Source: an uncultured Candidatus Saccharibacteria bacterium
GTDB lineage: Bacteria; Patescibacteriota; Minisyncoccia; UBA6257; Colwellbacteraceae
Direction: 5' to 3'
Assembly (NCBI GenBank): GCA_964565105.1
Contig: CAZMCG010000001.1
Coordinates: 1 to 57,892 of the forward strand
Length of the DNA stretch: 57,892 nt
How positions within the stretch are numbered: position 1 is the first letter of the stretch; each line of letters starts with the position of its first letter. Below, one piece after another: positions 1 to 57,892 of the stretch. The notes under the pieces were generated by a model, which was not told the DNA's origin, did no database searches, and saw nothing but the letters and a program-made list of their open reading frames with translations. The position numbers and the translations under genes are program-made.

Positions 1-347
1 CCCTCACCAGAGACGCCCTTGCTGAATATCAAAGAGAGAACAACATATTCCCACCTTGGGGATACTTTGGACCTATTACCAGAGAACATATTGGAAGATA
101 GAGACTCGCTATATTGTACGAACCATAACAGGACCGACCTGTTAAATATTCGCTTCCTTATTTATTATCGCAAGATAATTCAAACTCAAACTATATATAA
201 CGAGCGCTTCTTTTTTTATTGTAATTACGTTCCCTAGGCCATAACAGCACTTGATTTTTGAATTGAACTGTGCTAGGGTTCCATTCAGAGTGAGTGTTTT
301 AATTCCTGACGATGATATCGGCCAAGAATTGATCACAACTTGGTGGG

Positions 348-402
348 CCCCGCCCTCTGTGCTAATGAACGGTTTGTTGGCATAGGGGGCGGGGTTTTGT
401 TT
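348..402 (+). terminator. Terminator-like GC hairpin plus T-run upstream of pgk
   Basis: ccccgccct (348-356) pairs with agggggcgggg (384-394) and is followed by ttttgttt. The loop is large, so this could also be a leader or attenuator. Confidence 0.35.
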
Positions 403-468
403 AGGGGGTGAATTTGATGATATACTGAAACGCAAGTGCATAGGAATCTATTAATTATCACCTAGAAT

Positions 469-1542
469 ATGGAAACAATCCTTGTCAGAATAAATTTAGA
501 TATTAAAGAGCAGGATTTCCAAAATACATTAAGGTTTCATTTGGCGGCGTCTCTTATAAAATCGCTTTCAAAAAAAAATAACAAACTTGTTGTTTTAAGT
601 CATGCGGGTAGGCCTAGCGGCAGAGAAGAAAAGTTAAGCCTCCGCGCCTTTGCGGGGCCACTTGCTAGAAAAAGCGGAAAAGAAATGGTTTTTTTTCCAA
701 AGTTTGATTTTAAGGAAATCAGAGAAAATATAAAAGACGCCCCCAGTGGTTCCGTTTTTTTACTGGAAAATCTCCGCTTTTTACCCGGTGAGACAAGGGC
801 AAGTGAGAGTCTTGCAAAAAAACTTGCGAGCTTGGGTGATGAATTTATAAATAATGATTTTGCAACAGCTCACCGCAATGGAGCGTCAATAACAGCAATC
901 ACAAGATATATTCCTTCAAAAGCCGGTGAGCTTCTCAAAAATGAAATGAAAGTGCTAAGTAGAGTGACAAAAAAACCGAAACGCCCTTTTGTTCTTATCG
1001 TTGGCGGAGCGAAAATAGAGGATAAGGTAGGTGTTATAAAATACCTCCTTCCTATAGTTGACCATGTCCTTGTTGGTGGGAGAGTTGGTAACACATTTCT
1101 AAAAGCAGAGGGAGTTGATATTAACGATTCTATATATCAAAAATCAATGATTTTAAAAGCAAAACGCTTTATCAAAAGTGGTAAGATTATAATACCAACG
1201 GATAGTGTTATAGAAGATGGAAAATTTCTTGATATTGGGCCTGAAACACAAAAAGAATATATGAAAATTATAAAAACCGCAAAAACAATCATTTGGGGAG
1301 GCCCTATGGGATATTTTGAGAAAGAAAAGTTTGCGAAGGGGACGCAAGTCGTCGCAAGGGCAGTTCTCGCAAACAAAAAGGCCGACATTGTTGTAGGCGG
1401 AGCTCAAACAGTTTACGCACTCCTTGGTAGGGCAACGAGGCAAGAACGGGGGAACATATTTCTGTCAACGGGTGGCGGGGCGATGCTCAACTTTTTAGCA
1501 GGCGAAAAACTTCCGGCAATAGAAGTGTTAAAAAATAAATAG
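469..1542 (+). CDS. pgk: Phosphoglycerate kinase
   Basis: 357-aa ORF with PGK hallmarks: LENLRFLPGE, GGAKIEDKVGVI and C-terminal STGGGAML. Confidence 0.95.
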   Translation: METILVRINLDIKEQDFQNTLRFHLAASLIKSLSKKNNKLVVLSHAGRPSGREEKLSLRAFAGPLARKSGKEMVFFPKFDFKEIRENIKDAPSGSVFLLENLRFLPGETRASESLAKKLASLGDEFINNDFATAHRNGASITAITRYIPSKAGELLKNEMKVLSRVTKKPKRPFVLIVGGAKIEDKVGVIKYLLPIVDHVLVGGRVGNTFLKAEGVDINDSIYQKSMILKAKRFIKSGKIIIPTDSVIEDGKFLDIGPETQKEYMKIIKTAKTIIWGGPMGYFEKEKFAKGTQVVARAVLANKKADIVVGGAQTVYALLGRATRQERGNIFLSTGGGAMLNFLAGEKLPAIEVLKNK

Positions 1543-1576
1543 CTATTTAAAAGCTTCTTTTTTATTTTATAAGACT

Positions 1577-2452
1577 ATGACAAAAGAAAATATAATCTTA
1601 TATCACGCAAATTGTTCGGATGGATTTGGGGGGGCGTGGGTAGCTCATAAAAAATTTGAAGATGAAGCTGATTATATTGGAATAACCCACCAGGACAGCC
1701 CACCTGAAAATTTAGGTGGTAAGAGTGTCTATATGATAGATATTGTTTTTGATAAAAGGAATATAGATAAACTTCTCAAAGAAGTAAAATCTCTTGTTGT
1801 TATAGATCATCATATAACTATGGAAGATGTGGTAAAAAGTGTGCCGAACCACGTATATGCGGTGGAAAATTCAGGAGCAGTTTTAGCGTGGAAATATTTT
1901 TTCCCAGATAAAAAGGTTCCACTTTTTCTAGAGTATATAGAAGATGGTGATTTATGGAATTTTGACTTACCTCGCTCAGAGGATTTTTATTCGTTTATAC
2001 CCACAATTCCGTTTGAATTTGATAAATGGGACAAATTAGCGGAAGAATTTGAGAATGAGAGTAAGCGTAAATTGTTTTTAGATTATGGGAAAAGTATACG
2101 CGATCAGCAAGATAAAATGATCGAAGAGCTATTAGAAGAGGCAGAAGAGGTTATTTTTGAAAACTATTCTGCGCTTGCCTTGAGCTCTGTCGCGCTACAA
2201 TCTAAACTTGGAAACGCAATAATTACAAAAGGATATGATATAGGAATAATATGGAATAACCTGGATGACGATGTTATAAAAGTATCTTTAAGGTCAAATA
2301 AAAACGGTAATGTTGATGTTGGGGCGATAGCTAAAAAATATGGGGGTGGTGGGCACCAATCTGCTGCGGGCTTTGTGTTGGGGCAATCAGAGGAATTTCC
2401 GTGGCAGGCAACACAAGTAAAAAGTAAAAATGAAAAAGGTAAAAGTAAGTGA
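1577..2452 (+). CDS. DHH/DHHA1-family phosphoesterase (NrnA-like)
   Basis: 291-aa ORF with the VVIDHH (DHH) motif and GGGGHQSAAGF (DHHA1) motif. Confidence 0.85.
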   Translation: MTKENIILYHANCSDGFGGAWVAHKKFEDEADYIGITHQDSPPENLGGKSVYMIDIVFDKRNIDKLLKEVKSLVVIDHHITMEDVVKSVPNHVYAVENSGAVLAWKYFFPDKKVPLFLEYIEDGDLWNFDLPRSEDFYSFIPTIPFEFDKWDKLAEEFENESKRKLFLDYGKSIRDQQDKMIEELLEEAEEVIFENYSALALSSVALQSKLGNAIITKGYDIGIIWNNLDDDVIKVSLRSNKNGNVDVGAIAKKYGGGGHQSAAGFVLGQSEEFPWQATQVKSKNEKGKSK

Positions 2453-2485
2453 GTGCTATGAACTCAGTGAATAGATATACGAATC

Positions 2486-2525
2486 CACCGAGCACTCAAT
2501 GTTTTGAGTGCTCGGTGCTCATAAT
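2486..2525 (+). terminator. Intrinsic terminator candidate after the DHH gene
   Basis: Perfect 14-bp stem caccgagcactcaa (2486-2499) / ttgagtgctcggtg (2504-2517) with loop tgtt, followed by a ctcataatttt tail. Confidence 0.55.
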
Positions 2526-2553
2526 TTTGGCTAAAAATAAATTTTAGAAAATC

Positions 2554-2904
2554 ATGGCAAATGAACTACAAGCACGAATATATACCTGGGTACTTAACCT
2601 AGTAAACTTTATCGACAGTTTATCTAAAGATTCCAGCGCAAGGATTATGGCCAACCAGTTATTAAGAAGTGGGACGAGTGTCGGGGCAAATTATGTTGAA
2701 TCTCAGGCTGGATCATCGAGGAAAGATTTCGCAAATTTTCTTCACATATCACTTAAATCTGCAAACGAGAGTAAATATTAGCTTAAACTTTTGCGAGATA
2801 CCGAGAAAGGAGACAAGAAAATTATTGAAGAACTATTGGGAGAGCTGGAAGAAATTAGCAAGATATTAGCTTCAAGTATAATTACAACAAAGAGTAAAAA
2901 ATAA
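2554..2904 (+). pseudogene. Four-helix-bundle protein (23S rRNA intervening-sequence protein family) interrupted by an in-frame TAG
   Basis: The ORF reads ...QLLRSGTSVGANYVESQ...SLKSANESKY then TAG (2779-2781). It continues in frame as LKLLRDTEKG...SKK to TAA at 2902-2904. The TAG sits where this family has a conserved Trp (E-x-x-Y-W-L-x-LL). Confidence 0.7.
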
Positions 2905-2977
2905 TTTTTACTTTTTCGTTTTAACTTTTATCTTAGTTTTTACTTCTCCATTTTGACTTTTGCCTTATAATAAACTT

Positions 2978-3382
2978 ATGCTTAAGTTTATTATCTATAC
3001 AGATGGCGGTTCACGCGGTAACCCTGGTCCGTCGGCAATTGGTGCTGTTGTCGGACATAAGGAGTACGGAGAGCAAATCGGGCATGCCACGAACAATGTT
3101 GCCGAATACAAGGCAGTAGTTCTTGCTTTAAAAAAAGCAAAACAACTTTTGACTAAAAAGGTTGCCAAAGAAACTAATGTAGAGCTCCGCACTGACAGCG
3201 AGCTTTTGGTAAAACAATTAAACGGTGAATACAAAATCAAGGACGCCGACCTCCAACCGCTATTTCTGGAAGTCTGGAACCTTAGGATTGATTTCAAAAG
3301 CGTGACCTTCAAGCATATCACCCGCGACAAAAACAAAAAGGCGGACTCTCTAGTAAACAAGGCTCTTAACACTCTTTTATAA
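2978..3382 (+). CDS. rnhA: Ribonuclease HI
   Basis: Contains YTDGGSRGNPGPSAIGAV, NNVAEYKA and a C-terminal DKNKKADSLVN. The ATG at 2978 is preferred over the TTG at 2960. Confidence 0.9.
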   Translation: MLKFIIYTDGGSRGNPGPSAIGAVVGHKEYGEQIGHATNNVAEYKAVVLALKKAKQLLTKKVAKETNVELRTDSELLVKQLNGEYKIKDADLQPLFLEVWNLRIDFKSVTFKHITRDKNKKADSLVNKALNTLL

Positions 3383-3475
3383 GAGTCGCAGTCTCTATCT
3401 AAAAAGGTGGATCGGATGTTGAATACGCTAGTTTAAATAAAAAAATTACCTGACAATAGTCAAGCAACTTTTTTA

Positions 3476-4165
3476 GAAGGCAATTCATAAGCCGGATTCT
3501 GTTCCGATTTTGTCCGAAGTAATGAGGATACAAAATCGAGAACCCTTCCATAGCTCGTTAGAGCGACGGAGGGTATCTGCCCCACTTCGCCAAAGGCTTC
3601 GCGGGACGCTCAATTTTGTTACCACTCGTAAACTCGTGAACAAAATTGGCGATAGTAATTTATCTGGGCCTTTGATTACTCGCAGGCTCTGTGCGGCACT
3701 CCTCTCCGCCAAAGGCGGAGGGTACGGCCTTGCACCCAAGTAAGGATTTAGCCGTTTCATCCTGGCCTTATTACCCCTATAGCCAGGTAAAGCCATCAAC
3801 GTTGGGATAGGGCTCCCTACTTCCTTTCGGAACTAGGCGTTACTGTTCGCACCTCTATACTTTCGCACGACGGGTGTTACCTCCTAAATCTTTGCTTACG
3901 CAAAAATCGGACCCGACTTCTGTAAACAGAAGTTTAGGGCGCTACCATTGCCAATGCTCCGCATTGGAATTTCGAAGCTTTAGTTTCTAATTTCAAATAA
4001 GCTTTATCGAAACTCGAATTTCAAAATTCGTCATTCCAGTGCGAAGTACTGGCTGGGTGTCCGGACTTTCCTCTCTGTCTGTAAATTGTGTCTCCGGGTA
4101 TAAAGAACAGTCGCAAACTGCGAACTTGGAGAACAAAAGACAGAGCTACTACCTGAATTACCTCC
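3476..4165 (-). ncRNA. rnpB: RNase P RNA (bacterial type), unusually long at about 690 nt
   Basis: On the minus strand: GAGGAAAGUCCGG (4061-4073), ACAGAAUCCGGCUUAU (3487-3502) and AGUGCCGCACAGAG (3687-3700). P1 pairs GGAGGUAAUUC (4155-4165) with GAAUUGCCUUC (3476-3486). There are many GNRA/UUCG-type hairpins and no credible ORF. Confidence 0.85.
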
Positions 4166-4171
4166 AGCGAT

Positions 4172-4200
4172 TTTATACCACAAGATAAGGACGATTTCAA
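4172..4200 (-). promoter_or_regulatory. Sigma70-like promoter for rnpB
   Basis: On the minus strand: TTGAAA (4195-4200), 17 nt, TATAAA (4172-4177), placed 6 nt upstream of the inferred P1 5' end. Confidence 0.55.
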
Positions 4201-4258
4201 CCTTATGTACTGGTTTTTGTTTATATGTAGCAGAGGTGTCGGAGTTCAGTACTTGCAC

Positions 4259-4390
4259 AAACCAACCAATTTAATAATCACGGGCGTGATTGATGGTGTT
4301 TTGATAAATCCGAAGGGAGAGCTCTATGTTGTGGATTACAAAACAACTTCAAAAAACAACGAGGTGTTTTTAGACGCGGATAAGTCGCAC
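4259..4390 (+). pseudogene. Remnant of a PD-(D/E)XK (RecB/Cas4-like) nuclease, central fragment only
   Basis: The peptide KPTNLIITGVIDGVLINPKGELYVVDYKTTSKNNEVFLDADKSH carries the D...(D/E)xK core. There is no N-terminal part (rnpB promoter lies upstream) and no C-terminal QxxxY part (it runs into the convergent methyltransferase gene). Confidence 0.45.
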
Positions 4391-4391
4391 T

Positions 4392-5141
4392 CTATCTTAA
4401 CGCCCCTGGGCGCTTGGAGCTCCAATCAAAAAGCGTTACGGCGAGCGACGCCGCTACATTTAACGATTCAAGTTGTGAGTGCGTTGGTATTGCAAGCAAC
4501 TCATCACAAAGCTCTCTGGTTTTTTGTCGAATCCCCTTGGCCTCGTTTCCTATTATAAAAACCGACGGTTCATCATACGATTCCTCATTGATTGTTTTCA
4601 CTGCTTCTCCGTCCAACCCATAAATGCGGAATCCTTTATCTTTTAAATCACGGATGGTCATGTTTACATTTGGTATTTCCACAATTGGCACACGAAATGC
4701 CATCCCCGCAGAAACTTTCACAACAGCACCCGTAACGGGGGATTGGTTGTGCCTTGGCATCAATACTCCCGATGCGCCAAATCCTGCGGACGAACGGATT
4801 ATCGCGCCGACATTGTGCGGATCTTCTATCTCACCTAAAAGTACCAATGCGTTGTCGGGACCAATTTCTAACTTGCGGATAAAGTCATCATACTGCAGTA
4901 CTAATTTATCTAAAGAAATTCTTCCAATTACCCCCTGATGCACATCAGAATTTTTTACCCCCTGAGTGTTTTTACCGGAGCCAAGGGGGGACAAAGAAAC
5001 ATTTGCGTTATCAATTGCCTCACGCAAGTTTTTGTCTTTATTATTCTTGGCAAGAAAAACCTTATCTACAGCATACGGAGCGTTAAGAAGCGCTTCCATA
5101 AGTGCGTGCCTCCCATAAATAAATATCTTATTTTGTTTCAT
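4392..5141 (-). CDS. TrmH/SpoU-family RNA 2'-O-methyltransferase (RlmB-like)
   Basis: Contains IEDPHNVGAIIRSSAGFG, IIGNEAKGI and SLNVAASLAVTLF motifs. GGAGG lies 6 nt upstream of the ATG at 5141. Confidence 0.85.
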   Translation of the reverse strand: MKQNKIFIYGRHALMEALLNAPYAVDKVFLAKNNKDKNLREAIDNANVSLSPLGSGKNTQGVKNSDVHQGVIGRISLDKLVLQYDDFIRKLEIGPDNALVLLGEIEDPHNVGAIIRSSAGFGASGVLMPRHNQSPVTGAVVKVSAGMAFRVPIVEIPNVNMTIRDLKDKGFRIYGLDGEAVKTINEESYDEPSVFIIGNEAKGIRQKTRELCDELLAIPTHSQLESLNVAASLAVTLFDWSSKRPGALR

Positions 5142-5236
5142 AGCTTCACCTCCAAACATAACAAAAAACACCCCCCATCGTAAAGATAAGGTTGAAAAAG
5201 TCAGTGAATTGTTGCAGTTTAGATAATATACTTAAG

Positions 5237-5307
5237 TGCCGGATCATCTAATGGTAGGATGCGAGATTCTGGATCTCGTCGTCTAGGTTCGAATCCTAGT
5301 CCGGCAA
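5237..5307 (+). tRNA. tRNA-Gln (anticodon CUG)
   Basis: Hand-folded cloverleaf: acceptor tgccgga/tccggca, anticodon stem cgaga/tctcg with loop ttCTGga, T-arm ctagg-ttcgaat-cctag. CCA is not encoded. Confidence 0.9.
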
Positions 5308-5556
5308 CATTCATTCATACTTTCTTCCGAGAGACAGCTATTTCGATAGTAGGAGTTACTAGTCGTATTGTTATACGGAAAATATAAAACTCATTACATT
5401 CAAACACTTATATTTTCCTACAATACTCCTGCAACTCAGGATACTCTCTCCATAAGTCTCTCAAGAAGAAAATATTCATTCTTATTATTACTTAATGCTA
5501 CCTGCCATCTAAAAGATGGCGGGTTTCCAGGGTTTTTAGGGATTTGAACGGGAAGG
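5301..5556 (+). repeat. Direct repeat copy 1 (AT-rich module following tRNA-Gln)
   Basis: Aligns with 7739-8083 starting from the shared junction ccggcaac|attcattcatac. Identity is roughly 85-90% by eye. It ends in the hairpin ctgccatct-aaa-agatggcggg. Confidence 0.85.
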
Positions 5557-5726
5557 AAATCTTTCCTCTGCATGAAGCTGCGGGCGGGCAGGTGGGGAAA
5601 CGGCCCGCTCCGCCATAGCTTTAGCGAGGCGAGTAGTTTTCCATGGCGGAGTGCACGAACCGATGGGTTCGTGGGGGCAATCTACTGTATAACGGATTGC
5701 GACGTTCGATTACCTAGCCTGGTAAC
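5537..5726 (+). repeat. GC-rich structured element E1 (tRNA-Gln-end-bounded family)
   Basis: The 5' end tagggatttgaacg (5537-5550) is near-complementary (12 of 14) to the 3' end cgttcgattaccta (5703-5716). It contains the conserved core atggcggag-tg-cacgaacc-gatg-ggttcgtg (5643-5673) and ends in cctagcctggtaac, which resembles a tRNA-Gln 3' end. Confidence 0.6.
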
Positions 5727-6079
5727 ACAAGTGAAGCGAGTATTGATGACTTGTGCCTTTCAGTAGTCTCCTGACCCCCCGAAGCCCTTGGCGAAGGGCG
5801 TAAGTTATTGGCCTGTGGTTTTCACGGATAAATGTACATTTATATATTAGGTAGTAGATAGGAGAATGCATTGGTGGGGGAATTTTCCTTGGCTCCCGTA
5901 ATAGCTATTATTTTTACTATCATTGGATACGATGGATATATATTTTACTGCAACACCGCGCTTTCGCTGATAGGGTAAGAAAATATTTTTGATACCCTCT
6001 CTTTTTTCCGAGGATGGCAAGGTTGGAGTCGGTGCCGATGATATGATAAAATGATAAAGATGAACCCAAAAATATTTCG

Positions 6080-6427
6080 ATGAGAAGTCTACGCACGAAA
6101 GAAACACAAAAAAAATATGACGATTACAAAAAATCTGGGGGAATTAGCGGTGAATGCAACTTATGCAAATCAGAACCAATAAAATCGTTCGGGCGCTGGA
6201 GAATCATAGATAACGATTTCCCGTACGACAGAATCGCAGACACTCATCACATGATTATCCCAAATCGCCACATTACTGAAGACGATATTACAGATGAAGA
6301 ATGGGAGGAATTTAAGAAGATGAAAAAGGGCTATATAAACGACAACTATAATTTCATTTTCGAGAACACAATAAAAACAAAAACAATCCCAAAACATTTC
6401 CATATTCAATTAATGGTAGTTAAATAA
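6080..6427 (+). CDS. HIT-superfamily protein (HxHxQ branch)
   Basis: 115-aa ORF with an N-terminal CNLC, FPYD...HHMIIPNRH and a C-terminal HFHIQLMV triad-like motif. Confidence 0.7.
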   Translation: MRSLRTKETQKKYDDYKKSGGISGECNLCKSEPIKSFGRWRIIDNDFPYDRIADTHHMIIPNRHITEDDITDEEWEEFKKMKKGYINDNYNFIFENTIKTKTIPKHFHIQLMVVK

Positions 6428-6790
6428 TAAATATTATGACACTCCGAAAAATCGGACATAGCTCTTTCTTTTTGTTTTTAACGAGCTATTTTATTGAACA
6501 AAAAACCCCGACTTTCGTTTAGCCGAGACTTTTCTAATACCTAAAGAGTGTTTGCTTACATTAGAAAGTTAAAATTGCCACGACTAAACAAAGGGTTATC
6601 GTTCGCACCTCGCGAAATGATAAAGCCAATCGACCCTAGCTTTATCCAGTTGTAGCTGTCTCCGAGGAGAAATCAAACAACAATGCAGTATAATTATAAA
6701 TACATAGGCGCTATTCGCATAAAACAAGGGTTGAGATATAAAAATGTTTAGAGCCCGCAAACGAAACGGGCTCTGTGGTTGGGGGAGGTA

Positions 6791-6973
6791 CTACGCGTTA
6801 CGCGTACGGCGCCCAATGGGTTTTCCCTCACCGGGGATGAGCCTAATGGCTTCATCTAGGTATCTCAAGATCCAGTCCGGCGTTAGGGTGGTGTTGCTGA
6901 GCAGGTAGCGGAGTTCGAGGAGGTTGTCCCGCGCCTCCTGAAGATCTCCTTGTGTTATCTGTGTTGTAGTCAT
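6791..6973 (-). CDS. Hypothetical small protein (GC-rich orphan)
   Basis: 60-aa ORF immediately downstream of 7016-7291 on the same strand. GC is visibly higher than in neighbouring genes. The hairpin agagcccg/cgggctct follows it. Confidence 0.5.
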   Translation of the reverse strand: MTTTQITQGDLQEARDNLLELRYLLSNTTLTPDWILRYLDEAIRLIPGEGKPIGRRTRNA

Positions 6974-7015
6974 TTGTCATTCCTTTTCTCGGTGGACTCT
7001 GGGTCAGTGGAACGC

Positions 7016-7291
7016 TTACACTGTAGTTATGGCCCTGATTTCTTCCAGTTCTTTGCGTCCCTCATTGGTGACAAAAAGCTTTAGGGTTACAGGCGCCACC
7101 TTGATGGCGTTGTTATTTATACGGGAGAGTTCAAGTTTAAGAGCGCGCTCACTAAACCACCAGCCATAACTAGAGTTCGCGATGGCCGTATAGAGTTCAC
7201 TTGCTGTGTACTTACCATAGCCAACATGCTCTAGGAGCACTCTGCGAATTTCGCGACGGACACTGTCTGGGGGATAAATTCCAGGGGGCAT
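7016..7291 (-). CDS. Hypothetical small protein (GC-rich orphan)
   Basis: A strong SD (AAGGAGG) lies 5 nt upstream of the ATG at 7291, which starts MPPGIYPPDSVRR. This start is preferred over the longer TTG start at 7339. Confidence 0.6.
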   Translation of the reverse strand: MPPGIYPPDSVRREIRRVLLEHVGYGKYTASELYTAIANSSYGWWFSERALKLELSRINNNAIKVAPVTLKLFVTNEGRKELEEIRAITTV

Positions 7292-7496
7292 ACCTACCTC
7301 CTTGGGGTAATTGTTAGGGTGCGTACGCTTCTTTACCAAAACATACCAGACTTTATGCTAGAGTGGAAGGTAGGGTTGATGAGAAACTCCCCGAATGTAT
7401 ATAATATAAGTTAGTGTTGGGTGGCGCTTTGTTTGCCCGGCTATTATTCGGAGGAAATGCTTATATTCTATTGCGCAATCATTTCATTCCTCATTC

Positions 7497-7567
7497 TGCC
7501 GGGTGGTGTAACGGTAGCACGCTAGGTTTTGATCCTAGAAATCGGGGTTCGATTCCCTGCCCGGCAA
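7497..7567 (+). tRNA. tRNA-Gln (anticodon UUG)
   Basis: Acceptor tgccggg/cccggca, anticodon stem ctagg/cctag with loop ttTTGat, T-arm cgggg-ttcgatt-ccctg. Confidence 0.9.
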
Positions 7568-7576
7568 CAAAAATGG

Positions 7577-7609
7577 AGTAGTCGTTTTTCTGACGGCTAC
7601 TTTGTTTTT
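7577..7609 (+). terminator. Intrinsic terminator of tRNA-Gln(UUG)
   Basis: Stem agtagtcg (7577-7584) / cggctact (7594-7601) followed by ttgttttt. Confidence 0.7.
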
Positions 7610-7610
7610 G

Positions 7611-7746
7611 TGGCAGGGAATCGAACGCGAAAGGGGTCGGGAAAACAGCTGTTTTCCTGTGGCGGAGCGCACGAACCGAGGGGTTCGTGAAAGTCCCGAA
7701 CTAGTTGAGGGACGAGTGAGATAGCGAAGCGTCCCTGCCCGGCAAC
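7611..7746 (+). repeat. GC-rich structured element E2
   Basis: Starts with ggcagggaatcgaac (7612-7626), the exact reverse complement of the tRNA T-arm/acceptor at 7547-7561. Contains hairpins ggaaaacagctgttttcc and cacgaacc-gagg-ggttcgtg (7670-7689). Ends in tccctgcccggcaac (7732-7746), identical to the tRNA 3' end at 7554-7568. Confidence 0.65.
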
Positions 7747-8083
7747 ATTCATTCATACTTTCTTTCGAGAAACGACTATTTCTATAGTAAAAGCTACTAG
7801 TCGTATTGCTATACGGAAAATATAAAACTCATTACATTCAAACACTTATATTCTCCTACATCAACGAGTGAGAAAAAATGAAGATATAAATATCTTCATT
7901 TTATCCGAACGAGGAAGATGCAAGAAATTGTTTTACAATTTTGCCACAATACTCCTGTACCTTTATTATACTATCTCCATAAGTCTCTCGATAAGAAAAT
8001 ATTCACTCATATTATTACTAAGTGTTACCCGCCATCTAAAAGATGGCGGGTTCCCGGGATTTGTAGGGAATCGAACGGGAAGG
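7739..8083 (+). repeat. Direct repeat copy 2 (AT-rich module)
   Basis: Aligns with 5301-5556 and carries an extra 87-nt insertion at 7861-7947. Confidence 0.85.
7872..7903. terminator. Bidirectional terminator-like hairpin inside the copy-2-specific insertion
   Basis: aaaaa-atgaagata-taaa-tatcttcat-tttt: a perfect 9-bp stem flanked by an A-run and a T-run. Confidence 0.5.
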
Positions 8084-8246
8084 GGTTCCTCCAGAGGCGG
8101 ACAGGCAGGGAAACGGTAGTTTCCCGTGGCGGAGCTCACGAACCGAGGGGTTCGTGAGAGTCCCAAATTAGTTGAGGGACGAGTGAGATAGCTTGTCCTG
8201 TTTATCTCGAGCTACGTCGAGGGACGAAGCGCCCCCGCAGGGCAAC
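8063..8246 (+). repeat. GC-rich structured element E3
   Basis: The 5' part gtagggaatcgaacgggaagg includes a 12-nt complement of the tRNA-Gln(UUG) T-arm. Contains gggaaac-ggta-gtttccc, the core gtggcggag-ct-cacgaacc-gagg-ggttcgtg (8127-8156), an extended gagata...tatctc hairpin, and a degenerate 3' end cgcagggcaac. Confidence 0.6.
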
Positions 8247-8317
8247 AGCCAGTTGAGACCGACTGGAGAGGTTGATTAGAACCTTTTGTTAATGGTTTAG
8301 TGTTATGCTTAGTGTAA

Positions 8318-9274
8318 ATGTTTATAGATGATGTAACAATTAGAGTATCCGCTGGTGATGGTGGTCGTGGAAAAGTAGCTTTTAACTCTAACGCCATGAG
8401 TCTTGGTCCAGCAGGTGGTAGTGGTGGCAATGGTGGGAGTGTCTATTTGGAGGGTGGTTCTAACTTAGATTTGTTAAACAATCTGCGCTTCAAAAAAGAG
8501 ATTAAAGCTATTAGTGGACAGGATGGCAAGCCACAATTCCGCGATGGCGCCGGTGCTAGAGATCTGATATTAAAAGTGCCAGTGGGGACTTTGGTTCATA
8601 ATCTTGATACCAACGAGGAGAAAGAGGTTCTAAAAATAGGACAAAAAAATCTCATTGCTAAAGGAGGTTCTGGCGGAAAAGGCAACTTTCTTTTTCGAAG
8701 TTCACGCAATACAAGTCCTCGTCAATTTCAAGAGGGGCTACCTGGAGAAAAATTTACATTTCGTTTCAAATTAAAACTTATTGCGGACGTTGGTTTCATT
8801 GGCTTACCGAATGTAGGAAAATCTAGTTTTCTAAATGAATTGACTAATGCCAAAAGTAGGGTTGCTAATTATCAATTCACTACGCTCGAGCCAAATTTGG
8901 GAGTTTATTACCACTTAATACTTGCTGATATTCCGGGGCTTATTGAGGGGGCGTCTTCGGGGAAAGGACTGGGTATTAAATTCCTTCAGCACATTGAACG
9001 CACTAAAGTCTTGTTTCATTTTGTCTCTGCTGAGTCAATTAACCTAATTAATGATTACAAGACTGTCCGAAGCGAACTTAAAAAATACAATGAAGAATTA
9101 CTCGATAAGCCAGAGTATCTTTTAATTAGTAAGAGTGACTTGGTTGACTCAGTAGATCTGGAGAAAAAACTTAAGTCTTTAAAAAAAGTAAGCAAAAATA
9201 TCTTAGCTATATCCATCTATGATATAGATAGCATTGAAGCTGTTAAGAAAATCCTTAATAGTTTAGAAAAATAG
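8318..9274 (+). CDS. obg: GTPase Obg
   Basis: N-terminal Obg fold MFIDDVTIRVSAGDGGRGKVAFN, G1 motif GLPNVGKSS and G3 motif DIPGLIEGAS. Confidence 0.95.
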   Translation: MFIDDVTIRVSAGDGGRGKVAFNSNAMSLGPAGGSGGNGGSVYLEGGSNLDLLNNLRFKKEIKAISGQDGKPQFRDGAGARDLILKVPVGTLVHNLDTNEEKEVLKIGQKNLIAKGGSGGKGNFLFRSSRNTSPRQFQEGLPGEKFTFRFKLKLIADVGFIGLPNVGKSSFLNELTNAKSRVANYQFTTLEPNLGVYYHLILADIPGLIEGASSGKGLGIKFLQHIERTKVLFHFVSAESINLINDYKTVRSELKKYNEELLDKPEYLLISKSDLVDSVDLEKKLKSLKKVSKNILAISIYDIDSIEAVKKILNSLEK

Positions 9275-9353
9275 GGGGTACTGGATATTAACGGCCAGCC
9301 GTTTAGAGCTAACTTAAAAATTACCGAATAGACTAAGTAATTGCAGAAATAAA

Positions 9354-9394
9354 GTAAATAAACTATCGTATTGCGGTAACGATAGTTTATTTAC
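9354..9394 (+). other. Perfect 16-bp inverted repeat between obg and the ABC-F gene
   Basis: gtaaataaactatcgt (9354-9369) / acgatagtttatttac (9379-9394). There is no clear U-run. It could be a terminator or a leader attenuator. Confidence 0.4.
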
Positions 9395-9412
9395 ATCGTT
9401 CTTATAAAGACC

Positions 9413-10888
9413 ATGACACAAAAAGGACAAGTAATAATGAGGTTTCAAAATGTTTCATTTGAATACAATGTTAATAAGCCCATTTTGAAAGAAGTAAGTT
9501 TTACCACGCGTTTGGGTTCTAAGATAACGCTTATGGGGCAAAATGGTGCCGGGAAAAGCACTATGTTTCAGCTCATTACAGGTGAGCAAAGTCCTATTGA
9601 GGGGAATATTCATTTAGAAAAAAATCTTTCTATCGCAATTGCCCGTCAAGTTATTCAACGTGATGAACTTGAATTAACTGTACGGGAATTCTTTCAAAAA
9701 GCTTTTAAAGAGAAGGTTTATAACATTGATCCACGAATAGATAAAATTTTAAAGGTGGTAAACCTTCATGCATCTAAAGAAAGAGAGATTAAGGACTTTT
9801 CAGGAGGACAGCAAGCTCGTCTATTATTAGCATTTGCTCTTATTCAAGATCCTGATCTTCTTCTACTTGATGAACCAACAAATAACTTAGACAAAGACGG
9901 CATTGCTCACTTAACTCAATTCCTAATTAATTATGAAAAAACTATTATCGTCATCTCGCACGATGCAGAGTTCTTAAATGCTTTTACGGAAGGAGTTCTA
10001 TATCTAGACATTTTTACTCAAAAAATAGAACGGTATGCCGGTGACTATGAAGATGTTGTTAAAGAAATTGCTGCACGCGTAGAAAAGGAACGCAGAAAAA
10101 ATGCTGCACTTGTAAGACTTATTCAAGAGAAAAAAGATAAAGCTAACTTCTTCGCCAACAAGGGAGGGCGTATGAGGATTTTAGCAAAACGCATGAGAGA
10201 AAGTGCTGCTGAAGCAGAAGAGTCTAAAGTTGATGTATGGCGTGAAGATAAAGCTATTAGAGATTTTGTAATCGAAGTTGATCAACACCATGTGGGGGAG
10301 ATATTGAATATTAAATCTTTAACCATAATGAGAGACCATAAATTAGTTAAATGTGAAGCTAATATATCTTTGAAAAAGAATAGACACTTACTTCTAACTG
10401 GGCCAAATGGGATAGGAAAGACAACTTTGCTTGAGCATTTAGCAAACGGTACTGAGAAAGGAGCACAAATCTCACCAGGGGTAAAAGTAGGATATTATCG
10501 ACAAGATTTCTCTGTACTTGATTTCAATGAAACTGTACATCAGGCATTAAGCTCAGCAGCAACGGGTATATTAGACGAACAAAGACTACGCAGTATTGCC
10601 GCGGGGTTCCTTATTAGTGATAAATTGATGCGCACAAAGGTAGGAGATCTATCTGAAGGAGAAAAAGGTCTTGTCGCATTTGCTCGACTTGTATTGTCTA
10701 AGCCAAACTTATTAATACTAGATGAACCGACAAATCACATAAACTTCCGTCACTTGCCTGTTATTGCAAAAGCTATTGATCAATATAAGGGAGTACTACT
10801 TCTTGTATCCCACGCACCGGAGTTTGTTGATCAAATTCGTATTGATGAAATTTTAGATCTTGAGAAATTAAAACAAATTAAGAATTGA
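9413..10888 (+). CDS. ABC-F family ATPase (two tandem ABC domains, no transmembrane domain)
   Basis: Walker A GQNGAGKST and GPNGIGKTT, signatures FSGGQQ and LSEGEKG, Walker B LLLLDEPTNNLD and LLILDEPTNHIN, plus a charged linker. Confidence 0.9.
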   Translation: MTQKGQVIMRFQNVSFEYNVNKPILKEVSFTTRLGSKITLMGQNGAGKSTMFQLITGEQSPIEGNIHLEKNLSIAIARQVIQRDELELTVREFFQKAFKEKVYNIDPRIDKILKVVNLHASKEREIKDFSGGQQARLLLAFALIQDPDLLLLDEPTNNLDKDGIAHLTQFLINYEKTIIVISHDAEFLNAFTEGVLYLDIFTQKIERYAGDYEDVVKEIAARVEKERRKNAALVRLIQEKKDKANFFANKGGRMRILAKRMRESAAEAEESKVDVWREDKAIRDFVIEVDQHHVGEILNIKSLTIMRDHKLVKCEANISLKKNRHLLLTGPNGIGKTTLLEHLANGTEKGAQISPGVKVGYYRQDFSVLDFNETVHQALSSAATGILDEQRLRSIAAGFLISDKLMRTKVGDLSEGEKGLVAFARLVLSKPNLLILDEPTNHINFRHLPVIAKAIDQYKGVLLLVSHAPEFVDQIRIDEILDLEKLKQIKN

Positions 10889-11052
10889 TGATCACCTTGC
10901 ATTGACAATTCTCCCAAGTCTGTCACAATACACTCATAACTTAATATCTCATTGTTTTTGTTTTGCTTTAACCTTAAACCCTCGAGATGAGGGTCTTTTA
11001 ATACTTATATAGACTCAAAGTTATAAGAGTATTCAAACTCTATAGACAAAAA

Positions 11053-12249
11053 ATGAATAGACAAAACAATCATCGCCGTACTGGTGGGGCTTCTTCTTTT
11101 AGGAAACGACCCCAATCATCTCGAAAATATTCTCACAAAAGGATAGATATTTCGAGATATATTAATACAAATACTCAACCTATTGAGGCTATTAAATATA
11201 CTCATAGGCATAATTTTAAAGACTTCCCTATAGGAGAAAGCCTCAAAGTTAATATTGCATCTAAAGGATATACCACTCCAACTCCTATCCAAGATCAAAT
11301 AATCCCTGAGATTCTAAAGGGATTGGATGTTGTCGGTGTTGCAAATACTGGCACTGGTAAAACAGCAGCATTCCTTATTCCATTGATTCATAAAGCTCAA
11401 GTTAGAAATAAGGAACAAATTTTAATTGTAGTTCCAACTAGAGAATTGGCTCTTCAAATTAATGAAGAATTAAAATCATTTATTAGAAAAACGGGTATGC
11501 GCTCTACATGCACAGTAGGAGGTTCACCAATTGGTCGTCAGATTTCAGACCTTAGGCGCTTTAATAACTTTGTTATCGGGACCCCTGGACGAATTAAAGA
11601 TCTAATTGAGAGAAAAGTATTAAATCTTTCAAAGTTCAACACAGTAGTCTTAGACGAAGCGGATAGAATGCTTGACATGGGATTTATTAACGATATGCGT
11701 TTCATGATGTCTAAAATGCCACACGTTAGGCACACACTTTTCTTTTCAGCCACCGTTTCAGTAGAGATTGAAAAATTAATTAAGGAATTTCTTAAAGATC
11801 CTGTCCGTGTATCAGTGAAGACGGGGGAGACAGCAAAGAATATTCATCAAGATATCGTTAGGATTAAAAAAACTTCTAACAAGATGGATACACTTCATGA
11901 TCTATTAAAGAATAAAGAATTCGATAAGGTTCTTGTTTTTGGCAAAACAAAACACGGTGTCCAAAGGATATCTAACGCCCTTCTTAAAAGAGGACTTTCT
12001 TCAACAGCAATTCATGGAAACAAAAGTCAGCCTCAAAGACAAAGAGCTTTAAGTGATTTTAAAACTAATAGAACTCGCATTTTAGTAGCCACAGATGTAG
12101 CCGCTAGGGGATTAGATATTCCTGATGTAAGTCACGTTATTAATTTTGATATACCAGCTACATACGAAGACTACGTTCACCGTATTGGTCGCACTGGCCG
12201 AATTAATAAGAAAGGTAAAGCACTTACGTTTATTGAACACTCTGTGTAG
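11053..12249 (+). CDS. DEAD-box ATP-dependent RNA helicase
   Basis: Q-motif region TPTPIQ, then ANTGTGKTAAF, PTRELA, DEAD, SAT and HRIGRTGR. Confidence 0.9.
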   Translation: MNRQNNHRRTGGASSFRKRPQSSRKYSHKRIDISRYINTNTQPIEAIKYTHRHNFKDFPIGESLKVNIASKGYTTPTPIQDQIIPEILKGLDVVGVANTGTGKTAAFLIPLIHKAQVRNKEQILIVVPTRELALQINEELKSFIRKTGMRSTCTVGGSPIGRQISDLRRFNNFVIGTPGRIKDLIERKVLNLSKFNTVVLDEADRMLDMGFINDMRFMMSKMPHVRHTLFFSATVSVEIEKLIKEFLKDPVRVSVKTGETAKNIHQDIVRIKKTSNKMDTLHDLLKNKEFDKVLVFGKTKHGVQRISNALLKRGLSSTAIHGNKSQPQRQRALSDFKTNRTRILVATDVAARGLDIPDVSHVINFDIPATYEDYVHRIGRTGRINKKGKALTFIEHSV

Positions 12250-12324
12250 GGGGTTGAGCACGAGTCGTTGATGGGTAGTCAAATCGTACTAGTACGAGGA
12301 GTGTATGGGTATCGTACGCTTGAG

Positions 12325-12349
12325 GTGGGTTCGATTCCCACTATCTCCA
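12325..12349 (+). ncRNA. Orphan tRNA/tmRNA-like T-arm plus 3' acceptor strand (no cognate 5' half found)
   Basis: gtggg-ttcgatt-cccac followed by tatctcc-a. This closely resembles a tmRNA/tRNA 3' end, but no GGAGAUA/GGGGAUA partner lies within tRNA distance upstream. Confidence 0.4.
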
Positions 12350-12482
12350 GGAACTTGCAATCTAGTCAAGGATTCAGTGATTTTTTGATACTGTTCTTTT
12401 GAATAATCTATGCTCTTGAAGGGAGCTTGTTGTGCCGAAAGTATACTTAATACGAACTAGCCTTGAATTGATAGCGTGGATT

Positions 12483-12555
12483 GAGGAAATTGAAGGCGAC
12501 TTCGAATAACTTGATGGAGGACGAGTGAGATAGCGAAGCGTCCCTGCCCGGCAAC
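12483..12555 (+). repeat. GC-rich element E4 (short form)
   Basis: gaggaaattgaaggcgac resembles the E 5' arm. The block 12519-12555 is identical over 37 nt to 7710-7746 and ends in the tRNA-Gln 3'-end 15-mer. Confidence 0.6.
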
Positions 12556-12905
12556 CACGTAAAATAACAAACCCGCCCTCAAAGGTGAGTTTGTTATCAC
12601 GTGGCGCGGCCACGAAAAGTGATTGGTTCACCTCGTGGCGCGGCTGCGGGGACTGGGATTTTTACTCCATGATAAGCCACGGGATAATTTTACGTGGGTC
12701 GGGTGATGAATTGCACAGCAATTCATTTTACGCGACACTTACAATATGTATTATGTCTCGCCCTTCGTTTCTCTCGGGGCTTGCCAAGTGCAAGTACATT
12801 CGACCAGGCTTTCTTCGACTTGGTTTGATGCTACTCACCACAAGTCGCTCAGGATAAACAGTGCAAGCGCTTTGATTAGCTCATAAAATTTAATATGATT
12901 AGTTT

Positions 12906-13154
12906 ATGTATTTTGTTTATATCATCAGGTGTGAAGATAGCAGTCTTTACACTGGATCAAGCCCCAACCCAAAAGAGAGGTTTAAGAAGCATAAAGCTGG
13001 GACTGGCGGCAAGTACACAAGATCTCATAGACCTGTAAACCTTGTTTATATCGAAAAGCTTAATACTAAAAGCGATGCAATCAAAAGAGAGATGCAAATC
13101 AAGAGATGGCGAAAAGACAAAAAAGAAAGACTTGTAAAGGGAGCAAAGCTGTAG
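12906..13154 (+). CDS. GIY-YIG nuclease-domain protein (stand-alone, UPF0213/YhbQ-like)
   Basis: 82-aa ORF with YFVYIIRC..SLYTGSS, the KERFKKHK..G..KYTR region and a YIEKL...A.KRE..IKRW tail. Confidence 0.85.
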   Translation: MYFVYIIRCEDSSLYTGSSPNPKERFKKHKAGTGGKYTRSHRPVNLVYIEKLNTKSDAIKREMQIKRWRKDKKERLVKGAKL

Positions 13155-13242
13155 AACAGAACGAGCTACATCAAGGGAAAGTGGCATTGAGGAGTGTGGT
13201 ATCCCTATCCGACATATGGTATAATCGGAAATAATAAAATAT

Positions 13243-13347
13243 ATGGCAAAAAACAAACGTCGAAGAGAAAATATCCGCAAAGCCTTTATTATTTTGATAG
13301 CGCTTATGATGGCGTTAACACTTGGTGGCTTCGCCGCTATTTTTTAA
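13243..13347 (+). CDS. Possible 34-aa membrane peptide
   Basis: The sequence MAKNKRRRENIRKAFIILIALMMALTLGGFAAIF has a basic N-terminus and one hydrophobic helix. A TATAAT lies 20 nt upstream. It is below the ORF-track cutoff. Confidence 0.3.
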   Translation: MAKNKRRRENIRKAFIILIALMMALTLGGFAAIF

Positions 13348-13505
13348 AAAGCACTGTAAAGTTGAACGAGCTTTAAGGTAAGTGTTTTTGAAGTGTGTGT
13401 TTTGTTGTTATTATAGAACCCAGTAGAATTATTTTATGATATCCACACACCTACTTTTAAATATAGTCTTTTTTTGACACAGCGCTGTATAATGGCGCAA
13501 TAGCA

Positions 13506-14513
13506 ATGAAAATAGTTTTTGATTATTTAGAGAAAAAAGAGGAGGAGGAGGAGGTAGGGAAAGCTTTACGGGAACACGAGCTTATTTTTACTAGAGGGCA
13601 TGTGGATAAAAATAATATAAATAAGATAAAGGACGTCGGTATCCTCTCCGTTTCTATCAACTCACCAATAACGGCAGATATAATTAAATCTTTCCCAAAC
13701 TTGAAGTTAATTACCACACGCTCTACTGGATTTGACCACATAGACCGTGAGACCGCAAAAAAGCGCGGAGTTGCTGTGTCGAATGTTCCCACATATGGAG
13801 CTAGAACCGTTGCCGAGTTTACATTTGCGTTGATCCTTGCGACCTCAAGGCAGGCGCATCACGCATATAGTCGCCTCCGTGAAGAGGGGACAACTAGCGT
13901 AAGTGACTATGAGGGGTTTGACCTTTTTAGGAAAAACATCGGCATTATTGGGACAGGAAATATCGGGAAGAATGTAGGAAGGATTGCCAGGGGATTTAAT
14001 ATGGATATTTGCGCGTACGACACTTACCCTGACGAGGAATTCTCAAAAGAAATCGGCTGTCAATATAAGGAACTGCGCGAGGTCGTCGCGGGTGCAGATA
14101 TCGTCTCCCTGCACCTGCCGTATATGGCTCAAACCCATCATATTATAAATGAGGAAGTGCTGTCGAAATTCAAGAAGGGCAGTTATTTAATAAACACCGC
14201 CCGCGGAGGCTTAATTGACACAAAGGCGCTCATTAAATTTTTAAAAAACGGGCACATTGCCGGCGCCGGACTTGATGTAATCGAAGGAGAACGCGAGTTG
14301 GAAGACGAGCTTACGCTTTTAACGGACAACGTGGATGATATTGAAAAGTTCAGGGAGCTTGTAGCCGCGCACGCCTTAATAGATATGCCAAACGTAATTG
14401 TTACTCCGCACATTGCTTTTAACACTAAGGGGGCAAAGCAGGAAATCTTGAAAACGACTCTAGATAATATAGACTCCTATATTAACGGAAATCCAATAAA
14501 CATTGTTATATAA
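13506..14513 (+). CDS. D-isomer-specific 2-hydroxyacid dehydrogenase (glycerate/hydroxypyruvate reductase-like)
   Basis: NAD-binding motif GIIGTGNIGKNVGRIA, plus ARGGLID, GAGLDV and VTPHIAF. Confidence 0.9.
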   Translation: MKIVFDYLEKKEEEEEVGKALREHELIFTRGHVDKNNINKIKDVGILSVSINSPITADIIKSFPNLKLITTRSTGFDHIDRETAKKRGVAVSNVPTYGARTVAEFTFALILATSRQAHHAYSRLREEGTTSVSDYEGFDLFRKNIGIIGTGNIGKNVGRIARGFNMDICAYDTYPDEEFSKEIGCQYKELREVVAGADIVSLHLPYMAQTHHIINEEVLSKFKKGSYLINTARGGLIDTKALIKFLKNGHIAGAGLDVIEGERELEDELTLLTDNVDDIEKFRELVAAHALIDMPNVIVTPHIAFNTKGAKQEILKTTLDNIDSYINGNPINIVI

Positions 14514-14515
14514 TT

Positions 14516-15787
14516 ATGATTCGTATGATTCAGAATTTTGATGAGCTTGCAACGAATAAATATCGCAAGGATTTGCTGGAGATCGTTGATGCCGGGTATC
14601 GGTCTCTTGATACGGATAGTGTTATAAGAACGAATGTTAAATTAAATGGGGATGAATTAAAAATAAAGGATAAGATATTTAATTTAAAAGATTATAAAAA
14701 CGTATATGTTTTAGGTTGTGGGAAGGTCTCGTGCCAGGCGGCAGTAACACTTGAGAGTATTTTGGGAGATGTGATAAGGAGCGGAGTTGTTATAGGGATT
14801 GAAAAAAAGATATGTAAAAATATAAAGACATACAAGGGGACTCACCCAACTCCATCTGAGATAAATTTTGAAGCAGGTGTGCGCATAGAAGAAATTGGGA
14901 ATAAGGCAACTGGGGACGACTTGGTAGTTGTCATTATCGGTGGAGGGGGAAGCGCTCTTCTTTGTCCGTCGCAGGAGGAATCTGACCAAGGGAAGAAATT
15001 ATATGATGCGTTTTTATCATCCGGGGGGGATATCCACGAGTTAAATACTGTAAGAAAACATATATCCAGACTAAAGGGGGGTGGGCTTGCTAAAATACTT
15101 TATCCAGCAACGGTTGTGGGGCTTATCTTTTCTGACATCCCAGGGGGTGATTACGAGGTTGTGGCATCCGGCCCCACATACAAGGATAATACAACTATTA
15201 AGGATGCAGAAAACATTATTGAAAAGTATTCACTCGGATCTTTTAATTTAGTAGAAACAACAAAAGAAGATAAGTATTTTGAAAAAATTTATAACATTCC
15301 GCTTGTTTCAAACCGTGATGCGATAAGGGTGATGATGGAAAAATCAAGCAAGCTTGGGTACAAACCTATTGAGCTCGGATATGATTTATATGATTTTCCA
15401 GAGCAAATTTGCAAAGCGTTTCTGGAGAGAGCAAAGGCAAATAGTGTAGTTGTGGCGGGCGGAGAGATGAGACTTATTGTTCCTGCTGGGCGAAAAGGGA
15501 AGGGGGGAAGAAATAGTTATCTTGTGCTTGAGATGATAAGTAAATTGCGCAAGAATCAAGTGTTTGTTTCCTTCGCTTCAGATGGAATAGATAATGGCAA
15601 GGCGGCTGGAGCAATTATCAATGGTGAGATAAAGAAAGATCTCAAAAAATTAATGATTGATGAGAATAAACATAAGGAAAGCCTTGATTCGTTTACAATT
15701 TTTGAGAAAACAGACAATCTAATTTTTACAGGCCCAGTGGAAGCAAATGTTTCTGATTTGATGATGCTTTTAACCTACGATGAGTAA
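14516..15787 (+). CDS. Glycerate 2-kinase (DUF4147/MOFRL family)
   Basis: Contains VIIGGGGSALL, LNTVRKHISRLKGGGLA and SFASDGIDNG. Confidence 0.85.
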   Translation: MIRMIQNFDELATNKYRKDLLEIVDAGYRSLDTDSVIRTNVKLNGDELKIKDKIFNLKDYKNVYVLGCGKVSCQAAVTLESILGDVIRSGVVIGIEKKICKNIKTYKGTHPTPSEINFEAGVRIEEIGNKATGDDLVVVIIGGGGSALLCPSQEESDQGKKLYDAFLSSGGDIHELNTVRKHISRLKGGGLAKILYPATVVGLIFSDIPGGDYEVVASGPTYKDNTTIKDAENIIEKYSLGSFNLVETTKEDKYFEKIYNIPLVSNRDAIRVMMEKSSKLGYKPIELGYDLYDFPEQICKAFLERAKANSVVVAGGEMRLIVPAGRKGKGGRNSYLVLEMISKLRKNQVFVSFASDGIDNGKAAGAIINGEIKKDLKKLMIDENKHKESLDSFTIFEKTDNLIFTGPVEANVSDLMMLLTYDE

Positions 15788-16988
15788 AATTAAAAATATA
15801 AAAGCGGAGGAAATAAAAGATTCAAGAGGAAATCCAGCACTTCGCGTTACAGTTTTTACAGAAAATAACGAAGGATTTTTTGATGTTCCAAGCGGAGCGA
15901 GTACGGGGAAACATGAAGCTTATGAATTACGAGATGCTGATGGTATTGGGGTGCAGGATGCAATAAATATTGTAGAGAAAGAAATCGCCCCAGCGTTAGG
16001 TGGAATAGATTCTACTTATCAAAAAGAAATCGATGAAACACTAGTATCTCTTGATGGGACACCAAATAAGTCGCGGTTGGGTGGGAATAGCATGATAGGC
16101 GTCTCTGTCGCGTCTGCTCGTGTTGGCGCGTTATCAAGTGGGATTCCCCTGTATAGCTATTTGCGAACACTTGCGTCAATAAAGCCATCGCAAAAAACGC
16201 CAATGCTATTTATAAACCTGATAAATGGAGGAAAGCATGCGAGTGGTGGGAGTCCGTTCCAAGAGCATCATGTAATCCCGGAGACCGATGACGTGAGTAA
16301 TGCACTTGAAATGGGAAAGAAAATCCAAAGCACACTTCATAAAATACTGACTGAAAGTGGAAGGGAATCCGAAATTGGCGATGAGGGAGGATTTGTCTTT
16401 CCAGTTGGAAGCGTAGAGGAGCCTTTTAAATTATTACTTGAAGCAGTCGATGTGGCAGGTTTAGGTGATAGAGTTTCAATCGGGGCTGATATAGCGGCTT
16501 CTTCTTTCTTCCATAATGAAAAATATCATGTGTTTGGTGATGAGCTCACAGCTTACGATCTAGCTGATGTACTAACTAATATTCACAAAAAATATAACCT
16601 TAATTTTATAGAGGATCCTTTTGAAGAAGAGGACTTTTTGAACTTCGCAAAACTAAAAAAATCTTTACGGAGAACAACTGTTATCGGGGATGATTTAACG
16701 GTCACTAATAAAGATAGAATAGAAAAGGCTGATAATGCAAAAAGTGTAGGAGCTGTTATCATTAAACCCAACCAGATAGGAACGCTCACCGAGACGTTAC
16801 AGGCAATGAGGTTGGCGCGTGAGCACGGTATGGATTGCATCGTAAGTCACAGGAGTGGCGAGACGATGGACAGTTTTATCGCGGACCTTACTTATGCGTT
16901 TGGCTGCCTTGGGATAAAGACCGGCGCGCCGGGAAGGCCGGAGCGTGACATAAAATATAAACGTATAATAAAAATATCAAATGAGTAA
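15780..16988 (+). CDS. eno: Enolase
   Basis: Contains SGASTGKHEA, IGDEGGF, IKPNQIGT and SHRSGET. It overlaps the upstream gene by 8 nt. Confidence 0.95.
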   Translation: MSKIKNIKAEEIKDSRGNPALRVTVFTENNEGFFDVPSGASTGKHEAYELRDADGIGVQDAINIVEKEIAPALGGIDSTYQKEIDETLVSLDGTPNKSRLGGNSMIGVSVASARVGALSSGIPLYSYLRTLASIKPSQKTPMLFINLINGGKHASGGSPFQEHHVIPETDDVSNALEMGKKIQSTLHKILTESGRESEIGDEGGFVFPVGSVEEPFKLLLEAVDVAGLGDRVSIGADIAASSFFHNEKYHVFGDELTAYDLADVLTNIHKKYNLNFIEDPFEEEDFLNFAKLKKSLRRTTVIGDDLTVTNKDRIEKADNAKSVGAVIIKPNQIGTLTETLQAMRLAREHGMDCIVSHRSGETMDSFIADLTYAFGCLGIKTGAPGRPERDIKYKRIIKISNE

Positions 16989-17784
16989 GGGATCAAGAAC
17001 ACAAATTATCGCAACACTTGGCCCGTCATCAGTAAGTAGTGATGTAATAGAAAAGATGATCGGGTACAACATGGATGTTGCGCGCCTCAATCTCTCTTGG
17101 GGAAACCACGATGAGCACAGGCAGTTCATAAATACTGTAAGAGAAATAGGAAATAAACTTGGCAAGACGGTTCTTATTCTTGCCGATCTTTCAGGCCCGA
17201 GAGAACAAAGCAAGGACGGCCACCGTTTTAGCGGTAAGGAGGGTTCTGTTATTACTGAAAAAGATAAAAAAGATTTAGCTTTTGCTCTGAAGAATAAAGT
17301 TGAATATATTGCGCTTTCGTATGTGGGGAATGAATATGATGTTATTGAGCTCCGCAAACTTATAAAAGAAGGCGGAGGCAACGCAAAGATAATTGCCAAG
17401 ATTGAACGACGCGAGGCAGTTGATAATATTGACGGAATTTTGAAAGTAAGTGACGCGATTATGATCGCAAGAGGGGATTTGGGTAATGATTTTCCAATAG
17501 AAGCGATTCCGTTTATTCAACATGACTTGATTAACCTTGCCAAGAAAGCCGGTAAAACGGTCATTGTAGCAACCGAAATGATGCCCTCTATGATAAATAG
17601 GAAAATTCCAACGCGCTCTGATGTGACCGATGTGGCAAATGCCGTAATTTTAGGAGCAGACGCTGTTATGCTCTCTGATGAAACAACTATTGGTGAGTAT
17701 CCAGCCCTTGCGGTTAAAATGATGGAACGAATTGCAATAGAAGCCGAGGGGCGTGAGTTGGGGGCAAATTTTCACCCGCTCTAA
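16981..17784 (+). CDS. pyk: Pyruvate kinase, minimal form (A-domain barrel only)
   Basis: Contains TQIIATLGPSS, MDVARLNLSWG, ADLSGPR, KIERREAV, MIARGDLG, VATEMMPSM and MLSDETTIGEYP. At 267 aa, the B (cap) domain is reduced to about 15 residues and the C-terminal domain is absent. Confidence 0.8.
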   Translation: MSKGSRTQIIATLGPSSVSSDVIEKMIGYNMDVARLNLSWGNHDEHRQFINTVREIGNKLGKTVLILADLSGPREQSKDGHRFSGKEGSVITEKDKKDLAFALKNKVEYIALSYVGNEYDVIELRKLIKEGGGNAKIIAKIERREAVDNIDGILKVSDAIMIARGDLGNDFPIEAIPFIQHDLINLAKKAGKTVIVATEMMPSMINRKIPTRSDVTDVANAVILGADAVMLSDETTIGEYPALAVKMMERIAIEAEGRELGANFHPL

Positions 17785-17832
17785 AACTTTGAATAAACTC
17801 AACTTTGCGCGAATTTTTTGAAACTCCACAAA

Positions 17833-17874
17833 TAAACTTATCCTAATATTCTGTAGAATATTAGGATAAGTTTA
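17833..17874. other. Perfect 18-19-bp hairpin between convergent pyk and dnaX
   Basis: taaacttatcctaatattct-gta-gaatattaggataagttta. No flanking U-run on either strand. Confidence 0.45.
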
Positions 17875-17876
17875 CC

Positions 17877-17936
17877 TAAAAACGAAAATACCCGCCTCTG
17901 ACGGTAAGGCAAGGGTGCCTTCGCTGTCAAAGACGG
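17877..17936 (-). terminator. Long imperfect hairpin plus U-run (dnaX terminator candidate)
   Basis: On the minus strand: CCGUCUUUGACAGCGAAGGCA-CCCU-UGCCUUACCGUCAGAGGCGG followed by GUAUUUUCGUUUUUU. Confidence 0.45.
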
Positions 17937-18021
17937 ATTTAGGGCGCGTTAGGCGTCGGTCATAACTGATTCGGCTATCAGTACAACTCTTTTTGATTCA
18001 ATGCCACTCATCACGGGTCGC

Positions 18022-19224
18022 TCAGGATTTCGAATCTTTCAGATTTTCAATTATCGTGAGTTCAAGCGGGACAAGAGGGAAGGGGGAGTAACGCATTTCC
18101 GAATACGCGCGTATCAAAGACCTAATAAGCGCGATGGCCTTATCATCGTTTTTGATAAGCGCGCCGTGCTTTCTGATTTCCTCAATCTCATCTTTCGTTA
18201 ATTCTTTTTTGAAAATTTCCTCAAGGCTTGGGTCAAACTTCATAGCAAGAACACGGCGGAGATAGTGAAGTAAGTCTTTTGTAAGCTGAACCAAATTAAA
18301 CCCATCCTCGTTAATCTCCGCTAAATATCTAAGTGATGCCTTAAGGTTGCCCCCTAAAAGATGACCTGCGAGTGTTGAGGTGCGAACAAAGCCCACTTTG
18401 CCCAAAATCTGCTCTACATTTTCAAGCGCCATACCGTCACCTAGCGATGCGATCTGGTCAAGAAGCGACTCTGCGTCGCGAAAACTTCCCTCGGCCGCGG
18501 TTGCGATAAGCTCGAGCGCGGCCGAGTCTATCTTCATCTTTTCTTCCTTTGTAATCCTTACAAGCTTTTCCAAAATCAGCTGTCTTGAGATTCTCTTGAA
18601 ATGGAACCGTTGTGTGCGGGAAACGATTGTCGCCGAAAGTTTTTCATATTCAGTCGTCGCCAAAACAAAAATTGCGTGCGCCGGTGGCTCTTCTAAAATT
18701 TTTAAAAGAGCGTCAGCTGCATATTTAGTCAACTGGTGTGCTTCATCAATGATAAACACCTTATATTTATATGAGGTAGGGGAGAGGCGTATGCCTTCCT
18801 TTAAGCTGCGAATTTCGTCAATGCCCCTATTTGAAGCGGCGTCAAGCTCTAAAACATCAAGCGCCCCACCCTCGTCAATTTCTTTACACGGGCGGCACTT
18901 ATTACAGGGCTCTCCTTTTTTCCTGAACTTTTCGTCTTTAGCGCGTGTTTCGCAGTTGGCAAGCTTCGCGAGTAACCGTGCTGCAGTCGTCTTGCCGGTA
19001 CCTCTTGGCCCGTAGAAAAGATACGCGTGTCCTATTTTATTTTCCCCAGCGGCGTTTTTGAGAACCTCAACGACTAATTCCTGACCACTTAAGTCCTTAA
19101 GAGTTTTGGGGCGATATTTTCGATAAATTGCGAGCACAATGGGGTTAGAATTAATTAAGGGTTTATAAAATAGGAACTCAGTATTGTTACTATCTACACT
19201 TTCTATTATAGCGTACTGCTTCAT
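18022..19224 (-). CDS. dnaX: DNA polymerase III subunit gamma/tau
   Basis: Contains YRKYRPKTL, GPRGTGKTT, a Zn module CxxC..C..C, IIDEAH and SRTQRF. Confidence 0.9.
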   Translation of the reverse strand: MKQYAIIESVDSNNTEFLFYKPLINSNPIVLAIYRKYRPKTLKDLSGQELVVEVLKNAAGENKIGHAYLFYGPRGTGKTTAARLLAKLANCETRAKDEKFRKKGEPCNKCRPCKEIDEGGALDVLELDAASNRGIDEIRSLKEGIRLSPTSYKYKVFIIDEAHQLTKYAADALLKILEEPPAHAIFVLATTEYEKLSATIVSRTQRFHFKRISRQLILEKLVRITKEEKMKIDSAALELIATAAEGSFRDAESLLDQIASLGDGMALENVEQILGKVGFVRTSTLAGHLLGGNLKASLRYLAEINEDGFNLVQLTKDLLHYLRRVLAMKFDPSLEEIFKKELTKDEIEEIRKHGALIKNDDKAIALIRSLIRAYSEMRYSPFPLVPLELTIIENLKDSKS

Positions 19225-19318
19225 TCTTGTCTTAAAAATTAAATACTTAAACTTGATAAAAGACTTAATAAAAAATCAATTTATCACAAGTTATTACGAA
19301 TTACTACAAACCCATTAC

Positions 19319-19344
19319 AAGCTTAATTCGCGCGAATTAAGCTT
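19319..19344. promoter_or_regulatory. 26-bp perfect palindrome (candidate operator) upstream of the ArsR-family gene
   Basis: aagcttaattcgc|gcgaattaagctt abuts or overlaps TATAAT at 19344-19349. Confidence 0.5.
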
Positions 19345-19405
19345 ATAATGAATTGTATAATTATTATATAATTAAGGTATAATAATTTAAAAAGGAGTAA
19401 GAGGA

Positions 19406-19708
19406 ATGAAAAGAATGAGGAACAGTACAGGTCAAAAAATAGTGAATGCTGTGGAATTAGAAAAAATTCTAAAAGCTTTTGCCAATCGACGACGCATTCT
19501 AATACTCAAATATCTCAAAAAGGAGAGTGAGGCGACTGTTAGTGAAATCGCGGGCACAATCAAGCTTTCCTTCAGAGCAACCTCACAGCACCTACGCATA
19601 CTTGCAGGCCTTGATATTATAGAGCGAGAGCAACGAAGCCTAAATGCATATTACCGTTTATCAAAAAATCAAAGCGCGCCGATTCGTTCAATAATTTCGA
19701 TACTATAA
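19406..19708 (+). CDS. ArsR/SmtB-family winged-helix transcriptional regulator
   Basis: LKAFANRRRILILKYL....ATVSEIAGTIKLSFRATSQHLRILAGLDIIEREQRS. Confidence 0.85.
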   Translation: MKRMRNSTGQKIVNAVELEKILKAFANRRRILILKYLKKESEATVSEIAGTIKLSFRATSQHLRILAGLDIIEREQRSLNAYYRLSKNQSAPIRSIISIL

Positions 19709-19734
19709 CTAGTTACACATACTTACTACAAGTG

Positions 19735-19750
19735 TAATTCGCGCGAATTA
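19735..19750. promoter_or_regulatory. Second copy of the palindrome core (taattcgcgcgaatta) upstream of scpA
   Basis: The 16-bp core matches site 1 and shares the upstream ttactacaa context. Confidence 0.5.
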
Positions 19751-19849
19751 GGTATGTGATAATATGTATATATTTATATATATGTTATATGTTGAATCAA
19801 AAAATAAATAAAAATAGTAAGATTAAAATAAAAGCTGTAATGAAAAAGT

Positions 19850-20560
19850 ATGGATAAATATGAGTTGAATTTTGATACATTCAAGGGGCCTCTAGAAAAA
19901 CTTCTTGAATTAATCGAAGAAAAGAAACTTGAAATTACAGAGCTTTCACTAGCTGATGTAACTGGCGACTTTCTTTCGTATATAGAAAACCTAAAAGAGG
20001 TTAGCCCGCGTGTTCTTTCTGACTTTATTCAAGTTGCGTCCAGGCTGATTCTTATAAAATCAAGAGCAATTCTCCCACAACTTGAACTCACAGAAGAAGA
20101 GGAGGAGGATATTGTGGACATTCAAGAGAGATTGCGATTATATAAAGATTTCCGAAACGCAGAGGAGAATTTACGCAAGATGTGGGGTGGGCGCGCATCA
20201 TTTGCGCGCGAATATCTTGTCGGTTTTTCCGAAGGCTTTTATCTAAGCGAACCACTTACTTTAGATGATCTTCAAAGAGTAATACAAAAACTTTATGAAG
20301 AATCAATCGTACTTATTCCAAAAACTAAATCTATTGAAGTTAAGTTCGTAAGCTTAGAGGAAAAAATTGGAGAGCTCATTTTTCGGGTAGAAAAAACACT
20401 AGAAGCGAAGTTTGGTGATGTAGTAAGGGGAAAAGACCAATCCGAGATAATCGTGCTATTCTTAGCATTGCTACATCTTTTAAAAGAAAAAGTCATTGAC
20501 ATCAAGCAGGAAGAAATATTTTCAGAGATTCACATTTTCAAAAATATTTCCAAAAAATAG
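19850..20560 (+). CDS. scpA: Segregation and condensation protein A
   Basis: 236-aa kleisin-like ORF: F.GPLEKLLELIEEKKLEITELSLADVT..F, and LALLHLLKEK. Confidence 0.85.
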   Translation: MDKYELNFDTFKGPLEKLLELIEEKKLEITELSLADVTGDFLSYIENLKEVSPRVLSDFIQVASRLILIKSRAILPQLELTEEEEEDIVDIQERLRLYKDFRNAEENLRKMWGGRASFAREYLVGFSEGFYLSEPLTLDDLQRVIQKLYEESIVLIPKTKSIEVKFVSLEEKIGELIFRVEKTLEAKFGDVVRGKDQSEIIVLFLALLHLLKEKVIDIKQEEIFSEIHIFKNISKK

Positions 20561-20600
20561 AAGAAAAAAGGTAATATATAAAATATGATAAAAAATCGCT

Positions 20601-21197
20601 ATGGATAAAGCTGGACCCAGCTTGATGGGGCAGATAGAAGCTCTTCTATTTTTATACGGAGAGCCAGTAGCAATTAAAAAACTTGCCGAAGTTTTGAATG
20701 TTAAAAATTCAGAAATTCAAGAATCACTTGAAAATATAAAATCTATACTCCAATCTAATGACAGGGGACTTGCGATTGTAGTGTCTGATAATAGGGCGCA
20801 ACTTGTAACAAAACCCGCATTATCAGAAATTTTATCAAATACCATTAAGGGTGAAGTGAATACAAACCTTACTCCAGCAAGCCTTGAAACTTTGGCAATT
20901 GTTGCATATCTAGGTCCGTGTCGACGCTCGCTTATAGAACACATTCGCGGGGTAAACTCAAGTTTTATTTTAAGGAGCCTTTTGGTGCGTGGAATTGTGG
21001 AGCGCAAACCAGACCCAAGGCGGAAAAATACCTTTCTTTATCAGGTAACATTTAATCTACTTCGCCATATTGGGGTTGACTCTCAAAAAACATTACCAGA
21101 ATATGAAAAATATAGAGAATTTACAAAATTTTTTACAGAGTCCCCTGTGGGCTATAGCGTAGATGATAAAAATAAAGAAGTGGGGAAGCGAGAATAA
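20601..21197 (+). CDS. scpB: Segregation and condensation protein B
   Basis: Contains IEALLFLYGEPV..KKLAE, LS.ASLETLAIVAYLGP and IRGVNSS..L..L..RG. Confidence 0.85.
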   Translation: MDKAGPSLMGQIEALLFLYGEPVAIKKLAEVLNVKNSEIQESLENIKSILQSNDRGLAIVVSDNRAQLVTKPALSEILSNTIKGEVNTNLTPASLETLAIVAYLGPCRRSLIEHIRGVNSSFILRSLLVRGIVERKPDPRRKNTFLYQVTFNLLRHIGVDSQKTLPEYEKYREFTKFFTESPVGYSVDDKNKEVGKRE

Positions 21198-22149
21198 AAT
21201 TATAAAAACTACAATGCGAAATATTTATAATATCACTCTTAAAAACCTATATGCATACTTCGCTTTATGCATCATTCTTATACTTATATTGCTTGCAATT
21301 CAAACTATAAGTTTTTTCGAGGAAAAACCCGTTGACAAAGTAGTTGAGAAGGAGGTGGCGGTAGAGGTTATAGCAGTAGAAATAAAGGAAGTAGTTGTAG
21401 GGGAAACCCTAGTCGGGACCACGACGCCGACTCCCATAACAAGAGAATTCGCTTTTTCTTCGGCAGGAGCCTATGCAATAGATGGGAACTCTCTTTACAA
21501 GTTCCGCACCGAAAAGCGTTGGCCAATAGCTTCTATAACAAAACTTATAACAGCCCTTGTTGCGTATGAAAACCTTGAGTTGAGTAGGGTTATTAAAATT
21601 ACAGAAGAGGCAATAGCCACAGAGGGAGGTGCAGGAAAATTTAGTGCAGGTGGAAAATATACACTAGACGACTTAGTGAAAGCCGCGATACTTGTCTCAA
21701 GTAACGATGCAACCGAGGCTATCGCCATCTACTATGGCAGGGATGATTTTATCGCTCTTATGAATAAGAAGGTAAAAGAAATTGGAATGACAAACACTTC
21801 TCTTGTTGACCCCACTGGTCTTTCAATTCAAAATCTCTCGTCGGTCGAGGATCTGTATAAACTTTCTAAATATATTTTACTAAATGAGCCACGCATTTTT
21901 GATATATCAACAAAAGAGGTAAAAATTATTACTGAAATTACAAGTAACTTAAATAGGCCACTTAAAAATATTAATTTCTTTGCTGGGCACACGGGGTTTC
22001 TTGGAGGAAAAACTGGTCGCATACCCGAATCAAATGGCAATCTTCTTTCTGTCTTTAATCTACCCAAAAAGAAATCTGAGGTTATAATAATTGTACTCGG
22101 TGCCGATGACCGCTTTCTAGAAACAGAAAAAATTTTAAATGACTTATGA
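21163..22149 (+). CDS. D-alanyl-D-alanine carboxypeptidase (S11, PBP5/6-like)
   Basis: N-terminal transmembrane segment, then SITK (SxxK), SSND (SxN) and GGKTG (KTG). An alternative start is the ATG at 21214. Confidence 0.85.
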   Translation: MIKIKKWGSENKIIKTTMRNIYNITLKNLYAYFALCIILILILLAIQTISFFEEKPVDKVVEKEVAVEVIAVEIKEVVVGETLVGTTTPTPITREFAFSSAGAYAIDGNSLYKFRTEKRWPIASITKLITALVAYENLELSRVIKITEEAIATEGGAGKFSAGGKYTLDDLVKAAILVSSNDATEAIAIYYGRDDFIALMNKKVKEIGMTNTSLVDPTGLSIQNLSSVEDLYKLSKYILLNEPRIFDISTKEVKIITEITSNLNRPLKNINFFAGHTGFLGGKTGRIPESNGNLLSVFNLPKKKSEVIIIVLGADDRFLETEKILNDL

Positions 22150-23189
22150 TAGTTGAAGAGGCAATTAGGATATTAGCGCTGACACTCATCGCGTTTGTAA
22201 TTGCATTGACTGCCACGCCATGGGTTTTGAAATTATTAAAGAAGTTCAACATAAGGAAGCAGATTCGCACTTCAGAATCCGCTCCTATTTTTTCAAGCCT
22301 TCATAAGGGAAAAGAGGGGACGCCAACAATGGGGGGGGTTATTATATGGGGAACAGTCCTTTTCTTGGCGATTATCTTTTTTCTATTCGACGTATTTTCC
22401 AACGGAGGATTTGGAAATTTCAATTTTATAAACAGAGCTGAGACTTATTTGCCATTAACAGCACTTGCTCTTGCTGCACTTATTGGACTTGTAGATGATG
22501 TGGCAGGAGTTTTAAAGATAGGCCCCAAGGGTGGGGGACTTACTATGTCTGGTAAAATTTTGGTTTATATTTTGCTATCAGCACTAGGGGCATGGTGGTT
22601 TTATTTTAAATTAGAATGGACAGAACTGTATATTCCATTTATTGGAGGCTTTGATGTGGGTGCGTGGTATATACCAATATTTATGTTTGTAATAGTTGCA
22701 AGCGCATTTTCAGCAAATGAAACCGATGGGCTTGATGGGCTTTTGGGAGGGGTGTCTCTTTTTGCATTCGGCGCCTTAACGGTCGTCGCGTTTACTCTTG
22801 AAAGGTTTGATTTGGCAGCGATGGGTGGCGTAATACTAGGAGCGCTTCTTGCGTTTTTATGGTTTAACATATACCCCGCAAAGTTTTTTATGGGCGATAC
22901 GGGCTCAATGGCGCTTGGCATAACTCTAGGAGTTATGGCGATGCTTACGAACACTATGGTGCTTTTGCCACTTTTTTTCGCAATTCCGGTAATCGAATCC
23001 GCATCGGTCATAGTCCAGACAATCAGCAAAAAAGTTCGTAAGAAAAAAATATTTCTATCCACACCAATACATCACCACTTTGAGGCAATCGGCTGGCCGG
23101 AATCGCAAATCACCATGCGGTTCTGGATTATCTCCGTTATTGCAACAGGCCTTGGCCTTGTTATATTTTTTATAGATAGACTTATGTAG
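22146..23189 (+). CDS. mraY: Phospho-N-acetylmuramoyl-pentapeptide transferase
   Basis: Polytopic membrane protein with KEGTPTMGG, NETDGLDGL, GDTGSMALG and PIHHHFE. Confidence 0.95.
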   Translation: MIVEEAIRILALTLIAFVIALTATPWVLKLLKKFNIRKQIRTSESAPIFSSLHKGKEGTPTMGGVIIWGTVLFLAIIFFLFDVFSNGGFGNFNFINRAETYLPLTALALAALIGLVDDVAGVLKIGPKGGGLTMSGKILVYILLSALGAWWFYFKLEWTELYIPFIGGFDVGAWYIPIFMFVIVASAFSANETDGLDGLLGGVSLFAFGALTVVAFTLERFDLAAMGGVILGALLAFLWFNIYPAKFFMGDTGSMALGITLGVMAMLTNTMVLLPLFFAIPVIESASVIVQTISKKVRKKKIFLSTPIHHHFEAIGWPESQITMRFWIISVIATGLGLVIFFIDRLM

Positions 23190-23254
23190 GGATTTATTGG
23201 CCCATTTAAGCTTTGTGCACTTTAGTGTAAAAAGCTGATAATAATTGGTGTATA

Positions 23255-24742
23255 ATGAATTACACAATGAGCCTACTTATAAGAGACGCCCAAATTATTG
23301 ACGGCAAGGGTAAGAAGTCATATAAGGCTGATGTTTTGATACAAAAAAATATTATATCAGCAATTGGAAATTTGAAATCAAGAGGCGCTGATAGTGTTAT
23401 AGATGGAATGGGGCACTATCTTGTCCCCGGATTTATTGACACCCACACAACAGCAGATCATTATCTTTCGCTTTTTGATAATCCGCAACAAAGTGATTTT
23501 GTAAACCAGGGAGTCACCACAACAATAGGGGGTCACTGTAGCTCATCATTAGCTCCTCTTTTATATGGCACATTAGAATCTATAAGAAAATGGTCAAGTC
23601 AACCTGAAATAAATATAAATTGGCACACCTTCAGTGAGTTTTCTCGGGTCTTAGAGCAAAAAAAACTTGGCGTCAACTTTGGCACACTAGCGGGACACTC
23701 CACAATCCGACGCGCTATTGCAGGAGACAGGGCACGACTTCAACCGATAGAGCTTACAGCACTCAAGAATATCTTAGGTCAGGCTCTTGATGAGGGGGTG
23801 TTTGGGTTGTCGGTTGGACTTGAATATATACACAGCGGAAGCGCACCCCAAAAAGAGCTCAATGAACTTGCAAGGGAAGTGTGCGCCGCAGATGCTCTTT
23901 ATTCAATTCACCTTAGAGATTATGGAAAGGGCCTCCCAGGTGCAGTCAAGGAGGCTGTTGATATCGCGGAGAAAAACGGAGTTCGCACACTAATAACACA
24001 CCTAATGCCGATCAAGGGAATGGAGAAAGAGTACGAAGAGGCACTTAATATAATAGAAAAAAGTAAGGCGGAAATATATTTCAACCTCTATCCACATCCT
24101 GTTAGTATAAAGCCGATCTATACTCTCCTTCCAAAGTGGGCGCAAGTGGGAAACATAGACCGTATACTTGAACGTGTTCGCGATAAGAACGCAGTCAGGC
24201 TTTTGAAAAAAGATATGGACAATATAAATGTAGAAGCAATTCAAATAGCATCTGCTCCTAAAAATGAGTATATGGTCGGAAAGTTCCTAAAAGAAATTGC
24301 AGAAAATCTAAACAAAACTCCACTTAATGCACTTTTTGATGTGATGAATGTTACGGCGCTTCGCTCTACAGTCTTTTATGAAAATATAAACAAAGATGTG
24401 TTGAGAAACGCGCTTATGCACGAACACGCGATTATAACAGCGTATACAAATTCGTCCTCGTCCAAAGAATTTATCGTGCATGAAGAATCAAGGCACGCTT
24501 TTCCTCGATATATAACACGAGCGCGCGAGTGTGGCGTCTCTCTTGAAAATACAATAGCAAACATTACTTCAAAACCAGCCAAGCTATTGCGAATACAAAA
24601 AAGGGGAGTGATAAATGAGGGAGGGGTTGCTGATCTTGTAATACTAAATAAGGCAGATCTTGATATAAAATATGTTCTTATCGGTGGGGTTGTTGTTAAT
24701 AAAAAAGAACATATGGGAGCAATTCTCAAGCATAAGCAATGA
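23255..24742 (+). CDS. Amidohydrolase-family protein (D-aminoacylase-like fold)
   Basis: N-terminal beta-sandwich with GMGHYLVPGFIDTHT and a C-terminal VADLVIL. The usual HxH metal motif reads THT here. Confidence 0.7.
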   Translation: MNYTMSLLIRDAQIIDGKGKKSYKADVLIQKNIISAIGNLKSRGADSVIDGMGHYLVPGFIDTHTTADHYLSLFDNPQQSDFVNQGVTTTIGGHCSSSLAPLLYGTLESIRKWSSQPEININWHTFSEFSRVLEQKKLGVNFGTLAGHSTIRRAIAGDRARLQPIELTALKNILGQALDEGVFGLSVGLEYIHSGSAPQKELNELAREVCAADALYSIHLRDYGKGLPGAVKEAVDIAEKNGVRTLITHLMPIKGMEKEYEEALNIIEKSKAEIYFNLYPHPVSIKPIYTLLPKWAQVGNIDRILERVRDKNAVRLLKKDMDNINVEAIQIASAPKNEYMVGKFLKEIAENLNKTPLNALFDVMNVTALRSTVFYENINKDVLRNALMHEHAIITAYTNSSSSKEFIVHEESRHAFPRYITRARECGVSLENTIANITSKPAKLLRIQKRGVINEGGVADLVILNKADLDIKYVLIGGVVVNKKEHMGAILKHKQ

Positions 24743-25833
24743 TGAAAAGAAGGGGCAGTGTTGACTATGTTATTTTAGCCTCCGTAATCCTACTTGTGTT
24801 AATTGGGTTTGTCGCACTTGCCTCCGCGTCTTCTGATTTGGGAGCGCGGCACTTTGGCGATGCGTATCATTATCTAAAACAACAGGCTTTACACGGATTC
24901 GCGGTGGGCATCCTTGGTTTTCTAGTTGGCTATTTTATTGATTATAAGCGTTTTAAAAAATTCACGCCGATATTGTTTATAATCACATTAGGCATACTTT
25001 TGTTAACATTTACACCACTCGGCGTTTCTGCGGGTGGCGCGCTCCGATGGCTCCAGTTGGGGCCGATTACCATACAGCCTTCAGAGCTTTTAAAATTATT
25101 TTTTATAGCATATCTTGCGGCATGGTTTGCTGGAAAAAGAGGGGATAGGCAAAGAAGTATTACAGAAGGATTTCTCCCCTTTCTCTCAATATCCGGTATT
25201 GTTGGGGCTATTCTTCTCTTGCAACGCTCTGCAAGTGCAATAGTTATTATACTTTCTGGAGCATTTGCTGTTTATGTTGTGGGGGGAGCGCGAAAGAAAT
25301 ATATTTTCGGACTCACCATACTTGGCGTTGTTGCGCTCATTGGAATTATCATTTTAACTCCGTATAGGCTCGAGCGTGTAAAAACCTTACTTGAGCCTGG
25401 GGCAAACATACTGGACTCTGGTTATCACCTAAATCAAGCATTAATGGGAATTGGTTCAGGTGGTATAACTGGGGTCGGCTATGGCCAGTCAGCTCTAAAA
25501 AACACCTTACCAGAAAGAATGGGGGATTCTATATTTGTTATTATAGCAGAAGAATTTGGATTTATAGGGTCCATTGTCTTGATAGGGTTGTTTCTAACGC
25601 TTACTATACGCATTCTTATACTTGCCAAAAGATCACGAGACGAATTTGGTAAGCTTCTCTTGATAGGGTTTGGAACTATAATAGGGCTTCAGGCGTTTAT
25701 ACATATAGGGGCAAACTCTGGACTTATTCCCTTAACCGGAGTTACTTTGCCATTTATAAGCCTGGGAGGAACTTCACTTGCTGTGTTTATGACAATGAGT
25801 GGAATTATACTTAATATAAGTAAAAGAATATGA
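24739..25833 (+). CDS. ftsW: SEDS-family peptidoglycan polymerase FtsW/RodA
   Basis: About 10 transmembrane segments, with QPSELLK, DSIFVIIAEEFGFIG and PLTGVTLPFISLGGTS. Confidence 0.9.
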   Translation: MMKRRGSVDYVILASVILLVLIGFVALASASSDLGARHFGDAYHYLKQQALHGFAVGILGFLVGYFIDYKRFKKFTPILFIITLGILLLTFTPLGVSAGGALRWLQLGPITIQPSELLKLFFIAYLAAWFAGKRGDRQRSITEGFLPFLSISGIVGAILLLQRSASAIVIILSGAFAVYVVGGARKKYIFGLTILGVVALIGIIILTPYRLERVKTLLEPGANILDSGYHLNQALMGIGSGGITGVGYGQSALKNTLPERMGDSIFVIIAEEFGFIGSIVLIGLFLTLTIRILILAKRSRDEFGKLLLIGFGTIIGLQAFIHIGANSGLIPLTGVTLPFISLGGTSLAVFMTMSGIILNISKRI

Positions 25834-26978
25834 AAAAAGAATTTCGACTAATAGTAACAGGTGGAGAAACTGGAGGGCATATATATCCATTAATTGCCGT
25901 GGTTTCTGAATTTCAATTATTAGCAGCAGAAAAGGGTATACAACCAAATGTGCGTTACCTAGGCTCGCCTGGACAATTTACAGAAATGCTAAAAATAAAT
26001 GATATTAAGGTAAAAAAAGTTTTTCCAAGTAAGCTGCGCCCATATTTTTCAATTTGGAACATAGTTGATATCCCTAAATTTTTTATAAGCATTGTCCAAG
26101 CACTTTGGAAAATCTATTGGTTTATGCCAGATGTCGTTTTTAGTAAGGGAGGCCCCGGCTCATTGGCGGTGGTGCTTGTCGCAAGGTTTTATAGAACAAA
26201 AATTGTTATTCATGAATCAGACAGTGTGCCATCACGAACTAGTAAGGTTACAAGTAAGCTCGCCTTGGTGATTGCGGTTGCGTTTCCATCTACCCTTGAC
26301 GCTTTTGCGGACAGGGATGGTAGGGTTGAGCTTGTTGGGGGCCCTATTCGCAAAAGCCTTTTTGTAAACCCAGTATCATATAAAAAGGCTCGCGAACATT
26401 TTGAGCTTGATTCTGAAATTCCACTTATCTTAATACTGGGAGGCTCATCAGGCGCGACGCGCATAAATAATTTTATTTTAGATAATTTAAAAGATCTTCT
26501 TAAAATAACACAAATTATCCATCAAACTGGTTGGGCAAATTATGAGACTGTAATGGGTGAGTTTAATGTGTTAAAAAAAGAGATGGATGATGAGGTGGCG
26601 ATGCGTTATAAGCCAGTAGATTTTTTTAAAAACGATATACACACCGCTCTTATAGCATCTGACATCGTAGTCACTCGCTCCGGCGCAAGCGCAATTTTTG
26701 AAATTGCAGCATTTGGTAAGCCATCTATTTTAATTCCACTTCCTGAATCTACGAAAAATCATCAATACCACAATGCGGTAGAATACGCAAAAACAGGTGC
26801 AGCGATTATATTAGAAGATCAAAATTTGCTACCGCATTTATTTCAAAACCAAATAAAAAAACTCTTAACAAATCCGGAGCAGTTAATTGCAATGAGTGAG
26901 GCAGCAAAAAAGTTTTATCGCCCGGATGCCTCCTTGAAATTAGCGCAAATTCTTATCAAAATGGAGAGCAATGAGTAG
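25830..26978 (+). CDS. murG: UDP-GlcNAc:lipid I N-acetylglucosaminyltransferase
   Basis: Contains TGGETGGHIYP, ILGGSSGA, RSGASAIFE and NHQYHNA. Confidence 0.9.
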   Translation: MKKEFRLIVTGGETGGHIYPLIAVVSEFQLLAAEKGIQPNVRYLGSPGQFTEMLKINDIKVKKVFPSKLRPYFSIWNIVDIPKFFISIVQALWKIYWFMPDVVFSKGGPGSLAVVLVARFYRTKIVIHESDSVPSRTSKVTSKLALVIAVAFPSTLDAFADRDGRVELVGGPIRKSLFVNPVSYKKAREHFELDSEIPLILILGGSSGATRINNFILDNLKDLLKITQIIHQTGWANYETVMGEFNVLKKEMDDEVAMRYKPVDFFKNDIHTALIASDIVVTRSGASAIFEIAAFGKPSILIPLPESTKNHQYHNAVEYAKTGAAIILEDQNLLPHLFQNQIKKLLTNPEQLIAMSEAAKKFYRPDASLKLAQILIKMESNE

Positions 26979-28389
26979 TTCAAGAAAAGTTCGTGTCCGC
27001 TTTGCTCCATCCCCAACGGGGCTTTTACACATCGGAGGCGCTCGCACTGCGCTTTTTAACTGGTTTTTTGCAAAGGCAAATGGAGGTGAGTTTGTGTTGC
27101 GCATGGAGGACACAGATAAAGAGAGGTCAATGAGAGAATTTGAAAAAGATATTAAAGATAGTCTCGCGTGGCTTGGAATTACATGGGACGAAATATACAG
27201 GCAAAGTGAGCGTGAAGAAATTTATAAAAAATATCTTGAAAATCTTTTGAAGGACAATTGGATTTATCACTGTTTTTGTACGAAGGAAGACTTAGAAACC
27301 CAGCGACAAGCAATGCTATCGCAGGGATTAGCACCAAGATACTCAGGTATATGTCGTACAAGGAAGATAAGTGAGATTGAAAAAAAACTTAAAAATGGCG
27401 ATAATTATGTTCTTCGCTTTAAGGTCCGAGAAACAAAAATAGAATTCGAGGATTTAATTAGAGGAAAGATTACATTTGACACGAGTCTTATCGGCGACTT
27501 TGTCGTAGCGCGAGGGCTCAATAGCCCACTATATAATTTTGCAGTAGTAATAGACGACGCACTTACAGAGATCACGCACGTAATCCGTGGCGAAGAACAC
27601 ATATCAAACACACCACGACAAATACTCCTTGCGAATGCACTTAACCTTGATATTCCACAGTTTGCTCACTTGCCAATTATTCTGAATGCTGACAGAAGTA
27701 AAATGTCCAAACGATTTACCGATACAGCACTCTCTTATTATATAAAGCAAGGATATATTCGCGAAGCACTTATAAACTTTATGGCATATCTTGGGTGGCA
27801 CCCAAAAGAAAACAAAGATATAATGAATGTTGATGAAATTATAAATGAATTTGAGCTCGGGCGCGTGGGGAAGGGTGGGGCGATATTTAATATTGATAAG
27901 CTTGAATGGCTAAACTCTCAATACATTCAATCAATGGCCCCTGAGAAATTTATTGTATTAGCTAAGGCATTTTTGCCGGACGAATGGAAGTTAACCCCAA
28001 GGATGGCTGAGTCTACAAAGACTCGTGTCAAGAAACTAAGCGATGTAAAAGGCCTGGTTGATTTCTATTTTGAGCTACCGAACTATAGTGCAGATATGCT
28101 TTTATGGAAAGATAATAACTTGAAAGATACAGTTGGCAATTTGCGTAAAATCTATAAACTAATAGAAAGCATGCAAGAGAATAAATTTAAAGCCCTGCCA
28201 CTTGAGGGGTTTATAATGCCCAAACTACCCGAAGGGGGTAGGGGAGATATCCTCTGGCCCCTTAGGGTGTCTTTATCTGGTAAAAAAAAATCACCGAGCC
28301 CCTTTGAAATAATGGAAGTATTAGAGAAAAAAGAATCTCTAAAAAGAATTTATATTGCGATAGAAAAAGCACATATACACGGAACATGA
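26971..28389 (+). CDS. gltX: Glutamyl-tRNA synthetase
   Basis: Contains RFAPSPTGLLHIGGARTALFNW and KMSKR. Confidence 0.95.
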   Translation: MSSSRKVRVRFAPSPTGLLHIGGARTALFNWFFAKANGGEFVLRMEDTDKERSMREFEKDIKDSLAWLGITWDEIYRQSEREEIYKKYLENLLKDNWIYHCFCTKEDLETQRQAMLSQGLAPRYSGICRTRKISEIEKKLKNGDNYVLRFKVRETKIEFEDLIRGKITFDTSLIGDFVVARGLNSPLYNFAVVIDDALTEITHVIRGEEHISNTPRQILLANALNLDIPQFAHLPIILNADRSKMSKRFTDTALSYYIKQGYIREALINFMAYLGWHPKENKDIMNVDEIINEFELGRVGKGGAIFNIDKLEWLNSQYIQSMAPEKFIVLAKAFLPDEWKLTPRMAESTKTRVKKLSDVKGLVDFYFELPNYSADMLLWKDNNLKDTVGNLRKIYKLIESMQENKFKALPLEGFIMPKLPEGGRGDILWPLRVSLSGKKKSPSPFEIMEVLEKKESLKRIYIAIEKAHIHGT

Positions 28390-29705
28390 CAAAGAGAAAT
28401 ATCCTACATATATCTGTTTTTGTTTTTATGGTTGCCCTTTTGGCTATGGCGCCCGTAACGGATATCATTGTGGCTCAAGAAGAAGTTGAGCTTCAAGATA
28501 AAATAAAAGAGAGGGGTAGGGAGCTCCGAGCACTGAATGCAAAAATAAATCAAACTCAAGGGCAGGTTGCTAACCTGCAAAATCAAGGGCAAACCCTGCA
28601 AAACACAATCCGAACTATCAACATACAGATTAATCAAGTTAATTATGGAATTCGCTCAAGTGAAATAAATATAGAAAAACTTGGACTTGAACTCCGTGTA
28701 CTTGGTTTTGATTTAGAAGATGTAGCGGAGGCAATAGTTGTAAAAAGGGTTGCGGTCGCAGAAATTCTTCGCCAGGTGCAGCAAAAAGACGGCGATGGAC
28801 TACTTGAGGTAATGCTAAAAAACGAAACACTAGCAGATAGTGTTTTTGAGATTCAAAGCTTGCGAGATGTGCAAAACAATTTATCTATAGGCGTTGTGCA
28901 GTTAACAGAGCTTGGAAATAAATTAAAGAGCAATATGGGCACAACAGCGACCAAGAGAGGTAAACTTGAAAATGAAAATACAACCCTTGGGGTCCGCAAA
29001 GAAATCCTTGCGGATCAAGAGCAAGAAAAAGAGGTAATCCTGACTGAAACAAAAAATGAGGAAAGTTTATACCAATTACGCCTTTCTGCGCTTCGTAGCG
29101 AGCAAAAAAAGATTTTAGATGAAATTGTCCGCACTGAATCTGGTTTGCGCGCAAAATTTGATCCATTGGTCGTACCCCCAAGGCGCCCGGGTCTTTTAAC
29201 GTGGCCGATAAAGCTTGCTGGCAGTAGAGAGCCTTGCTTCAAATCATCGGGTATCCCCGGCGGGATAGGCATCGTTACTCAATGCTACGGTAAAACTCCA
29301 TATTCAGATGAGCTCTATGGGGGTAGGCCTCATAATGGCATAGATATCGGAGCGCCAATTGGAACAGAGATTTATGCAGCTGCGGGGGGCAAGGTAGTGC
29401 ATGTCGGATATAATGCATGGTATGGGAACTATATAATGATTAAACACGATAACAACTTAACTACGCTTTATGCACACTTATCTCGCTCAATTACGAGCCT
29501 CAACGCAAGGGTGGAGCGGGGACAATTGATAGGGTATGTCGGTAACACGGGATTCTCAACGGGGCCACACCTACACTTTACAATATACGCGACGCCTCCT
29601 GGGGGATGGACAAAGGTTTCCTCGCGTAACCAGTCAGGATTTGTGCGCCATGCGTCTGGATTAGTGCCGATTGGCGTTACATTTAATCCAACAAAATATC
29701 TATAA
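28386..29705 (+). CDS. M23-family peptidoglycan endopeptidase with N-terminal coiled coil (EnvC-like)
   Basis: Signal/transmembrane segment, Q/N-rich coiled coil, then HNGIDIGAP.GT and GNTGFSTGPHLHF. Confidence 0.9.
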   Translation: MTKRNILHISVFVFMVALLAMAPVTDIIVAQEEVELQDKIKERGRELRALNAKINQTQGQVANLQNQGQTLQNTIRTINIQINQVNYGIRSSEINIEKLGLELRVLGFDLEDVAEAIVVKRVAVAEILRQVQQKDGDGLLEVMLKNETLADSVFEIQSLRDVQNNLSIGVVQLTELGNKLKSNMGTTATKRGKLENENTTLGVRKEILADQEQEKEVILTETKNEESLYQLRLSALRSEQKKILDEIVRTESGLRAKFDPLVVPPRRPGLLTWPIKLAGSREPCFKSSGIPGGIGIVTQCYGKTPYSDELYGGRPHNGIDIGAPIGTEIYAAAGGKVVHVGYNAWYGNYIMIKHDNNLTTLYAHLSRSITSLNARVERGQLIGYVGNTGFSTGPHLHFTIYATPPGGWTKVSSRNQSGFVRHASGLVPIGVTFNPTKYL

Positions 29706-29738
29706 AACTCGCTCGTGTATATCTTTCGGAAACAGAAT

Positions 29739-29768
29739 ACTCCGACTCCAGCGGTCGGAGTTTCTTCT
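29739..29768 (+). terminator. Intrinsic terminator after the M23 peptidase gene
   Basis: ctccgac (29740-29746) / gtcggag (29754-29760) followed by tttcttct. Confidence 0.6.
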
Positions 29769-29769
29769 C

Positions 29770-30000
29770 CCTCGGTTTACTACCGAGTACTCAAGGCATT
29801 GAGTACTCGGACCAAGCTAGCAAACCTCCGGGACGTTCCGAGAAAATATACACTCGCTCGCATTGTTTCGGTGGTAGGGAATTCCGTTCTACCTACTACC
29901 ACCGCGAATGAAGAGTAGGAAAGTGCGCTTGCGTGTTCTTTTGCTCTGAGTGATGCGGTGGCAAGTGAGAACACCACTTACTAGTTAGAATACTCGCTCG
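29770..30000 (+). other. GC-rich non-coding segment with stacked hairpins and a thrice-repeated ACTCGCTCG word
   Basis: Hairpins ctcggt/accgag, gagtactcaa (29785-29794) / ttgagtactc (29799-29808) and ggtggtag.../ctaccacc. ACTCGCTCG occurs at 29707, 29852 and 29992. There is no ORF with an RBS. Confidence 0.4.
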
Positions 30001-30041
30001 CTTTGATTTTAGTTTGAATGGTATAATAAGGGAGAAAATTT

Positions 30042-30188
30042 ATGGATTTTTTAGGCCTTGAAATACCCGAATGGACAAAAGAACTCCTAGCGAGCGGGGA
30101 GCTACTCCTGTACGCAATAGCAAATTTTATGGAGGATGTACTTGAGCTACTACTGGAAGCCACAAGAGCCTTGCTTGATAAGGAATAA
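30042..30188 (+). CDS. Possible 48-aa protein
   Basis: ATG preceded by aagGGAGaaaattt and by TTGAAT..TATAAT. The peptide is MDFLGLEIPEWTKELLASGELLLYAIANFMEDVLELLLEATRALLDKE. It is below the ORF-track cutoff. Confidence 0.4.
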   Translation: MDFLGLEIPEWTKELLASGELLLYAIANFMEDVLELLLEATRALLDKE

Positions 30189-30259
30189 AACAGATATAAG
30201 AGGGTGTCGCAATAATAGTAAAAAGATAGAGTAGAGGAGTTGTATGTTTTATGTTACGG

Positions 30260-30288
30260 TTGTTAATATCGAATAAGGTTCGTATAAT
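30260..30288 (+). promoter_or_regulatory. Promoter of the xer-type recombinase gene
   Basis: TTGTTA (30260-30265), 17 nt, TATAAT (30283-30288). The -10 lies in the 12-bp palindrome gtataattatac (30282-30293). Confidence 0.5.
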
Positions 30289-30328
30289 TATACTTAATAG
30301 ACTATTAATATAATCCAAACATCTATTT

Positions 30329-31288
30329 ATGGAGAAAAACCAACGACCACTCCCCCTTCATATTCCGGATTATTTAGACTGGCTTGATGTAGAAAGGGGT
30401 CTTTCTACAAAAACTCAAGAAAACTATGCTCGTTTTTTAGGAAGATTTTTAGAATGGCTTGAAAAAAACAAATTATCCAACCTAAAACCCCACGAAGTCT
30501 CCCCCGACCACATTTGGAAATATAAAATTTATCTAGCACGACAAACACGCTCAAAGCGCTCCTCTCAGGCACTAAAAAAGACTACCCAAAACCATTATCT
30601 TATTGTATTACGCTCTCTTTTTGGATATTTTGCGGACAGAGATATATTAGCTCTTCCACCTGAAAAAATTAAATTACCTAGAGATAGGAGTGATAGAGAG
30701 GTTCGTTTTCTTTCTTTAGAGCAATTAGAGCGATTATTTTGTGCCCCCAATACATCTTTGCCCGGGGGGTTGAGGGACAGGGCAATACTAGAAACTTTTT
30801 TCTCTACAGGCATGCGCATATCAGAGCTTGTAGGACTTAATCGAGAGCAGATAGAGCGATTTCTTAATTCAGAAGACTTAGAATTGGGCATTGTTGGTAA
30901 AGGGGGTAAGGCTCGCACGGTTTATTTTTCACCCAGATCTCTTTTGTGGATTAAAAAATATCTCAAAACACGCAAAGATAATGATAAGGCCCTATTTGTA
31001 AACTACAGAAGACGGAAAGATGCACCCTATAGACTCACTCCTCGGTCAATAGAAAAAGCTATTAAAAAATATGCCTCAATCGCCGGGCTACCCCCTAACA
31101 CAACCCCCCATGTTCTCAGACACTCATTTGCTACAGACCTTTTAAGTCAAGGTGTGGATATAAGAGTTTTACAAGAATTCCTTGGACACAAAAGCATCAC
31201 TGCTACTCAAATCTATGCCCATGTTACTAGTAAAAAATTACGAGAGGTACACCGCAAGTATCATGGTGGCCATAGGTTATCAAAATAA
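30329..31288 (+). CDS. Tyrosine site-specific recombinase (XerC/XerD-like)
   Basis: N-terminal SAM-like domain, then RDRAILE..TGMRISEL, HVLRHSFATDLL and LGHKSITATQIYAHV. Confidence 0.9.
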   Translation: MEKNQRPLPLHIPDYLDWLDVERGLSTKTQENYARFLGRFLEWLEKNKLSNLKPHEVSPDHIWKYKIYLARQTRSKRSSQALKKTTQNHYLIVLRSLFGYFADRDILALPPEKIKLPRDRSDREVRFLSLEQLERLFCAPNTSLPGGLRDRAILETFFSTGMRISELVGLNREQIERFLNSEDLELGIVGKGGKARTVYFSPRSLLWIKKYLKTRKDNDKALFVNYRRRKDAPYRLTPRSIEKAIKKYASIAGLPPNTTPHVLRHSFATDLLSQGVDIRVLQEFLGHKSITATQIYAHVTSKKLREVHRKYHGGHRLSK

Positions 31289-31486
31289 GATATAAAAAAA
31301 TAAAGCTAAATTATGGGGCGTAAGCTATATCAAAAAACTCGTAAATATGAGTCATGACAATATTTGATAAATCGTTTATTATAGAGTAATAGCTGTAATG
31401 GGAGTTAGTTGTTAAGGGTCTGCTTTGTAACGCAGATACTATGTTTTTAGCTCAAAATGGAGTTATAAGAAGAGTTTATATGCGAA

Positions 31487-32248
31487 ATGAGTAATATTGA
31501 AGGTTTTAAAGAAAAAAATGGGTATATTATAGATGGTGTTTGGTATCCTAGAGTAACGAGCATCATAAATATAAAGGCAAAGCCTGCTCTTTATCGTTTT
31601 TATGCAGAGCTAGATAGCTATAAGCAGGGTGAAGAAATTAAGAAAAAGTCAGCCGACGAAGGTACGAGGGTGCACGAAGCGGCTGAGGCGATATTTATGG
31701 GTCGCCCTCCCGTTATAGCTGCAGACATCGCTCCGGCAGTTAAGGCATTTGAAGAATTTATTAAAGAACGGAATGTGCAAGTTGATCCTGAGTATGTTGA
31801 AAAACGAATTGTAAATTATACTGAACGATATGCTGGCACTAATGATGCGGTAGCACTTATTGATGGAAAGCTTGGTATATTGGACCTAAAAACTTCTGCA
31901 GGAATTTTTAGAGATTATAATCTACAACTTGCAGCATACTTTCCTCCCCTACAAGAAAAGCTCAGAGACATTTCAACACGCTGGATACTTCGTGTTGATC
32001 AAAATCAGACATGCAATATATGCGGAGGAACCAAAAGAACAAAGGGGGGTAGAGTGAAGATAAAAGCACCATATCCTAGAACGGGAATTAACTACAGACT
32101 CTGCCAACACGATTGGGCTGATGTTAAGGGCATAATTGAATTAAAAGAATTCCCTTATTGGCAAGATGATTACCAGGCGTTCTTGGGTGCCAAAAAACTC
32201 TGGGAATGGGACAATATTACGAATCTGAAAAAGATAGGATACCTCTGA
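31487..32248 (+). CDS. PD-(D/E)XK nuclease-superfamily protein with a Cys-rich insert
   Basis: Contains GTRVHEAAE, NDAVALIDGKLGILDLKTS, QLAAY and CNICGG...C. Confidence 0.7.
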   Translation: MSNIEGFKEKNGYIIDGVWYPRVTSIINIKAKPALYRFYAELDSYKQGEEIKKKSADEGTRVHEAAEAIFMGRPPVIAADIAPAVKAFEEFIKERNVQVDPEYVEKRIVNYTERYAGTNDAVALIDGKLGILDLKTSAGIFRDYNLQLAAYFPPLQEKLRDISTRWILRVDQNQTCNICGGTKRTKGGRVKIKAPYPRTGINYRLCQHDWADVKGIIELKEFPYWQDDYQAFLGAKKLWEWDNITNLKKIGYL

Positions 32249-32249
32249 T

Positions 32250-32578
32250 TAGGAATTAGGAGTTAGGAGTTAGGAGGATAGGAATTAGAAATAAAATGAC
32301 AAAAAATCTTTCACATAAAGATCTAATCGTAATCGTACTATATGAATGAATTAGCGATAGCAAGAAGATTACTATAGTTTGTTCTATATGAATAATTTAG
32401 CTATAGCTAATCTTGTCATATAGAACATATAGAAGCGTGCGATGAAGCTAGTGACGGAGGAATTCCCTAAAAGTGAAATAAAATATATGGATTGGCTTCA
32501 CGGGTAAGGCGAGCGGTAATCTCTATCCCTCCTAATATTGCTATGATTTCCAGACTCGAATCTAACTCCTAATTCCTA
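32250..32578. repeat. 17-nt perfect inverted repeat bracketing a 295-nt palindrome-rich spacer
   Basis: taggaattaggagttag (32250-32266) pairs with ctaactcctaattccta (32562-32578). Inside, gttctatatga (32381-32391) / tcatatagaac (32416-32426) encloses the 14-nt palindrome ttagctatagctaa (32397-32410). Confidence 0.7.
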
Positions 32579-32591
32579 ACATACTAACATC

Positions 32592-33176
32592 CTAAGTATC
32601 GTCTCGAGCTTTTCGTATCTCTTTATATTCCTCGGGGTAATTTCGTTTAAGAAACTCCTCAACCTTTCCTACTCTCGCGCTTTTTGTTAAACCTGATTCT
32701 TTCGCAAAATCTATAACTTTATTTGTGGCGTCATCCATACAAAGAAGACTCTCTACAAGCAGCTCGATTTCTACTACTTCATAACCGTAATTAACATAAT
32801 CAACATCTATTGTGAATTCCCCTTTCTTATATTTTCTGCGAGTGGTTTTCCACGCCCCGAAAGGGTTGTAACCGTAAGCTTCAAGGTCACTCTCTAAGGT
32901 CCCCTTTTTTGTGATACTTAATTCTTTCCTAATCAGATCTTTATTATCAACTTCTCTGTACGTAGAGATTATCCCTTCGAATCCCCTTCTCCTTACGCCA
33001 ATTTTCATTTCAAAAGTTTCATTTCTTTTGCGAATATATATATCTTTTTTAGTTAAGTAAAAGTTTTTATCGTAGTATGTATCATCGTTTATCGTTTCGC
33101 CGACAAACTCGGCATCTTTGGTGATGCGCTCTATATCGCTCTTGTCAGCGAGGAATTTTTTCTCTATTTCAATCAT
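32592..33176 (-). CDS. CYTH-domain protein (triphosphatase / class IV cyclase fold)
   Basis: N-terminal EIEKKF (ExExK) motif. Size and alternating charged beta-strand pattern are typical of CYTH. Confidence 0.75.
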   Translation of the reverse strand: MIEIEKKFLADKSDIERITKDAEFVGETINDDTYYDKNFYLTKKDIYIRKRNETFEMKIGVRRRGFEGIISTYREVDNKDLIRKELSITKKGTLESDLEAYGYNPFGAWKTTRRKYKKGEFTIDVDYVNYGYEVVEIELLVESLLCMDDATNKVIDFAKESGLTKSARVGKVEEFLKRNYPEEYKEIRKARDDT

Positions 33177-33266
33177 GTATCAGAATCGAGAATTAAAGGG
33201 CTAAAAAAACCGTAATTCATAATTCCTGCCTACCCCGCACCGTGCTCTGCTCTGATGTCTGGGGCT

Positions 33267-33440
33267 TCATAATTCATTATTCTGTTCTATAATTATCGGC
33301 GCCGGACTAAAATCACGCCCCACTAAATACCCTAAACCAAATGTAAGTAATGCTATCAAAAAAACAAAAATTCCCAATTTAATATATGATTCACATAACA
33401 AATTGCGTAATTTACCATAAAATCTTTTTAACATTGACAT
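33267..33440 (-). CDS. Possible 57-aa single-pass membrane protein
   Basis: The peptide is MSMLKRFYGKLRNLLCESYIKLGIFVFLIALLTFGLGYLVGRDFSPAPIIIEQNNEL. It is divergent from rpmA and below the ORF-track cutoff. Confidence 0.35.
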   Translation of the reverse strand: MSMLKRFYGKLRNLLCESYIKLGIFVFLIALLTFGLGYLVGRDFSPAPIIIEQNNEL

Positions 33441-33557
33441 AGGTATATTTTAACATTATCCTACTATCAAGTTAACACACCAACAAGCTATCAAGCCAAC
33501 GAGCTAAATCTATAACGCCTCCTACATACTAAATACTAAATACTACATACTAATCTT

Positions 33558-33830
33558 ATGGCACAAAGAAAAGCTGGTGGTTCAGCGAGTAATCTCCGGG
33601 ACTCAAAATCAAAAAGATTGGGAGTGAAACGCAACGACGGGCAAAAAGTTAAAGCCGGTGAGATTATTATCCGTCAGCGCGGCACAAAATTCATCCCCGG
33701 AACCAACGTAAAACGCGGGAATGACGATACGCTATACGCGCGGACCGCGGGCGTTGTTAAGTTCGTAACGAAAAGAAGAACCCGTTTTGACGGTAAGCGA
33801 AGATTCGCTAAAGTGATTGAGGTTATATAA
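33558..33830 (+). CDS. rpmA: 50S ribosomal protein L27
   Basis: [24 protein letters not shown]...[14 protein letters not shown]. There is no N-terminal Prp-cleaved extension. Confidence 0.95.
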
Positions 33831-33885
33831 AAACCCTAGTTTTACAAAGAGTAAGGGGTTTTCTAGTAAGTTTGTGTTTGTCTTT

Positions 33886-34341
33886 TTATTTTTGAATTTC
33901 TGAGGCTACCTCTATTACAACCCTACCCTCTATCCCCTGCCCCACGGAGATTTCAATCTCATGCTTACCTAGCTCTTTTATGTGGTCAGCTTCTATTTTA
34001 AGGTTATAACCCCTTAAGTCTGGAAAGTCTTTTAATATTTTTTTTCTTATTTCCGCCTTCGTTACAGAATCATAAATCTCGCCCTTTTCTCCTACCTTAA
34101 TACTAAAAAGGATTGGTGCCTTTCTTGAGGAGGCCCGTAGGTTTTCAAAGTGTTTTTTAAGTATCTTTGTTTTATAAATTATCGCATCCCGACCTACTTC
34201 TACCCGCTCAATCCCCGCTTCAGTTGCCAACTCTGCAAGTCCTCTTGGAATTAGAAAATTACGGGCGAAGCCATCCTTAATAATCCTTACATCGCCCTCT
34301 TTCCCAATCCCTTTTATATCTTTTTTCAAGATGACTTTCAT
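33886..34341 (-). CDS. rplI: 50S ribosomal protein L9
   Basis: MKVILKKDIKGIGKEGDVRIIKDGFARNFLIPRGLA. Confidence 0.95.
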   Translation of the reverse strand: MKVILKKDIKGIGKEGDVRIIKDGFARNFLIPRGLAELATEAGIERVEVGRDAIIYKTKILKKHFENLRASSRKAPILFSIKVGEKGEIYDSVTKAEIRKKILKDFPDLRGYNLKIEADHIKELGKHEIEISVGQGIEGRVVIEVASEIQK

Positions 34342-34440
34342 AATTTTATTTTAGTAATATTAAAAGCTAGTTTTTAGGTTGTAAATTGTGGAACCTATTA
34401 CCCTGACGCTTAAGAGCGCCCAAAACTCCGCATTTATAAT

Positions 34441-35661
34441 CTACAAGCTCTCCTTGAGAACTTCAATGGCCTTCTCTAGTTGTGGATCCCTATTCGCCTC
34501 AATATCCTCTTCTGTAAGCTCAACGATAAAGTCGGGTGTAAGTCCATATCCGTTTATAGGTGTCCCATCAGGGAGCAACCAGTTTGCGACCGTAATTTTT
34601 AAAGTTGATCCATCACTTAGCTTCTCAAGCTCCTGCACAGTTCCTTTTCCAAAACTTTGCACACCTATAAGTTTTACTTCGCGATGTACCCTAAGCGCCC
34701 CTGCCAAAATCTCAGAAGCCGAGGCAGACCCTTCGTTTATAAGAACCACTACAGGAAAGTCTATCAAGGCCTCATTGCCACGCGCGTGAAACATTCTTTC
34801 TTCACCAGATGTAAAATCTTCCGTTACGACAACCACTCCACGCTCAAGGAACCACCCAGCAAGATTGATAGATATATTTAAAAATCCCCCAGGATTGCCA
34901 CGCAAATCAAGCACCATCCCTTCGCCTCCCACAAAAAGCGCCCCGATCACCGCTTGCCGAAACGCAGCGGGCGTATTTCCGCTGAAACTAAATATTTGCA
35001 TATGGATAATGTTGTCATCCACTATTTTCCAATCAACGGTAGGGATTGTGATATTTGCACGTACAATGCTTATCTTTACCTCACCCTCATCGTCGCGGAG
35101 AATTTTTAATGTGACAGTTGATCCTATCTCACCACGAATCAATGAAACAGCATCGTTAACAGAAACGTCATTGGTTGATACGCCATCAACGCTTAAGATC
35201 CTATCCCCCGCCCTTAGTCCAGAACGCTCTGCCGGGGTGTCTTTTAGTGGAGCAATTACAACCAGTTGTCCGTTACGTAACCCTATCTCTGCACCTATGC
35301 CACTAAAATTACCACTTATATCTTCCGAGAACTTTTGGGAATCAATCGGCGCGAAAAACACAGTATTTGAATCACCAAACGCCTCGGTTAATCCTTTAAT
35401 TGCTCCATATAAAAGTTCTTGTTCGCTTATTTCATCTGCCCCCACATGCTTGTCAATAAGCTTTCCCCATGCTTCCCAAAAAATAGAAAAGTCTACTGCT
35501 ATGTCGTTACCAGGCTCAAGGTTTGTAACATTTTTAATTACTATATTGCGTGTCTCTTCAAGTCCCTGCTTAAGGCCCACATAATAAGCAGTTACAGAAA
35601 GAATCGTTATCGCAAAAATTAATGCAACCGTAAATCCAAATATTTTTTTATCTATTTTCAT
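34441..35661 (-). CDS. Carboxy-terminal processing protease (S41) with PDZ domain
   Basis: N-terminal transmembrane segment, PDZ (GLRAGDRILSVDG), LDLRGNPGG and GSASASEILAGAL. Confidence 0.9.
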   Translation of the reverse strand: MKIDKKIFGFTVALIFAITILSVTAYYVGLKQGLEETRNIVIKNVTNLEPGNDIAVDFSIFWEAWGKLIDKHVGADEISEQELLYGAIKGLTEAFGDSNTVFFAPIDSQKFSEDISGNFSGIGAEIGLRNGQLVVIAPLKDTPAERSGLRAGDRILSVDGVSTNDVSVNDAVSLIRGEIGSTVTLKILRDDEGEVKISIVRANITIPTVDWKIVDDNIIHMQIFSFSGNTPAAFRQAVIGALFVGGEGMVLDLRGNPGGFLNISINLAGWFLERGVVVVTEDFTSGEERMFHARGNEALIDFPVVVLINEGSASASEILAGALRVHREVKLIGVQSFGKGTVQELEKLSDGSTLKITVANWLLPDGTPINGYGLTPDFIVELTEEDIEANRDPQLEKAIEVLKESL

Positions 35662-35810
35662 CTTATTAAAGTTAATTGTAACAGACTATATGGGCATGCA
35701 ATAGCTAATAGTGGACGATATGTAGAAAATAAATAAATTAGTAAGTAGTATATAAGAAGCGGTATGATTATTTTACTCTGATAATATATCATAAATTTAT
35801 TTTTTGCTTT

Positions 35811-36068
35811 ATGGACTACCTTGAGGAATTAAAAAGGAGAAAAAAAGAATCTAGAATATATAGTGAACACCAGCTTATTGGTCTTGAGATAGCAGAAATC
35901 CTAGATGACAAAAAGCATAAATCTCTTTATATGAAACTTGCAAAAGACGGCGACCCCTATAATTTATTAAAAGTTGCAAAATCAGTTGCCGAGCGAAGGG
36001 GCGTTATAAATAAAGGTGCGTATTTTATGCAGCTTATAAAAAAAACTGATGGAGATATTAAAAATTAA
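35811..36068 (+). CDS. Hypothetical protein
   Basis: 85-aa ORF that overlaps the def start by 20 nt. No recognisable motif. Confidence 0.5.
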   Translation: MDYLEELKRRKKESRIYSEHQLIGLEIAEILDDKKHKSLYMKLAKDGDPYNLLKVAKSVAERRGVINKGAYFMQLIKKTDGDIKN

Positions 36069-36501
36069 TAATAGAAAAGAAAAAAGATTTCTAAAACGAA
36101 GGGTCCCAGATTTCGATTTTAATAAAATGACACGCGAGGAAATTCGTGATCTTATACAAAAAATGCGTATAAAAATGATAGAGTCTGATGGCATGGGACT
36201 TGCGGCAAATCAGGTTGGACTTGATCTAAGGCTGTTCGTTGTAGATCTTAACGGTAAGTTTTACGCAATTTTTAATCCGGAAATTACAAAAAAGTCCGAT
36301 GAGTCAGAAGCAAGACAAGAGGGGTGTCTTAGTATTCCGGGCACCCAATCTCAAGTTACACGGTCGTCACGTGTAACACTTAAGGGATTTGATAAAAACG
36401 GTAAAAAAATAAAGATTAAAGCTTGGGGTTGGTTATCTGTAGTTTTTCAACACGAGATGGACCACTTAAATGGTAAGTTAATAACCGATTACCTGAAATA
36501 G
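36049..36501 (+). CDS. def: Peptide deformylase
   Basis: Contains GLAANQVG, EGCLSIPG and QHEMDHLNG. Confidence 0.95.
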   Translation: MEILKINNRKEKRFLKRRVPDFDFNKMTREEIRDLIQKMRIKMIESDGMGLAANQVGLDLRLFVVDLNGKFYAIFNPEITKKSDESEARQEGCLSIPGTQSQVTRSSRVTLKGFDKNGKKIKIKAWGWLSVVFQHEMDHLNGKLITDYLK

Positions 36502-36598
36502 GTGTTAGGTGATGGGTTATAGGTGATAGATTAAAATCATGAAAAAACGTCAGTCGAAAAGTTTTAAAACCTCTAACCTAAAACCCCTAACCTCTCCA

Positions 36599-37447
36599 AT
36601 GAATTACGTTTTTTTCGGAACACCACACTTCGCAACAATTATTTTGGAAAAAATGATTGATGCGAATATGCCGCCTTCTATACTTATTTGCAATCCGGAC
36701 CGCCCAGCCGGTCGCAAAAAAATTATCACTCCCCCGCCAACAAAGGAGTTGGTAATGCAAAAAAGCCCGGATACAAAAATTTTTCAGCCGGAAAATAAAA
36801 ATGAACTTACGAGCTTAGCAAAAGAGATATTTGAAAACGCAAAAGTTGGTGTTGTCGCGGCTTACGCTCACATACTCCCCTCTCGTGTTATAGATAAAGC
36901 GCTAGGAGGCATCGTCGGCGTTCACCCATCACTTCTGCCTAAGCTTCGTGGGCCATCTCCAATCCAGGGGGCGATTCTCGAAGGTGATACAGAGGGTGGT
37001 ATTACTCTATATCTTTTAGATACCAAGGTAGACCATGGACCTATCATTAGACAAGAGAAGCATAGTATTTCAAAAATTGACACATATCTTACTTTACACG
37101 ACACACTTGCCAACCTTGCTGGAGAGCTTCTTATAAAAACACTACCAAATCTAGACAAACTAGAAGCACAACCACAGAAAGAGTCTGAGGCGACATTTAC
37201 AAAAAAGTTTATAAGTGAAGATGGATACATCTCACCCAAGGATCTAAAAAAAGCACAAAGTGGTCACAAAAAAGTCGCCCAAAAAGTCTTCCGTAAAATC
37301 CGCGCTCTTAACCCAGAACCCGGAGTCTACACAATACAAGACAATGTCCGCACTAAGCTTTTAAAGGCCAGAGTGGATAATGGGAAACTTGTTCTAGAAA
37401 TAGTCCAAAAAGAAGGTGGGCTTCCAGTACTCAGTGTCCCGAGGTAA
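36599..37447 (+). CDS. fmt: Methionyl-tRNA formyltransferase
   Basis: MNYVFFGTPHFA..IL, plus NPDRPAGRKK and HPSLLPKLRGPSPIQ. The start at 36599 is preferred over 36539, whose extra 20 aa come from a low-complexity leader. Confidence 0.9.
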   Translation: MNYVFFGTPHFATIILEKMIDANMPPSILICNPDRPAGRKKIITPPPTKELVMQKSPDTKIFQPENKNELTSLAKEIFENAKVGVVAAYAHILPSRVIDKALGGIVGVHPSLLPKLRGPSPIQGAILEGDTEGGITLYLLDTKVDHGPIIRQEKHSISKIDTYLTLHDTLANLAGELLIKTLPNLDKLEAQPQKESEATFTKKFISEDGYISPKDLKKAQSGHKKVAQKVFRKIRALNPEPGVYTIQDNVRTKLLKARVDNGKLVLEIVQKEGGLPVLSVPR

Positions 37448-37631
37448 CCCTGGAGTATTGGAATAAAAAAGAGAACGCCTCTGGGGGAGAGACGTTCTCA
37501 TATGTTCGCTGAAGAGCAAGCCCCCCAGCGAACGTAAATAATATATACAAGTAATTATTTTTTGTCAATAGCTTGTGCTGGTTCTATTAAACTTATTTAG
37601 AAATATCATACCCGTTAAATAGTATGCACCA

Positions 37632-38644
37632 GGCCTGTTTTAGGCACACACATTTGGCGGGTTTGTTAATTTGTAATCGGCAAGGAATTCATTCGGTGTC
37701 TTGCCACCCAACCCGCAGTGCTCAAGGTTGTTGTACTTAGTATTCCATACCCTCATCTCTTTGCGCAACTGACCCACACTTTTAAACCTGCGATTTAAGA
37801 GTCTTCTGTTGTCTTCCCTGTGACTTCTCTCCACCGTGCCGTTTTGTGATGGCTTTCCAGGATCAATGAGGTAGTGAGTGATATTGTGTTGTGCGCAGAA
37901 CTTGTCCAGTGCGTGTATCTCTTTGACCGTCATATCACTCCTTTTGTTTGTGCCTGTATAGTAGTTGGTGAATGTGGAGTGATTGTCTGTTTTGATGGCG
38001 ACAATTGTATGGGGGAATCTCCTCATCACAATCTTGAGAAACTCAATGGAGTGATATGTGCACTCTTCGTCAAACACCTCTAAGTGACGCCATCTGCTTG
38101 CAGTATCAATAGCGGTGTATTGGTAGTATTTCCTGCCCTGTATGGCTCCGGGAACGTGTTTAACGTCAATTTCAATAAGTTCACCGAGTTTTCTTTCCGC
38201 GCGAAGATATTTGTATTTCACTCTCTTCACTCTGTATTTGCGAACCAACCTCTCTTTTTTGAGTATCTTGCCGACAGTACGCTCATGGATACGAATACCT
38301 TCCTTTTCGAGCCTCCAGTGTATCTTTTTGGCGCATATATCCTCTTTTCCGCGCAAGGCGATAATCTTCTCCTTGATCGCAATTGGCGTCTCAATACGAT
38401 ATCTCTTCGGTTCCGTTGACCTTGGCTCAAGGTTCTTTTCTCCACCTTTCTTGTATGTTGCCACCCAGCGTTCAAGCGTCCTCTTGCCGTACGGACATAC
38501 TTTAGCCGCATCGACTAGCTTTATCTCCTTTTTAACTATGGGGAGTACCCATCTTAGCCTCTCTTCTTTAATTGTTTGTGCCATATATATTGCCATTCTC
38601 CCATTCTAGGGAAAACCGCCATATGTGTGTGCACATTACCGGCC
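37632..38644 (-). mobile_element. IS481-family insertion sequence (about 1.0 kb)
   Basis: Imperfect terminal inverted repeats ggcacacacatttggcgg (37643-37660) and ccgccatatgtgtgtgc (38616-38632), possibly extending to about 28 nt. A single DDE transposase ORF ends inside the left IR. Confidence 0.7.
37640..38596 (-). CDS. IS481-family DDE transposase (HTH + rve integrase core)
   Basis: N-terminal HTH with CPYGKRTLERWV. Catalytic region IEIDVKHV...YQYTAIDTASRW...IKTDNHSTF...PSQNGTVERSH. Confidence 0.9.
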   Translation of the reverse strand: MAIYMAQTIKEERLRWVLPIVKKEIKLVDAAKVCPYGKRTLERWVATYKKGGEKNLEPRSTEPKRYRIETPIAIKEKIIALRGKEDICAKKIHWRLEKEGIRIHERTVGKILKKERLVRKYRVKRVKYKYLRAERKLGELIEIDVKHVPGAIQGRKYYQYTAIDTASRWRHLEVFDEECTYHSIEFLKIVMRRFPHTIVAIKTDNHSTFTNYYTGTNKRSDMTVKEIHALDKFCAQHNITHYLIDPGKPSQNGTVERSHREDNRRLLNRRFKSVGQLRKEMRVWNTKYNNLEHCGLGGKTPNEFLADYKLTNPPNVCA

Positions 38645-38648
38645 CCCA

Positions 38649-38676
38649 TTGACTTTAATATATAAATCTATATAAA
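38649..38676 (+). promoter_or_regulatory. Sigma70-like promoter for the N1 candidate RNA
   Basis: TTGACT (38649-38654), 16 nt, TATAAA (38671-38676). A second TGATAAT lies at 38681-38687. Confidence 0.45.
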
Positions 38677-38684
38677 CTAGTGAT

Positions 38685-39038
38685 AATGGTTGCACAATAG
38701 GTGCAAGGTTCTGATCTTTACAAATTCTCAACGGACGCCCTTCTGTCGATCGACGGTCCACGATTGACGGCGTCCACCTCGGACTGCCCTGACCCTGGTT
38801 CACGAGCTCTACTGTACAACGGGGCTCACCGAATTTGCGCATTCTCGCTTTGCGCAAGTTTCTCCCACTCCCTCCAGGGTCAGAGCAGTCCCTAAAAATC
38901 CAAGATTTCCCTCCCCGTCCATAACGCAGGTAACCCCCACCAGCGTACCTCTCTGATTCCCCTATTAACACAGAGAGTGAGGGCGGGGAGGGAGTCTTCT
39001 CGCACACATCGACGCCACAAGCGTCGATTTCTTTTTTT
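38685..39038 (+). ncRNA. Unclassified GC-rich structured RNA candidate (N1, about 350 nt)
   Basis: Lies between a promoter-like element and a strong intrinsic terminator. Long-range helices: 38781-38798/38874-38891 (17 of 18 bp), 38733-38739/38769-38775 and 38908-38917/38984-38993. No ORF with an RBS. GC is visibly above the flanks. Confidence 0.5.
39008..39038 (+). terminator. Intrinsic terminator ending N1
   Basis: atcgacgc-cacaa-gcgtcgat followed by ttcttttttt. Confidence 0.75.
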
Positions 39039-39116
39039 AAATGTGTTTATTCTACTGCGTCGAACATGCAACGATAAAAAACGGGGGTGTCTTAATTCAT
39101 AATTCCCAATTCCTTC

Positions 39117-39779
39117 CTACGGCCACTTGTGTCGGGCTTTCGGGTAAATCTGGGAAAGTGGGTGTTCTCCACAATCTCTATGGTGCCTCCTTATACAAAT
39201 ATATCTACCGTATAAAACAAGCCTGTGGTTAAAGTCTCCCCAATCTCTCTTTGGAATTATTTTCATCAAATCTTGCTCGATTTTCACAGGATCTTTATTA
39301 TCAGTAAGATCAAGTTTTTGTGATAATCTCGCAACATGTGTATCAACTGCAATTCCTTCTATAACTCCATATGCATTTCTCAAAACAATATTCGCGGTCT
39401 TTCTTGCAACGCCAGGTAGTGTAAGTATCTCATCCATAGTTTTTGGAACCTCTCCCCCATAGTCTTCTTTTATTTTTTTTGTAGCACCTAAGATATTTTT
39501 TGTTTTACTCCTGAAAAAACCACTCTGGTGAATGTCTTTTTCAAACTCAACTGGCCTTGCATTAACATAGTCATCAAGTGTTTTGTATTTTTTGAAGAGC
39601 TCACCTGTTATCTCATTTACCTTCTTATCGGTCGCTTGCGCGGATAAAATTACGGCTATCAAAAGTTGTAGCGGATTTTTATATTTTAGCTCAATTTCTG
39701 CGTCGGGGAAAAGTTTTTTAAGTTTCTTATTAATTTTTTTAGCGCGCGCCCTTCGTTCCTCAAGTTTCCTATTCGTCAT
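39117..39779 (-). CDS. nth: Endonuclease III (HhH-GPD DNA glycosylase)
   Basis: Contains LIAVILSAQATDKKVN, LPGVARKTANIVL and VDTHV.R. Only two Cys remain in the C-terminal Fe-S region. Confidence 0.9.
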   Translation of the reverse strand: MTNRKLEERRARAKKINKKLKKLFPDAEIELKYKNPLQLLIAVILSAQATDKKVNEITGELFKKYKTLDDYVNARPVEFEKDIHQSGFFRSKTKNILGATKKIKEDYGGEVPKTMDEILTLPGVARKTANIVLRNAYGVIEGIAVDTHVARLSQKLDLTDNKDPVKIEQDLMKIIPKRDWGDFNHRLVLYGRYICIRRHHRDCGEHPLSQIYPKARHKWP

Positions 39780-39806
39780 ACTGTTAGTGTGGGGATATAT
39801 TTATAC

Positions 39807-40409
39807 TTAGCCTCTCCCTATAATTGCGCTTCCCAATGTCTCTTGGTCGGCAAACTCAACCTCTCCTCCAGTAGGGATACCACGCCCGAGGCGAGAAATT
39901 TTTTTCGCAAAGGGCTTTAACTCCTGAGCTATGATATCCGCAATTATTCCTCCCTCTACGGTTGGACTCGTCGCGATAATAATCTCATCCGCACTACCGT
40001 TCAACTCTCCCTCAATCCAGCCAATCAAACTTTTTATTCTTAACCTCTGACTGGGCTCAAGTACTCCATTTCTCCGCAAGTCTCCGAGAACCAAGTATCT
40101 GCCATTAAACTTTCCAGTGTTTTCCATAGATATTATGTCCGTTTCTTTTTCTACAACTGCGATAACTGACTGATCACGCCCCTTGTCTCCGCAATAATCA
40201 CAAAGTTCATTCGCATTTTCGTGAATGTAAAAACAGTTTTTACAAAGTTGAATTTTTTTTAAATCCGCTATAGCCCCTATAGCTTCATCCTGAAAGCTAA
40301 TACCACTACGCACAAAATAGAAAGCAAGACGTATCGCTTGCCTTGGTCCTATCCCAGGGAGCGCGGAAAAAATATCAACGAATTTCTTGATTGATTCCGG
40401 TACTTTCAT
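39807..40409 (-). CDS. recR: Recombination protein RecR
   Basis: LPGIGPRQA.RLAF, a C4 zinc finger CKNC...CDYC and a Toprim domain. Confidence 0.95.
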   Translation of the reverse strand: MKVPESIKKFVDIFSALPGIGPRQAIRLAFYFVRSGISFQDEAIGAIADLKKIQLCKNCFYIHENANELCDYCGDKGRDQSVIAVVEKETDIISMENTGKFNGRYLVLGDLRRNGVLEPSQRLRIKSLIGWIEGELNGSADEIIIATSPTVEGGIIADIIAQELKPFAKKISRLGRGIPTGGEVEFADQETLGSAIIGRG

Positions 40410-41760
40410 ACTGATGCGTTTCGTCTATTGTTTGGAAGCTCGTCTTTTGTTTATCAAAAAATAATCTAACTGTGCCCTGCGGGCCATTGCGGTGCTTAGC
40501 GACTATTATCTCAACCACATTCTGGTCCTCAGGCAGGACATCTAACTTACCCATATCTTTCGGATACAAAAACATAACAACATCCGCATCCTGCTCTATG
40601 GAGCCGGATTCTCGCAGATCCGAAAGCCGTGGAATCTTGATTTCCCTCTGATCAACCGCGCGTGAAAGCTGTGAGACTGTCAAAATCGGAACATCAAGCT
40701 CTCTTGCTAAACTTTTAATACCACGCGAAGTTTCAGTTACTTGCTGAACAACGCTTTCATAATTCTTTCTTGGCTGAATCAGCTGCAAGTAATCAATAAC
40801 GAGAAGGGCCAATTTGCCTTGCTCGGTCTGCAAGCGCCGCGCCATAGAGCGAATTTGCACGATGTTGGGTGAGGGCGTGTCGTCTATAAAAAGCGGTGCC
40901 TTATTTAATCTATCAAAGGCTGCTTGGATCATACTAAAGTCCGATTCGCTACTTAGTCGTCCGGTGCGAAGCTTCCAAAGATCAACCTGCGCTTCTGCCG
41001 AGATAAACCTGTCGATAACCTGCTCCCTACTCATCTCTAAAGAAAAAACTCCTACGGGCTGATTTTCATTTACCGCTACATGGCGCGCGATGTCTAAAAC
41101 AAATGACGTCTTACCATACGATGGGCGCGCACCAACGATAATAAACTCTGAGCGCTGAAGACCAGAGAGTATATTATCAACTCCAGAAAATCCAGTTGGG
41201 ACCCCACGCAAACGATGTTCGTCTCCCCCTCCTTCGTGTAGCTTCTCAATACGCGCATATGCTTCTTTTAAGTCATCTTTTATATGCCCAAAGTGCCGGA
41301 CAAGCGATCTCTGTGATATAGCAAAAATACTTTGCTCAACACTATCAAGCATTTCATCTAAATCTTCAGGAGTGTCAAATACGCGCTCCGTAATTTCTGC
41401 GGACGCCCTTATAAGATCCCTTAGGACCGCCTTTTCTTTTACGGTTTTTGCGTAGTGCTCTATATGTGAAGCTGTGGGCACTGAGTTTACAAGCTCGGTT
41501 AAATATGTAGAGCCACCAATTTCTTTCAATTTCTTTCTATCTTTAAGCTCGGTTGTAACACTCAATACATCAATCGGCCCCCTTCCCTCCCAAAGATTCA
41601 AAATCGCCTCATATATAACCTCGTGAGATTTTTTATAAAAATCTTTGGCAATTAAAAGATCTGCGACAAGTGAAATCGAATCTTTATCTATCATAAGCGC
41701 ACCTAAAACAGATTGCTCTGCACCTATGTCTTGTGGTGGAATTTTTACATTTTTGGCCAT
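40375..41760 (-). CDS. dnaB: Replicative DNA helicase DnaB
   Basis: PQDIGAEQSVLGALM, GARPSYGKTSF, VIDYLQLI and SQLSRAVDQR. Confidence 0.95.
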   Translation of the reverse strand: MAKNVKIPPQDIGAEQSVLGALMIDKDSISLVADLLIAKDFYKKSHEVIYEAILNLWEGRGPIDVLSVTTELKDRKKLKEIGGSTYLTELVNSVPTASHIEHYAKTVKEKAVLRDLIRASAEITERVFDTPEDLDEMLDSVEQSIFAISQRSLVRHFGHIKDDLKEAYARIEKLHEGGGDEHRLRGVPTGFSGVDNILSGLQRSEFIIVGARPSYGKTSFVLDIARHVAVNENQPVGVFSLEMSREQVIDRFISAEAQVDLWKLRTGRLSSESDFSMIQAAFDRLNKAPLFIDDTPSPNIVQIRSMARRLQTEQGKLALLVIDYLQLIQPRKNYESVVQQVTETSRGIKSLARELDVPILTVSQLSRAVDQREIKIPRLSDLRESGSIEQDADVVMFLYPKDMGKLDVLPEDQNVVEIIVAKHRNGPQGTVRLFFDKQKTSFQTIDETHQYESTGINQEIR

Positions 41761-43106
41761 ACAAAAGAATCTAATGATGTATCTTCTATTATATATCCTA
41801 AACGTTCAATTTTTTTTCTCAAGTCATCCGCCTTAATAAACTGTTCATTACTTCTATATTTTCCACGAAGTACAACAAGTTTTTTAATGTCTATCGGGGG
41901 CGTTGCCATTTTGTCGGCTCTTTCTATGTCAAGCCCAAGTACCTTGTCAAATCTTAAAAGAGCTTCTCTTTTTATTCTTGCTCCAACTTCACTGTCAGAT
42001 ATTAGTTGATGAATAACTGATAGTGCTCGAGGAGTATTTAAATCATCATCAATGGCATCTTTAAACTTCCTTTCATAACCCCTAGTACCCCCCTTTCGCT
42101 TATCACTTTTTGAAAGAAATCCCAAAAGTGCGAAGTCGTGATAAAGATTATATAATGCCTTCTCTGCTCCACCGAGTGCTTTCCATGTGAAGTTAAGCTT
42201 GGCGCGATAGTGAGCTCCCAGAACAAAGTAGCGATATGATAAGGGATCAAATCCCTTATTTTCAATATCACGAAGTGTATAAAAATTTTTAAGAGACTTC
42301 CCCATTTTCTTCCCATTTACTTGTAAGTGCTCACTATGCACCCAATATTTTACAAATCTTTTCCCAGTAGCACCCTCACACTGCGCTATTTCATTTTCAT
42401 GATGAGGAAAAATTAAGTCCACTCCGCCCGTGTGAATATCTATTGTATCTCCCAAGTTTGCTGTACTTATCGCTGAACACTCGATATGCCAGCCAGGACG
42501 GCCGTCGCCAAAAGGGCTTTTCCATGATGGCTCCCCCTTTTTCTTTGCCTTCCATAAAACAAAGTCTGCAGCTTCGTTTTTCCCATACTCGTCGGACAAA
42601 ACCCGCGCTCCCGCCTTTAAGTTTACGCCCCCAAGGCGCGCAAGCCGCCCGTAATTTTTAAACTTTGAAATATCAAAATAAGTAGAGCCGTCCCTACCTT
42701 TGTATGTGAGTCCGTTCTTTTCTAATTTCTTTATAAGATTATTTATCGCCTTGAGGCTCCCAGTTACCGTCGGATATTTATGGGCACGCTTGATGTTGAG
42801 CTTGTCCGCATCCTCAAGAAAAGCTTTCGTGAACGGCTTTGTAATTTCAAAAATGCTTTTTAGCTTTTCCTTTTTATAGCGATTGATTACCTTGTCTTCA
42901 ATGTCCGTGATGTTCATCACATGCTTTATGTTGTGTCCGTTGAATTCAAGAGTACGCCTCAAAATATCCTGGAAAATGTATGTGCGTAAATTTCCAATGT
43001 GAACAAAGTCGTATACCGTCGGTCCACAAGTATAAAGCGTTACAGTCTTTTTTAGGGGCTTAAAAACTTCTTTTTTTCTTGAAAGTGTATTATAGAGCTT
43101 GAACAT
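41745..43106 (-). CDS. cysS: Cysteinyl-tRNA synthetase
   Basis: YTCGPTVYDFVHIGN, WHIECS, HHENEIAQ and KMGKS. Confidence 0.95.
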   Translation of the reverse strand: MFKLYNTLSRKKEVFKPLKKTVTLYTCGPTVYDFVHIGNLRTYIFQDILRRTLEFNGHNIKHVMNITDIEDKVINRYKKEKLKSIFEITKPFTKAFLEDADKLNIKRAHKYPTVTGSLKAINNLIKKLEKNGLTYKGRDGSTYFDISKFKNYGRLARLGGVNLKAGARVLSDEYGKNEAADFVLWKAKKKGEPSWKSPFGDGRPGWHIECSAISTANLGDTIDIHTGGVDLIFPHHENEIAQCEGATGKRFVKYWVHSEHLQVNGKKMGKSLKNFYTLRDIENKGFDPLSYRYFVLGAHYRAKLNFTWKALGGAEKALYNLYHDFALLGFLSKSDKRKGGTRGYERKFKDAIDDDLNTPRALSVIHQLISDSEVGARIKREALLRFDKVLGLDIERADKMATPPIDIKKLVVLRGKYRSNEQFIKADDLRKKIERLGYIIEDTSLDSFVWPKM

Positions 43107-43191
43107 TGTTTTAAAATTATAGCATGAATGGTGGGTTAGCTTGATAGCTCATTAGCTCGTTAGTTTGTTGGTTTGTTAGCTTGTTAGTAAC

Positions 43192-43225
43192 AAAAAAGAA
43201 AGCCACCTTCTTGGCAGAAGGTGGC
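43192..43225 (-). terminator. Intrinsic terminator of the GC-rich orphan gene
   Basis: On the minus strand: gccaccttc-tgccaa-gaaggtggc followed by tttctttttt. Confidence 0.75.
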
Positions 43226-43292
43226 AGAAGGGAAGCGCGCGGGCGGTATTCTACCACACCGCACGCTTCCCTCTTGGCAGGAACGACGCCAG

Positions 43293-43709
43293 TTAGCCAA
43301 CCGTGACTGTAACTTCGTCCGTCGCTCTTTTTGCGTGAAAAACAAGTTCAGGATCCTCAAGCTCCTGATGGCGGAGCTCTCTGTACCGGTGGCTCAGAGC
43401 CTCCGGTAACACGTGCTCCTCGAGAAACCTCGCAAGCAACGCTTCCCTCTCCACGTGACTACGGGAGAATGTCCTCATCAGAGGAACAACGACGTTCGCC
43501 AGAAAGTCGTGTGTACTCGCAGAAATCCACGGAGCAGAGGGGGTTACAACGAAGCATATAATCTCCGCGGAGAGCGCCTTGAAGAATTCACGATCCCCTC
43601 CCATAGCCAACTCATCAGCTGCGCCCCACGCTTCACGCATGAGTCCTTCTAGAAACCGCTGACGCTGGCTCTCTCTTATCTGCCACGCGGGGCCTGTTAT
43701 TTCAGACAT
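43293..43709 (-). CDS. Hypothetical protein (GC-rich orphan cassette)
   Basis: 138-aa ORF with AGGAGG 6 nt upstream of the ATG. It has its own promoter and terminator. GC is clearly above the flanking cysS and rplU. Confidence 0.7.
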   Translation of the reverse strand: MSEITGPAWQIRESQRQRFLEGLMREAWGAADELAMGGDREFFKALSAEIICFVVTPSAPWISASTHDFLANVVVPLMRTFSRSHVEREALLARFLEEHVLPEALSHRYRELRHQELEDPELVFHAKRATDEVTVTVG

Positions 43710-43764
43710 TCTTGCCTCCTAATAGTTAAGGTTCAATCAAATAGGTATTTCCTATTTCCCACTC

Positions 43765-43793
43765 TTTATACCAACTAAAAGCCTTATTGTCAA
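43765..43793 (-). promoter_or_regulatory. Promoter of the orphan gene
   Basis: On the minus strand: TTGACA (43788-43793), 17 nt, TATAAA (43765-43770). Confidence 0.6.
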
Positions 43794-43889
43794 GTAACCC
43801 CTAAGGGTGCTCCCGCCGGATCTGCATATCTGTCGCACGCTGCCAAAGGCTATGACCGATGGAGCACAGACAGGAGCGAACAAGCGGGA

Positions 43890-43917
43890 TAAAAAATCAC
43901 CAGCTAAAGCTGATGAT
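43890..43917 (-). terminator. Intrinsic terminator downstream of rplU
   Basis: On the minus strand: atcatcagc-ttta-gctggtgat followed by tttttt. Confidence 0.6.
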
Positions 43918-43977
43918 TCTTGCACGCTCGGCGGATCAAGGGTGAAAACTAGTAACTTATCAGCTACTAATCTTTAC

Positions 43978-44083
43978 CCATTCGATTTTACTCAGGACGA
44001 GAATTGGAACTAATTACTATTTATATTTGTCCATTCGATTTTACTCAGGACGAGAATTGGAACTAATTACTATTTATATTTGT
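43978..44083. repeat. Perfect 53-bp tandem duplication covering the 3' end of rplU
   Basis: 43978-44030 is identical to 44031-44083. The second copy contains the last 6 codons plus the TAG of rplU. Confidence 0.9.
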
Positions 44084-44383
44084 TATCTCAACCTCGGTAA
44101 AGGGTTGTCTGTGTCCCTTCTTTTTTCTATACCTAGTCTTAGGGTGATAACGAAATACAATCACCTTATCAGACCTCCCCTGTTGCAAAACCTTTGCCTC
44201 AACTTTTACTCCTTTTAAATATGGATAACCTATCTCAATATCATCGTTATTATTAGACAAAAGAACCCTGTCAAATAAGAAACTATCCCCCTCTTCGGTG
44301 TTGAGCTTCTCCACTTTTATCTTATCACCCACAAAAACCCTATACTGTTTACTACCCGTTTCTATAACTGCAAATTTACTCAT
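44063..44383 (-). CDS. rplU: 50S ribosomal protein L21
   Basis: MSKFAVIETGSKQYRV..GD.I.VEKL and KV.VFRY..K..YRKK.GHRQ..TEV.I. Confidence 0.95.
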   Translation of the reverse strand: MSKFAVIETGSKQYRVFVGDKIKVEKLNTEEGDSFLFDRVLLSNNNDDIEIGYPYLKGVKVEAKVLQQGRSDKVIVFRYHPKTRYRKKKGHRQPFTEVEITNINSN

Positions 44384-44621
44384 ATTTTCTTACTATTATT
44401 TATTCTGTGATAATAAATCTTATCAGCACCCTATTTAATGACTCTTCTTACTGGACACCACAAGATTAATATATCAACACTCATTAAAGTAAATAATGCG
44501 GTTACCGTCAACCCCAAGCAAAGCCCAGATTAAATAATTTCTATAACCCCGCCCTAGACCATGGGTTATGCCACCAAATAACTGGGCGCGTTTTTTCATT
44601 TATATGCAACTTGCAAATTAG

Positions 44622-44912
44622 TTAAGGTTGGGTCTTTTTTGGGACCACAATGATTAAACGTTCATGCGGAAGTCGGTAATTAAATCTTGCACGCAATTCT
44701 TTTTCCAAATTATGTGGATCGGAAAAATATTCAATATCACGATATAGCCTCTCATTACCCTCGTGCAAGAGATTAAGTTCGTCTGTAACTTTAGCTGTTT
44801 CTAATTTTAGTGCACGCCTATCAAAATTAATTGTATAAGCTTGAAATAAAATCCCACCCAATATAACAATAAATATAAGCAAAACAAGTACTTTAACACC
44901 CTTATTATTCAT
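44622..44912 (-). CDS. Septum-formation initiator (FtsB/DivIC-like)
   Basis: 96 aa with a single N-terminal transmembrane segment, a coiled coil and a C-terminal SDPHNLEKELRARFNY..P.E. Confidence 0.75.
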   Translation of the reverse strand: MNNKGVKVLVLLIFIVILGGILFQAYTINFDRRALKLETAKVTDELNLLHEGNERLYRDIEYFSDPHNLEKELRARFNYRLPHERLIIVVPKKTQP

Positions 44913-44936
44913 ATATTATAGTTTACAAAAAGAGTA

Positions 44937-46754
44937 TTATCTTTTCAATAACTCACGAAATACATCGGGTGGTATATCAACACGCCCTCGCTCCTTAAGA
45001 CGCTTTTTTCCTTTCTGTTGCTTCTTTAAAAGTTTATCCTTCCTAGTTCTGTCCCCGCCATATAAATCTCCAGTTACATTTTTTCTAAGTGGCGATATTG
45101 TCTCACGAGCTATAATGTCCCCACCAACTTTCACTTGGATTGCTTGAGCGAATTGTGCTCTAGGCAAAAGTTCTTTTAATTTTTTTGCCATCTTTCGTGC
45201 TTCACGTTGCACGTCATCTTTTGGAACTATGCGTGAGAGCCCAGAAACAAGCTCACTTGCAATATAAATATCTATTTTTTTAACTTCGGCATCTCTGTAT
45301 CCAGAAAATTCATAGCTAAAAGAAGCAAAGCCCTGCGAGACCGACTTCAACTTATCATCAAAATCAAGCACGATGTCCGCAAGCGGCATAACTGTTGATA
45401 TAACCATACTATCACCCGATGTGTGAGTTTTAATCTCACCAAAACGGAAAAGTCTTTTTAAATTCAAAACAGAACTAAGATATGTACCAGGAGTAATTAT
45501 TGTAAGTTTCGTATACGGCTCCGTTACGCCTACATATTCATTTGGAAATTCTTTTGCGTTTTCTACGGTTATTTCTTCCCCGGAGGCTATCTTAACCTTA
45601 TACGCTACTGACGGAAAACTATTTACAATTTCTTGCCCAAACTCACGCTCTAACCTCTGCATAACAATTTCAAAATGAAGCCTACCCAAAAAACCACACT
45701 TAAATCCACGACCAAGTACCGGACTCGTATCTGGTGTAATCTCTATAGAAGAATCATCAAGTCGTAATTTGTAAAGAGATGTCTTAAAGTCCTCATAATC
45801 ATTTGCGTCGTGAGGATAAATCGTGACAAAAACCACCGGATTGGGTACTAGAAATCCAGGTAGAGACTTCTCGCCAATCGTATCCCCAATCCTTATTGCA
45901 TCTGTATCTTTAAGGCCAGTTGCTATATACCCTATCTCACCTACATCAAGTGTGTCGAAAACGGAGAGTTGGGGAGTAAAATACCCTACCTCCTTCACTT
46001 TTAATGTTTTATCAAGTGCGTGAAGCTTTGCGGAGTCACCACATTTAAAACTGCCACCAAAAACACGGACAAACGCGATAATCCCCTTGTGATCATCGTA
46101 GAGTGAGCTGAAAATAAGCGCTGCCCTTTCTGCTATCTCTTGCGGAGCAGGTATTTTTTCTATTACAGCGTTTAATAGTTTCTCAACGCCGTCGCCAGTT
46201 TTTGCGGAGATACGGTGAATATCTTCGGGCTTTGCGTTTATTAATTTTGCGAGATCCTCTGCTAACCTATCAACACCATCGGGATTCAAATCAACTTTAT
46301 TTAGTGCACCTATTATTGTAAGTCCTGCGTTTTTTGCAGACTTAAGATTAGCTAATGTCTGCGCCTGAATTCCCTGACCCGCGTCAACTAAAAGAACAGC
46401 CCCCTCAACCGCCTTTAAAGCACGTGAAACTTCGTATGAAAAGTCACTATGACCAGGGGTATCAATTAAATTCAGAATGAATTTGTTGGAACTGTTCGAA
46501 CTATCAGATCGCTTTGCTTGTTGGATTTGCTCACCTCCAACATTTCCAATATCTCGAACTTTATAAACCATGCGAACAGGGGCCATCTTTATTGTAATTC
46601 CCCGCTCTCTTTCTAGCTCTAATAAATCCAAATACTGCTCGCGCATATTGCGAGACGACACAGTCCCTGTAATCTCAAGCATCCTATCAGCTAACGTTGA
46701 TTTTCCGTGATCAATATGCGCAATAATTACAAAATTCCTAATTTTATTATTCAT
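44937..46754 (-). CDS. lepA: Elongation factor 4 (LepA)
   Basis: IRNFVIIAHIDHGKSTLADR, LIDTPGH, NKVDL and the LepA C-terminal domain. Confidence 0.95.
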   Translation of the reverse strand: MNNKIRNFVIIAHIDHGKSTLADRMLEITGTVSSRNMREQYLDLLELERERGITIKMAPVRMVYKVRDIGNVGGEQIQQAKRSDSSNSSNKFILNLIDTPGHSDFSYEVSRALKAVEGAVLLVDAGQGIQAQTLANLKSAKNAGLTIIGALNKVDLNPDGVDRLAEDLAKLINAKPEDIHRISAKTGDGVEKLLNAVIEKIPAPQEIAERAALIFSSLYDDHKGIIAFVRVFGGSFKCGDSAKLHALDKTLKVKEVGYFTPQLSVFDTLDVGEIGYIATGLKDTDAIRIGDTIGEKSLPGFLVPNPVVFVTIYPHDANDYEDFKTSLYKLRLDDSSIEITPDTSPVLGRGFKCGFLGRLHFEIVMQRLEREFGQEIVNSFPSVAYKVKIASGEEITVENAKEFPNEYVGVTEPYTKLTIITPGTYLSSVLNLKRLFRFGEIKTHTSGDSMVISTVMPLADIVLDFDDKLKSVSQGFASFSYEFSGYRDAEVKKIDIYIASELVSGLSRIVPKDDVQREARKMAKKLKELLPRAQFAQAIQVKVGGDIIARETISPLRKNVTGDLYGGDRTRKDKLLKKQQKGKKRLKERGRVDIPPDVFRELLKR

Positions 46755-48642
46755 CCTTTATAAATGTAAGATTAATGGTAGTACGACTGAGAACCGCCTC
46801 GCTTTTGAACACAAACCTTGAGCTTTGAGATTCTTTCCATAAATATCCAGGAGGCGCAAAAATTGTATAGCTTAAAGACGATTCAATCCCTGACTGCTTA
46901 TCAAAAACAAACTTATATTTTGCACCATCGTAAACTTTAACACGATTTGTATAGTTAATCTCAATTTTATTTGTATTTCCACTTCTATCCAATGGCCACA
47001 TAGCAAACACATTTTTACCAAACTCCACATATCGCTCAACCCCAAACCCGTCCATAACCTCACGTGTACCCTCAATTATATCGAGCGTCGGATTAGTTGT
47101 ATAGTCCAATATTTTATAGTCTACAAGTGGTAGTAATACCCTTGGCATTACTCCCGAAACGGAAACAAGCTTTGCGTTAGGGGGTGTAAAAATTTTTACA
47201 AAATTCTGATTACGCAAAGCATTGGGCAGCCCTTGCTTGCTCACCTCTTTGTAGGTGTGCACTACAGACAGACGATTCTGCACAATTCCGCCGGAAGTAA
47301 TAAGAGACTCAAGCGCGATAGATTGATCAATAAATGTGTCAGATTGGCTCCCAGACACATTCGCGTTTACAACCGCAAGATAGTCTCCATTAAAATCGTT
47401 TGCTAATTGATAAACATCACCAGCGAACCCCATCTCTTTTACAAACTCCTGCAACTCCTGATCTCTGAGATAAAACTTAATGTCTTTGTTAATCATGCGA
47501 GCTAAAAACAGTAGCGTAACATCCCTTGTTTGACTATGGCTAAGCTTCCCCAAGCGATCAAGCATAACTGGCATCATAGCGCCCAAAATCTGCCCCTGGC
47601 TTTGTGTCTTGTTTTCGTCATACAATCCTCCGGCCCTGTCCCGCATCTTATCAATAAGGTTTTCACCCGTAAGCATAATGTCGTACTTTTGCAGCTTAAT
47701 TGGCCCCACAACTGCAAGCATATCACTTATGACATGCATATTTACAGATATTGCTCCATCAAACACAGTGCTGTAAGAGGCATACACGCCTGAGGCGTCG
47801 AGTAATTGAATAGTTTTTTCGGCTGAGGTGGGATAATCAAAGAACCAACTTGCATCACGCGCTCCCCAATTAGAGATTATGTGCACAAGTTGAAGTGGTG
47901 GAATGATGTTTAATGACAATTGACTGTCAGTATAATAAATATCATTTACCTTGATATCTGATATTGCGCCCCTATCAAGGGTTACCTTCGCATAACTTTC
48001 AATAAAACCACCAGATGGTCTTATCTTTGACTGATCTTCAAATAAAAGAATTATATGTCTTTTTTCAGGCACATCAATAAAACTTATGAGACTCCCGAGC
48101 CCATCACGAAGAGTGGCGAGGCTATCTAACGCATCAGCATTAATTGGCATATTAACACCGGGTAAATACTCCTCAAGGTTTAACTTTAAATTATTAAGCT
48201 TTTCTAAGTCACCATGTATATCCTGTAAAATACCAACAAGCTCTTCACCACCATCGTTAAGTACAAGATAAAATCCACGCTCATCAAGCACTCCCATATT
48301 CTCACCTAAGCCCACAGCAGTTCCAAGTAAGTTTCCAAATTTTCCAAAAAGGTTAAGTAGTAATCTACCCTCAGGTGCACCGATCAACTCCACATTCCCA
48401 TTTGAGTTAGTAGTAAAGGGCTCGGCTAATAGTGTTTGAATATTCTTAATTGGCGAGAGTGTGTCAGTTCTGTATAATCCAAGGCCAACGATAAAAATTA
48501 ACGCTGTCACAAAAAATGCCCTCGTAATCGCGCCCCAAGGAGAGTTTTTCCTTGGCTTTTTCCTTACCCGCATGACAGCCGCCACAGGATGACGAATGTC
48601 GTGCAGTACAAAATCTATATTTCCGCGAGACTCGTGTTTCAT
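46747..48642 (-). CDS. Large membrane-anchored hypothetical protein (possibly DUF4012-like)
   Basis: 631-aa ORF with an N-terminal transmembrane segment (AFFVTALIFIVGLGL). No catalytic motif recognised. The family guess comes from size and architecture only. Confidence 0.75.
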   Translation of the reverse strand: MKHESRGNIDFVLHDIRHPVAAVMRVRKKPRKNSPWGAITRAFFVTALIFIVGLGLYRTDTLSPIKNIQTLLAEPFTTNSNGNVELIGAPEGRLLLNLFGKFGNLLGTAVGLGENMGVLDERGFYLVLNDGGEELVGILQDIHGDLEKLNNLKLNLEEYLPGVNMPINADALDSLATLRDGLGSLISFIDVPEKRHIILLFEDQSKIRPSGGFIESYAKVTLDRGAISDIKVNDIYYTDSQLSLNIIPPLQLVHIISNWGARDASWFFDYPTSAEKTIQLLDASGVYASYSTVFDGAISVNMHVISDMLAVVGPIKLQKYDIMLTGENLIDKMRDRAGGLYDENKTQSQGQILGAMMPVMLDRLGKLSHSQTRDVTLLFLARMINKDIKFYLRDQELQEFVKEMGFAGDVYQLANDFNGDYLAVVNANVSGSQSDTFIDQSIALESLITSGGIVQNRLSVVHTYKEVSKQGLPNALRNQNFVKIFTPPNAKLVSVSGVMPRVLLPLVDYKILDYTTNPTLDIIEGTREVMDGFGVERYVEFGKNVFAMWPLDRSGNTNKIEINYTNRVKVYDGAKYKFVFDKQSGIESSLSYTIFAPPGYLWKESQSSRFVFKSEAVLSRTTINLTFIKDE

Positions 48643-49065
48643 AAAAACTGAGGTTATAGGTGTTAGGCTTTAGATTTTCTATTAGTTATTTTATATCACC
48701 TCTCACCTATAACCTATCACCTTGCATGTATCATACGACGGTGGAATAAAAAATAAAATAGGTTATCTTTGTGTTTGTTTAAATATATCAACCTCCTTTT
48801 TACACAGCGTCTTTATTACACAAAACAAAATCTATAAAAACCAATAAACACCATATAACACGACACCAAGCTCTTATGTCGCAAATTTGACATATACTAC
48901 ATAAATTTGCTAGTCTTTATAAAGTTTTGGGGGGTGTAAGCTCTTTTACAAAATAATCCATAGAAAAACTACAATAAGACGAGTTCTTGAGTGCCAGTAA
49001 GGGAATACTGGCTTTGAAGACGCTCACCTAATTGTAATCGACAACAATCCCAAGAAGGAGGGATT

Positions 49066-49464
49066 ATGACTACAAAAAAAGCCCCCGGCGGCGCCCATGA
49101 TTTGAGAATAAACAGTATATCCGAGGGGTTCGAGAAACTCTTCGGACAACACCTATCCAAATACAGGCGCCTGAAGGAAAGGGTGATGTTTCTTGAGCAC
49201 AAAAAGAGCCCAAGATTTCACAGGAAAATCAATACTCACGTTGCATCCATGTGGTATCTTTGGCGCTTTAAAAAAGCGCAAAGGTTTAACAAACAGTTCT
49301 GGCAAACATACGCAGAGATAACAAATTGCGTGTTTGACAGAGCCAAAAAGATGATCGAAGAAGAAGAAGCTCGCCTTCTGTATTTCGGGGGCGGAAAGGA
49401 TGATGAAGAGCTTATCCGGCTCGCAAATCAGCTTCTTGAAGGAATTCAAGAGGTCCAAACCTAA
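49066..49464 (+). CDS. Hypothetical protein (orphan cassette)
   Basis: 132-aa ORF with GAAGGAGGG upstream of the ATG, followed by a strong terminator. Confidence 0.65.
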   Translation: MTTKKAPGGAHDLRINSISEGFEKLFGQHLSKYRRLKERVMFLEHKKSPRFHRKINTHVASMWYLWRFKKAQRFNKQFWQTYAEITNCVFDRAKKMIEEEEARLLYFGGGKDDEELIRLANQLLEGIQEVQT

Positions 49465-49466
49465 CA

Positions 49467-49510
49467 AACCCCACACAGGAGAACCTCCTGTGCGGGGTTC
49501 TTCTATTTTT
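49467..49510 (+). terminator. Intrinsic terminator
   Basis: aaccccacacaggag-aac-ctcctgtgcggggtt followed by cttctattttt. Confidence 0.75.
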
Positions 49511-49634
49511 AGAACGAGCCGTGAACCCATACCCACAATCCAGATAGAACCCTACGGATTCCCGCGTCTGGGCTACTACCAGCCCACCGTAGCCAATTTA
49601 TTCTATCTCATCTAATACTATTTTTTTCTGCTCC

Positions 49635-49982
49635 TCATAAGAAAGTGTACTGTCTATCTAAAGCCTCTTGTTCGCTGATTTTAAACCACAAAAGAATATA
49701 GTCTGCCCCATTCTCCTCAGCAATTTTCTGGAGACGCACCCTGTACATCCTCAGGGTTGAGTTGGCGTCATAAACCACGCTATTCCCAGTAGATAAAATC
49801 TCTTCCGACATAGCATCCATAGCACCAAATACAGAACGGTTTCGTGGGGAGTGTACTTGGGCTCATCAAAAATACTAATTCTTAGCATATCACTGTTTAG
49901 GTGAACCGCGGAAAAATCTTTACAGAAACGCCTCGCAAAATATGTCTTACCAGAACCACCAACAATGCCATCCCTAAATCAT
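49635..49982 (-). pseudogene. Degraded P-loop kinase / AAA-type ATP-binding protein gene
   Basis: Walker A DGIVGGSGKTYFA (about 49942-49974) is in one frame with no in-frame start (the ATG at 49980-49982 is followed by ATT TAG). The continuation FGAMDAMSEEILSTGNSVVYDAN... (49635-49820) is in a second frame. There are at least two lesions. Confidence 0.6.
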
Positions 49983-50030
49983 TTTGTATATACAAAATGA
50001 TCGGGCGATCAATCTCGTAGCGAGATTGAT

Positions 50031-52613
50031 TTAGCCATGGCATTGCTTGAACTTCTTTGGGCGCCCATCAGGGCGTTTCGCTCCGCACGGACACGGAGCG
50101 TTGCGACCGACACCCTTAAATTTTGGATTATGAACAACAGCAATGTGCCTGCGCCTCTCCTCTACCTCTTCCTCCGTTAACTCACGGACATTAAATATAT
50201 TTGTAAAAACCCACTCATCAAAGTAAGCCTGCATCCTGTCAAAAAATGTCCGCCCATCCTTTCTATATTCAACAAGCGGGTCACGCTGGCCATACGCGCG
50301 AAGACGGACAGACTCTGAAAGTGCCTCTATATCTTCTAAGTGATTCATCCAAAGCATATTCCAGACATCCAAAAGTTGGTGACCGACAGCAAGTAAAATT
50401 GTCTCATTAAAATTACTTATACGCTTTTCTGCAAACTCTTTTATCCCCTCTTCATCCTTTATATCCTCCGGGATACCCGCGCGCGCAAAAAATTCCTGAC
50501 GCTTATCTTCTACAGCATTAGTCTCACTGAGTCTAAAAAGAGCATTATGAATAGATTCATTTAAAACTTCACGAATTTTCTCCGGATTTTTAATTTTAAT
50601 CTTCTTATCTTCGCCCGTTCTTGCGCGACTCACGGCTTCAACAAATTCCTGACGCCTCTTATAAAACGCTCCGCGTTGTTTGTTTAAAATATCATCATAA
50701 TCAAGAAGGTGTTTACGAGAGTCAAAGTTAAATCCCTCAACCTTACCCTGCGCCTGCTCAACGGCCTTGGAAATCATTTTATTCTCAATCGGCATATCCT
50801 CCGGCAAGTCAAATTTCTCCATAAAGCCCTGGATTCGCTCACCACCAAAAACACGCATGAGATCATCCTCAAGTGAAAGGAAGAACCGCGATGACCCAGG
50901 GTCACCCTGGCGTCCCGCGCGGCCCCTTAACTGGTTATCAATTCTCCGTGCATCGTGACGCGCAGTTCCTATAACATGTAGGCCACCCAAGTCTTTTACT
51001 TTTTCTGAGTTCTCCTTGATCGAAGGATTACCACCTAAAATAATGTCGATCCCGCGACCGGCCATGTTCGTAGCGACGGTGACCGCCCCCTCCCTACCAG
51101 CTTGGGCAATTATCGAACCCTCCCGCTCGTTATTTTTTGCATTCAGGACCTCGTGGGGAACACCTGCCTTCTGTAGATAACTAGAAAGGAGCTCGTTTTT
51201 ATCAATTGAAATCGTCCCTAAAAGCACCGGCTGCCCCTTCTCGTTACGAGCTTTAACCTCATTTGCAACCGCATTATATTTAGCATCAAGTGTTTTATAA
51301 ACAACATCCGAAGCGTCGTCTCTTATAAGCGGACGATTAGTCGGGATACTTACAACTTTCATGCCATAAACTTTGTCAAATTCCTCGGCCGAAGTCTGGG
51401 CTGTGCCCGTCATGCCGGCAAGTTTACTATAAAGACGAAAATAGTTTTGGATTGTAATTTGAGCGACTGTTCGCGACTCGTCTTTTACATTAAGCCCCTC
51501 TTTGGCCTCGATGGCCTGATGTAGTCCCGCCGAATAGCGACGACCGGGCATCATTCGCCCAGTAAACTGATCTACTATCACAACCTCGCCGTTTTTTACA
51601 ACGTATTCCTTATCTATCTGGAAAATTGCCTTTGCCTTTAAACTTGCGTCCAAATAACTTACAAGGCGCAAATTTTCAACAGCATATAGATCTTTTATAC
51701 CCGTAATTTTCTCAACCTTATTTATCCCTTGCTCTAAAATCTCTACTGATTTTAATTTTTCATCTACGAGATAGTCGTCACCAACAGTCAATTGCCCAAC
51801 GGCTTTCGCAAAAACTTTATAGTGTCCCCCTGAGCCTGTGTCGGGTGATGAGATAATAAGTGGCGTACGCGCTTCATCAATTAATATGGAGTCGACCTCA
51901 TCTACAATCACAAAGTTAAGTTTTGATTGTACCTGCTCGGAGACATCAGCGCGTAGGTTATCACGAAGATAATCAAAACCAAACTCATGATTTGTCCCGT
52001 AAACTATTTCAGCCTCATACGCCTCTTTACGAGAAATCGGACGCAAAAAGTCTTCCTGAATATTAAAAGCTCCGGTCAAATCACGCTCTGCATCAACCTT
52101 TGCCTTTTCTTCCTCACTTACTTTCCAGTCAGAGTCATAAGCAAGCGCGCCATCGTGAACAAGACACGCGACTTTGAGTCCGAGAAAATCATAAATCTCC
52201 CCCATCCATACCGCATCACGCTTTGCTAGATATTCATTGACCGTTATAACATGAACACCCTTACCTGACAGGGCGTTTAGATATATAGGCGCTGTTGAAG
52301 CGAGCGTTTTACCCTCACCCATTTTCATCTCCGCAATACCGCCATTATGTATGACAAGCCCACTCCAAAGCTGGACATCATAGTGTCGTTGTCCAAGAGT
52401 CCTTTTTGCGGCTTCTCGTACAAGCGCGAACGCTCTCGGTAAAAGCTCCTTTAAGTCCTCTCCGCCTCTCGCGCGTTCACGAAGGCTCGCGCTTTCCTTT
52501 TTAAAATCGTCATCAGAAAAACTCCCTATTTCTTTTTCAAGGTCATTTATTTTTCCTATTTCAGCGGGCGGCTTAGCACCGTCCGCACGGCTTTTTAAAA
52601 ATTTAAGGGGCAT
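50031..52613 (-). CDS. secA: Preprotein translocase ATPase SecA
   Basis: 860 aa with MGEGKTL, DEVDSILIDEARTPLIIS, TNMAGRGIDI and a C-terminal zinc motif CPCG...C. Confidence 0.95.
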   Translation of the reverse strand: MPLKFLKSRADGAKPPAEIGKINDLEKEIGSFSDDDFKKESASLRERARGGEDLKELLPRAFALVREAAKRTLGQRHYDVQLWSGLVIHNGGIAEMKMGEGKTLASTAPIYLNALSGKGVHVITVNEYLAKRDAVWMGEIYDFLGLKVACLVHDGALAYDSDWKVSEEEKAKVDAERDLTGAFNIQEDFLRPISRKEAYEAEIVYGTNHEFGFDYLRDNLRADVSEQVQSKLNFVIVDEVDSILIDEARTPLIISSPDTGSGGHYKVFAKAVGQLTVGDDYLVDEKLKSVEILEQGINKVEKITGIKDLYAVENLRLVSYLDASLKAKAIFQIDKEYVVKNGEVVIVDQFTGRMMPGRRYSAGLHQAIEAKEGLNVKDESRTVAQITIQNYFRLYSKLAGMTGTAQTSAEEFDKVYGMKVVSIPTNRPLIRDDASDVVYKTLDAKYNAVANEVKARNEKGQPVLLGTISIDKNELLSSYLQKAGVPHEVLNAKNNEREGSIIAQAGREGAVTVATNMAGRGIDIILGGNPSIKENSEKVKDLGGLHVIGTARHDARRIDNQLRGRAGRQGDPGSSRFFLSLEDDLMRVFGGERIQGFMEKFDLPEDMPIENKMISKAVEQAQGKVEGFNFDSRKHLLDYDDILNKQRGAFYKRRQEFVEAVSRARTGEDKKIKIKNPEKIREVLNESIHNALFRLSETNAVEDKRQEFFARAGIPEDIKDEEGIKEFAEKRISNFNETILLAVGHQLLDVWNMLWMNHLEDIEALSESVRLRAYGQRDPLVEYRKDGRTFFDRMQAYFDEWVFTNIFNVRELTEEEVEERRRHIAVVHNPKFKGVGRNAPCPCGAKRPDGRPKKFKQCHG

Positions 52614-52619
52614 ATAGGT

Positions 52620-52925
52620 TTAGCGTACTTTGTTCTTGCGAATTTCACGCTTGAGCTTACGCCTTGCTTCTCTTATTGCTTTCCAGATATTCTCGTCATT
52701 GTGCTCTGCTAAAAGCGTCATACCAGGGGCGTGTAAATTAATCTGCGCATGGAAAACGTTACCGTGTCGGTGGCGTTGTGTTAGGCGCTCAAGTCTAACT
52801 CTCGCGTGAATCGAACTTTTATCAAATTTGCGTAAAAACTTTTCAATTCCGCCAATTTTATTCTCAATATGCGCACGAAGAGTTGGTGTTAAATCAAACC
52901 CAATAGTCTGGATATCTATTTGCAT
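52620..52925 (-). CDS. hpf: Ribosome hibernation-promoting factor (short HPF/RaiA)
   Basis: MQIDIQTIGFDLTPTLRAHIENKI. The start at 52925 is preferred over the longer ORF. Confidence 0.85.
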   Translation of the reverse strand: MQIDIQTIGFDLTPTLRAHIENKIGGIEKFLRKFDKSSIHARVRLERLTQRHRHGNVFHAQINLHAPGMTLLAEHNDENIWKAIREARRKLKREIRKNKVR

Positions 52926-52992
52926 CTTATAGCCATTATACGAATATGAATAAGTTAGTAAATAGGAGGCAGTACTCAAGTTATCTTACTTC

Positions 52993-53736
52993 TTACTTTA
53001 GCTCAAATGCCAGTTTAAGAGCCGAGTGATCTGATATCTCATCCTCTACTACCTCAAAACTAAAAACTTCTACCTTGTCATTTGTAAATACATAATCTGC
53101 AAAGCGTATATCCTTCTTGTAGTAAGAAGTTCTCGTTGAAATGATTCCATTATCTGTAATTAAATTTTTCATCCCGCTTTCTTCAATTATTTTAATGCTC
53201 TTTGTGTTCGGCAAGAGGTTAAAGTCACCACAAAGTATTTTACTGCCAGTAAATTGATCTGTGTACGCAACTATCCTTCTGGACTGCTCCAACCTGTATT
53301 CACTATCAGATTTACCCATGCCGTTCCACAAACCATGAAGGTTAAAAATATTCAGCTCTCTGCCATTTATATTAAAGGATAGTGACTGGAGATTACGCGC
53401 ATGATCGGCTGTATGAAAATCTGACTTATATCCTCTGCTTTTGTAGATATAAGTCTCCTCTTCTTTAACTGGCCCCATCTTCTCATTTATGAAGGTGGCT
53501 AATCCAAAATTATCATTGTATTGAGTGCGAAAATAGCCAACATGATTTGGTAAAATTTTCGCGATGTCGGAATAAATCTCCACATTGGCTTTAAACTCAC
53601 CTTGTGTGAGGTAGTTTGGTGGACCATTATATATTTCCTGAAAACAATATATGTCTATATCTATATTACTCTTCAAAAAATCCAAAATTTTATTTACTCT
53701 TCCTGCCCAAGTATTAAGGGTAATTAACTTAAACAT
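52993..53736 (-). CDS. Endonuclease/exonuclease/phosphatase (EEP) family protein
   Basis: MFKLITLNTWAG, FQEI, NLHG, GDFN and SDHSAL. The ATG at 53736 has GGAG 8 nt upstream. The longer ORF runs through non-coding repeats. Confidence 0.85.
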   Translation of the reverse strand: MFKLITLNTWAGRVNKILDFLKSNIDIDIYCFQEIYNGPPNYLTQGEFKANVEIYSDIAKILPNHVGYFRTQYNDNFGLATFINEKMGPVKEEETYIYKSRGYKSDFHTADHARNLQSLSFNINGRELNIFNLHGLWNGMGKSDSEYRLEQSRRIVAYTDQFTGSKILCGDFNLLPNTKSIKIIEESGMKNLITDNGIISTRTSYYKKDIRFADYVFTNDKVEVFSFEVVEDEISDHSALKLAFELK

Positions 53737-53745
53737 ACCCAAACT

Positions 53746-53990
53746 CCACCACGGCGAGCGAGAAGAAAAGAAGTGCACTTTGTATATTTGTTTTCTTCGA
53801 GCGAAACCGTGGCAAACGATAGTGCCACCACGGCGAGCGAGAAGAAAAGAAGTGCACTTTGTATATTTGTTTTCTTCGAGCGAAACCGTGGCAAACGATA
53901 GTGCCACCACGGCGAGCGAGGAGAAAAGAAGTGTACTTTGTATATTTGTTTTATCCGAGCGATGCTGTGGCAAACGATAGTGCCACCATC
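53746..53990. repeat. 79-bp tandem repeat, 3 copies plus a partial fourth
   Basis: Copies start at 53746, 53825 and 53904, with a partial copy at 53983. Copies 1 and 2 are identical and copy 3 has a few substitutions. The repeat lies between the murB stop and the EEP start. Confidence 0.9.
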
Positions 53991-54008
53991 AACTTCCAGC
54001 TTACGTAC

Positions 54009-54941
54009 TTAAACCTCCACGATTCTTATCTCCTCCTCAAGCTCAATGCCAAAATCAGAATAAACTTTACTTTTGATGTGGTCCATTAACTCAATAACAT
54101 CAGAAGACAAGGCGTTGCCAGTGTTTACGATAAAAGCTGAGTGCTTTGGTGAAACAATAGCGCCACCGACACCCGCGCCTTTTAGGTTTGCCTTGTCAAT
54201 TAAGTGTGCAGCGGGAATAACCGGAAACGGATCTATTTTAATCGCCTCGCGGTGCGGAGAAACAAGCTCGTCGGATAGTCCATCAACTTTTACATTCTTA
54301 AATATACTACCGATATTAGGCTGATCTAACGGCTGGCGTTCTTCACGATACCGAATTTTTGACTGCACGCTTTCGTATAAATATCTCTTATCACCAGGTT
54401 TTAGTTTTAGAGTAGCTCCCAAAATTATTTCACGAGTGTCATCGCTCTTAAAAACACTCCATCGGTACATAAATTTGCAATTCTCGCAATCTCTTCGCTT
54501 GAGTTTCAATGTATCCATATCAAGGCTTACGACCTCCTCCACTAAATCTTTGATTTCACCGCCAAAACACCCTGCGTTTCCAAAGATGGCACCGCCAAAG
54601 CTCCCCGGCAATCCGCCCGCCCATTCCAGTCCGGCAAGCCCATAAGTAATCGAGGTGTAAACAAGGTCCGACACCAGCACGCCGGCACCCGCAAAAATGC
54701 GGTTCCCTTTTACCTCAACATCAGCGATAAGTGGTCGAATAACGACACCGTAAAACTCGTGATCACTCCAAAGAATGTTCGTTCCGCCTCCTAAAACGAA
54801 GACTGGTAGTTTAACCTGCCTTGCGACCCGCAGGGCGTCTATAAGTTCACCAGCATTATCCGCGCTTACAAAATCGCGCGCGGAGCCTCCAATTTTGATG
54901 CTCGAAAAATTTTTTAATTCTACCCTTTTACCTATCTGCAT
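54009..54941 (-). CDS. murB: UDP-N-acetylenolpyruvoylglucosamine reductase
   Basis: FAD-binding IGGSAR..V, GGGTNIL, GAGV and GGAIVS.KH..FIVN. Confidence 0.9.
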   Translation of the reverse strand: MQIGKRVELKNFSSIKIGGSARDFVSADNAGELIDALRVARQVKLPVFVLGGGTNILWSDHEFYGVVIRPLIADVEVKGNRIFAGAGVLVSDLVYTSITYGLAGLEWAGGLPGSFGGAIFGNAGCFGGEIKDLVEEVVSLDMDTLKLKRRDCENCKFMYRWSVFKSDDTREIILGATLKLKPGDKRYLYESVQSKIRYREERQPLDQPNIGSIFKNVKVDGLSDELVSPHREAIKIDPFPVIPAAHLIDKANLKGAGVGGAIVSPKHSAFIVNTGNALSSDVIELMDHIKSKVYSDFGIELEEEIRIVEV

Positions 54942-55064
54942 ATCAATTAGTGACCGATCCGAATAACCCGAATTATATCCGAATGTCCCGAATAAATTAA
55001 ATCTTACAATATCTTATTATTTGTAGATTCGGATGTATTTGTAGTTTTGGATCGCATACTCACT

Positions 55065-55129
55065 AAAAAGGAGCGGCATGGTGCACTACCAATACTCGGT
55101 GTTAAGTGAGTGCCCGTGCTTACCGCTCC
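55065..55129 (-). terminator. Intrinsic terminator candidate between the exonuclease gene and murB
   Basis: On the minus strand: ggagcgg...gcac / gtgc...ccgctcc long hairpin followed by ttttt. Confidence 0.5.
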
Positions 55130-55326
55130 AACCTTCATTGTACCCTACGCTCGAAAAAAGGTAAATTAAAAATTGACACATCATAATTCTTATAAAGTTT
55201 TATAAAACATATTTTTCACAAAAAACCAAAACACTGAATATAAGTGAGTTCAGAAAAAGTCGAAAAAATATTTTTTAGTATATTCACTTACCATCTTGCC
55301 CATATAAATTAATTATATAATGCGAT

Positions 55327-56037
55327 CTAAAACCGAATGTATGCATTCCAATATTCATAAAGCTCCTTTGTCGCGTGTAAATCTCTTGCATTATATCGCG
55401 CAATATCTTTATATTTTTTCTCATTAAAAAGCTCTGTTACATTGTCCCCAGAAACACCGGACGCCTTCGGGCTTTTAATGCCGAACGCGCGCGTAAAGGC
55501 ATGTAGTGTCTGCCTTCGAAAAGCGCCGTAAAAACTAAGTTGGTCTAACAAATCAACATGGAGAGCTCCAAACTTCTGGCTCCCAAGATAGCGGTTAGAC
55601 ATCAGGTCTTTTGTTGCGCGAATACCGTGAACCGCGGAACGAATTAGTATAAATGGAACATCAAATGTTCTACCAGCAAAACTTATAAGTTCATCATACT
55701 CCTTGACCCCATACCAAAATCTCTCTAACATCTCCTTCTCAGTTGTCGGCTTAAACTCGATGCCATCCTCTTCAAACGCCCCCATCTTTTCTCCTGGCGC
55801 CTGAAAATAAACAACTCCCCTGTCTTTATCGCAGTCAAGAATACCAATTGCAACAATCTGTGAAGTCGCGGGAGAAAAAACCGTTTCCATTTTCACCTTC
55901 TCAATCGCCTTTTCGTATTCAGGAGACCCCTCTATATACGACTGTGAAACCCAGCGCGTTAGTGTTTTTTGGGTCGTCTCATCAAGTGAATCAAAGTCTT
56001 CCCCAGCAGTTTCTATGTCAAAAACTAATTTAGCCAT
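55327..56037 (-). CDS. RNase H-fold 3'-5' exonuclease (PolB-exonuclease-like)
   Basis: The ExoI motif LVFDIETAG. Size and pattern match stand-alone DEDD exonucleases. Confidence 0.7.
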   Translation of the reverse strand: MAKLVFDIETAGEDFDSLDETTQKTLTRWVSQSYIEGSPEYEKAIEKVKMETVFSPATSQIVAIGILDCDKDRGVVYFQAPGEKMGAFEEDGIEFKPTTEKEMLERFWYGVKEYDELISFAGRTFDVPFILIRSAVHGIRATKDLMSNRYLGSQKFGALHVDLLDQLSFYGAFRRQTLHAFTRAFGIKSPKASGVSGDNVTELFNEKKYKDIARYNARDLHATKELYEYWNAYIRF

Positions 56038-56527
56038 TCTCAGTAAAGTTTAACACAAGATTTCGCTCCCGGGGGCCATCAAGCTCTATAAGCACAACCC
56101 TCTGCCATGTTCCGAGAACAAGCTCCCCGCCCCTCACCGGTACCAAGACCGAAGCTCCGATAAGCGAAGACATAATGTGATCCCCTACATGCTCTGGGTT
56201 GTGGGGGTGCCGATATTTTATTTTACCTGCCCCGCACCGAGTTTCTTGCCGTGAACCGAGTTTGTGCTCCCCGGCCTCGCCAAGCGAAGCGGGGCGGGCT
56301 GGTTCTGCGGCGCTCTTATGCGGTGGTACAATAGCCTCAAAAGCATCTAACATATCAAGATCCGTGCCCGGATCCAAATCTGCAGTAGTAAGCGCGGCGG
56401 TTGTGTGCGTTAGAAAAATATGACAAACACCACTTTTCGCGCTTATGTTTTTTAGAGCTTCCTGAACGCGCTGGGTAATATCAACGACTTCTTTTCTCTT
56501 GTTCGTAGAAACAAAGATTTCCATCAC
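56030..56527 (-). CDS. YjbQ/UPF0047-family protein carrying a ~34-aa GC-rich insertion
   Basis: Family motifs HTTAALT..D.D and GDHIMSSLIG.S...PV..G.L.LGTWQ.V.L.E.DGPR.R. The extra segment is HKSAAEPARPASLGEAGEHKLGSRQETRCGAGKI. Confidence 0.8.
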   Translation of the reverse strand: MMEIFVSTNKRKEVVDITQRVQEALKNISAKSGVCHIFLTHTTAALTTADLDPGTDLDMLDAFEAIVPPHKSAAEPARPASLGEAGEHKLGSRQETRCGAGKIKYRHPHNPEHVGDHIMSSLIGASVLVPVRGGELVLGTWQRVVLIELDGPRERNLVLNFTENG

Positions 56528-56808
56528 TTTTTGATTTCCTTTTCGTATTCTGAAAAGTAACGCGAGATTTCTCGCAGATTAAATTGCTTTAATATGGACT
56601 CTTTCGGCTCGCGAACAAGAAGAAATTTAAAAGATTTTTTTACTAAGTCAACAGGCACAATAACGCCATCGGTCAGATATTTATAATAATCCTCATCTAT
56701 TTCTACGCGATGAATTGTGGATGACTCGCCTTCACTAACAGTCACTTCAAAGGAATGTCGATTATCGTCCTTGTCAAGAAGCGAAACTTTAATCTCACTC
56801 ATTTCCAC
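56524..56808 (-). CDS. Hypothetical protein
   Basis: 94-aa ORF translationally coupled to both neighbours through 4-nt and 14-nt overlaps. Confidence 0.6.
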   Translation of the reverse strand: MEMSEIKVSLLDKDDNRHSFEVTVSEGESSTIHRVEIDEDYYKYLTDGVIVPVDLVKKSFKFLLVREPKESILKQFNLREISRYFSEYEKEIKK

Positions 56809-57889
56809 CTGAGAGATAAATAGTCTGCGTTGGATACGCCATTTCTATTCCGTACTTTTCAAATTCGTCCTTGATTCTAAAGTTCAATTCCTGCTTTACA
56901 TCCATGTAGGGCGGGTATTCAGGTGTCTCCACAAAGTACACAACTTCAAATATCAAAGCAAAATTATCAAACCGCGTAAAATGCGCCCTATCAAAACGCG
57001 CTTTATCCAAGGTATTAAAAATATCTCCTATGATGTCGGGAATCGCACGCAACTTTTTTCCCGAAGTTTCATAAACGATACCTAACTCAAACACGACGCG
57101 CCGTTCCTCCATCTGCTTAAAGTTTTGCAGGCGCACGGAAGTAAGCTCCTGATTTGAAATAACAAGCTCCTCGCCACCCAACGAGCGAAGCCGCGTAGTC
57201 TTAATACCGATACGCTCCACTGTCCCCTTGCTGGTATCACTAACCACGATGTAATCGCCAACCGCGAATGGCTTGTCAAAATAAATAGCAAAAGAGCTGA
57301 AGAGATCAGAAAGGATACTCTGTAGGGCAAAGGCAATCGCGATACCACCGATACCAAGTCCCGCAATAAGAGAGTTAATATTGATACCAAAATTGGAAAG
57401 AATAAGAAGGAGCCCAACTGTCCAAAGAATAATTTTCGCGATCTTACCAATAATATCTGTAGCAACTTTTGCGCTCTCATCTTCCTGCTTCGCAAGAGCC
57501 TTGTGCGCAATAAAGTCTATTAACACCTGCACAGCGTTAATCGCCTGGTAAACTACCCAGACGATGAGCACCATCGTCATAACTCGCTGCACCGTACTGT
57601 TTAACTCAAGAAAAAGCGTTATGGCGAAGTAAAATGCGATAAACGAATAGAACGGAGGTTTTACTGTATTTACGATACGGACAAGCGCATCGTCAATATC
57701 AGTCTTTGTTCGTTCGGCAAGACGCCTGAGGCGGTGCAAGACGCCCATCTGAATTAGTTTGAAAACAAGAAGAAAAACAGCAAGCGCAATAAACGCTATT
57801 ACATAATCCGCAAGTGAATTGTTCCAAATCTCGCGTAAGAGCGCCTCGGATTCTAAAAATCTTCGTAAAGTCTCAATAAGTTCCGTCAT
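56795..57889 (-). CDS. Small-conductance mechanosensitive channel (MscS family)
   Basis: Three or more N-terminal transmembrane segments, a pore helix LIAGLGIGGIAIAFALQ, and the beta-domain FAVGDYIVV....GTVERIG.KTTRLR. Confidence 0.9.
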   Translation of the reverse strand: MTELIETLRRFLESEALLREIWNNSLADYVIAFIALAVFLLVFKLIQMGVLHRLRRLAERTKTDIDDALVRIVNTVKPPFYSFIAFYFAITLFLELNSTVQRVMTMVLIVWVVYQAINAVQVLIDFIAHKALAKQEDESAKVATDIIGKIAKIILWTVGLLLILSNFGININSLIAGLGIGGIAIAFALQSILSDLFSSFAIYFDKPFAVGDYIVVSDTSKGTVERIGIKTTRLRSLGGEELVISNQELTSVRLQNFKQMEERRVVFELGIVYETSGKKLRAIPDIIGDIFNTLDKARFDRAHFTRFDNFALIFEVVYFVETPEYPPYMDVKQELNFRIKDEFEKYGIEMAYPTQTIYLSGGNE

Positions 57890-57892
57890 ATA

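Follow-up and report, generated by a model that had tools for sequence, protein, structure and literature searches.

The rnpB gene in the window, i.e. the whole 57,892-nt stretch of DNA that was analyzed, most probably encodes a single functional RNase P RNA of class A type, the core of which is enlarged to approximately 690 nt by modules that fold on their own and are inserted at helix tips. Bacterial RNase P RNA, a universal ribozyme, is usually 330-420 nt long and is held to be structurally conservative. The window gene measures 692 nt, compared to 320-500 nt in most relatives, and its approximately 300 extra nucleotides are helix-tip expansions, namely an extended P3 and the modules E1, E2 and E3. 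Judged from sequence and predicted structure, E1 is a member of a discrete family of elements on helix tips of several essential RNA genes, and this family, shared by rRNA and rnpB, appears to be unpublished.

Features of the locus

The features are given with their positions in the window, strand and basis.

4172-4200 (-), promoter-like element: TTGAAA (4200-4195), 17-nt spacer ending in TGG, TATAAA (4177-4172); read from the sequence
3473-4164 (-), rnpB, bacterial class A-derived; RF00010 alignment
4073-4145 (-), extended P3: 8 basal bp (4145-4138 paired to 4080-4073) and about 57 nt of distal hairpins; cmscan, 49-nt insertion in the P3 loop
4061-4073 (-), P4 5' strand GAGGAAAGUCCGG; cmscan alignment
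3950-4053 (-), E1, AT-rich hairpin between P5 and P7, on the tip of a P5.1-like helix; 23S copy and fold
3883-3932 (-), E3, two extra hairpins at P8; comparison with relatives
3816-3837 (-), short P12, 9 bp, GAAA loop; manual alignment with G023 and G020
3761-3787 (-), conserved hairpin CCUGGC/GCCAGG carrying the AGGGGUAAUAA loop, downstream of P12; manual alignment with G023 and G020
3695-3729 (-), P15 (GGC/GCC) and a short 7-bp P16 hairpin (3720-3704); cmscan alignment
3668-3687 (-), P18; cmscan alignment
3504-3650 (-), E2, 147-nt three-hairpin module at the P19 position; cmscan, insertion of about 130 nt
3488-3502 (-), P4 3' strand ACAGAAUCCGGCUUA; cmscan alignment
3439-3464 (-), terminator-like hairpin CUUGAC-UAUU-GUCAGG followed by UAAUUUUUUU; read from the sequence
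2554-2904 (+), 23S_rRNA_IVP family gene (four-helix bundle) with one in-frame TAG; PF05635, E 8e-21 with the TAG read through

The RNase P RNA gene

A permissive search aligned RF00010 over its full length (model positions 1-367) to 3473-4164 on the minus strand, with an E-value of 5e-11 and 40.6 bits. A preliminary description of the DNA had placed the gene at about 3476-4165, with a length of about 690 nt and a well-paired P1. The end-to-end alignment agrees with these bounds, which stay 692 nt apart when the gene ends are set by the covariance model, and P1 is formed by 4164-4155 paired with 3486-3477. At the Rfam gathering threshold (100 bits) no RNase P RNA was reported for the locus. The shortfall in score is due to the approximately 300 nt of insertions and to the specificity domain, which the model skipped; 25 of 41 relatives likewise score below the threshold. 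The locus is the sole rnpB match in the 578-kb genome, a metagenome-assembled genome (MAG) of 40 contigs that is 97.8% complete and belongs to a small-genome bacterium of the CPR/Parcubacteria type.

The core is intact, with P1-P5, both P4 strands, P15 and P18, and P7-P12 are also present. The conserved P4 strands (GAGGAAAGUCCGG ... ACAGAAnCCGGCUUA) lie within P1/P2, as expected for RF00010. These strands (4073-4061 and 3502-3488) had been recognized before; the strand assignment is corrected here, the RNA being encoded on the minus strand. The sequence 'AGUGCCGCACAGAG', formerly taken to be J11/12-like, corresponds in the RF00010 alignment to the P15 3' strand and J15/18. P17 and the P6 pseudoknot are absent from the cmscan alignment of the window RNA, and the complete P15-P16-P17 arm of RF00010 was not found; losses of the P15-P17, P6 and L15 type are common in RNase P RNAs of the CPR (Lui et al. 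2021, PMC8172020). L15 reads AGGAGU, as against the GGU motif for the tRNA CCA. The specificity domain was passed over by cmscan as a local end, and its helices were assigned by manual comparison with relatives. The conserved hairpin downstream of P12 is CCUGGC/GCCAGG in the window and CUCUGC/GCAGAG in G023, a compensatory difference. The gene for the protein partner RnpA is intact elsewhere in the genome (PF00825, 42 bits, ORF of approximately 104 aa). Recoding in rnpA was considered and rejected, since the in-frame TAG nearby sits upstream of the ORF.

The promoter noted in the preliminary description is present and precedes the first base of P1 by 7 nt. Its -10 element is TG-extended, and the same TTGAAA-N17(..TGG)-TATAAA arrangement precedes rnpB in the closest relative, G023. 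A consensus promoter scanner made no call at 4200-4172, since the last T of the -10 hexamer is missing. The terminator-like hairpin was not listed by a terminator scanner; at the equivalent place in G023 a GC-rich terminator is clear. What had been described as a nuclease gene remnant abutting the promoter (4205 to about 4390) amounts to a sub-threshold PD-(D/E)XK match (21.3 bits, cut-off 22), and the suggested link to a past rearrangement is unsupported. The neighboring 23S_rRNA_IVP gene is listed as context only.

Size in the lineage

The relatives compared for insertion sites belong to other genera of the order, with G023 as the closest. At least 6 other genomes of the order carry an equally large or larger rnpB. 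Diverged and oversized RNase P RNAs have already been reported from the CPR (PMC8172020); the unusual length pointed out in the preliminary description is thus real but, as a published lineage trait, not new per se. By sequence comparison the extended P3 is a family trait: it is equally long in about 12 family members, in which the P4 5' strand begins at position 80-90 or so. Between P5 and P7 almost all relatives bear a short hairpin of their own, so that E1 and E2 are tip expansions. A scan of metagenomes with a window-specific 18-mer yielded nothing beyond chance occurrences in coding DNA that is unrelated.

E1 in this genome

The AT-rich stretch at 3966-4033 contrasts in composition with the rest of the RNA, as first described (29% GC versus 47% for rnpB). 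This stretch makes up the distal portion of a hairpin of 104 nt (3950-4053; MFE -37.6 kcal/mol, z = -5.5) that consists of a 102-nt two-unit palindromic element and a closing G-C pair. On the minus strand the 5' unit CCAGUACUUCGCACUGG occupies 4052-4036, the AT-rich interior 4035-3968 and the 3' unit CCAAUGCGGAGCAUUGG 3967-3951. A second copy is located at the tip of helix 88 (H88) of the organism's own 23S rRNA (83% identity over 93 nt, E 2e-10). The homology between the two begins and ends exactly at the hairpin boundaries, and relatives have only a short native hairpin at the rnpB site; the AT-rich segment is therefore an insertion, as had been proposed, and additionally a member of a repeated family that had escaped notice. 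The interiors of the two copies share 79% identity, the 95th percentile being 68%. The copies are each other's closest relatives, so the element moved or was copied between both genes within the lineage. Outside these two copies the genome contains no E1 units. When 3300-4350 was searched permissively against Rfam, no match to group I or group II intron models was obtained; E1 gave chance miRNA- or sRNA-like matches (E 0.16-2.7) and E2 gave none. The genome does have a genuine group I intron, which is located elsewhere, in the 23S gene.

The E1 family across the order

Of 401 genomes of this Parcubacteria-type order, 33 have the E1 terminus (31 of 251 genera), and a reversed-pattern control gave 0 matches. 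The consensus units, 17 nt each, are CCAGUGC-nnn-GCACUGG (5', G-type) and CCAAUGC-nnn-GCAUUGG (3', A-type) and flank a variable hairpin. Conservation is 95-96% in the termini, and the median identity of the interiors is 51%. The two-unit copies, 27 in number and many of them phylogenetically non-independent, occupy 12 helix-tip sites, and the G-type unit is always 5' in the host sense. The sites are H6 and H10 in 16S rRNA; the leader, about nt 229, H25, H45, H63, H88 and H98 in 23S rRNA; and P3, the P5.1-like helix and P16 in RNase P RNA. Flanking sequences, mapped to the rRNA of E. coli, served to place the rRNA sites, and all rRNA copies (16/16) align plus/plus there. In G406 the interiors at H25 and H45 are 97% identical. 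E1 is found at the same P5.1-like rnpB site in the independent genomes G078, G401 and G216; in the closest relative it is at P16 and not at P5.1, and the P16 hairpin position is taken by E1 in G023, G047, G033 and others. Single 17-nt units serve as ordinary helix caps in rnpB of G329, G053 and G033 and in 23S H25 of G374. An apparent unit spacing of 657 nt (L069) resolved into a single unit at H25 and a normal E1 at H45. A long, ORF-bearing form of E1 encoding a 23S_rRNA_IVP protein was looked for and not found. A global scan with the E1 17-mer (185,579 species, 596 Gb) is uninformative outside the CPR, with about 70 chance matches expected.

The modules E2 and E3

E2 is flanked by the 3' strands of P2 and P4 and has the order GCCAAUUUUGU-hairpin-ACAAAAUUGAGCGUCCCG...GGGUUCUCGAUUUUGU-hairpin-ACAAAAUCGG. 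It scores 112 bits with covariance model R1, and compensatory changes are seen at 15 of 36 predicted pairs (6 copies). R1 matches occur in 70 of 401 genomes, with strong ones within rnpB at P5.1, P19 and P12 sites, and E2 is also found in intergenic DNA. On this comparative evidence E2 is a second recurrent three-hairpin module, missed in the preliminary description. The possibility that E2 is the leader of one specific gene was discarded, as copies standing alone are found ahead of rpsL, mraZ and rplJ. E3 consists of two hairpins, CUUCUG-UUUA-CAGAAG at 3932-3917 and one of 9 bp capped by GUAA at 3910-3883. It is absent from all relatives, in which P7 leads directly to GCGGGUAAC, and no second copy was found in the genome or in the relatives' retrieved loci; as far as these loci tell, E3 is unique to this lineage.

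Origin of the enlarged RNA

The low Rfam score and the origin of the sequence from a MAG of 40 contigs would be compatible with a decaying rnpB pseudogene or with an assembly chimera of rnpB and 23S. Either is hardly credible: this is the only rnpB of a nearly complete genome, the universally conserved core strands, P1 and RnpA are intact and the promoter is conserved. The E1 copies in rnpB and 23S differ at 17% of positions and are therefore not a collapsed repeat, and independent genomes have E1 at the same rnpB site. A derivation without any mobility, by local elaboration of helices with the copies resembling each other through convergence of low-complexity AT-rich hairpins, would agree with the low-complexity, self-complementary interiors and the native short hairpins at the same sites. 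It is strongly disfavored by the sequence comparisons and very improbable, given termini that are near-identical over 12 unrelated sites in over 12 families and follow one asymmetric G-type/A-type layout, that are present in only 8% of genomes and that have no counterpart in the reversed-pattern control. The presence of E1 at another rnpB helix in a sister genus and interiors that are 79-97% identical between sites within one genome also speak against convergence.

E1 could instead be a REPIN- or MITE-like DNA transposon, mobilized by a RAYT/IS200-type Y1 transposase and merely tolerated in RNA genes. It resembles REPINs in its two inverted short palindromic units, spacer, long hairpin and singlet units, and among the genes of this organism is one for a RAYT-like Y1 transposase that carries the HUH and YxHxNP motifs. 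Y1_Tnp is weakly enriched, being present in 17 of 31 E1-bearing versus 9 of 33 E1-free genomes (Fisher p = 0.04), but the gene is missing in 14 of the 31 carriers. Unlike REPINs, E1 has a very low copy number (1-3 per genome; in the present genome both copies are in RNA genes) and is confined to structural RNA genes: all genuine copies in the 401 genomes are inside 16S, 23S or rnpB and none is intergenic. The palindromes on either side of the organism's RAYT-like gene are of another family (CACAGG-N5-CCTGTG, 8 copies), and no target-site duplications were seen at E1. Neither the many extragenic copies nor the cognate RAYT with the same palindromes that characterize REPIN/RAYT systems were found for E1, and such an origin is unlikely. 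In the preferred reading of tip-plugged modules, the modules would sit on peripheral helix tips and leave the catalytic core of P1-P5, P15 and P18 undisturbed.

Structure and fate of E1

The basal stem of E1 is conserved over 21-22 bp (88% paired cells) and continues into the interior. Covariation in the long stem is 0.219, compared to 0.100 in shuffles (0/500), and the sense fold is more stable than the antisense fold in 17 of 21 elements (p = 0.002). A C.A mismatch and a G.U pair are each conserved in 24 of 25 copies; both may act as RNase III antideterminants. Each terminal unit also forms a perfect local hairpin (98.6% paired), which leaves the RNA fold ambiguous.

E1 would be transcribed within the precursor in the manner of an intervening sequence (IVS), and its near-perfect basal duplex of at least 21 bp would be a substrate of RNase III, the gene of which is present in the genome (PF00636, 85 bits). 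E1 has two of the features by which an IVS is recognized, an extra helix-tip hairpin absent from most relatives and a long duplex in a host with RNase III. Excision, which would leave an RNase P RNA in two pieces joined through P1, P2, P4 and P5, has by our analysis nearly an even chance. Persistence of E1 as an expansion segment is a plausible outcome somewhat short of even. The same holds for the broader proposal that E1 and also E2 stay in the mature RNase P RNA as neutral or stabilizing segments or as a platform for a protein shared by the ribosome and RNase P. The rRNA sites H25, H45, H63, H98 and 16S H6/H10 are surface helices, which in other organisms tolerate expansion segments. Strict orientation, the conserved C.A and G.U positions and the near-invariant units suggest a recognition surface rather than generic dsRNA, the enrichment of G.U in the sense strand fits selection on a persistent RNA structure, and lone units occur as ordinary helix caps. 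Against retention, near-perfect dsRNA stems of about 40-45 bp are normally cut where RNase III is present, no candidate binding protein for a retained E1 was identified, and H25 and H45 are classical sites of excised IVSs (PMC11270868). The short ORF-less insertions in CPR rRNA are thought to be IVSs of the RNase III type (PMC11270868). The combined proposal, in which E1 is an undescribed cassette of stable RNA genes that moves among the helix tips of 16S, 23S and rnpB and is removed by RNase III-type excision to give a two-piece RNase P RNA, is tentative and, taken as a whole, rather doubtful.

Comparison with known systems

With P1-P5, the P4 strands, P7-P12, P15, P18 and an RnpA partner, the window RNA resembles class A RNase P RNAs including those of the CPR. 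It shares with the CPR RNAs (PMC8172020) sub-Rfam scores, the lack of P13/P14-type helices and of P17/P6, and large helix extensions. It differs from them in its 692 nt, in the module at the P19 position and in a class B-like position of the P5.1-like hairpin, and its extensions are copies of recurrent elements and not just idiosyncratic helices. E1 is like the rRNA IVSs of Salmonella, Leptospira, Campylobacter, Coxiella and the CPR (Tsurumaki et al. 2024, PMC11270868) in being a helix-tip hairpin in the range of about 100-190 nt. The likeness extends to the classical sites 23S H25/H45 and 16S H6/H10, to the patchy occurrence across the phylogeny, and to a long basal duplex that would suit RNase III, in a host that encodes this enzyme. 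In contrast to these IVSs, the E1 family is also present in RNase P RNA, for which no published report was found; its termini are near-invariant, oriented 17-nt palindromes, it carries no ORF, and its excision is putative.

STRR repeats were reportedly observed by Vioque in 1997 within P12 of rnpB in heterocyst-forming cyanobacteria. They too represent a genomic repeat family in a peripheral rnpB helix that does not destroy function; however, STRRs are tandem heptamers in one helix, in contrast to the discrete modules E1 and E2, which are structured and occur at several helices, E1 also in rRNA. Eukaryotic RNase P RNAs can be very large, such as RPR1 of Candida glabrata (approximately 1.1 kb), which likewise combines a conserved core with large peripheral insertions but belongs to another domain of life. 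We know of no element family shared with rRNA in the large eukaryotic RNase P RNAs.

Implications

The odd RNase P RNAs and the insertion-rich rRNA genes of the CPR are both known and have so far been treated separately. A single E1 family is found in 16S, 23S and RNase P RNA with strict orientation, with evidence of recent copying between 23S and rnpB in one genome. Modular tip insertion by recurrent elements would be a concrete mechanism for the growth of these RNAs, and on account of such insertions covariance models miss rnpB genes, which bears on annotation and on genome-completeness checks. Two questions become testable, namely whether a fragmented bacterial RNase P ribozyme is workable and what recognizes the 17-nt units.

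Gene identity and core structure

The gene of the RNase P RNA (rnpB) is located on the minus strand, where the class A RNase P model (RF00010) matches 3473-4164 along all of its positions 1-367 (E 5e-11, 40.6 bits; permissive Rfam search of 3300-4350). At the Rfam gathering threshold, a search of the entire window reports two tRNAs only and no RNase P RNA. The model alignment includes P1 and P4, as well as P2, P3, P5, P15, a short P16, and P18. The genome (578 kb, 40 contigs, 97.8% complete) contains a single rnpB locus and an intact rnpA gene elsewhere. A promoter-like TTGAAA-17-(TGG)TATAAA ends 7 nt upstream of P1 and is kept upstream of rnpB in the closest relative, G023 (sister genus); a strict promoter scanner made no call for this sequence. 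The alignment, the core helices, the intact rnpA and the promoter-like sequence therefore agree with the preliminary description, which had placed an RNase P RNA gene with this promoter at about 3476-4165; its strand is corrected to minus, and the 'AGUGCCGCACAGAG' described as J11/12-like is actually P15-3'/J15-18. The catalytic core is conserved, and the additional modules consist of self-contained hairpins that sit on the tips of helices.

Features of the rnpB gene
4164-4155 paired with 3486-3477, minus strand: P1 (class A model alignment)
GAGGAAAGUCCGG, minus strand: P4 5' strand (class A model alignment)
ACAGAAUCCGGCUUA, minus strand: P4 3' strand (class A model alignment)
about 49 extra nt, minus strand: P3 extension (model alignment); many family members have a P3 of similar length
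3950-4053, minus strand: E1, AT-rich 104-nt hairpin directly after P5
3883-3932, minus strand: E3, two extra hairpins at P8, restricted to the window's lineage among the rnpB genes compared
3504-3650, minus strand: E2, 147-nt block at the P19 position, flanked by the 3' strands of P2 and P4

Size and expansion sites

A rnpB gene of about 320 to 788 nt is present in 41 of 41 relatives (one per genus), and in 25 of these it does not reach the Rfam cut-off. The distance from P4 to P4 is 570 nt in the window versus 260-361 nt in most relatives, with two others at 422 and 709 nt. The oversized RNA with an inserted AT-rich segment is borne out and exceeds most related genes, but equally large ones occur elsewhere in the order. 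The rnpB of G023 measures 793 nt (L040, G023:C10, 1024-1816, minus strand) and has two copies of E2, one at P5.1 and one at P19, besides E1 at P16; that of G028 measures 788 nt (L008, G028:C25, 1501-2288, plus strand), where E2 lies within P12 and P16 holds an E1-like element. Wider sampling added G069, G176, G381, and G142 (744, 690, 621, and 620 nt from P4 to P4). Lui et al. 2021 described CPR RNase P RNAs as diverged, scoring under model thresholds, lacking P13/P14/P16/P17 and the CCA-binding motif, and showing 'large extensions of helices' (PMC8172020). Given that report and the other giants, the oversize as such is a known, sporadic lineage trait of CPR. The window's rnpB has about 300 extra nt, located in the P3 extension, E1, E3 and E2. 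Nearly all rnpB genes of the order have a short native hairpin (P5.1-like) between P5 and P7. Depending on the lineage, this hairpin is E1, E2, one 17-nt palindromic unit or a generic stem-loop; the inserts therefore enlarge helix tips that were already present.

The E1 element family

BLAST of the E1 hairpin against its own genome revealed a second copy (G000:C4:6168-6269; 83% identical across 93 nt, E 2e-10) in sense orientation within the 23S rRNA gene (L043, 2723-7125), mapped by its flanks to the H88 tip, between E. coli 23S nt ~2396 and ~2424. The homology starts and stops exactly at the hairpin boundaries, and a long hairpin is predicted for both copies (z about -5.4). With ≤1 mismatch allowed, the 3' terminus CCAATGCGGAGCATTGG is present in 33 of 401 genomes surveyed in the order, from 31 of 251 genera; the reversed control gave 0 matches. 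Classification left 27 elements with two units each, 38-206 nt long and distributed over 12 sites: H6 and H10 of 16S rRNA; the leader, ~nt 229, H25, H45, H63, H88, and H98 of 23S rRNA; and P3, the P5.1-like site, and P16 of rnpB. Read in the host sense strand, the G-type unit (CCAGUGC-nnn-GCACUGG) is 5' and the A-type unit (CCAAUGC-nnn-GCAUUGG) 3' in every case, and 16/16 BLAST-anchored rRNA copies are in plus/plus alignment. In G023, E1 replaces the P16 hairpin and is absent from P5.1, which is occupied by E2.

The termini are 95-96% conserved, whereas pairs of interiors share a median of 51% identity. Copies at different sites of one genome are mutual nearest relatives: the interiors of the rnpB and H88 copies in the window's genome are 79% identical (95th percentile of all pairs, 68%), and the H25 and H45 copies of G406 are 97% identical. 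Some pairs from different hosts and families are close as well: the P16 copy in rnpB of G047 and the 16S H10 copy of G192 are 86% identical. This pattern therefore indicates a mobile or copy-converted cassette, not independently evolved helices, and judged from the sequences intragenomic copying appears to be recent.

A variant E1 with units CCUUGUGCUUCGCACAAGG and an AT-rich interior is located at the P5.1 site of rnpB in G381 (L088), and a minimal 38-nt E1 in G216 (L053) consists of two units joined by UAAA. The exact 17-mer CCAATGCGGAGCATTGG is also found in a Kaiserbacteria-labelled record and in several Pseudomonas syringae-group genomes (loci L124, L136, L144, L156, L157, L175, L191, and L195), where it may be a Pseudomonas repeat (REP) with no known relation to the CPR element.

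The alignment supports a long basal stem joining both units: it is paired in 88% of cells, with a covariation score of 0.219 vs 0.100 in shuffles (0/500 shuffles reach 0.219), and the central triplets co-vary (UUC/GRA, UCC/GGA, GUA/UAC). Each unit is also a near-perfect local hairpin (98.6% paired, one C-G to U-A compensation), which explains why the basal stem keeps a C.A mismatch (bp 14) and a G.U pair (bp 4), each in 24/25 copies; both folds are therefore possible. For 17/21 elements the sense strand folds more stably than the antisense strand (Wilcoxon p = 0.002), and this bias together with the invariant orientation points to RNA-level selection or a strand-specific mechanism.

The E2 module

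E2, a second recurrent module, accounts for 147 nt of the window's rnpB. Six copies from five genomes align well, with compensatory changes at 15/36 predicted pairs that clearly support hairpins A and B. The covariance model built from them (R1) matches in 70/401 genomes; strong matches are within rnpB, mostly at the P5.1-like or P19 site, and G042, like G023, has E2 at both. For the best E2 matches 30 loci were retrieved, and not one of them could be aligned to E. coli rRNA. Stand-alone copies that match less strongly but whose homology is clear lie between genes, ahead of operons with no relation to one another; in three different genomes (L104 1501-1618, L110 1501-1607, L112 1501-1648) they are co-oriented and directly upstream of rpsL-rpsG, mraZ-mraW, and rplJ, and could be leader-embedded repeats. 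E2 thus behaves like a dispersed structured repeat, one that has colonized rnpB helix tips repeatedly. The P5.1 site of G010 has a simple 'proto-E2' hairpin. A partial E2 in the window's genome (G000:C22 ~3385-3485, AGAGCGUCCCG...CCUCGAUUUUGU-hairpin-ACAAAAUCGGG, 37 bits with R1) lies in a stretch of ~1.2 kb (2671-3887) with no ORF of at least 70 aa, and may be a portion of another non-coding RNA.

Gene neighborhood and the 23S rRNA gene

The neighbors of rnpB include genes for PGK and a DHH-family protein, and the following:
2554-2904, plus strand: 23S_rRNA_IVP-family gene (four-helix-bundle) with one in-frame TAG; Pfam E 8e-21 with the TAG read through
2960-3382: RNase HI
4205-~4390, plus strand: short ORF, PD-(D/E)XK match below threshold (21.3 bits vs cut-off 22)
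4392-5171, minus strand: SpoU methyltransferase

This short ORF and the SpoU methyltransferase gene, which are on opposite strands, overlap in part; the ORF is probably a gene remnant. The IVP-family gene is separated from rnpB by about 570 nt. It is of interest since the family owes its name to members that rRNA intervening sequences (IVSs) encode; a search for ORF-bearing E1 elements found none, and no evidence ties this gene to E1. The 23S rRNA gene of the same genome (L043, G000:C4, 2723-7125) is 4403 nt long vs a 2925-nt model. It contains a group I intron (L043 6540-6842, near E. coli nt ~2593) and is enlarged by about 105-300 nt at each of at least six further places (E. coli regions 270-422, 543-668, 869-936, 1157-1600, 1704-1770, and H88), of which the H88 insert alone is an E1 element.

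Fate and spread of E1

H25 and H45 are textbook IVS sites, and E1 resembles classical rRNA IVSs in position, size, sporadic distribution and long duplex. RNase III is encoded in the window's genome. By this analogy, IVS-style excision of E1 from the rnpB transcript is quite plausible, though tentative; it would leave two pieces of RNase P RNA, spanning roughly nt 1-115 and 210-692, that would be held together by P1, P2, P4, and P5. Retention in the mature RNA as an expansion segment is nearly as likely. Tsurumaki et al. 2024 described short, ORF-less, non-intron insertions at known IVS sites of CPR rRNA as 'probably' RNase III-type IVSs; RNase P RNA was outside the scope of that study, and its text is silent on hairpin termini (PMC11270868).

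Movement as a REPIN-like DNA transposon by a RAYT-like Y1 transposase is unlikely. The layout of two inverted palindromes and the singlet units do mirror REPINs, the window's genome has a RAYT/IS200-like Y1 transposase gene (G000:C3:25223-25876, L083 1300-1953; 217 aa, HUH and YxHxNP motifs), and Y1 genes are modestly more frequent in genomes with E1 than in those without it (17/31 vs 9/33; p = 0.04). However, the Y1 gene is absent from nearly half of the carriers, genuine E1 copies are all inside stable-RNA genes at 1-3 per genome, and the units in the window's genome are confined to its two E1 copies. Its RAYT-like gene is flanked by another palindrome family, CACAGG-N5-CCTGTG, with 8 copies in the 578-kb genome, so that this CPR genome contains a small REP/RAYT-like system; a run of N bases directly follows the gene downstream. 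Target-site duplications are not seen at E1. Another possibility is that helix tips capped by units exchange E1 by gene conversion or by recombination over short homologies. The rnpB case of the window falls under the known theme of IVS or repeat invasion of stable-RNA genes, and what appears to be new is an oriented, terminus-conserved hairpin element family, recently copied within a genome and common to 16S rRNA, 23S rRNA, and RNase P RNA.

Follow-up and report, generated by a model that had tools for sequence, protein, structure and literature searches.

The window, i.e., the whole stretch of 57,892 nucleotides analyzed here, comes from an uncultured Candidatus Saccharibacteria bacterium and carries two tRNA-Gln genes on the plus strand, tRNA-Gln(CUG) at 5237-5308 and tRNA-Gln(UUG) at 7497-7568. 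ARAGORN and Rfam (tRNA family, 59.1 and 65.8 bits, respectively) agree on these two isoacceptors, which had also been named in the initial annotation. According to ARAGORN, the second one is the sole tRNA-Gln(UUG) gene of the genome. The two genes are only 71% identical to each other, and in relatives, too, the CUG and UUG Gln tRNAs are separate genes. An Rfam 15 scan of positions 5000-8400 (E <= 1) returned the two tRNAs and two chance-level matches, and nothing else.

Each tRNA-Gln gene had been described as being associated with the same downstream module, and this duplication was confirmed. The junction ccggcaac|attcattc is real and common to both copies, and it leads into an AT-rich structured repeat, here termed M. 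Copy 1 of M (5309-5534, plus strand, about 226 nt) begins directly past the 3' end of tRNA-Gln(CUG), whereas copy 2, M' (7748-8061, plus strand), is split by an 87-nt insertion at 7861-7947 that had been noticed before. Identity is 91% between 5309-5422 and 7747-7860 (104/114) and 85% between 5423-5534 and 7948-8061 (95/112), and past M and M' the likeness runs on at 80 to 85% into two GC-rich elements, E1 and E3. The long-range stem that closes copy 1 pairs about 5321-5335 with 5455-5471; copy 1 also forms an inner hairpin (GGAAAATATAA/TTATATTTTCC) as well as a terminal one at 5500-5524, and its fold energy is -58.8 kcal/mol, with a z-score of -6.3 relative to shuffled sequences. The module is not confined to this locus (such confinement would have spoken for an old tandem duplication): contigs C7, C14, C38, and C18 of the same genome carry additional M-like copies, which adjoin neither tRNAs nor E elements, and this occurrence elsewhere fits repeat families. 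The 87-nt insert is a reverse-oriented (minus-strand) member of a third repeat family, with BLAST matches of 73 to 89% identity at C8:5117-5200, C8:5366-5393, C8:5426-5496, C18:10015-10062, and C4:32055-32101, and this family otherwise adjoins tRNA genes, namely, tRNA-Arg genes on C8, tRNA-Thr on C18, and tRNA-Ile on C4.

The segment bracketed by the two modules (5557-7738) is unique in the genome, as judged by BLAST. It contains a small HIT-like open reading frame (ORF) of 115 amino acids (6080-6427, plus strand) and two GC-rich ORFs on the minus strand (6791-6973 and 7016-7294, together spanning 6791-7294). The designation of the former as a HIT gene is supported by an HxHxQ-type motif, but Pfam gave only a sub-threshold match to DUF3605, and PHROG and NCBIfam gave no match. 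The two GC-rich ORFs are present as described, with 50 to 58% GC compared to 41% for the genome, but are to be regarded as orphans, for which Pfam, PHROG, and NCBIfam searches gave no reliable family matches; orfB, one of the two, matched only itself among 5.8 billion proteins. The ORF list and a PF00589 search agree with the earlier statement that this segment carries no integrase.

The sequence TCCCTGCCCGGCAACA is present twice, at the end of tRNA-Gln(UUG) (7554-7569) and at 7732-7747, where it is fused to M' at exactly the position where M is fused to the real tRNA-Gln(CUG). The junction of copy 2 is thus joined to a 15- to 16-nt duplicate of a tRNA 3' end, as had been reported. This duplicate, the direct repetition of about 0.3 kb on both sides, and GC-rich orphan ORFs that could be foreign are the features that favor the earlier proposal of a tRNA-targeted island, in which 5557-7738 was integrated and the two junction-bearing modules represent attL and attR. 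We give this proposal almost no credence, as it is contradicted on three defining features. The tRNA-end copy at the far end matches the UUG tRNA inside the bracket at 16/16 positions but the CUG tRNA at the left border at only 13/16; the segment holds the only tRNA-Gln(UUG) gene of the genome and is therefore not dispensable cargo; and it is devoid of an integrase. In addition, the repeats are members of dispersed families, and the tRNA-end repeat is accounted for by the element E2 described below, because members of its family always end in a copy of the 3' end of their own tRNA. The two-copy pattern does not represent an island between attL and attR. What stands of the proposal is that the duplicated tRNA end marks an insertion at a tRNA gene, but the inserted unit is probably a hairpin plus E2 and not 5557-7738.

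Structured elements behind the tRNA-Gln genes

The intact element E2 (7612-7747, plus strand; covariance-model match of 97.2 bits, E = 4e-21) starts 43 nt past tRNA-Gln(UUG) and folds as a four-way junction. It consists of an antisense arm (7612-7626), the hairpins P2 (7638-7659) and P3 (7670-7689), a variable P4, and a sense arm (7732-7747). The antisense arm is a perfect reverse complement (15/15) of 7547-7561, which comprises the T-loop and the 3' strand of the T-stem, and the sense arm is identical to 7554-7569 at 16/16 positions. Between the tRNA and E2 lies a terminator-like spacer (7569-7611, plus strand) with an A-run, a hairpin, and a T-run; by analogy with a filled tRNA-Phe site in genome G034, this spacer would be cargo of the E2 unit. 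An att-like repeat flanks the resulting 178-nt unit of hairpin and E2 (7569-7746).

Three further elements were found in the window, all on the plus strand. E1 (5535-5728), which is separated from its tRNA by M, is an old and decayed element with nested GC-rich insertions that was recognized by the covariance model (5538-5726, 54.1 bits, E = 9e-11). It retains an antisense arm at about 5538-5549, the P3 hairpin (5654-5673), and a sense-arm remnant (GTTCGATTACCTAGCCTGGTAACA at 5704-5727), and its arms do not distinguish CUG from UUG (scores of 13 versus 15 and 8 versus 8). E3 (8062-8247; covariance-model match at 8092-8205, 62.3 bits) is an older element as well, parted from its cognate tRNA-Gln(UUG) by E2 and M'. 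Its antisense arm matches the UUG T-loop and T-stem at 12/12 positions and its sense arm, CCCCGCAGGGCAACA, the UUG end at 12/15, and it shares 87% identity with E2 over the aligned part. E4 (12508-12555) is an orphan 3' fragment of an E2-like element (BLAST, 92% over 48 nt) that ends in a tRNA-Gln(UUG) sense arm, followed by a terminator homologous to that after E(Pro) on C8. Given its perfect arms, compared to the decayed arms of E1 and E3, E2 is probably the youngest E element of the window.

The segmental copying of an old tRNA-Gln-M-E block, with subsequent divergence of the tRNAs to CUG and UUG and no insertion activity, would account for the identical order of tRNA, M, and E in both copies. 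It is nevertheless very unlikely, since the divergence of the two tRNAs, as compared to the 85 to 91% identity of M and M', indicates that the module is much younger than the tRNA split. Furthermore, E2 and its hairpin, with perfect arms, lie between the UUG tRNA and M', and the two Gln tRNAs are separate genes also in relatives.

A family of elements with tRNA-matched arms

These elements belong to what appears to be an undescribed and widespread family with a folded, RNA-like core, for which we use the working name E family (tRNA-end structured insertion elements of Patescibacteria). Its members are GC-rich, measure 120 to 190 nt, and are found directly behind tRNA or tmRNA genes (a tmRNA-like gene precedes some copies, as in L029). 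In the 5' to 3' direction they begin with an inverted copy of the T-loop/T-stem, continue with a conserved core in the form of a four-way junction, and end with the last 14 to 18 nt of the tRNA in direct orientation. Among 57 copies fetched from dozens of genomes, 51 have a same-strand tRNA that ends 18 to 148 nt ahead of the core anchor; the orientation is always that of the tRNA, and any tRNA species can be occupied. Both arms are specific for the neighboring gene: the median exact match of the sense arm is 15 nt for cognate versus 6 nt for noncognate tRNAs, and that of the antisense arm 10 versus 6 nt. The inner end of the antisense arm maps to about tRNA position 53 in 39 of 53 pairs. The sense arm copies the tRNA from a start at about position 58-60, 14 to 18 nt before its end, and mostly stops at the discriminator plus 0 or 1. 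The sense-arm copy can extend 10 to more than 40 nt into the flank. Repeat lengths vary between 10 and 58 nt, and the repeat does not always directly flank the insert. Both constant ends of the element resemble a T-loop (5' end, ATTCGAAC; 3' end, GTTCGATT or GTGAGAT), and the conserved T-loop sequence GTTCGAAT contains the palindrome TTCGAA.

The core is formed by the P2 hairpin CGGGAAAAC-GNRA-GUUUUCCCG and the P3 hairpin CACGAACC-GNNG-GGUUCGUG, and a four-way-junction fold is obtained for individual copies. Across 66 copies, pairing in P2 and P3 amounts to 99%, with changes on both sides in 13 of 17 pairs, a level of pairing and covariation that was reached by none of 500 shuffles. The E fold is under selection. 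The fold reads on the tRNA-sense strand, as deduced from the wobble cells, in which G.U/U.G outnumber A.C/C.A by 14 to 1.

The family was detected in 78 of 201 genomes of the order, at 1 to 16 copies per genome and with a patchy distribution within families. In one genus, G034 harbors 11 copies, and G223 and G024 harbor none. This permitted a comparison of occupied sites at tRNA-Tyr, tRNA-Arg(TCT), and tRNA-Phe of G034 with the orthologous sites of G223 and G024, which are empty; the insertion status of the E family is shown by these empty sites in congeners. At tRNA-Phe, the sense arm is followed by native flank, and neither empty site has the hairpin that lies behind the tRNA in G034; the logic is that of E2 followed by M' in the window. 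In contrast, the hairpins behind tRNA-Tyr and tRNA-Arg(TCT) are similar to the native terminator or duplicates of it, so that a role of the hairpin as cargo is not universal, and some E copies look more like local duplications that include the flank.

An alternative view is that E is not mobile but a resident RNA domain with a function in tRNA transcription units. It could, for example, be a trailer RNA whose pairing to the T-arm of its own tRNA serves processing, quality control, or regulation, and its gain and loss would be like those of other genes. A host-useful RNA would be in keeping with the strong core conservation, the compensatory and strand-specific substitutions, the invariable tRNA orientation, the terminator-like hairpins that are often found past E elements, and the fact that the antisense arm fits the T-loop of the tRNA better than the 3' arm of the element itself. 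We consider this view rather unlikely in light of the patchiness even within one genus, the range of copy numbers, and the occupation of any tRNA species. Tandem and nested copies (in the window, L025, L155, G141, G222, and G078) and decayed or orphan fragments (E1, E3, E4, L015, and L021) also argue against it, as does the observation that genomes without any E copy are otherwise complete.

Probable serial insertion at the two tRNA ends

The two-copy pattern probably arose through serial insertion of small units devoid of genes, which entered at the 3' end of each of the two tRNA-Gln genes. Each unit would consist of cargo, an E element, and a tRNA-end copy, the cargo being either a terminator-like hairpin of 40 to 60 nt or the 226-nt repeat M. 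M-E1 would have been inserted past tRNA-Gln(CUG), and M'-E3, its sister unit, past tRNA-Gln(UUG). The 178-nt unit of hairpin and E2 would then have entered the same UUG tRNA end and displaced M'-E3 downstream, which would explain why M' abuts the 16-nt tRNA-end copy. Finally, the 87-nt repeat would have landed inside M'. This order of events is inferred, since our searches returned no strain or relative near enough to show the empty or filled state of the exact locus; the best relatives by Obg (73 to 77% identity) are not syntenic. The nearest informative contigs for the locus are L087 and L088 (66% Obg identity), in which tRNA-Gln(CUG) is located about 560 nt upstream of obg and none of the DNA that intervenes in the window is present.

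As the arms of E1 are not CUG specific, M-E1 may have reached the CUG tRNA via the shared CCGGCAAC(A) or by gene conversion instead of a fresh arm-matching insertion. In a fuller form of the latter idea, M was copied between the loci by flanking homology, provided by the tRNA-Gln 3' end (real or the E2 sense arm) on one side and the 5' part of E on the other, and there was no insertion of M'-E3 as a unit prior to E2. At both loci M has a CCGGCAAC end immediately on one side and the 5' arm of an E element immediately on the other, and this, the indifferent arms of E1, and the M-like copies elsewhere that adjoin neither tRNAs nor E elements make the idea worth considering, albeit as the less probable course. 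The left homology amounts to only 8 to 16 nt, and the 80 to 85% likeness that continues through E1 and E3 fits the copying of a whole M-E unit. Gene conversion would alter the history of M alone; neither the nature of E nor the dismissal of the island depends on it.

As to mechanism, we favor integration in trans of a folded single strand, either RNA or single-stranded DNA, in which the sense arm would serve as an att-like segment of identity with the tRNA end and the antisense arm would pair with a T-loop region, either that of the target or the element's own. Alternatively, E may spread passively by template switching during replication or repair at GTTCGAAT: a nascent strand would copy the T-arm of the target, enter a donor E at its T-loop-like ends, and return, so that both arms are retemplated from the target without a dedicated enzyme. 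The fixed inner junction of the antisense arm at about position 53, the T-loop-like constant ends, the extension of the sense-arm copy into the flank, a 3-nt microhomology at the left-hand junction of the tRNA-Tyr copy in G034, and the failure to find a partner protein are all in line with such switching. It seems to us an unlikely route, since it leaves the purifying selection on P2/P3 pairing and on the conserved sequences of the junction unexplained and is hard to reconcile with hundreds of insertions of one precise architecture.

Candidate enzymes and comparison with known elements

Profile searches of 37 genomes (17 E rich and 20 E free) found no partner protein for E. Tyrosine recombinases (PF00589) occur at about one per genome in 36 of the 37 genomes, including E-free ones, and hence look like the housekeeping Xer type; in the genome studied here, PF00589 was found only at 30707-31231 of the window and at C6:18712-19188. 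Neither the other recombinases nor the reverse transcriptase tracks E, the latter being present in 13/17 E-rich and 4/20 E-free genomes. Four E-rich genomes lack it, and in genus g25 the E-rich genome is without and both E-free genomes are with this enzyme; that of the present genome is of the DGR type with an Avd-like partner. There is also no mature-tRNA signature, with CCA following the sense arm in 5/46 copies and the gene in 7/46 cases, and E was rejected as a retroelement on these two grounds. An IS110/IS1111 bridge-RNA or seekRNA element was dismissed because the IS110 DEDD recombinase (PF01548) was found in 0/37 genomes, the 17 E-rich ones included, whereas control genomes gave matches. 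IS200/IS605 elements or derived PATEs were discarded likewise, as the TnpB zinc-ribbon family PF07282 was found in 0/37 genomes and Y1_Tnp (Y1 transposase/RAYT type) does not track E (6/17 E-rich versus 4/20 E-free genomes).

E resembles the tRNA/tmRNA-targeting elements of tyrosine integrases (P4-like, with a crossover in the segment from the T-loop to the 3' end) and the integrase-less CIMEs in that it resides at the exact 3' end of the gene, leaves the tRNA intact, has a direct repeat from the T-loop/T-stem to the gene end, and stacks in tandem. It differs from them in that its units are gene-less and measure 120 to 400 nt, that one conserved core, with arms that match the respective tRNA, occurs at nearly all tRNA species, that an inverted T-loop/T-stem copy is added, that the core has an RNA-type fold under selection, and that no integrase is linked to it.

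With MITEs, REP/REPIN, BOX, Correia, and RUP sequences, E shares a short, noncoding, multicopy, intergenic, and hairpin-rich nature, a frequent proximity to terminators, and a patchy distribution. However, MITEs have fixed terminal inverted repeats and short target duplications of fixed length, whereas the arms of E are copied from the individual target tRNA and its repeat of 14 to 18 nt can reach more than 40 nt; E was therefore not classified as a MITE. Unlike bacterial miniature repeats, E targets strictly tRNA ends in a specific orientation, and no matching transposase was found.

RNA-guided elements (IS110 bridge RNA, IS1111 seekRNA, IS605 TnpB omega RNA, and the guides of group I/II introns) likewise have a structured RNA of about 100 to 200 nt with variable segments complementary or identical to the target. 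In E, in contrast, the two arms overlap on one target segment and do not cover adjacent halves, and no Rfam intron or ribozyme family matched it within 5000-8400. Folded single-strand recombination sites, namely, integron attC, the CTXphi attP(+) hairpin used by XerCD, and IMEX, offer another comparison. Although E targets a tRNA end, which does not look like a dif site, and not dif or attI, and no integron integrase is present, it has in common with these systems a DNA that encodes no protein or no integrase and depends on an enzyme of the host (putative in the case of E) and a strand-specific folded structure that is kept more than the sequence.

Anatomy of the tRNA-Gln locus

The source genome (578 kb in 40 contigs, approximately 41% GC) is of the ultra-small Patescibacteria type. 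Two tRNA-Gln genes were identified in the window by both ARAGORN and Rfam, namely, tRNA-Gln(CUG) at 5237-5308 and tRNA-Gln(UUG) at 7497-7568. The former is followed by an AT-rich module, M (5309-5534), of which a second copy, M' (7747-8061), is split by an 87-nt insertion (7861-7947). The first halves of M and M' are identical at 104 of 114 positions (91%) and the second halves at 95 of 112 (85%), and the similarity extends at 80 to 85% into the GC-rich elements that follow them, E1 (5535-5728) after M and E3 (8062-8247) after M'. M is predicted to fold (z = -6.3) into a long-range stem with an inner hairpin and a terminal hairpin. The sequence that ends tRNA-Gln(UUG), TCCCTGCCCGGCAACA, is present a second time at 7732-7747, and M' abuts this copy at precisely the nucleotide where M abuts the genuine tRNA-Gln(CUG). 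The features described in the initial annotation, i.e., the tRNAs, the duplicated module, the 87-nt insertion, and the tRNA-end copy, are all present in the sequence. The search for further module copies that it had suggested revealed at least four more copies of M within the source genome, and none were found in relatives.

A terminator-like hairpin (7569-7611) lies between tRNA-Gln(UUG) and a further GC-rich element, E2 (7612-7747). The first 15 nt of E2 (7612-7626) are, without a mismatch, the reverse complement of 7547-7561, the T-loop and T-stem 3' strand of this tRNA, and its terminus is a 16-nt copy of the end of the same gene. The att-like repeat (7554-7569 and 7732-7747) flanks this 178-nt unit of hairpin and E2, not the 2.2-kb segment at 5557-7738 that had been proposed to be a tRNA-targeted island bounded by attL and attR. 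The island reading was rejected because the copied end matches tRNA-Gln(UUG), which lies inside the bracket and is the only gene for this tRNA in the genome. The observation that the segment contains no integrase was confirmed; about one tyrosine recombinase per genome was found in 36 of 37 genomes, irrespective of the presence of such elements. An old block duplication was also excluded, since the two tRNAs are 71% identical as compared to 85 to 91% for M and M'.

Family and homologue searches with the ORFs of the bracketed segment returned either orphans or sub-threshold matches. The HIT-like ORF has a sub-threshold match to DUF3605, and two convergently arranged minus-strand ORFs of 60 and 92 amino acids (6744-7340), with strong Shine-Dalgarno-like sequences and a GC content of 50 to 58% in a 41% GC genome, are orphans for which no homologues were found among 5.8 billion proteins. 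Both may stem from a recent acquisition of DNA, or they may not be genes. The bracketed ORFs may well be foreign, and nothing links them to the repeats. An Obg-anchored metagenome scan identified no strain close enough to reveal whether this locus is empty or filled in relatives, and synteny is not conserved. On L087 and L088, the nearest contigs that are informative, with an Obg identity of 66%, the order is RNase H, RNase P RNA, a peptidyl-prolyl isomerase gene, tRNA-Gln(CUG), a small GIY-YIG ORF, and obg, without any of the DNA that intervenes in the window. Stacked mini-insertions can mimic an attL and attR pair, and a false genomic-island call is removed here.

A family of elements with tRNA-matched arms

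The architecture of E2 recurs elsewhere in the source genome, matched to another tRNA at each site. These elements, termed E, are GC-rich, 120 to 190 nt long, and consist of an antisense arm (an inverted copy of the tRNA T-loop and T-stem 3' strand), a core, and a sense arm (a direct copy of the tRNA end). The antisense arm matches at 13 of 13 positions at tRNA-Pro, where the sense copy is 15 nt long, at 13 of 13 at tRNA-Arg(UCU), and at 14 of 15 at tRNA-His. Within the window, E3 matches tRNA-Gln(UUG) at 12 of 12 antisense and 12 of 15 sense positions, and E1 is decayed and holds nested GC-rich insertions. Since the arms of E2 are perfect, it is probably the youngest. An orphan 3' piece of an E2-like element, E4, is located at 12508-12555; its last 37 nt are identical to E2, its 3' terminus is the sense arm of tRNA-Gln(UUG) at a distance of 4.8 kb from that gene, and the terminator behind it is homologous to the one that follows the tRNA-Pro element on contig C8.

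The region was searched with BLAST against 60 relatives, and a covariance model was then derived from 16 copies. E was detected in 47 of 61 relatives and, across the order, in 78 of 201 genomes, with up to 16 copies per genome and a distribution that is patchy even inside families. Sixty loci were fetched from many genomes, and 57 copies were scored for an upstream tRNA. In 51 of these, a same-strand tRNA ends 18 to 148 nt upstream of the conserved anchor GGGGUCGGGAAAAC, and one more copy sits behind a tmRNA-like gene; nearly every tRNA species is occupied. Exact direct copies of the tRNA end have a median length of 15 nt for cognate and 6 nt for non-cognate tRNAs, and exact inverted copies one of 10 nt and 6 nt, respectively. 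The sense arm begins 14 to 18 nt ahead of the tRNA end, at about T-loop position 58 to 60, and in most copies terminates at the discriminator or 1 nt past it; in about eight copies it extends 10 to 40 nt or more into the flank. The antisense arm has its inner end at tRNA position ~53 in 39 of 53 pairs and a variable outer end. It follows the T-loop of its own tRNA (AATCGAA for TTCGATT, ACTTGAA for TTCAAGT), and this match persists where the 3' arm of the element has the consensus GUGAGAU or GUUCGAUU. With spacers of 2 to 124 nt in 53 pairs, the idea that E forms the end of a larger element with genes was dropped. An Rfam scan of 5000-8400 (E-value ≤1) returned only the tRNAs and no family matching E. 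No description of E was found in full-text literature searches, a paper on tRNA gene fragments treats only classical islands, and E appears to be an undescribed family of widespread tRNA-end elements.

Single copies fold as a four-way junction, in which the antisense and sense arms pair to form P1, the hairpins P2 and P3 are conserved, the hairpin P4 is variable, and the acceptor 3' strand remains unpaired as a tail. Across 66 aligned copies, pairing in P2 and P3 amounts to 99%, and changes on both sides were seen in 13 of 17 pairs (147 cells), a signal approached by none of 500 shuffles and by no slid register. The fold of E is under selection. Wobble pairs outnumber A.C/C.A cells by 14 to 1, indicating that the tRNA-sense strand is the one in which the fold is read, either as RNA or as that strand of the DNA. 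The possibility that E is a minus-strand, split, or permuted tRNA was dropped, as no cloverleaf fits.

Insertion and serial accretion at tRNA ends

Genus g25 comprises one genome with 11 copies of E (G034) and two with none (G223 and G024), and three orthologous sites could be aligned, namely, tRNA-Phe, tRNA-Arg(UCU), and tRNA-Tyr. At tRNA-Phe, the empty sites of both E-free genomes read tRNA followed directly by AAATTGACTCTTATCGGCCGCG, and the filled site of G034 reads tRNA, a new hairpin, antisense arm, core, sense arm, and GATTGTCTCTTATCGGCCGCG; a unit of hairpin, E, and tRNA-end copy was thus inserted exactly at the tRNA end. At tRNA-Arg(UCU), G034 has about 200 nt more than its congeners, and the sense arm with its terminator (~40 nt) is present twice, once per side. 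At tRNA-Tyr, the similarity to both congeners ends exactly at the start of E, and a 22-nt repeat takes in 9 nt of the flank. For the tRNA-Gln(CUG) site of G034, the flanks of which are rearranged, no empty orthologue was found. E is an insertion.

The tRNA-Tyr locus of G034 (contig C7, 2100-3580 of locus L153) contains a further 1.35 kb between E and a conserved tRNA-Thr pair that is absent from both congeners. It encodes a 315-amino-acid dihydroorotate-dehydrogenase-like ORF, and a third, decayed tRNA-Tyr end with terminator lies between this ORF and the tRNA-Thr genes, indicating that DNA with genes is likewise added at this tRNA end. Together with tandem copies of E in other genomes (loci L025 and L155; genomes G141, G222, and G078), the G034 sites show that serial accretion at one tRNA end is a general habit.

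The window locus is a clear example of such accretion. In the simplest history, the sister units M-E1 and M'-E3 would have lain directly behind the CUG and UUG tRNAs, respectively. The hairpin and E2 would then have been inserted at the end of the UUG tRNA, shifting M'-E3 downstream, which would explain why M' now abuts a tRNA-end copy, and finally the 87-nt element would have landed in M'. This insert is reverse-oriented and belongs to a third repeat family, other members of which lie beside tRNA-Arg, tRNA-Thr, and tRNA-Ile genes. On contig C8 (5080-5520), a GC-rich unit of ~90 nt with the layout GTGGCGAAATTGCAAAGCAATTTCTTGCG..CTCGTTCG..A-run hairpin occurs three times around two tRNA-Arg genes, and the 87-nt insert is its reverse copy. 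The arms of E1 do not discriminate between CUG and UUG and were dropped as evidence of re-templating onto the CUG tRNA. M-E1 may therefore have been copied onto this tRNA via the common CCGGCAAC(A) or by gene conversion, rather than by arm-matching insertion.

Candidate mechanism and further tRNA-linked repeats

Partner proteins were compared between 17 E-rich and 20 E-free genomes. In these 37 genomes, E was not tracked by any known transposase, integrase, bridge-RNA recombinase, or TnpB. The IS110 DEDD recombinase and TnpB were found in none of them, serine recombinases in 8 of 17 E-rich and 9 of 20 E-free genomes (none in the source genome), and the Y1 transposase in 6 of 17 and 4 of 20, respectively. 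Reverse transcriptases occur in 13 of 17 E-rich as compared to 4 of 20 E-free genomes; they are absent from 4 E-rich, near-complete genomes, and in g25 the pattern is reversed, with none in the E-rich genome and presence in both E-free ones. The enzyme of the source genome is of the DGR type with an Avd-like partner (C15, 18-1859); it has 396 amino acids and an IGNLTSQ motif, and the upstream ORF encodes an 87-amino-acid Avd-like four-helix bundle.

CCA at the sense arm is not enriched (5 of 46 copies versus 7 of 46 genes), and the flank is sometimes included. The sense arm was therefore copied from DNA or a primary transcript, and an origin from mature tRNA was dropped. The idea that a tRNA 3' end is bound as a primer by the antisense arm was dropped, as the acceptor terminus is not covered. 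We favour a mechanism in which a folded single strand would be integrated by an enzyme acting in trans, with the sense arm serving as an att-like segment of identity and the constant, T-loop-like ends of E providing access to any tRNA. Two rival explanations are that E may spread via template switching at the T-loop palindrome and that it may represent a resident functional trailer RNA. The data establish the anatomy of E, the selection on its fold, and its status as an insertion, and the mechanism is inferred from them. Tentatively, and with more doubt than confidence, E may be viewed as a new kind of mobile element that has no protein gene, in which a folded RNA or single-stranded DNA would recognise the universal T-loop of tRNA genes via its T-loop-like ends and insert just behind the gene. 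Both arms would be re-templated from the new target, so that one core could colonise any tRNA, and the chemistry would be provided by a host enzyme or by an element-independent one.

In many genomes of ultra-small Patescibacteria, up to one-third of the tRNA genes are followed by E, a small conserved RNA-like fold that always bears both an antisense and a sense copy of the end of its own tRNA. E may turn out to be a mobile element guided by nucleic acid or a regulatory RNA specific for tRNAs, and either outcome would establish a new type of tRNA-linked element, with consequences for how tRNA loci, "tRNA fragments", and islands are annotated in such genomes.

Several other tRNA-like or repeated sequences were noted. 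ARAGORN identified no tmRNA in the source genome. In the window, about 100 nt directly past the stop codon of a DEAD-box helicase gene (12249-12350) begin with GGGGTTGAG and end in a canonical T-arm and an acceptor-like 3' strand (GGTGGGTTCGATTCCCACTATCTCCA); this stretch may represent a minimal gene of the tmRNA-like or tRNA-like type. The tRNAs for Asn (C9, 14400-14822, minus strand), Thr-CGU (C18, 9550-9980, minus strand), Met (C20, 11774-12056), and Trp (C8, 9034-9450) are followed by direct copies of their own 3' parts without an E core. The tRNA-Asn repeat comprises 38 nt from the anticodon loop onward, its two copies lying 52 nt apart, and the spacers consist of small GC hairpins of the type TCCRCC-NNNN-GGYGGA. 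On contig C38 (1550-1600), a GC-rich hairpin mini-insert (TCCGAGGCGACGCCTCGGA) within an M-like repeat is flanked by a 9-nt direct repeat, ACATTCTCT, which looks like the target-site duplication of another tiny repeat family.

Follow-up and report, generated by a model that had tools for sequence, protein, structure and literature searches.

The window, by which we mean the whole 57,892-nt stretch of DNA analysed, contains an intact tRNA-Gln(UUG) gene at 7497-7568 (ARAGORN; Rfam RF00005, 65.8 bits), the target gene of an element that we refer to as E2 (7612-7747). These features, like all others located below, lie on the plus strand. A spacer made up of an A-run, a hairpin and a T-run (h, or term1; 7570-7611) separates the tRNA from E2. 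E2 itself comprises a 5´ arm (X´; 7612-7626), a conserved core (7620-7697) recognized by the covariance model R1 (86.3 bits, E 6e-22), by its fold and by covariation, a variable P4 hairpin with the 3´ joiner GAGTGAGATAGCGAAGCG (7693-7731, from the predicted fold) and a 3´ arm (X; 7732-7747). Both arms are copies of one tRNA segment, read from the sequence as 7547-7569, which corresponds to the T-loop, the 3´ strand of the T-stem, the 3´ strand of the acceptor stem, the discriminator and CA. An earlier note on this DNA had reported that ggcagggaatcgaac (7612-7626) is the exact reverse complement of gttcgattccctgcc (7547-7561), and our reading agrees; the copied 15-mer covers the T-loop, the T-stem 3´ strand and the first two acceptor bases. 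The 50 nt said to lie between the two copies (7562-7611) do so, and hold the remaining acceptor strand together with the A-run, hairpin and T-run. With up to two mismatches allowed, the 15-mer has three matches in the window (7547 on the minus strand, 7612 and 8062 on the plus strand) where 0.09 are expected, and 0 of 100 shuffles reached three. What the note had overlooked is the direct copy: X, TCCCTGCCCGGCAACA at 7732-7747, is identical to the tRNA 3´ end at 7554-7569.

In the predicted folds, X´ has two partners. The region from 7544 to 7630 forms a single long hairpin (-55.1 kcal/mol, z = -11.8) in which X´ pairs with the gene end across the spacer over 15 bp, followed by a 5-nt bulge and then 20 bp, the bulge (CGGCA, from the acceptor strand) being the sole interruption. 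Folded as an element, E2 is closed by stem P1, in which 7732-7739 pairs with 7612-7619, and contains the hairpins P2 (7638-7646 with 7651-7659) and P3 (7670-7677 with 7682-7689) as well as the P4 stem (7693-7697 with 7709-7713). The 3´ joiner of E2 recurs in two copies of another genome (L074 and L077). Comparison with the paralogous tRNA-Gln(CUG) locus (tRNA at 5237-5308) revealed 90% identity between 5294-5422 and 7732-7860, and the trailer found directly behind tRNA-Gln(CUG) (5309 onwards) also follows X of E2, with an identical junction (ACA/TTCATTC). Because spacer h is missing at the paralogous site, it is clearly part of the E2 insertion. E2 is probably a recent insertion and a young copy of its family.

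The window holds other copies as well. E1 (5537-5728; R1, 38.7 bits) is an older, larger copy placed 230 nt behind tRNA-Gln(CUG), from which its arms (5537-5550 and 5703-5727) have diverged; as previously noted, its start, tagggatttgaacg (5537-5550), pairs at 12 of 14 positions with cgttcgattaccta (5703-5716), one G-U being counted. E3 (8064-8250; R1, 56.2 bits) is likewise older and has decayed arms, X´ at 8065-8076 and X at about 8232-8247; it does start with agggaatcgaac (8065-8076), as had been read before. E4 (12508-12555) is a 5´-truncated copy: of an E2-type element, 48 nt at the 3´ side remain, X(Gln) among them, and 37 nt are identical to 7710-7746. Downstream of E4 are a terminator-like module and then a gene for a small free-standing GIY-YIG nuclease (12906-13154; Pfam PF01541, E 1.3e-21), an unproven candidate for a partner of the element.

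Copies of the family measure 120-190 nt, share a conserved multi-hairpin core and carry no gene. The core consists, in order, of a purine-rich joiner, P2 (mostly capped by a GNRA-type tetraloop), the joiner GUGGCGGAG, P3, the joiner GGGAG and the variable P4. Across 98 distinct copies, in alignments that had been fitted to the model, 97.9% of the P2 and P3 cells were paired and compensatory changes were detected at 17 of 17 core base pairs. Covariation this high was reached in 0 of 500 shuffles, and slid controls were 35-66% paired. The core structure is under selection. Wobbles were asymmetric (25 G-T compared to 6 A-C cells), from which we take the folding strand to be the tRNA-sense strand; on this strand the core would form a cloverleaf-like structure. 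A tRNA-like or tmRNA-like gene on the minus strand was rejected, given that no local T-arm is present there and the wobble asymmetry favours the plus strand. We also rejected an HDV-like or theta-type 3´-processing ribozyme, for which there was no Rfam match and no nested pseudoknot was seen, and fragments of RNase P or SRP RNA, whose motifs vary between copies.

Among 53 genomes of the Colwellbacteraceae, BLAST detected the core in 19 and model R1 in 31, a single genome of 0.4-0.7 Mb carrying as many as 15 copies; the 78-position core occurs about 200 times in these 31 related genomes. A phylum-wide sample of 301 genomes, representing 248 genera, contained the core in 29 genomes and 25 genera, the genomes surveyed being incomplete MAG assemblies. 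Against Rfam at the gathering threshold, the whole window matched nothing beyond the two tRNAs, and relaxing E to 5 for 5200-8300 and 12150-12800 added only chance matches such as mir-961, which is merely the long hairpin. In IMG/VR viral contigs, a strict core pattern had 0 matches and a looser one had 8, with 0 confirmed by the model and 0 near a tRNA. A full-text literature search turned up general work on template switching but nothing that describes an element of this kind. The family is widespread in ultrasmall Patescibacteria and apparently undescribed.

For 78 of 99 unique copies, a tRNA on the same strand ends less than 200 nt upstream, and nearly all amino-acid types are represented. 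When 20 copies were sampled from elsewhere in the phylum, outside this family, 17 had the same arrangement. Other targets are tmRNA-like ends and protein genes, occupied at the 3´ end for rpsI and rplK and at the 5´ end for lepA and typA. The tRNA behind which an element sits is complete, and the host gene is left uninterrupted. Which subset of tRNAs is occupied differs from genome to genome; at orthologous tRNA-Met sites within one genus, two genomes are empty and two others are filled. Here the spacer of the filled allele and the terminator resident in the empty one are homologous. The right-hand junction in this comparison is masked by another repeat family. An exact search of metagenome contigs for the predicted empty tRNA-Gln site gave 0 matches. 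Tandem units of the form [X-h-X´-core] exist. Several copies are at contig ends.

The order at a target is gene end, spacer, X´, core, X, that is sense, antisense, sense. X´, on the 5´ side, is an antisense copy of 10-20 nt, while X, on the 3´ side, is a sense copy reaching from the T-loop as far as the gene end and, in some cases, across the terminator; both arms begin at the T-loop and extend towards the gene end. X´ can pair with two partners: the gene end on the far side of the spacer, or X, which closes the core. X´ directly abuts the core and in most copies begins at tRNA position -22. For the direct repeat the starting point is -22, -18 or -16, and the end point varies from +0 to beyond +25; the start falls between -24 and -12 in 74 of the 78 tRNA-linked copies; the resident trailer and terminator are also duplicated in at least 10 copies. 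For the 67 copies with a spacer, positions -22 to -14 were paired with X´ in 91-99% of folds, compared with only about 45% for the acceptor end (-7 to -1) and about 80% for the trailer/terminator. A candidate interpretation of X´, a sense copy of the T-stem 5´ strand left by insertion into a hairpin T-loop, was rejected because X´ is Watson-Crick complementary to the 3´ strand at G-U positions and because it continues into the complement of the acceptor strand.

We then asked how the two arms relate to the target and to each other. In a three-way comparison of tRNA, X´ and X across the 78 tRNA-linked copies, all were the same at 736 of 931 positions, 82 positions were changed in X´ only and 107 in X only, and X´ and X agreed against the tRNA at just 3. 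tRNA-specific T-loop variants are mirrored in X´, and X´ is complementary to the functional upstream copy at 15/15 positions in E2, 15/15 at rpsI and 17/17 at lepA. Where the target is a protein gene, synonymous sites and some coding sites distinguish the functional gene end from the displaced one. Mismatches in the arms are without compensation. Both arms are derived from the target and match the adjacent tRNA rather than each other. When the 5´ arm was compared with the neighbouring tRNA in other genomes, a check proposed in the earlier note, the arm did track the tRNA.

The bodies of the elements have a different history from the arms. The nearest relative of a body was in the same genome at a different target for 23 of 99 copies and in another genome at the same target for only 7 of 99, which rejects the possibility that each lineage is tied to one tRNA and spreads by homologous recombination alone. 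Bodies occupying different tRNAs of a single genome (Pro/Arg, Ala/Pro, Lys/Ser and Gln/Asp) can be 88-94% identical, and in pairs with this level of body identity the outer arms are about 49% identical. Since near-identical bodies at different tRNAs have unrelated arms, the arms appear to be copied from each new target; these sequence relationships show that the element is mobile and has moved repeatedly between different tRNAs within genomes. The suggestion in the earlier note of a mobile element that copies or targets tRNA ends is therefore borne out with respect to mobility, though not for its terminal inverted repeats, which are not the element's own but are copied for each target.

We looked for enzymes that might accompany the element, the searches covering the integrase, the reverse transcriptase and one GIY-YIG protein. 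A PF00589 search gave about one Xer-like tyrosine recombinase per genome irrespective of whether the element was present, and genomes with 8-15 element copies have one Xer-like gene. Reverse transcriptase (PF00078) was detected in 10/31 element-bearing genomes and 7/22 element-free ones, and is lacking from G015, G017, G028, G043 and G052, which have 8-12 copies each. Neither integrase nor reverse transcriptase tracks the presence of the element. For GIY-YIG genes the association was weak (25/31 genomes with the element, 11/22 without), and the element-rich genomes G017, G028, G032 and G037 gave no match. Of 11 GIY-YIG copies in a 578-kb genome, 6 lie immediately after the end of a tRNA, a tmRNA or an element. 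Beside the element copies, no IS110, IS605 or Cas-type gene and no transposase was seen, and inspection of the element by eye revealed no dif-like site.

The explanation that we favour, and hold to be probably correct, is that the family is a gene-less mobile element of ~120-190 nt that settles behind conserved gene ends and has its arms recopied from the target. Its sites are sequences of T-loop type close to where highly conserved genes end, for the most part at the 3´ ends of tRNAs. As to how insertion might occur, we infer the following. The arms of the element would be made at insertion, with the target copied outward from the T-loop on both strands. This copying could be a fold-back or template-switch (hairpin-primed) event, for which the near-universal, partly palindromic T-loop sequence (G)TTCGAA would be the seed. 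Once formed, a copy could spread to naive alleles by homologous recombination, the tRNA body serving as the left arm and X as the right arm. Such spread would account for the many direct repeats that end where the gene ends, and for the spacer that came with E2. The conserved core, finally, may be the handle for a trans-acting host factor.

Several observations sit uneasily with this scheme. A fold-back or template-switch origin does not by itself account for the antisense side regularly lacking the complement of the last 5-9 acceptor bases, and a purely host-driven process does not explain the selection on structure in a 100-nt core across the phylum, which is a reason to favour a specific partner. 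In addition, the spacer was inserted at E2 but is resident-like at tRNA-Met, and the inserted unit may differ between events or the account with two routes, fold-back and recombination, may be wrong. A bolder reading, which we put forward tentatively as possible but doubtful, is that this is a new kind of mobile DNA with neither a protein nor fixed ends. Its core, as RNA or as a folded single strand, would recruit the host machinery or a separate small GIY-YIG nuclease, and arms of 15-40 nt would be rewritten from the target at each jump, on both strands and starting from a T-loop-like seed. If this were true, a target address would be carried and renewed in nucleic acid, and the most conserved gene ends would be parasitised undamaged.

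An alternative that we consider unlikely is that the mobile form is a small circle or folded single strand, [X - spacer - X´ - core], inserted by the housekeeping Xer-type tyrosine recombinase or by a phage integrase supplied in trans. X and X´ would pair into a double-stranded mimic of the target that is inserted at the T-loop in the manner of CTXphi/IMEX or attC, and the displaced resident gene end would become X. The order at E2, tRNA(X)-spacer-X´-core-X-original trailer, is the exact product of one strand exchange within X, and a repeat from the T-loop to the tRNA 3´ end is reportedly the classical identity block of tRNA-integrating elements. The perfect complementarity of X´ to the functional upstream copy (E2, rpsI, lepA), the tandem units, the differences between the gene ends at protein targets, as though one came from elsewhere, and the Xer-like recombinase in every genome all fit as well. 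However, an element carrying its own arms could not make frequent jumps of near-identical bodies between unrelated tRNAs, and X´ and X are predicted to agree against the tRNA, which they do at only 3/931 positions. Duplication of the resident trailer and terminator in at least 10 copies, the lack of a dif-like site by eye, a recombinase copy number that does not track the element and the failure to find the core in IMG/VR viral contigs also argue against this reading.

A second alternative, to which we give a little less credence, is RNA-guided insertion, with X´ of the transcript acting as a 15-nt guide that spans the insertion point, X being the target duplication, and a nuclease or recombinase being directed to the matching gene end. 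Models would be the group I internal guide, the group II EBS, the IS110 bridge RNA and the IS605 omega RNA. This is consistent with the fairly constant length of X´ (10-20 nt) and its fixed inner boundary at the core, with X´ spanning the start point of the direct repeat in many copies, and with the RNA-like features of the core, namely GNRA-type tetraloops on most P2 hairpins, G-U wobbles on one strand and conserved purine-rich joiners. The multi-copy GIY-YIG genes that adjoin tRNA, tmRNA and element ends, and their distribution among genomes, point the same way, though not for the four element-rich genomes that have none. A guide borne by the element would, however, need to be altered ahead of every jump, whereas about half of the arm positions differ between bodies of 88-94% identity. 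The target in a filled allele is intact and fully complementary and would have no immunity. The absence of IS110, IS605 or Cas-type genes beside the copies is also unfavourable, and most copies lie behind a terminator, which makes their expression uncertain.

We regard as very unlikely that the copies are a host non-coding RNA or cis element acting on the adjacent tRNA, either with a 5´ arm that sequesters the T-arm of the tRNA or its precursor, or with a tRNA-like 3´ tail that is a decoy or processing signal. The selected core structure, the perfect match of young copies to the cognate tRNA and a 3´ tail that equals the acceptor strand and is single-stranded in the predicted fold could all be accommodated, and about 10 copies have nothing between tRNA and element and would be co-transcribed. 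The same element is found at rpsI, rplK, lepA and typA, however, and its arms at the 5´-end targets lepA and typA are sense gene sequence that is unable to pair with the RNA of the gene, which makes an anti-tRNA RNA acting in trans unlikely. The spread is patchy (31/53 family genomes, about 10% of the phylum, empty orthologous sites), the arms decay uncompensated, including those of E1 and E3, and a terminator-like hairpin precedes most copies. The idea in the earlier note of an RNA that pairs with tRNA-Gln is not supported, given the copies at protein-gene ends, the lost match in the old copies E1 and E3 and the uncompensated mismatches. Hairpin-mediated duplication, also raised there, describes the geometry but does not explain a core conserved across the phylum. 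The reading without any element, by chance or by purely local hairpin-driven duplication at the tRNA-Gln terminator, draws on the inverted copies that short-range template switching creates at quasi-palindromes, as described in PMC8794818 and PMC7202029, but can be dismissed on the recurrence of the 78-position core, with about 200 occurrences among 31 related genomes and further ones throughout the phylum, in a constant arrangement, the linkage to tRNAs, the covariation and the low chance expectation for the 15-mer.

At as many as 15 copies in a genome of 0.4-0.7 Mb, behind nearly every type of tRNA and at tmRNA, ribosomal-protein and translational-GTPase genes, a gene-less element makes up a sizeable part of the non-coding DNA of Patescibacteria, a phylum otherwise known for its extreme streamlining. 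For annotation, many features of CPR genomes described as 'orphan tRNA 3´ ends', 'att-like repeats' or GC-rich hairpin blocks are accounted for by these copies, which can also break assemblies. If a target-matched address is indeed written by host enzymes or a tiny nuclease, this would be of basic interest and a possible tool. Under a more modest reading, a selfish repeat that spreads through recombination and fold-back errors, T-loop palindromes and terminators would seed recurrent structured insertions.

Among known systems, the islands and prophages that integrate at tRNA and tmRNA genes, together with their integrase-less derivatives (CIMEs), are similar in that they occupy the ends of tRNA, tmRNA and conserved protein genes, leave the gene intact, have a direct repeat from the T-loop to about the gene end and form tandem units. 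The islands and prophages use tyrosine integrases (T-loop sublocation), whereas this element is a gene-less 120-190 nt and no integrase tracks it; it also has the extra antisense arm and a repeat of variable length that can include the terminator, and one lineage of element bodies uses many tRNAs where tRNA-integrating elements use one site per lineage. In CTXphi attP(+)/IMEX (XerCD) and integron attC, a hairpin stem likewise rebuilds a double-stranded site from inverted segments, structure, especially that of one strand, outweighs sequence, and a host recombinase could be exploited. The stem described here, in contrast, equals its target and changes with it, lacks a dif-like motif by eye and is without phage or integron context. 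REP/BIME-REPIN (RAYT) sequences, MITEs (Correia, RUP, ERIC) and IS200/IS605-derived palindromes are also small, GC-rich, hairpin-forming, multi-copy, intergenic and non-coding, and often lie beside terminators. These have their own fixed terminal repeats, a short target duplication or none, and a recognisable transposase, while our arms follow the adjacent tRNA; none of them is known to copy 15-40 nt of target both ways or to be bound to gene ends.

Tandem-inversion duplications and switching at quasi-palindromes share the sense-antisense-sense order and hairpin turn-arounds, as well as arms perfected against a nearby inverted copy without a dedicated enzyme (PMC8794818 and PMC7202029). Fold-back duplications, though, are not known to import a conserved 100-nt core or to arise again and again at hundreds of sites in one phylum. 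Guide-bearing RNAs (group I, group II EBS/IBS, the R2 5´ ribozyme, the IS110 bridge and the IS605/IscB omega RNA) combine a structured RNA with a target-complementary segment that spans the insertion point and, like the element, reside in highly conserved genes, the R2 5´ ribozyme using 28S sequence. The element differs in that it leaves the gene uninterrupted, needs no splicing, is not tracked by reverse transcriptase, has no transposase seen beside its copies and has no ribozyme or intron match in Rfam; its core is also too small for a group I or group II fold. Homing GIY-YIG genes such as T4 seg, of which segB lies in a tRNA cluster, recall the small GIY-YIG genes found here, which are multi-copy and often directly behind tRNA, tmRNA or element ends, and intronless homing resembles the proposed spread of the element into naive alleles via flanking homology, even though the link between GIY-YIG genes and the element is loose. 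Against all of these systems, arms that are recopied from each target in both orientations fit no known scheme of transposition or integration.

Direct reading of the sequence confirmed that the 15-mer ggcagggaatcgaac at 7612-7626 is, as the earlier note claimed, the exact reverse complement of 7547-7561, which covers the T-loop, the 3' strand of the T-stem and two acceptor bases of tRNA-Gln(UUG) (7497-7568; ARAGORN; Rfam 65.8 bits). The two segments are separated by 50 nt, and a single hairpin is predicted for 7544-7630 (-55.1 kcal/mol, z = -11.8), with a 5-nt bulge in the acceptor strand as its sole interruption. Allowing up to two mismatches, the 15-mer has three matches in the window, compared with 0.09 expected. 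This antisense copy is the 5' arm (X') of E2 (7612-7747), one copy of a 120-190-nt, gene-less structured element. For two further copies, E3 (8064-8250) and E1 (5537-5728), we likewise found the tRNA-complementary start of E3 at 8065-8076 and the pairing of E1 5537-5550 with 5703-5716 (12 of 14) as previously described. The earlier note did not include the direct copy of the tRNA-Gln 3' end that closes E2 as its 3' arm (X; 7732-7747 = 7554-7569), nor a fourth, 5'-truncated copy, E4 (12508-12555). E1, E2 and E3 have a core in common, for which no match was found in Rfam.

Compared with the paralogous CUG locus, the tRNA-Gln(UUG) locus has gained 178 nt, corresponding to the spacer, X', the core and one copy of X. 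The trailer TTCATTCATACTTTCTT lies directly 3' of tRNA-Gln(CUG), from 5309, and the same trailer adjoins the X of E2 at an identical junction (129 nt at 90% identity; repeat D3). E2 is the young copy, since its arms are perfect (15/15 and 16/16) and the E1 and E3 arms have diverged from both tRNA-Gln genes. Within another genus, G032 and G035 carry the element at tRNA-Met sites that are empty in G033 and G034, and the filled-allele spacer is homologous to the terminator resident in the empty allele. The right junction of the tRNA-Met element in G035 is hidden by a separate short repeat family (GCGCAAAGCTTAAAGCGC...), found on many contigs (e.g. L019:1620-1700) and at more than 40 places in that genome. 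We also noted a 37-nt block that is identical at 7710-7746 (the end of E2) and 12519-12555 (E4), with 4.8 kb of housekeeping genes (obg, an ABC-F gene and a DEAD-box helicase) in between; the pair may have been left by recombination between copies of the element.

With E3 as the BLAST query, the core was detected in 19 of 53 genomes of the same family, and at every locus read it stood behind a same-strand tRNA gene (Pro, Leu, Asp, Arg, Met, Cys, Ser or Tyr), with a 5' arm antisense to that tRNA and a 3' end that copies it directly. A search with a covariance model of the core (R1, 78 positions) found it in 31 of the 53 genomes, at up to 15 copies per genome, and in 29 of 301 genomes (25 of 248 genera) of a phylum-wide sample; 17 of 20 copies sampled from distant genomes had the same arrangement. 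The core is a selected structure: across 98 distinct copies its hairpins P2 and P3 are 97.9% paired, with both-sided changes at all 17 pairs, values reached by none of 500 shuffles, and slid controls were 35-66% paired. The core helices contain 25 G-T wobbles versus 6 A-C cells, and the folding strand is therefore the tRNA-sense strand. P2 is mostly capped by a GNRA-type tetraloop, the joiners GGGAAAGGGG, GUGGCGGAG and GGGAG are conserved and purine-rich, and the hairpin P4 varies between copies. Together with the closing stem formed by the two arms, the modeled core looks like a four-way junction, a fold that would fit RNA, though it could conceivably be adopted by a folded DNA strand instead.

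A same-strand tRNA end, of nearly all amino-acid types, was present less than 200 nt upstream of 78 of 99 unique copies. Among those with no detected tRNA, some are behind tmRNA-like or unrecognised tRNA-like 3' ends, some at the 3' ends of rpsI and rplK, and some at the 5' ends of lepA and typA, within codons for the AH(I/V)DHGK motif, which on the element strand read GGTCGAT or GGTCAAC and are T-loop-like. The order of gene body, intact gene end, short spacer, X', core and X is invariant. At lepA and typA the element faces away from the gene, so X' is the gene's sense sequence; acting as antisense to the gene product is therefore excluded as a general role.

For the 78 tRNA-linked copies, X' adjoins the core directly; in most it starts at tRNA position -22, where GTTCGA begins, and it extends 10-20 nt outward. 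The direct repeat starts at -22, -18 or -16, its end varies between +0 and positions past +25, and at least 10 copies also duplicate the trailer and terminator. X' and X thus share the start position and direction along the target, with the core placed at what would be the turning point of a fold-back. In most copies the tRNA and X' are separated by a terminator-like hairpin, and in about 10 the spacer is only 0-9 nt. In folds of the 67 copies with a spacer, the T-loop/T-stem segment is paired with X' in 91-99% and the trailer/terminator is paired in ~80%, with the last ~7 tRNA bases paired in only ~45%. When each tRNA was compared with its X' and X, all three agreed at 736 positions, X' alone was changed at 82 and X alone at 107, the latter mostly systematic (GTGAAA or GTGAGA where the T-loop stood); X' and X share a difference from the tRNA at only 3. 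Thus, the arms were not inherited from a previous target, and after insertion they decay separately and uncompensated. When bodies were compared without their arms, the closest relative of 23 of 99 was at another tRNA of the same genome and that of only 7 was at the same tRNA in another genome, and pairs with 88-94% body identity have outer arms that are only ~49% identical. The element therefore moves between targets, each time gaining new arms that derive from the target.

About one Xer-like tyrosine recombinase is present per genome, with or without the element, and a reverse transcriptase is found in 10 of 31 genomes with the element, 7 of 22 without, and is missing from several element-rich genomes. 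No copy of the core was found in IMG/VR. GIY-YIG genes of the small, free-standing type (PF01541) were present in 25 of 31 element-bearing genomes versus 11 of 22 without, with no match in four element-rich genomes (G017, G028, G032 and G037). They are strikingly multi-copy: the 578-kb source genome (G000; 40 contigs, rated 97.8% complete) has 11, of ~80-120 aa, at C1:12906-13154, C5:212-415, C8:8815-8985, C25:8975-9169, C14:4909-5109 and 5690-5911 and five further places. Six of the 11 are directly behind a tRNA, tmRNA or element 3' arm, among them the C1 gene behind E4, and two flank the tmRNA gene, which adjoins smpB on C14. GIY-YIG is at most a candidate partner of the element. A terminator-like module, CACGTAAAATAACAAAccc...GTTTGTTAT, follows X at window 12556-12790, G000:C5:55-222 and G000:C8 ~6030-6080, where X differs (Gln, Met and Pro), and at two of these loci it runs into a common ~200-nt leader of a GIY-YIG gene (77% identity). 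On two short contigs of one genus (G031:C77 and G035:C12), a reverse-transcriptase match has a small GIY-YIG match within ~1-1.5 kb.

The arms were most likely made at insertion by copying of the target outward from the T-loop. This reading is suggested by several features: each arm has a constant inner and a variable outer boundary, the arms are identical to the target next to them, the sense-antisense-sense order turns at two hairpin-rich places (terminator and core), and a tracking enzyme is lacking. The seed for copying would be the near-universal, partly palindromic (G)TTCGAA, and synthesis would proceed by fold-back or template switch. This scheme does not account for the outer acceptor strand, whose complement is regularly missing on the antisense side. 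Selection on the core argues for a specific factor. Later spread into naive alleles could occur by ordinary recombination, with the tRNA body as left and X as right homology, which would account for the many repeats that stop at the gene boundary and for the spacer that E2 brought with it. There are two main rivals. Integration of a folded circle by an Xer-type recombinase is disfavoured by the retargeting and by the finding that X' and X share a difference from the tRNA at only 3 positions. Insertion guided by RNA is likewise disfavoured, given how fast the arms turn over and the absence of target immunity. The least likely reading is a host RNA that acts on the tRNA.

Other tRNA-tail elements in G000 have different cores. 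These lie on C8 behind tRNA-His (3682), tRNA-Arg(TCT) (5581; read in part, with a run of N at ~5690-5780) and tRNA-Trp, on C20 behind tRNA-Met (11847), on C9 behind tRNA-Asn and on C18 behind tRNA-Thr(CGT). All end in a direct copy of their own tRNA 3' end, some have an inverted arm, and several are composed of CCACC-loop-GGTGG and CCGCC-loop-GGCGG hairpins; more than one core family therefore occupies this niche. Right behind the DEAD-box helicase stop, window 12254-12350 holds an orphan T-arm and acceptor 3' strand, GGTGGGTTCGATTCCCACTATCTCCA, resembling a tmRNA 3' end (positions 347-363 only of the Rfam tmRNA model, 12.8 bits); the true tmRNA 3' end appears to be on C14. The ORF-poor stretch at 3400-4200, called an oversized RNase P RNA in another sequence-only note, had no Rfam match at the gathering threshold, and 53746-53982 contains a 79-nt unit three times in tandem (100%, 100% and 91% identity).

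Rfam has no family for the element, and we found no description of such an element in the literature. Integrase islands, MITE/REP repeats, introns and retroelements each have defining features that it lacks, and we therefore rate it, mechanism aside, as a new kind of element.

Follow-up and report, generated by a model that had tools for sequence, protein, structure and literature searches.

The window, by which we mean the whole stretch of 57,892 nucleotides that was analyzed, carries two tRNA-Gln genes, each followed on the same strand by a structured element (E1 behind tRNA-Gln(CTG) and E2 behind tRNA-Gln(TTG)), a third element upstream of obg (E3) and a fragment farther downstream (E4). 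A window pattern search places GGCGGAG-NN-CACGAACC-NNNN-GGTTCGTG on the + strand at 5645-5673, 7661-7689 and 8128-8156, that is, three copies of a 29-nt core (E1, E2 and E3) against zero expected; 100 shuffles of the window gave no match with up to three mismatches tolerated, and the core block that an earlier, sequence-only reading of this DNA had described in E1 to E3 is thus confirmed. The 5′ block AGGGAATCGAACGGGAAGG also occurs three times, at the same loci (E1, E2 and E3), and GGACGAGTGAGATAGC is common to E2, E3 and E4. A covariance model run on the 57.9-kb window recovers exactly E1, E2 and E3. Of the 4227 models in Rfam 15 (which include tRNA, tmRNA, group I/II introns, HDV-like, hammerhead, twister, hatchet, HEARO, ROOL and GOLLD), those reaching the gathering threshold in the window hit only the two tRNAs; even at E≤10, nothing between 5000 and 13000 falls on E1 to E4 but chance miRNA matches at the tRNA/E2 hairpin, in agreement with the sequence-only view that no Rfam-type motif is present. 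The features of the locus are listed below, where S denotes the end of the neighboring gene and its sense copy, S′ the antisense arm, x the spacer, P a helix and J a joining strand.

5237..5308, + strand: tRNA-Gln(CTG) (ARAGORN; Rfam tRNA, 59 bits), whose 3′ end (S) is the template for the E1 arms
5309..5526, + strand: E1 spacer x, homologous to 7748-8063, with terminal hairpin CCTGCCATC-TAAAA-GATGGCGGG and direct repeats D2, D3 and D9
5527..5727, + strand: E1, an old copy (cmsearch, 48.9 bits)
5527-5550, + strand: 5′ arm S′ of E1
5551-5644, + strand: P2 of E1, interrupted by a 70-nt insert
5645-5651, 5654-5673, 5677-5700 and 5701-5704, + strand: GGCGGAG, P3, P4 and GAC-G of E1
5705-5727, + strand: 3′ arm S of E1
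7497..7568, + strand: tRNA-Gln(TTG), intact (ARAGORN, Rfam)
7554-7569, + strand: left S copy for E2, TCCCTGCCCGGCAACA, the last 16 nt of tRNA-Gln(TTG) (repeat D5)
7570..7611, + strand: E2 spacer x/t, a terminator-like hairpin GGAGTAGTCGT-TTTTCTG-ACGGCTACTTT and then a T-run (from sequence and fold)
7612..7747, + strand: E2, the youngest copy (cmsearch, 90.4 bits)
7612-7627, + strand: S′ of E2, GGCAGGGAATCGAACG, antisense of tRNA positions 53-67
7628-7637 and 7638-7659, + strand: J1/2 and P2 of E2
7660-7669, + strand: J2/3 of E2, TGGCGGAGCG
7670-7689 and 7693-7713, + strand: P3 and P4 (GTCCC..GGGAC) of E2
7714-7731, + strand: GAGTGAGATAGCGAAGCG of E2
7732-7747, + strand: right S copy of E2
7748..8063, + strand: E2-E3 spacer, homologous to 5309-5526 (behind tRNA-Gln(CTG)), with one additional 80-nt insert and D2, D3 and D9
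7941-7969: promoter-like site inside the E2-E3 spacer
8064..8247, + strand: E3 (cmsearch, 58.5 bits), 70 nt upstream of obg
8064-8077, + strand: S′ of E3, followed by J1/2 bearing an inserted hairpin
8107-8127, 8128-8134, 8137-8156 and 8160-8180, + strand: P2, GGCGGAG, P3 and P4 of E3
8181-8192 and 8193-8231, + strand: GAGTGAGATAGC and inserted hairpins of E3
8232-8247, + strand: decayed S of E3, CCCCCGCAGGGCAACA
12508..12556, + strand: E4, a lone 3′ fragment derived from an E2-like copy and made up of AACTTGATGGAGGACGAGTGAGATAGCGAAGCG and the tRNA-Gln(TTG) tail (D4)

The 5′ end of E2, GGCAGGGAATCGAACG, is the complement of the T-loop, the T-stem 3′ strand and two acceptor bases of tRNA-Gln(TTG), and the tRNA tail TCCCTGCCCGGCAACA recurs exactly at the E2 3′ end (7732-7747), with one change at the end of E4 and in decayed form in E1 and E3. 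Since the start and end of E2 both match tRNA-Gln(TTG), the window elements are bracketed by S′ and S copies of the preceding tRNA tail, and these two arms are able to pair as a closing helix, P1. The extents drawn by the sequence-only reading were thus too short, since each element starts with the reverse complement of the tRNA-Gln 3′ end and ends with its sense copy; that the ends of the element are antisense and sense copies of the end of the neighboring gene had escaped that reading. E4, which it took for a short form, corresponds instead to the final 48 nt of an E2-like copy (92% identity), tRNA-Gln(TTG) tail included, and keeps this tail yet sits 190 nt behind an unrelated tRNA-like sequence. 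The tails end in GGCAA-CCA in E4, GGCAA-CAA at the tRNA gene and GGCAA-CAT at E2. In E1, S′ and S have changed together (CCAGG/CCTGG) and depart from the tRNA sequence TCCGG. The element breaks assemblies, as seen in L058, whose contig ends fall within E3 and E4.

Comparison of the two tRNA-Gln loci reveals what E2 added. The DNA directly behind tRNA-Gln(CTG) (…GGCAACA|TTCATTCATACTTTC…) also follows the right-hand S of E2, from 7748, with homology extending over 129 nt at 90% identity and then onward to E3. One locus therefore reads tRNA-Gln(CTG)|TTCATTCATAC and the other tRNA-Gln(TTG), 178 nt and then TTCATTCATAC, the 178-nt excess consisting of the terminator-like hairpin, S′, the core and the second S, flanked by a 16-nt duplication. 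The spacer at 7570..7611 is part of what was inserted, since it is missing from the paralogous locus. As judged from this alignment, E2 is a 178-nt insertion with a 16-nt duplication, and E1 and E3 are older copies of a unit consisting of a tRNA tail, a 230/310-nt spacer and the element. An empty-site allele was found neither through relatives identified by Obg, whose loci lack synteny, nor by exact look-ups of two flanking proteins, which gave no match, nor by a search of metagenomes for the predicted empty junction, which gave none either; mobility consequently rests on this one paralog comparison and on architecture. Obg assigns the window organism to Paceibacterota, with closest matches of 74 to 81% identity and Yanofsky- and Colwellbacteria as the best named relatives, and among five relative loci fetched in this way the element is present in one (L061) and absent from L059, L060, L062 and L063.

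The search for copies in related CPR genomes that the sequence-only reading had suggested retrieves the strict core at 57 loci in a scan of one genome per GTDB species; all are from Patescibacteria save one 1.7-kb contig labeled Syntrophaceae, and the element is restricted to CPR. Hosts include Jorgensen-, Colwell-, Lipton-, Wolfe- and Harrisonbacteria, other Paceibacterota and Saccharibacteria; the largest number in a single bin is 11 (Jorgensenbacteria), and some genomes of ≈1 Mb hold at least 10 copies. A pattern comprising J1/2 plus P2 finds at least 120 loci in metagenomes. Neither pattern matches IMG/VR, phage and plasmid collections gave no matches, which leads us to reject a phage or plasmid origin, and full-text literature searches returned no account of such an element. 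We conclude that E1 to E4 belong to a large, previously undescribed CPR family of small folded noncoding elements.

The core of these elements is ≈85 nt and the whole element 110 to 220 nt, organized as four helices, namely the closing helix P1 and P2, P3 and P4, connected by purine-rich joining strands. In the consensus, S′ is followed by GG-GAAAGGGGUC (J1/2), P2 (GGGRAAAC, a 4-nt loop and GUUUYCCC), J2/3 (GU-GNNGGAR, with an inserted hairpin in some copies), P3 (of which the outer 4-5 bp are free and the distal part reads AAACC-GNNG-GGUUU), RGA, a hypervariable P4 hairpin, GAC-G and S. The self-complementary inserts remarked on in the sequence-only reading are real, and correspond to P2 or to hairpins inserted in P2. 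Covariation, the check that this reading had called for, is strong in P2 and P3: in 53 copies aligned with MAFFT, 97.8% of cells are paired and two-sided changes occur in 11 of 17 pairs, values reached in none of 500 shuffles. Among 110 model-aligned metagenome copies, double changes are found in 16 of the 17 pairs (240 cells), and 98.4% of cells are paired versus 30 to 73% for slid partners, again equaled in 0 of 500 shuffles; this alignment leans toward structure because it was fitted to the model, which the MAFFT alignment was not. Each of the four outer P3 pairs shows at least four pair types in this set of 110, and P4 takes the form of at least 14 unrelated self-complementary sequences of 5 to 10 bp; automatic detection of the P1 and P4 helices was partly spurious, and only clear rows were counted. 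Compensatory changes beyond controls are the mark of a conserved structured RNA, and they uphold the earlier proposal of a structured RNA or recognized hairpin in place of coding sequence. The 8-bp stem described there as invariant is so inside the window, where P3 is a perfect palindrome, but across the family this stem covaries (CACAAACC/GGTTTGTG, CTAAAACC/GGTTTTAG, TTGGAAACC/GGTTTCCAA and others). G.U pairs outnumber A.C (20 versus 7) on the tRNA-sense strand, which identifies this strand as the folded one, either as RNA or as top-strand DNA. A G-quadruplex in GGGAAAGGGGTCGGGGAAACGGG was considered and rejected, as the fourth G-tract is not conserved.

The layout seen at E2 holds across the family: an intact tRNA, tmRNA or protein-gene end (S) is followed by a spacer or terminator, S′ (complementary to the initial 8 to 16 nt of S, T-loop included), the core, a second S and then the native downstream DNA. 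The arms differ from site to site and always match the local target, and the host gene is left intact because its end is duplicated. The preferred insertion target is the 3′ end of a tRNA or tmRNA, from T-loop position 53/54. In the genome loci, a strict core lies within 400 nt downstream of 48 of 100 tRNAs, always on the same strand; at least 15 tRNA specificities are targeted, as is one tmRNA, and in the metagenome set a tRNA or tmRNA is found upstream of 58 of 97 evaluable copies, with a repeat of at least 10 nt in 63. These further copies, mostly behind tRNA genes, substantiate the tRNA linkage and the tRNA-linked noncoding RNA offered as one option before. The element typically sits 15 to 65 nt behind the tRNA and on its strand, usually with a terminator between. 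The exact direct repeat S, which begins at the T-loop or the T-stem 3′ strand and ends 2 to 10 nt past the discriminator, is 13 to 23 nt long, the antisense arm S′ measures 7 to 16 nt, spanning T-loop positions 53-60 and T-stem positions 61-67, and the duplication varies from 9 to 60 nt across sites. Both arms carry tRNA-specific T-loop variants (TCCGA in L055; TTCAA in L005, L026 and L032); since these are reproduced as the complement, S′ is a true complement and no T-arm half. A minus-strand tRNA or the 5′ half of a T-arm was accordingly rejected, as nonpalindromic T-loops (TTCAAAT) occur as the complement, and so was a tmRNA or two-piece tmRNA, since the 5′ block resembles GGAUUCGAC but is T-loop antisense and there is no tag, no T-arm and no ARAGORN or Rfam support. 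The complement of the T-loop has no partner in the E2 3′ arm, which indicates that the S′ of E2 was modeled on the tRNA gene across the left edge of the duplication; S′ also covaries with the upstream S copy in L046 and L054. The stretch from T-loop to S′ folds as a single long interrupted hairpin with the terminator at its tip, and in this S-x-S′ hairpin the distal acceptor strand and the discriminator sit in an internal loop.

Targets other than tRNA obey the same rule, and in every case the gene copy adjoining the gene body is the intact one. In L034, the target is the 3′ end of ftsZ, where two synonymously differing copies encode the peptide WDIPTFLRRKKK*. In L052, L105 and L119, the element targets the 5′ region of a translational GTPase gene that is encoded on the other strand; the duplication covers the start codon and the codons just after it, and an AT-rich stretch takes the place of the terminator found at tRNA sites. 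L020 (6364-6452) targets the 3′ end of an ORF, with a 9-nt repeat, a tight S-AAA-S′ hairpin and a P1 of 17 bp that includes several G.U pairs, and L007 and L009 are located on a terminator hairpin. CCA is present in the right copy but absent from the gene at seven sites, with the reverse at two, and E4 also has CCA. This excess points faintly to a matured RNA intermediate and is too slight for a CCA-tailed one to be claimed; the duplication takes in 2 to 10 nt of trailer beyond the tRNA end, which favors exchange at the level of DNA over a matured RNA.

Some copies depart from the standard form. In tandem units, the tRNA-distal unit is truncated or decayed (L032, L001), and one P4 type recurs within a genome across different targets. 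A subfamily of ≈215 nt typified by L132 has constant ends, is interspersed at unrelated sites and brings its own TCCCTGCC-TTCCTA-GGCAGGGA hairpin. Unrelated cores also occur between antisense and sense tRNA-tail copies, and the arm architecture may thus extend beyond this family.

No partner protein emerges from the surroundings of the elements. Clustering of the ORFs within ≈4 kb of 58 copies yields housekeeping families only and no recurrent neighbor gene, the element itself contains no ORF and none adjoins it, and the window ORFs include no Y1/HUH, IS110, TnpB or reverse transcriptase, the last also sought in the window by a motif search that found none. A Pfam scan of candidate window ORFs returned only an rve transposase (IS481-like) and a tyrosine recombinase of Xer-like type; neither is close to the elements, and the recombinase lies 22 kb away. 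As neighbor clustering, reverse-transcriptase motif and Pfam scans gave none near the elements, an autonomous parent or partner protein was rejected.

We favor, with about even confidence, the view that the E1-E4 family is a nonautonomous mobile element made of structured RNA and homing to tRNA 3′ ends. It would move through a single-stranded intermediate, most likely RNA, and its functional form would be an RNA cotranscribed with tRNAs, from which tRNA-processing enzymes could excise it by way of the flanking tRNA or a tRNA-like helix P1. S′ would serve as a guide across the insertion point, with the T-loop as its upstream and the T-stem as its downstream partner, and a circle or read-through copy of S-x-S′-core that recombines within S would give tRNA(S)-x-S′-core-S, the arrangement observed. 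The single-stranded hairpin attP of CTXphi and the attC sites of integrons provide a precedent at the DNA level: each uses one fixed target (dif or attI, respectively) and a dedicated recombinase (XerCD or IntI). Like these, our element has inverted copies on one strand that fold into a duplex of the target site, and a single-stranded circle of S-x-S′-core that integrates within S in an attC-like manner might produce the same layout; unlike them, the sequence of the duplex differs at each site. How the arms would be rewritten can be imagined in several ways, including quasi-palindrome correction, templated synthesis from the target or a step resembling spacer acquisition. Against this view, no transposase, integrase or reverse transcriptase is linked to the element, and no mechanism accounts for the rewriting of S′ at new targets. 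Transcription of the element may moreover be low, since a terminator usually precedes it; in favor of transcription, some armless copies lie between tRNAs or, at the head of a tRNA operon, behind a promoter-like site.

A bolder form of this reading, possible but held only tentatively, is that the family represents a new class of protein-less, guide-bearing mobile RNA, perhaps a ribozyme, that is naturally programmable and relies on host enzymes or self-catalysis. The 5′ arm would pair across the insertion point at the T-loop region of tRNA or tmRNA genes or at other conserved gene ends, the end of the host gene would be rebuilt during insertion and the arms would be rewritten for each new target. 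A group I intron has a P3-P9 core, a G-binding site and an internal guide that pairs with both exon ends, and an IS110 bridge RNA lies beside the gene for a DEDD/Tnp recombinase, presents two guide-bearing internal loops and is associated with a 2-nt core duplication. Group I/II introns (through IGS and EBS) and the IS110 bridge RNA likewise carry RNA of their own that is complementary to both sides of the target; in contrast to them, the element has no intron core and no recombinase or reverse-transcriptase gene, its guide differs between copies and the host gene end is duplicated and not split. An assignment to group I introns fails on the ≈85-nt core, the lack of an RF00028 match and the lack of a U.G at the would-be splice site; group I, HDV-like, hatchet and twister folds all lack an Rfam match and do not fit the strand order. 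An assignment to IS110 bridge RNA fails because there is no adjacent ORF, the guide-like segments make up the closing helix and the duplication is at least 9 nt; the bridge RNA nevertheless illustrates a guide-bearing mobile RNA (PMC11208160).

The alternative that survives best, although we consider it rather improbable, is that tRNA transcription units harbor a family of structured RNA genes useful to the host. The ≈85-nt core would then be a functional RNA, putatively with a protein partner, a ribozyme activity or a bound ligand, released by RNase P and RNase Z through flanking tRNAs or a tRNA-like P1, and copies would multiply with tRNA genes and be homogenized by gene conversion. Armless copies fit this well: in L115, an 85-nt core lies exactly between tRNA-Tyr and tRNA-Thr, the only copy seen to start directly at a tRNA 3′ end, the core of L084 lies between tRNA-Ile and tRNA-Ala, and in L133 and L171 a promoter-like site (TTGACG-16-TATGAT) is found upstream and the first tRNA of an operon adjoins. 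J1/2, P2 and distal P3 are nearly identical from Saccharibacteria to Parcubacteria, and the joint change of S′ and S in the old copy E1 and the sharing of a P4 type within a genome likewise favor this reading. The extreme cross-phylum conservation of the core and the armless copies driven by promoters may just as well point to an RNA gene that serves the host. On the other hand, copies inside or at the ends of protein genes, some of them antisense, with the gene ends duplicated, are difficult to accommodate, as are truncated and decayed copies, the patchy presence (one of five Obg-fetched relative loci), the terminator that usually separates tRNA and element and the accumulation of at least 10 copies in genomes of ≈1 Mb. 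The mobile and host-RNA readings overlap, since a domesticated mobile RNA would look alike.

It is unlikely that the element is a cis-acting processing or switching device of the tRNA 3′ trailer, analogous to the theta (HDV-like) ribozymes. In such a device, S′ would pair with either the tRNA tail or the second S, in mutually exclusive fashion, and the role of the core would be either to cut the precursor or to bring in a nuclease at the internal loop holding the discriminator. The constant location of the element on the tRNA strand, 15 to 65 nt behind the tRNA, the exposure of the distal acceptor strand and discriminator in the S-x-S′ hairpin, and an S′ that follows the upstream and not the downstream S (L046, L054 and E2) all suit this idea. 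Theta/HDV-like ribozymes adopt a nested double pseudoknot, self-cleave and have a 5′ end that abuts the tRNA 3′ end. They resemble the element as small structured RNAs just downstream of a tRNA on the same strand; the element differs from them in its fold, its usual terminator, its target-matched arms, its chromosomal location in CPR and its absence from viral collections. There is no HDV-family match, the 15-65-nt spacer contrasts with abutment, which occurs only in L115, and none of the models of self-cleaving ribozymes matches. Furthermore, the arms are matched equally well at non-tRNA sites, antisense ones included, the terminator would halt most transcripts before the element and the armless copies have no pairing partner. 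Ribozymes adjacent to tRNAs are known (PMC10879173), and theta/HDV-like ribozymes adjoin phage tRNAs in particular (PMC10879173).

Only a slight chance is given to a DNA-level recombination site or scar, be it the att-proximal end of an island or phage, a protein-recognized palindrome or a CIME-like remnant. The similarity to tRNA-targeting islands and CIMEs is considerable: insertion is into the 3′ part of a tRNA or tmRNA from the T-loop, a tRNA-tail repeat marks the right junction (13 to 23 nt plus a few trailer bases in the element) and, as in such islands, the tRNA 3′-end repeat is found at both junctions of the insert with the left tRNA intact. The window also contains a tyrosine recombinase, which may or may not act on the element, and P3 is a perfect palindrome in the window. 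Islands are kilobase-sized and encode an integrase or have a cognate one in the genome, whereas the element is consistently 110 to 220 nt, encodes no integrase and holds a complete structure, no random remnant; one near-identical core serves dozens of targets, a feature not shared by islands or CIMEs, and an extra antisense copy of the target is present. Covariation of the helices as a single-strand structure, with G.U pairs on one strand, is also at odds with a scar, as are the lack of matches in IMG/VR, phage or plasmid collections and the lack of an integrase nearby.

REP units and REPINs are constant palindromes of 20 to 40 nt accompanied by a RAYT (Y1 HUH) gene in the genome, MITEs derive from an autonomous IS and have constant terminal inverted repeats and a fixed-length target duplication, and IS200/IS605 omega-RNAs and PATEs go with TnpB/TnpA and insert 3′ of a fixed motif with no target duplication, their 3′ guide being the flank. 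The REP/RAYT-like and MITE-like options of the sequence-only reading, a Y1 or DDE transposase acting on fixed terminal repeats, have a multicopy, small, GC-rich, ORF-less element, one interspersed subfamily with constant ends (the L132 type) and an rve transposase in the window on their side but are barely credible, since a 110-220-nt four-helix unit greatly exceeds a REP in size and degree of structure, its arms differ per site and equal the target, the duplication varies from 9 to 60 nt and the window ORFs include neither a Y1 nor a HUH gene; of the MITE analogy, the insertion-like features and many copies stand, and constant terminal repeats, a fixed duplication and a parent IS do not. IS200/IS605 miniatures and the TnpB omega-RNA are likewise strand-specific structured noncoding units whose 3′ end leads into the flank; they do not fit the element, which has an antisense arm, a duplicated target and no fixed target motif beyond the T-loop preference, and the RAYT/Y1 or IS200/IS605 TnpA transposases proposed earlier are found neither among window ORFs nor, for TnpA/TnpB, among neighbors. 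Finally, the element recalls tRNA-like structures, RNase P minihelix substrates and SINE-type tRNA-derived repeats in that its closing helix has T-stem and inner acceptor-stem sequence and terminates in the tRNA tail, in some copies with CCA; it differs in that the T-loop is paired, no more than 2 to 4 acceptor bp are formed and tRNA supplies the arms and not the body.

Returning to the mobile structured RNA that we favor, the S-x-S′-core-S arrangement combines an att duplication of the island type, a guide arm like that of introns and bridge RNAs and a position behind tRNAs like that of theta ribozymes, and the family departs from all three in their defining features. We rate it as lying outside the known kinds, with the mechanism as a proposal. 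The genomes of CPR/Patescibacteria, a group that accounts for a large part of bacterial diversity, are tiny, and yet some hold ten or more copies of the element. If the element is mobile, it would exemplify a new and harmless mode of DNA insertion, in which the insert brings a terminator or promoter and leaves the gene end in two copies, with target specificity written in its own arms; this would be of consequence for how RNA-guided recombination arose and for genome-writing tools. Should it instead be a host RNA, it would rank among the most conserved orphan RNAs of CPR, with a biogenesis tied to tRNA processing. In practice, the tRNA-tail pseudo-copies can mislead annotation and the prediction of att sites.

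The tRNA genes that adjoin the elements carry a partial CCA-like trailer. Among 59 such genes, counted from the window and from the genome and metagenome loci L001-L183, a C lies directly 3' of the discriminator in all 59, the two bases that follow the discriminator are CA in 43, and the three that follow it are CAA in 34; the full CCA is encoded in only eight.

Within the element core, family-wide, the purine strand GGGAAAG of the joining segment J1/2 nearly repeats the 5' strand of helix P2 (in E2, for example, at window 7628-7659), and the two strands change together in the divergent copies L014, L039, and L017. Because GGGAAAG both mirrors the P2 5' strand and changes with it, the aligned copies suggest that J1/2 could either pair with GUUUCCC in an alternative helix or take part in a triplex. 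One element subtype additionally harbors a motif that contains GCGAAGC, a very stable DNA mini-hairpin, placed 5' of the right copy of S (the repeated host gene end); in L019 and L109, the same motif also makes up the loop that separates the tRNA tail from S', the antisense of S. This motif and the other features considered here are as follows.

Window 7714-7731 and 12523-12540, and the L019 and L109 spacers: motif GAGATAGCGAAGCG
Window 6750-7340, - strand: GC-rich block between E1 and tRNA-Gln(TTG), ≈50% GC versus ≈35% around it
Window 12250-12348, + strand: tmRNA-like tRNA-like domain, 99 nt, GGGGTTG…GGTGGGTTCGATTCCCACTATCTCCA, with G3:U70 and A73
Window 12556-12650, + strand: GC-rich stretch adjoining E4, in which CACGTAAAATAACAAAC…GTTTGTTATCACGTG form a long inverted repeat
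Window 30329-31288, + strand: Xer-like tyrosine recombinase
Window 37640-38596, - strand: rve/IS481-like transposase
L132 3753-3962 and 6355-6560, and also L151, L094, and L143: copies of a ≈215-nt subfamily

The block between E1 and tRNA-Gln(TTG) contains two small ORFs of 60 and 107 aa, neither of which matches a Pfam family, and has a terminator-like hairpin at its end. A foreign origin or a toxin–antitoxin-like pair may account for this block. Near E4, a solitary 3' fragment of the element, the stop codon of a DEAD-box helicase ORF (11053-12249) lies directly 5' of the tRNA-like domain, which matches the Rfam tmRNA model only weakly and is not called by ARAGORN; at 99 nt, it is too short for a tag-bearing tmRNA. 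The GC-rich stretch that adjoins E4 also harbors a 30-nt direct repeat (D8) with CGTGGCGCGGC at its end, and may be another small element. No recombination enzymes were recognized in the window beyond the Xer-like recombinase and the transposase.

L058, a contig assembled independently in Logan from the same organism, equals window 8086-12548; one of its ends falls within E3 and the other within E4. Short-read assemblies are therefore broken by element copies.

Copies of the ≈215-nt subfamily are 91 to 100% identical, arms included, and are scattered over sites that are unrelated to each other; their boundaries are sharp (TTTAATGAC…GGAGTTTAC), and no target duplication is visible. In L031 (tRNA-Ser gct), L043 (tRNA-Arg tcg and tRNA-Pro cgg), and L033 (tRNA-Thr ggt), different, unrelated-looking cores are likewise flanked by an antisense arm on one side and, on the other, by the tail of the preceding tRNA repeated in sense orientation; one of these cores is present in tandem repeat. 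The architecture of antisense and sense tRNA-tail arms may thus be the mark of a class wider than the E1-E4 family.
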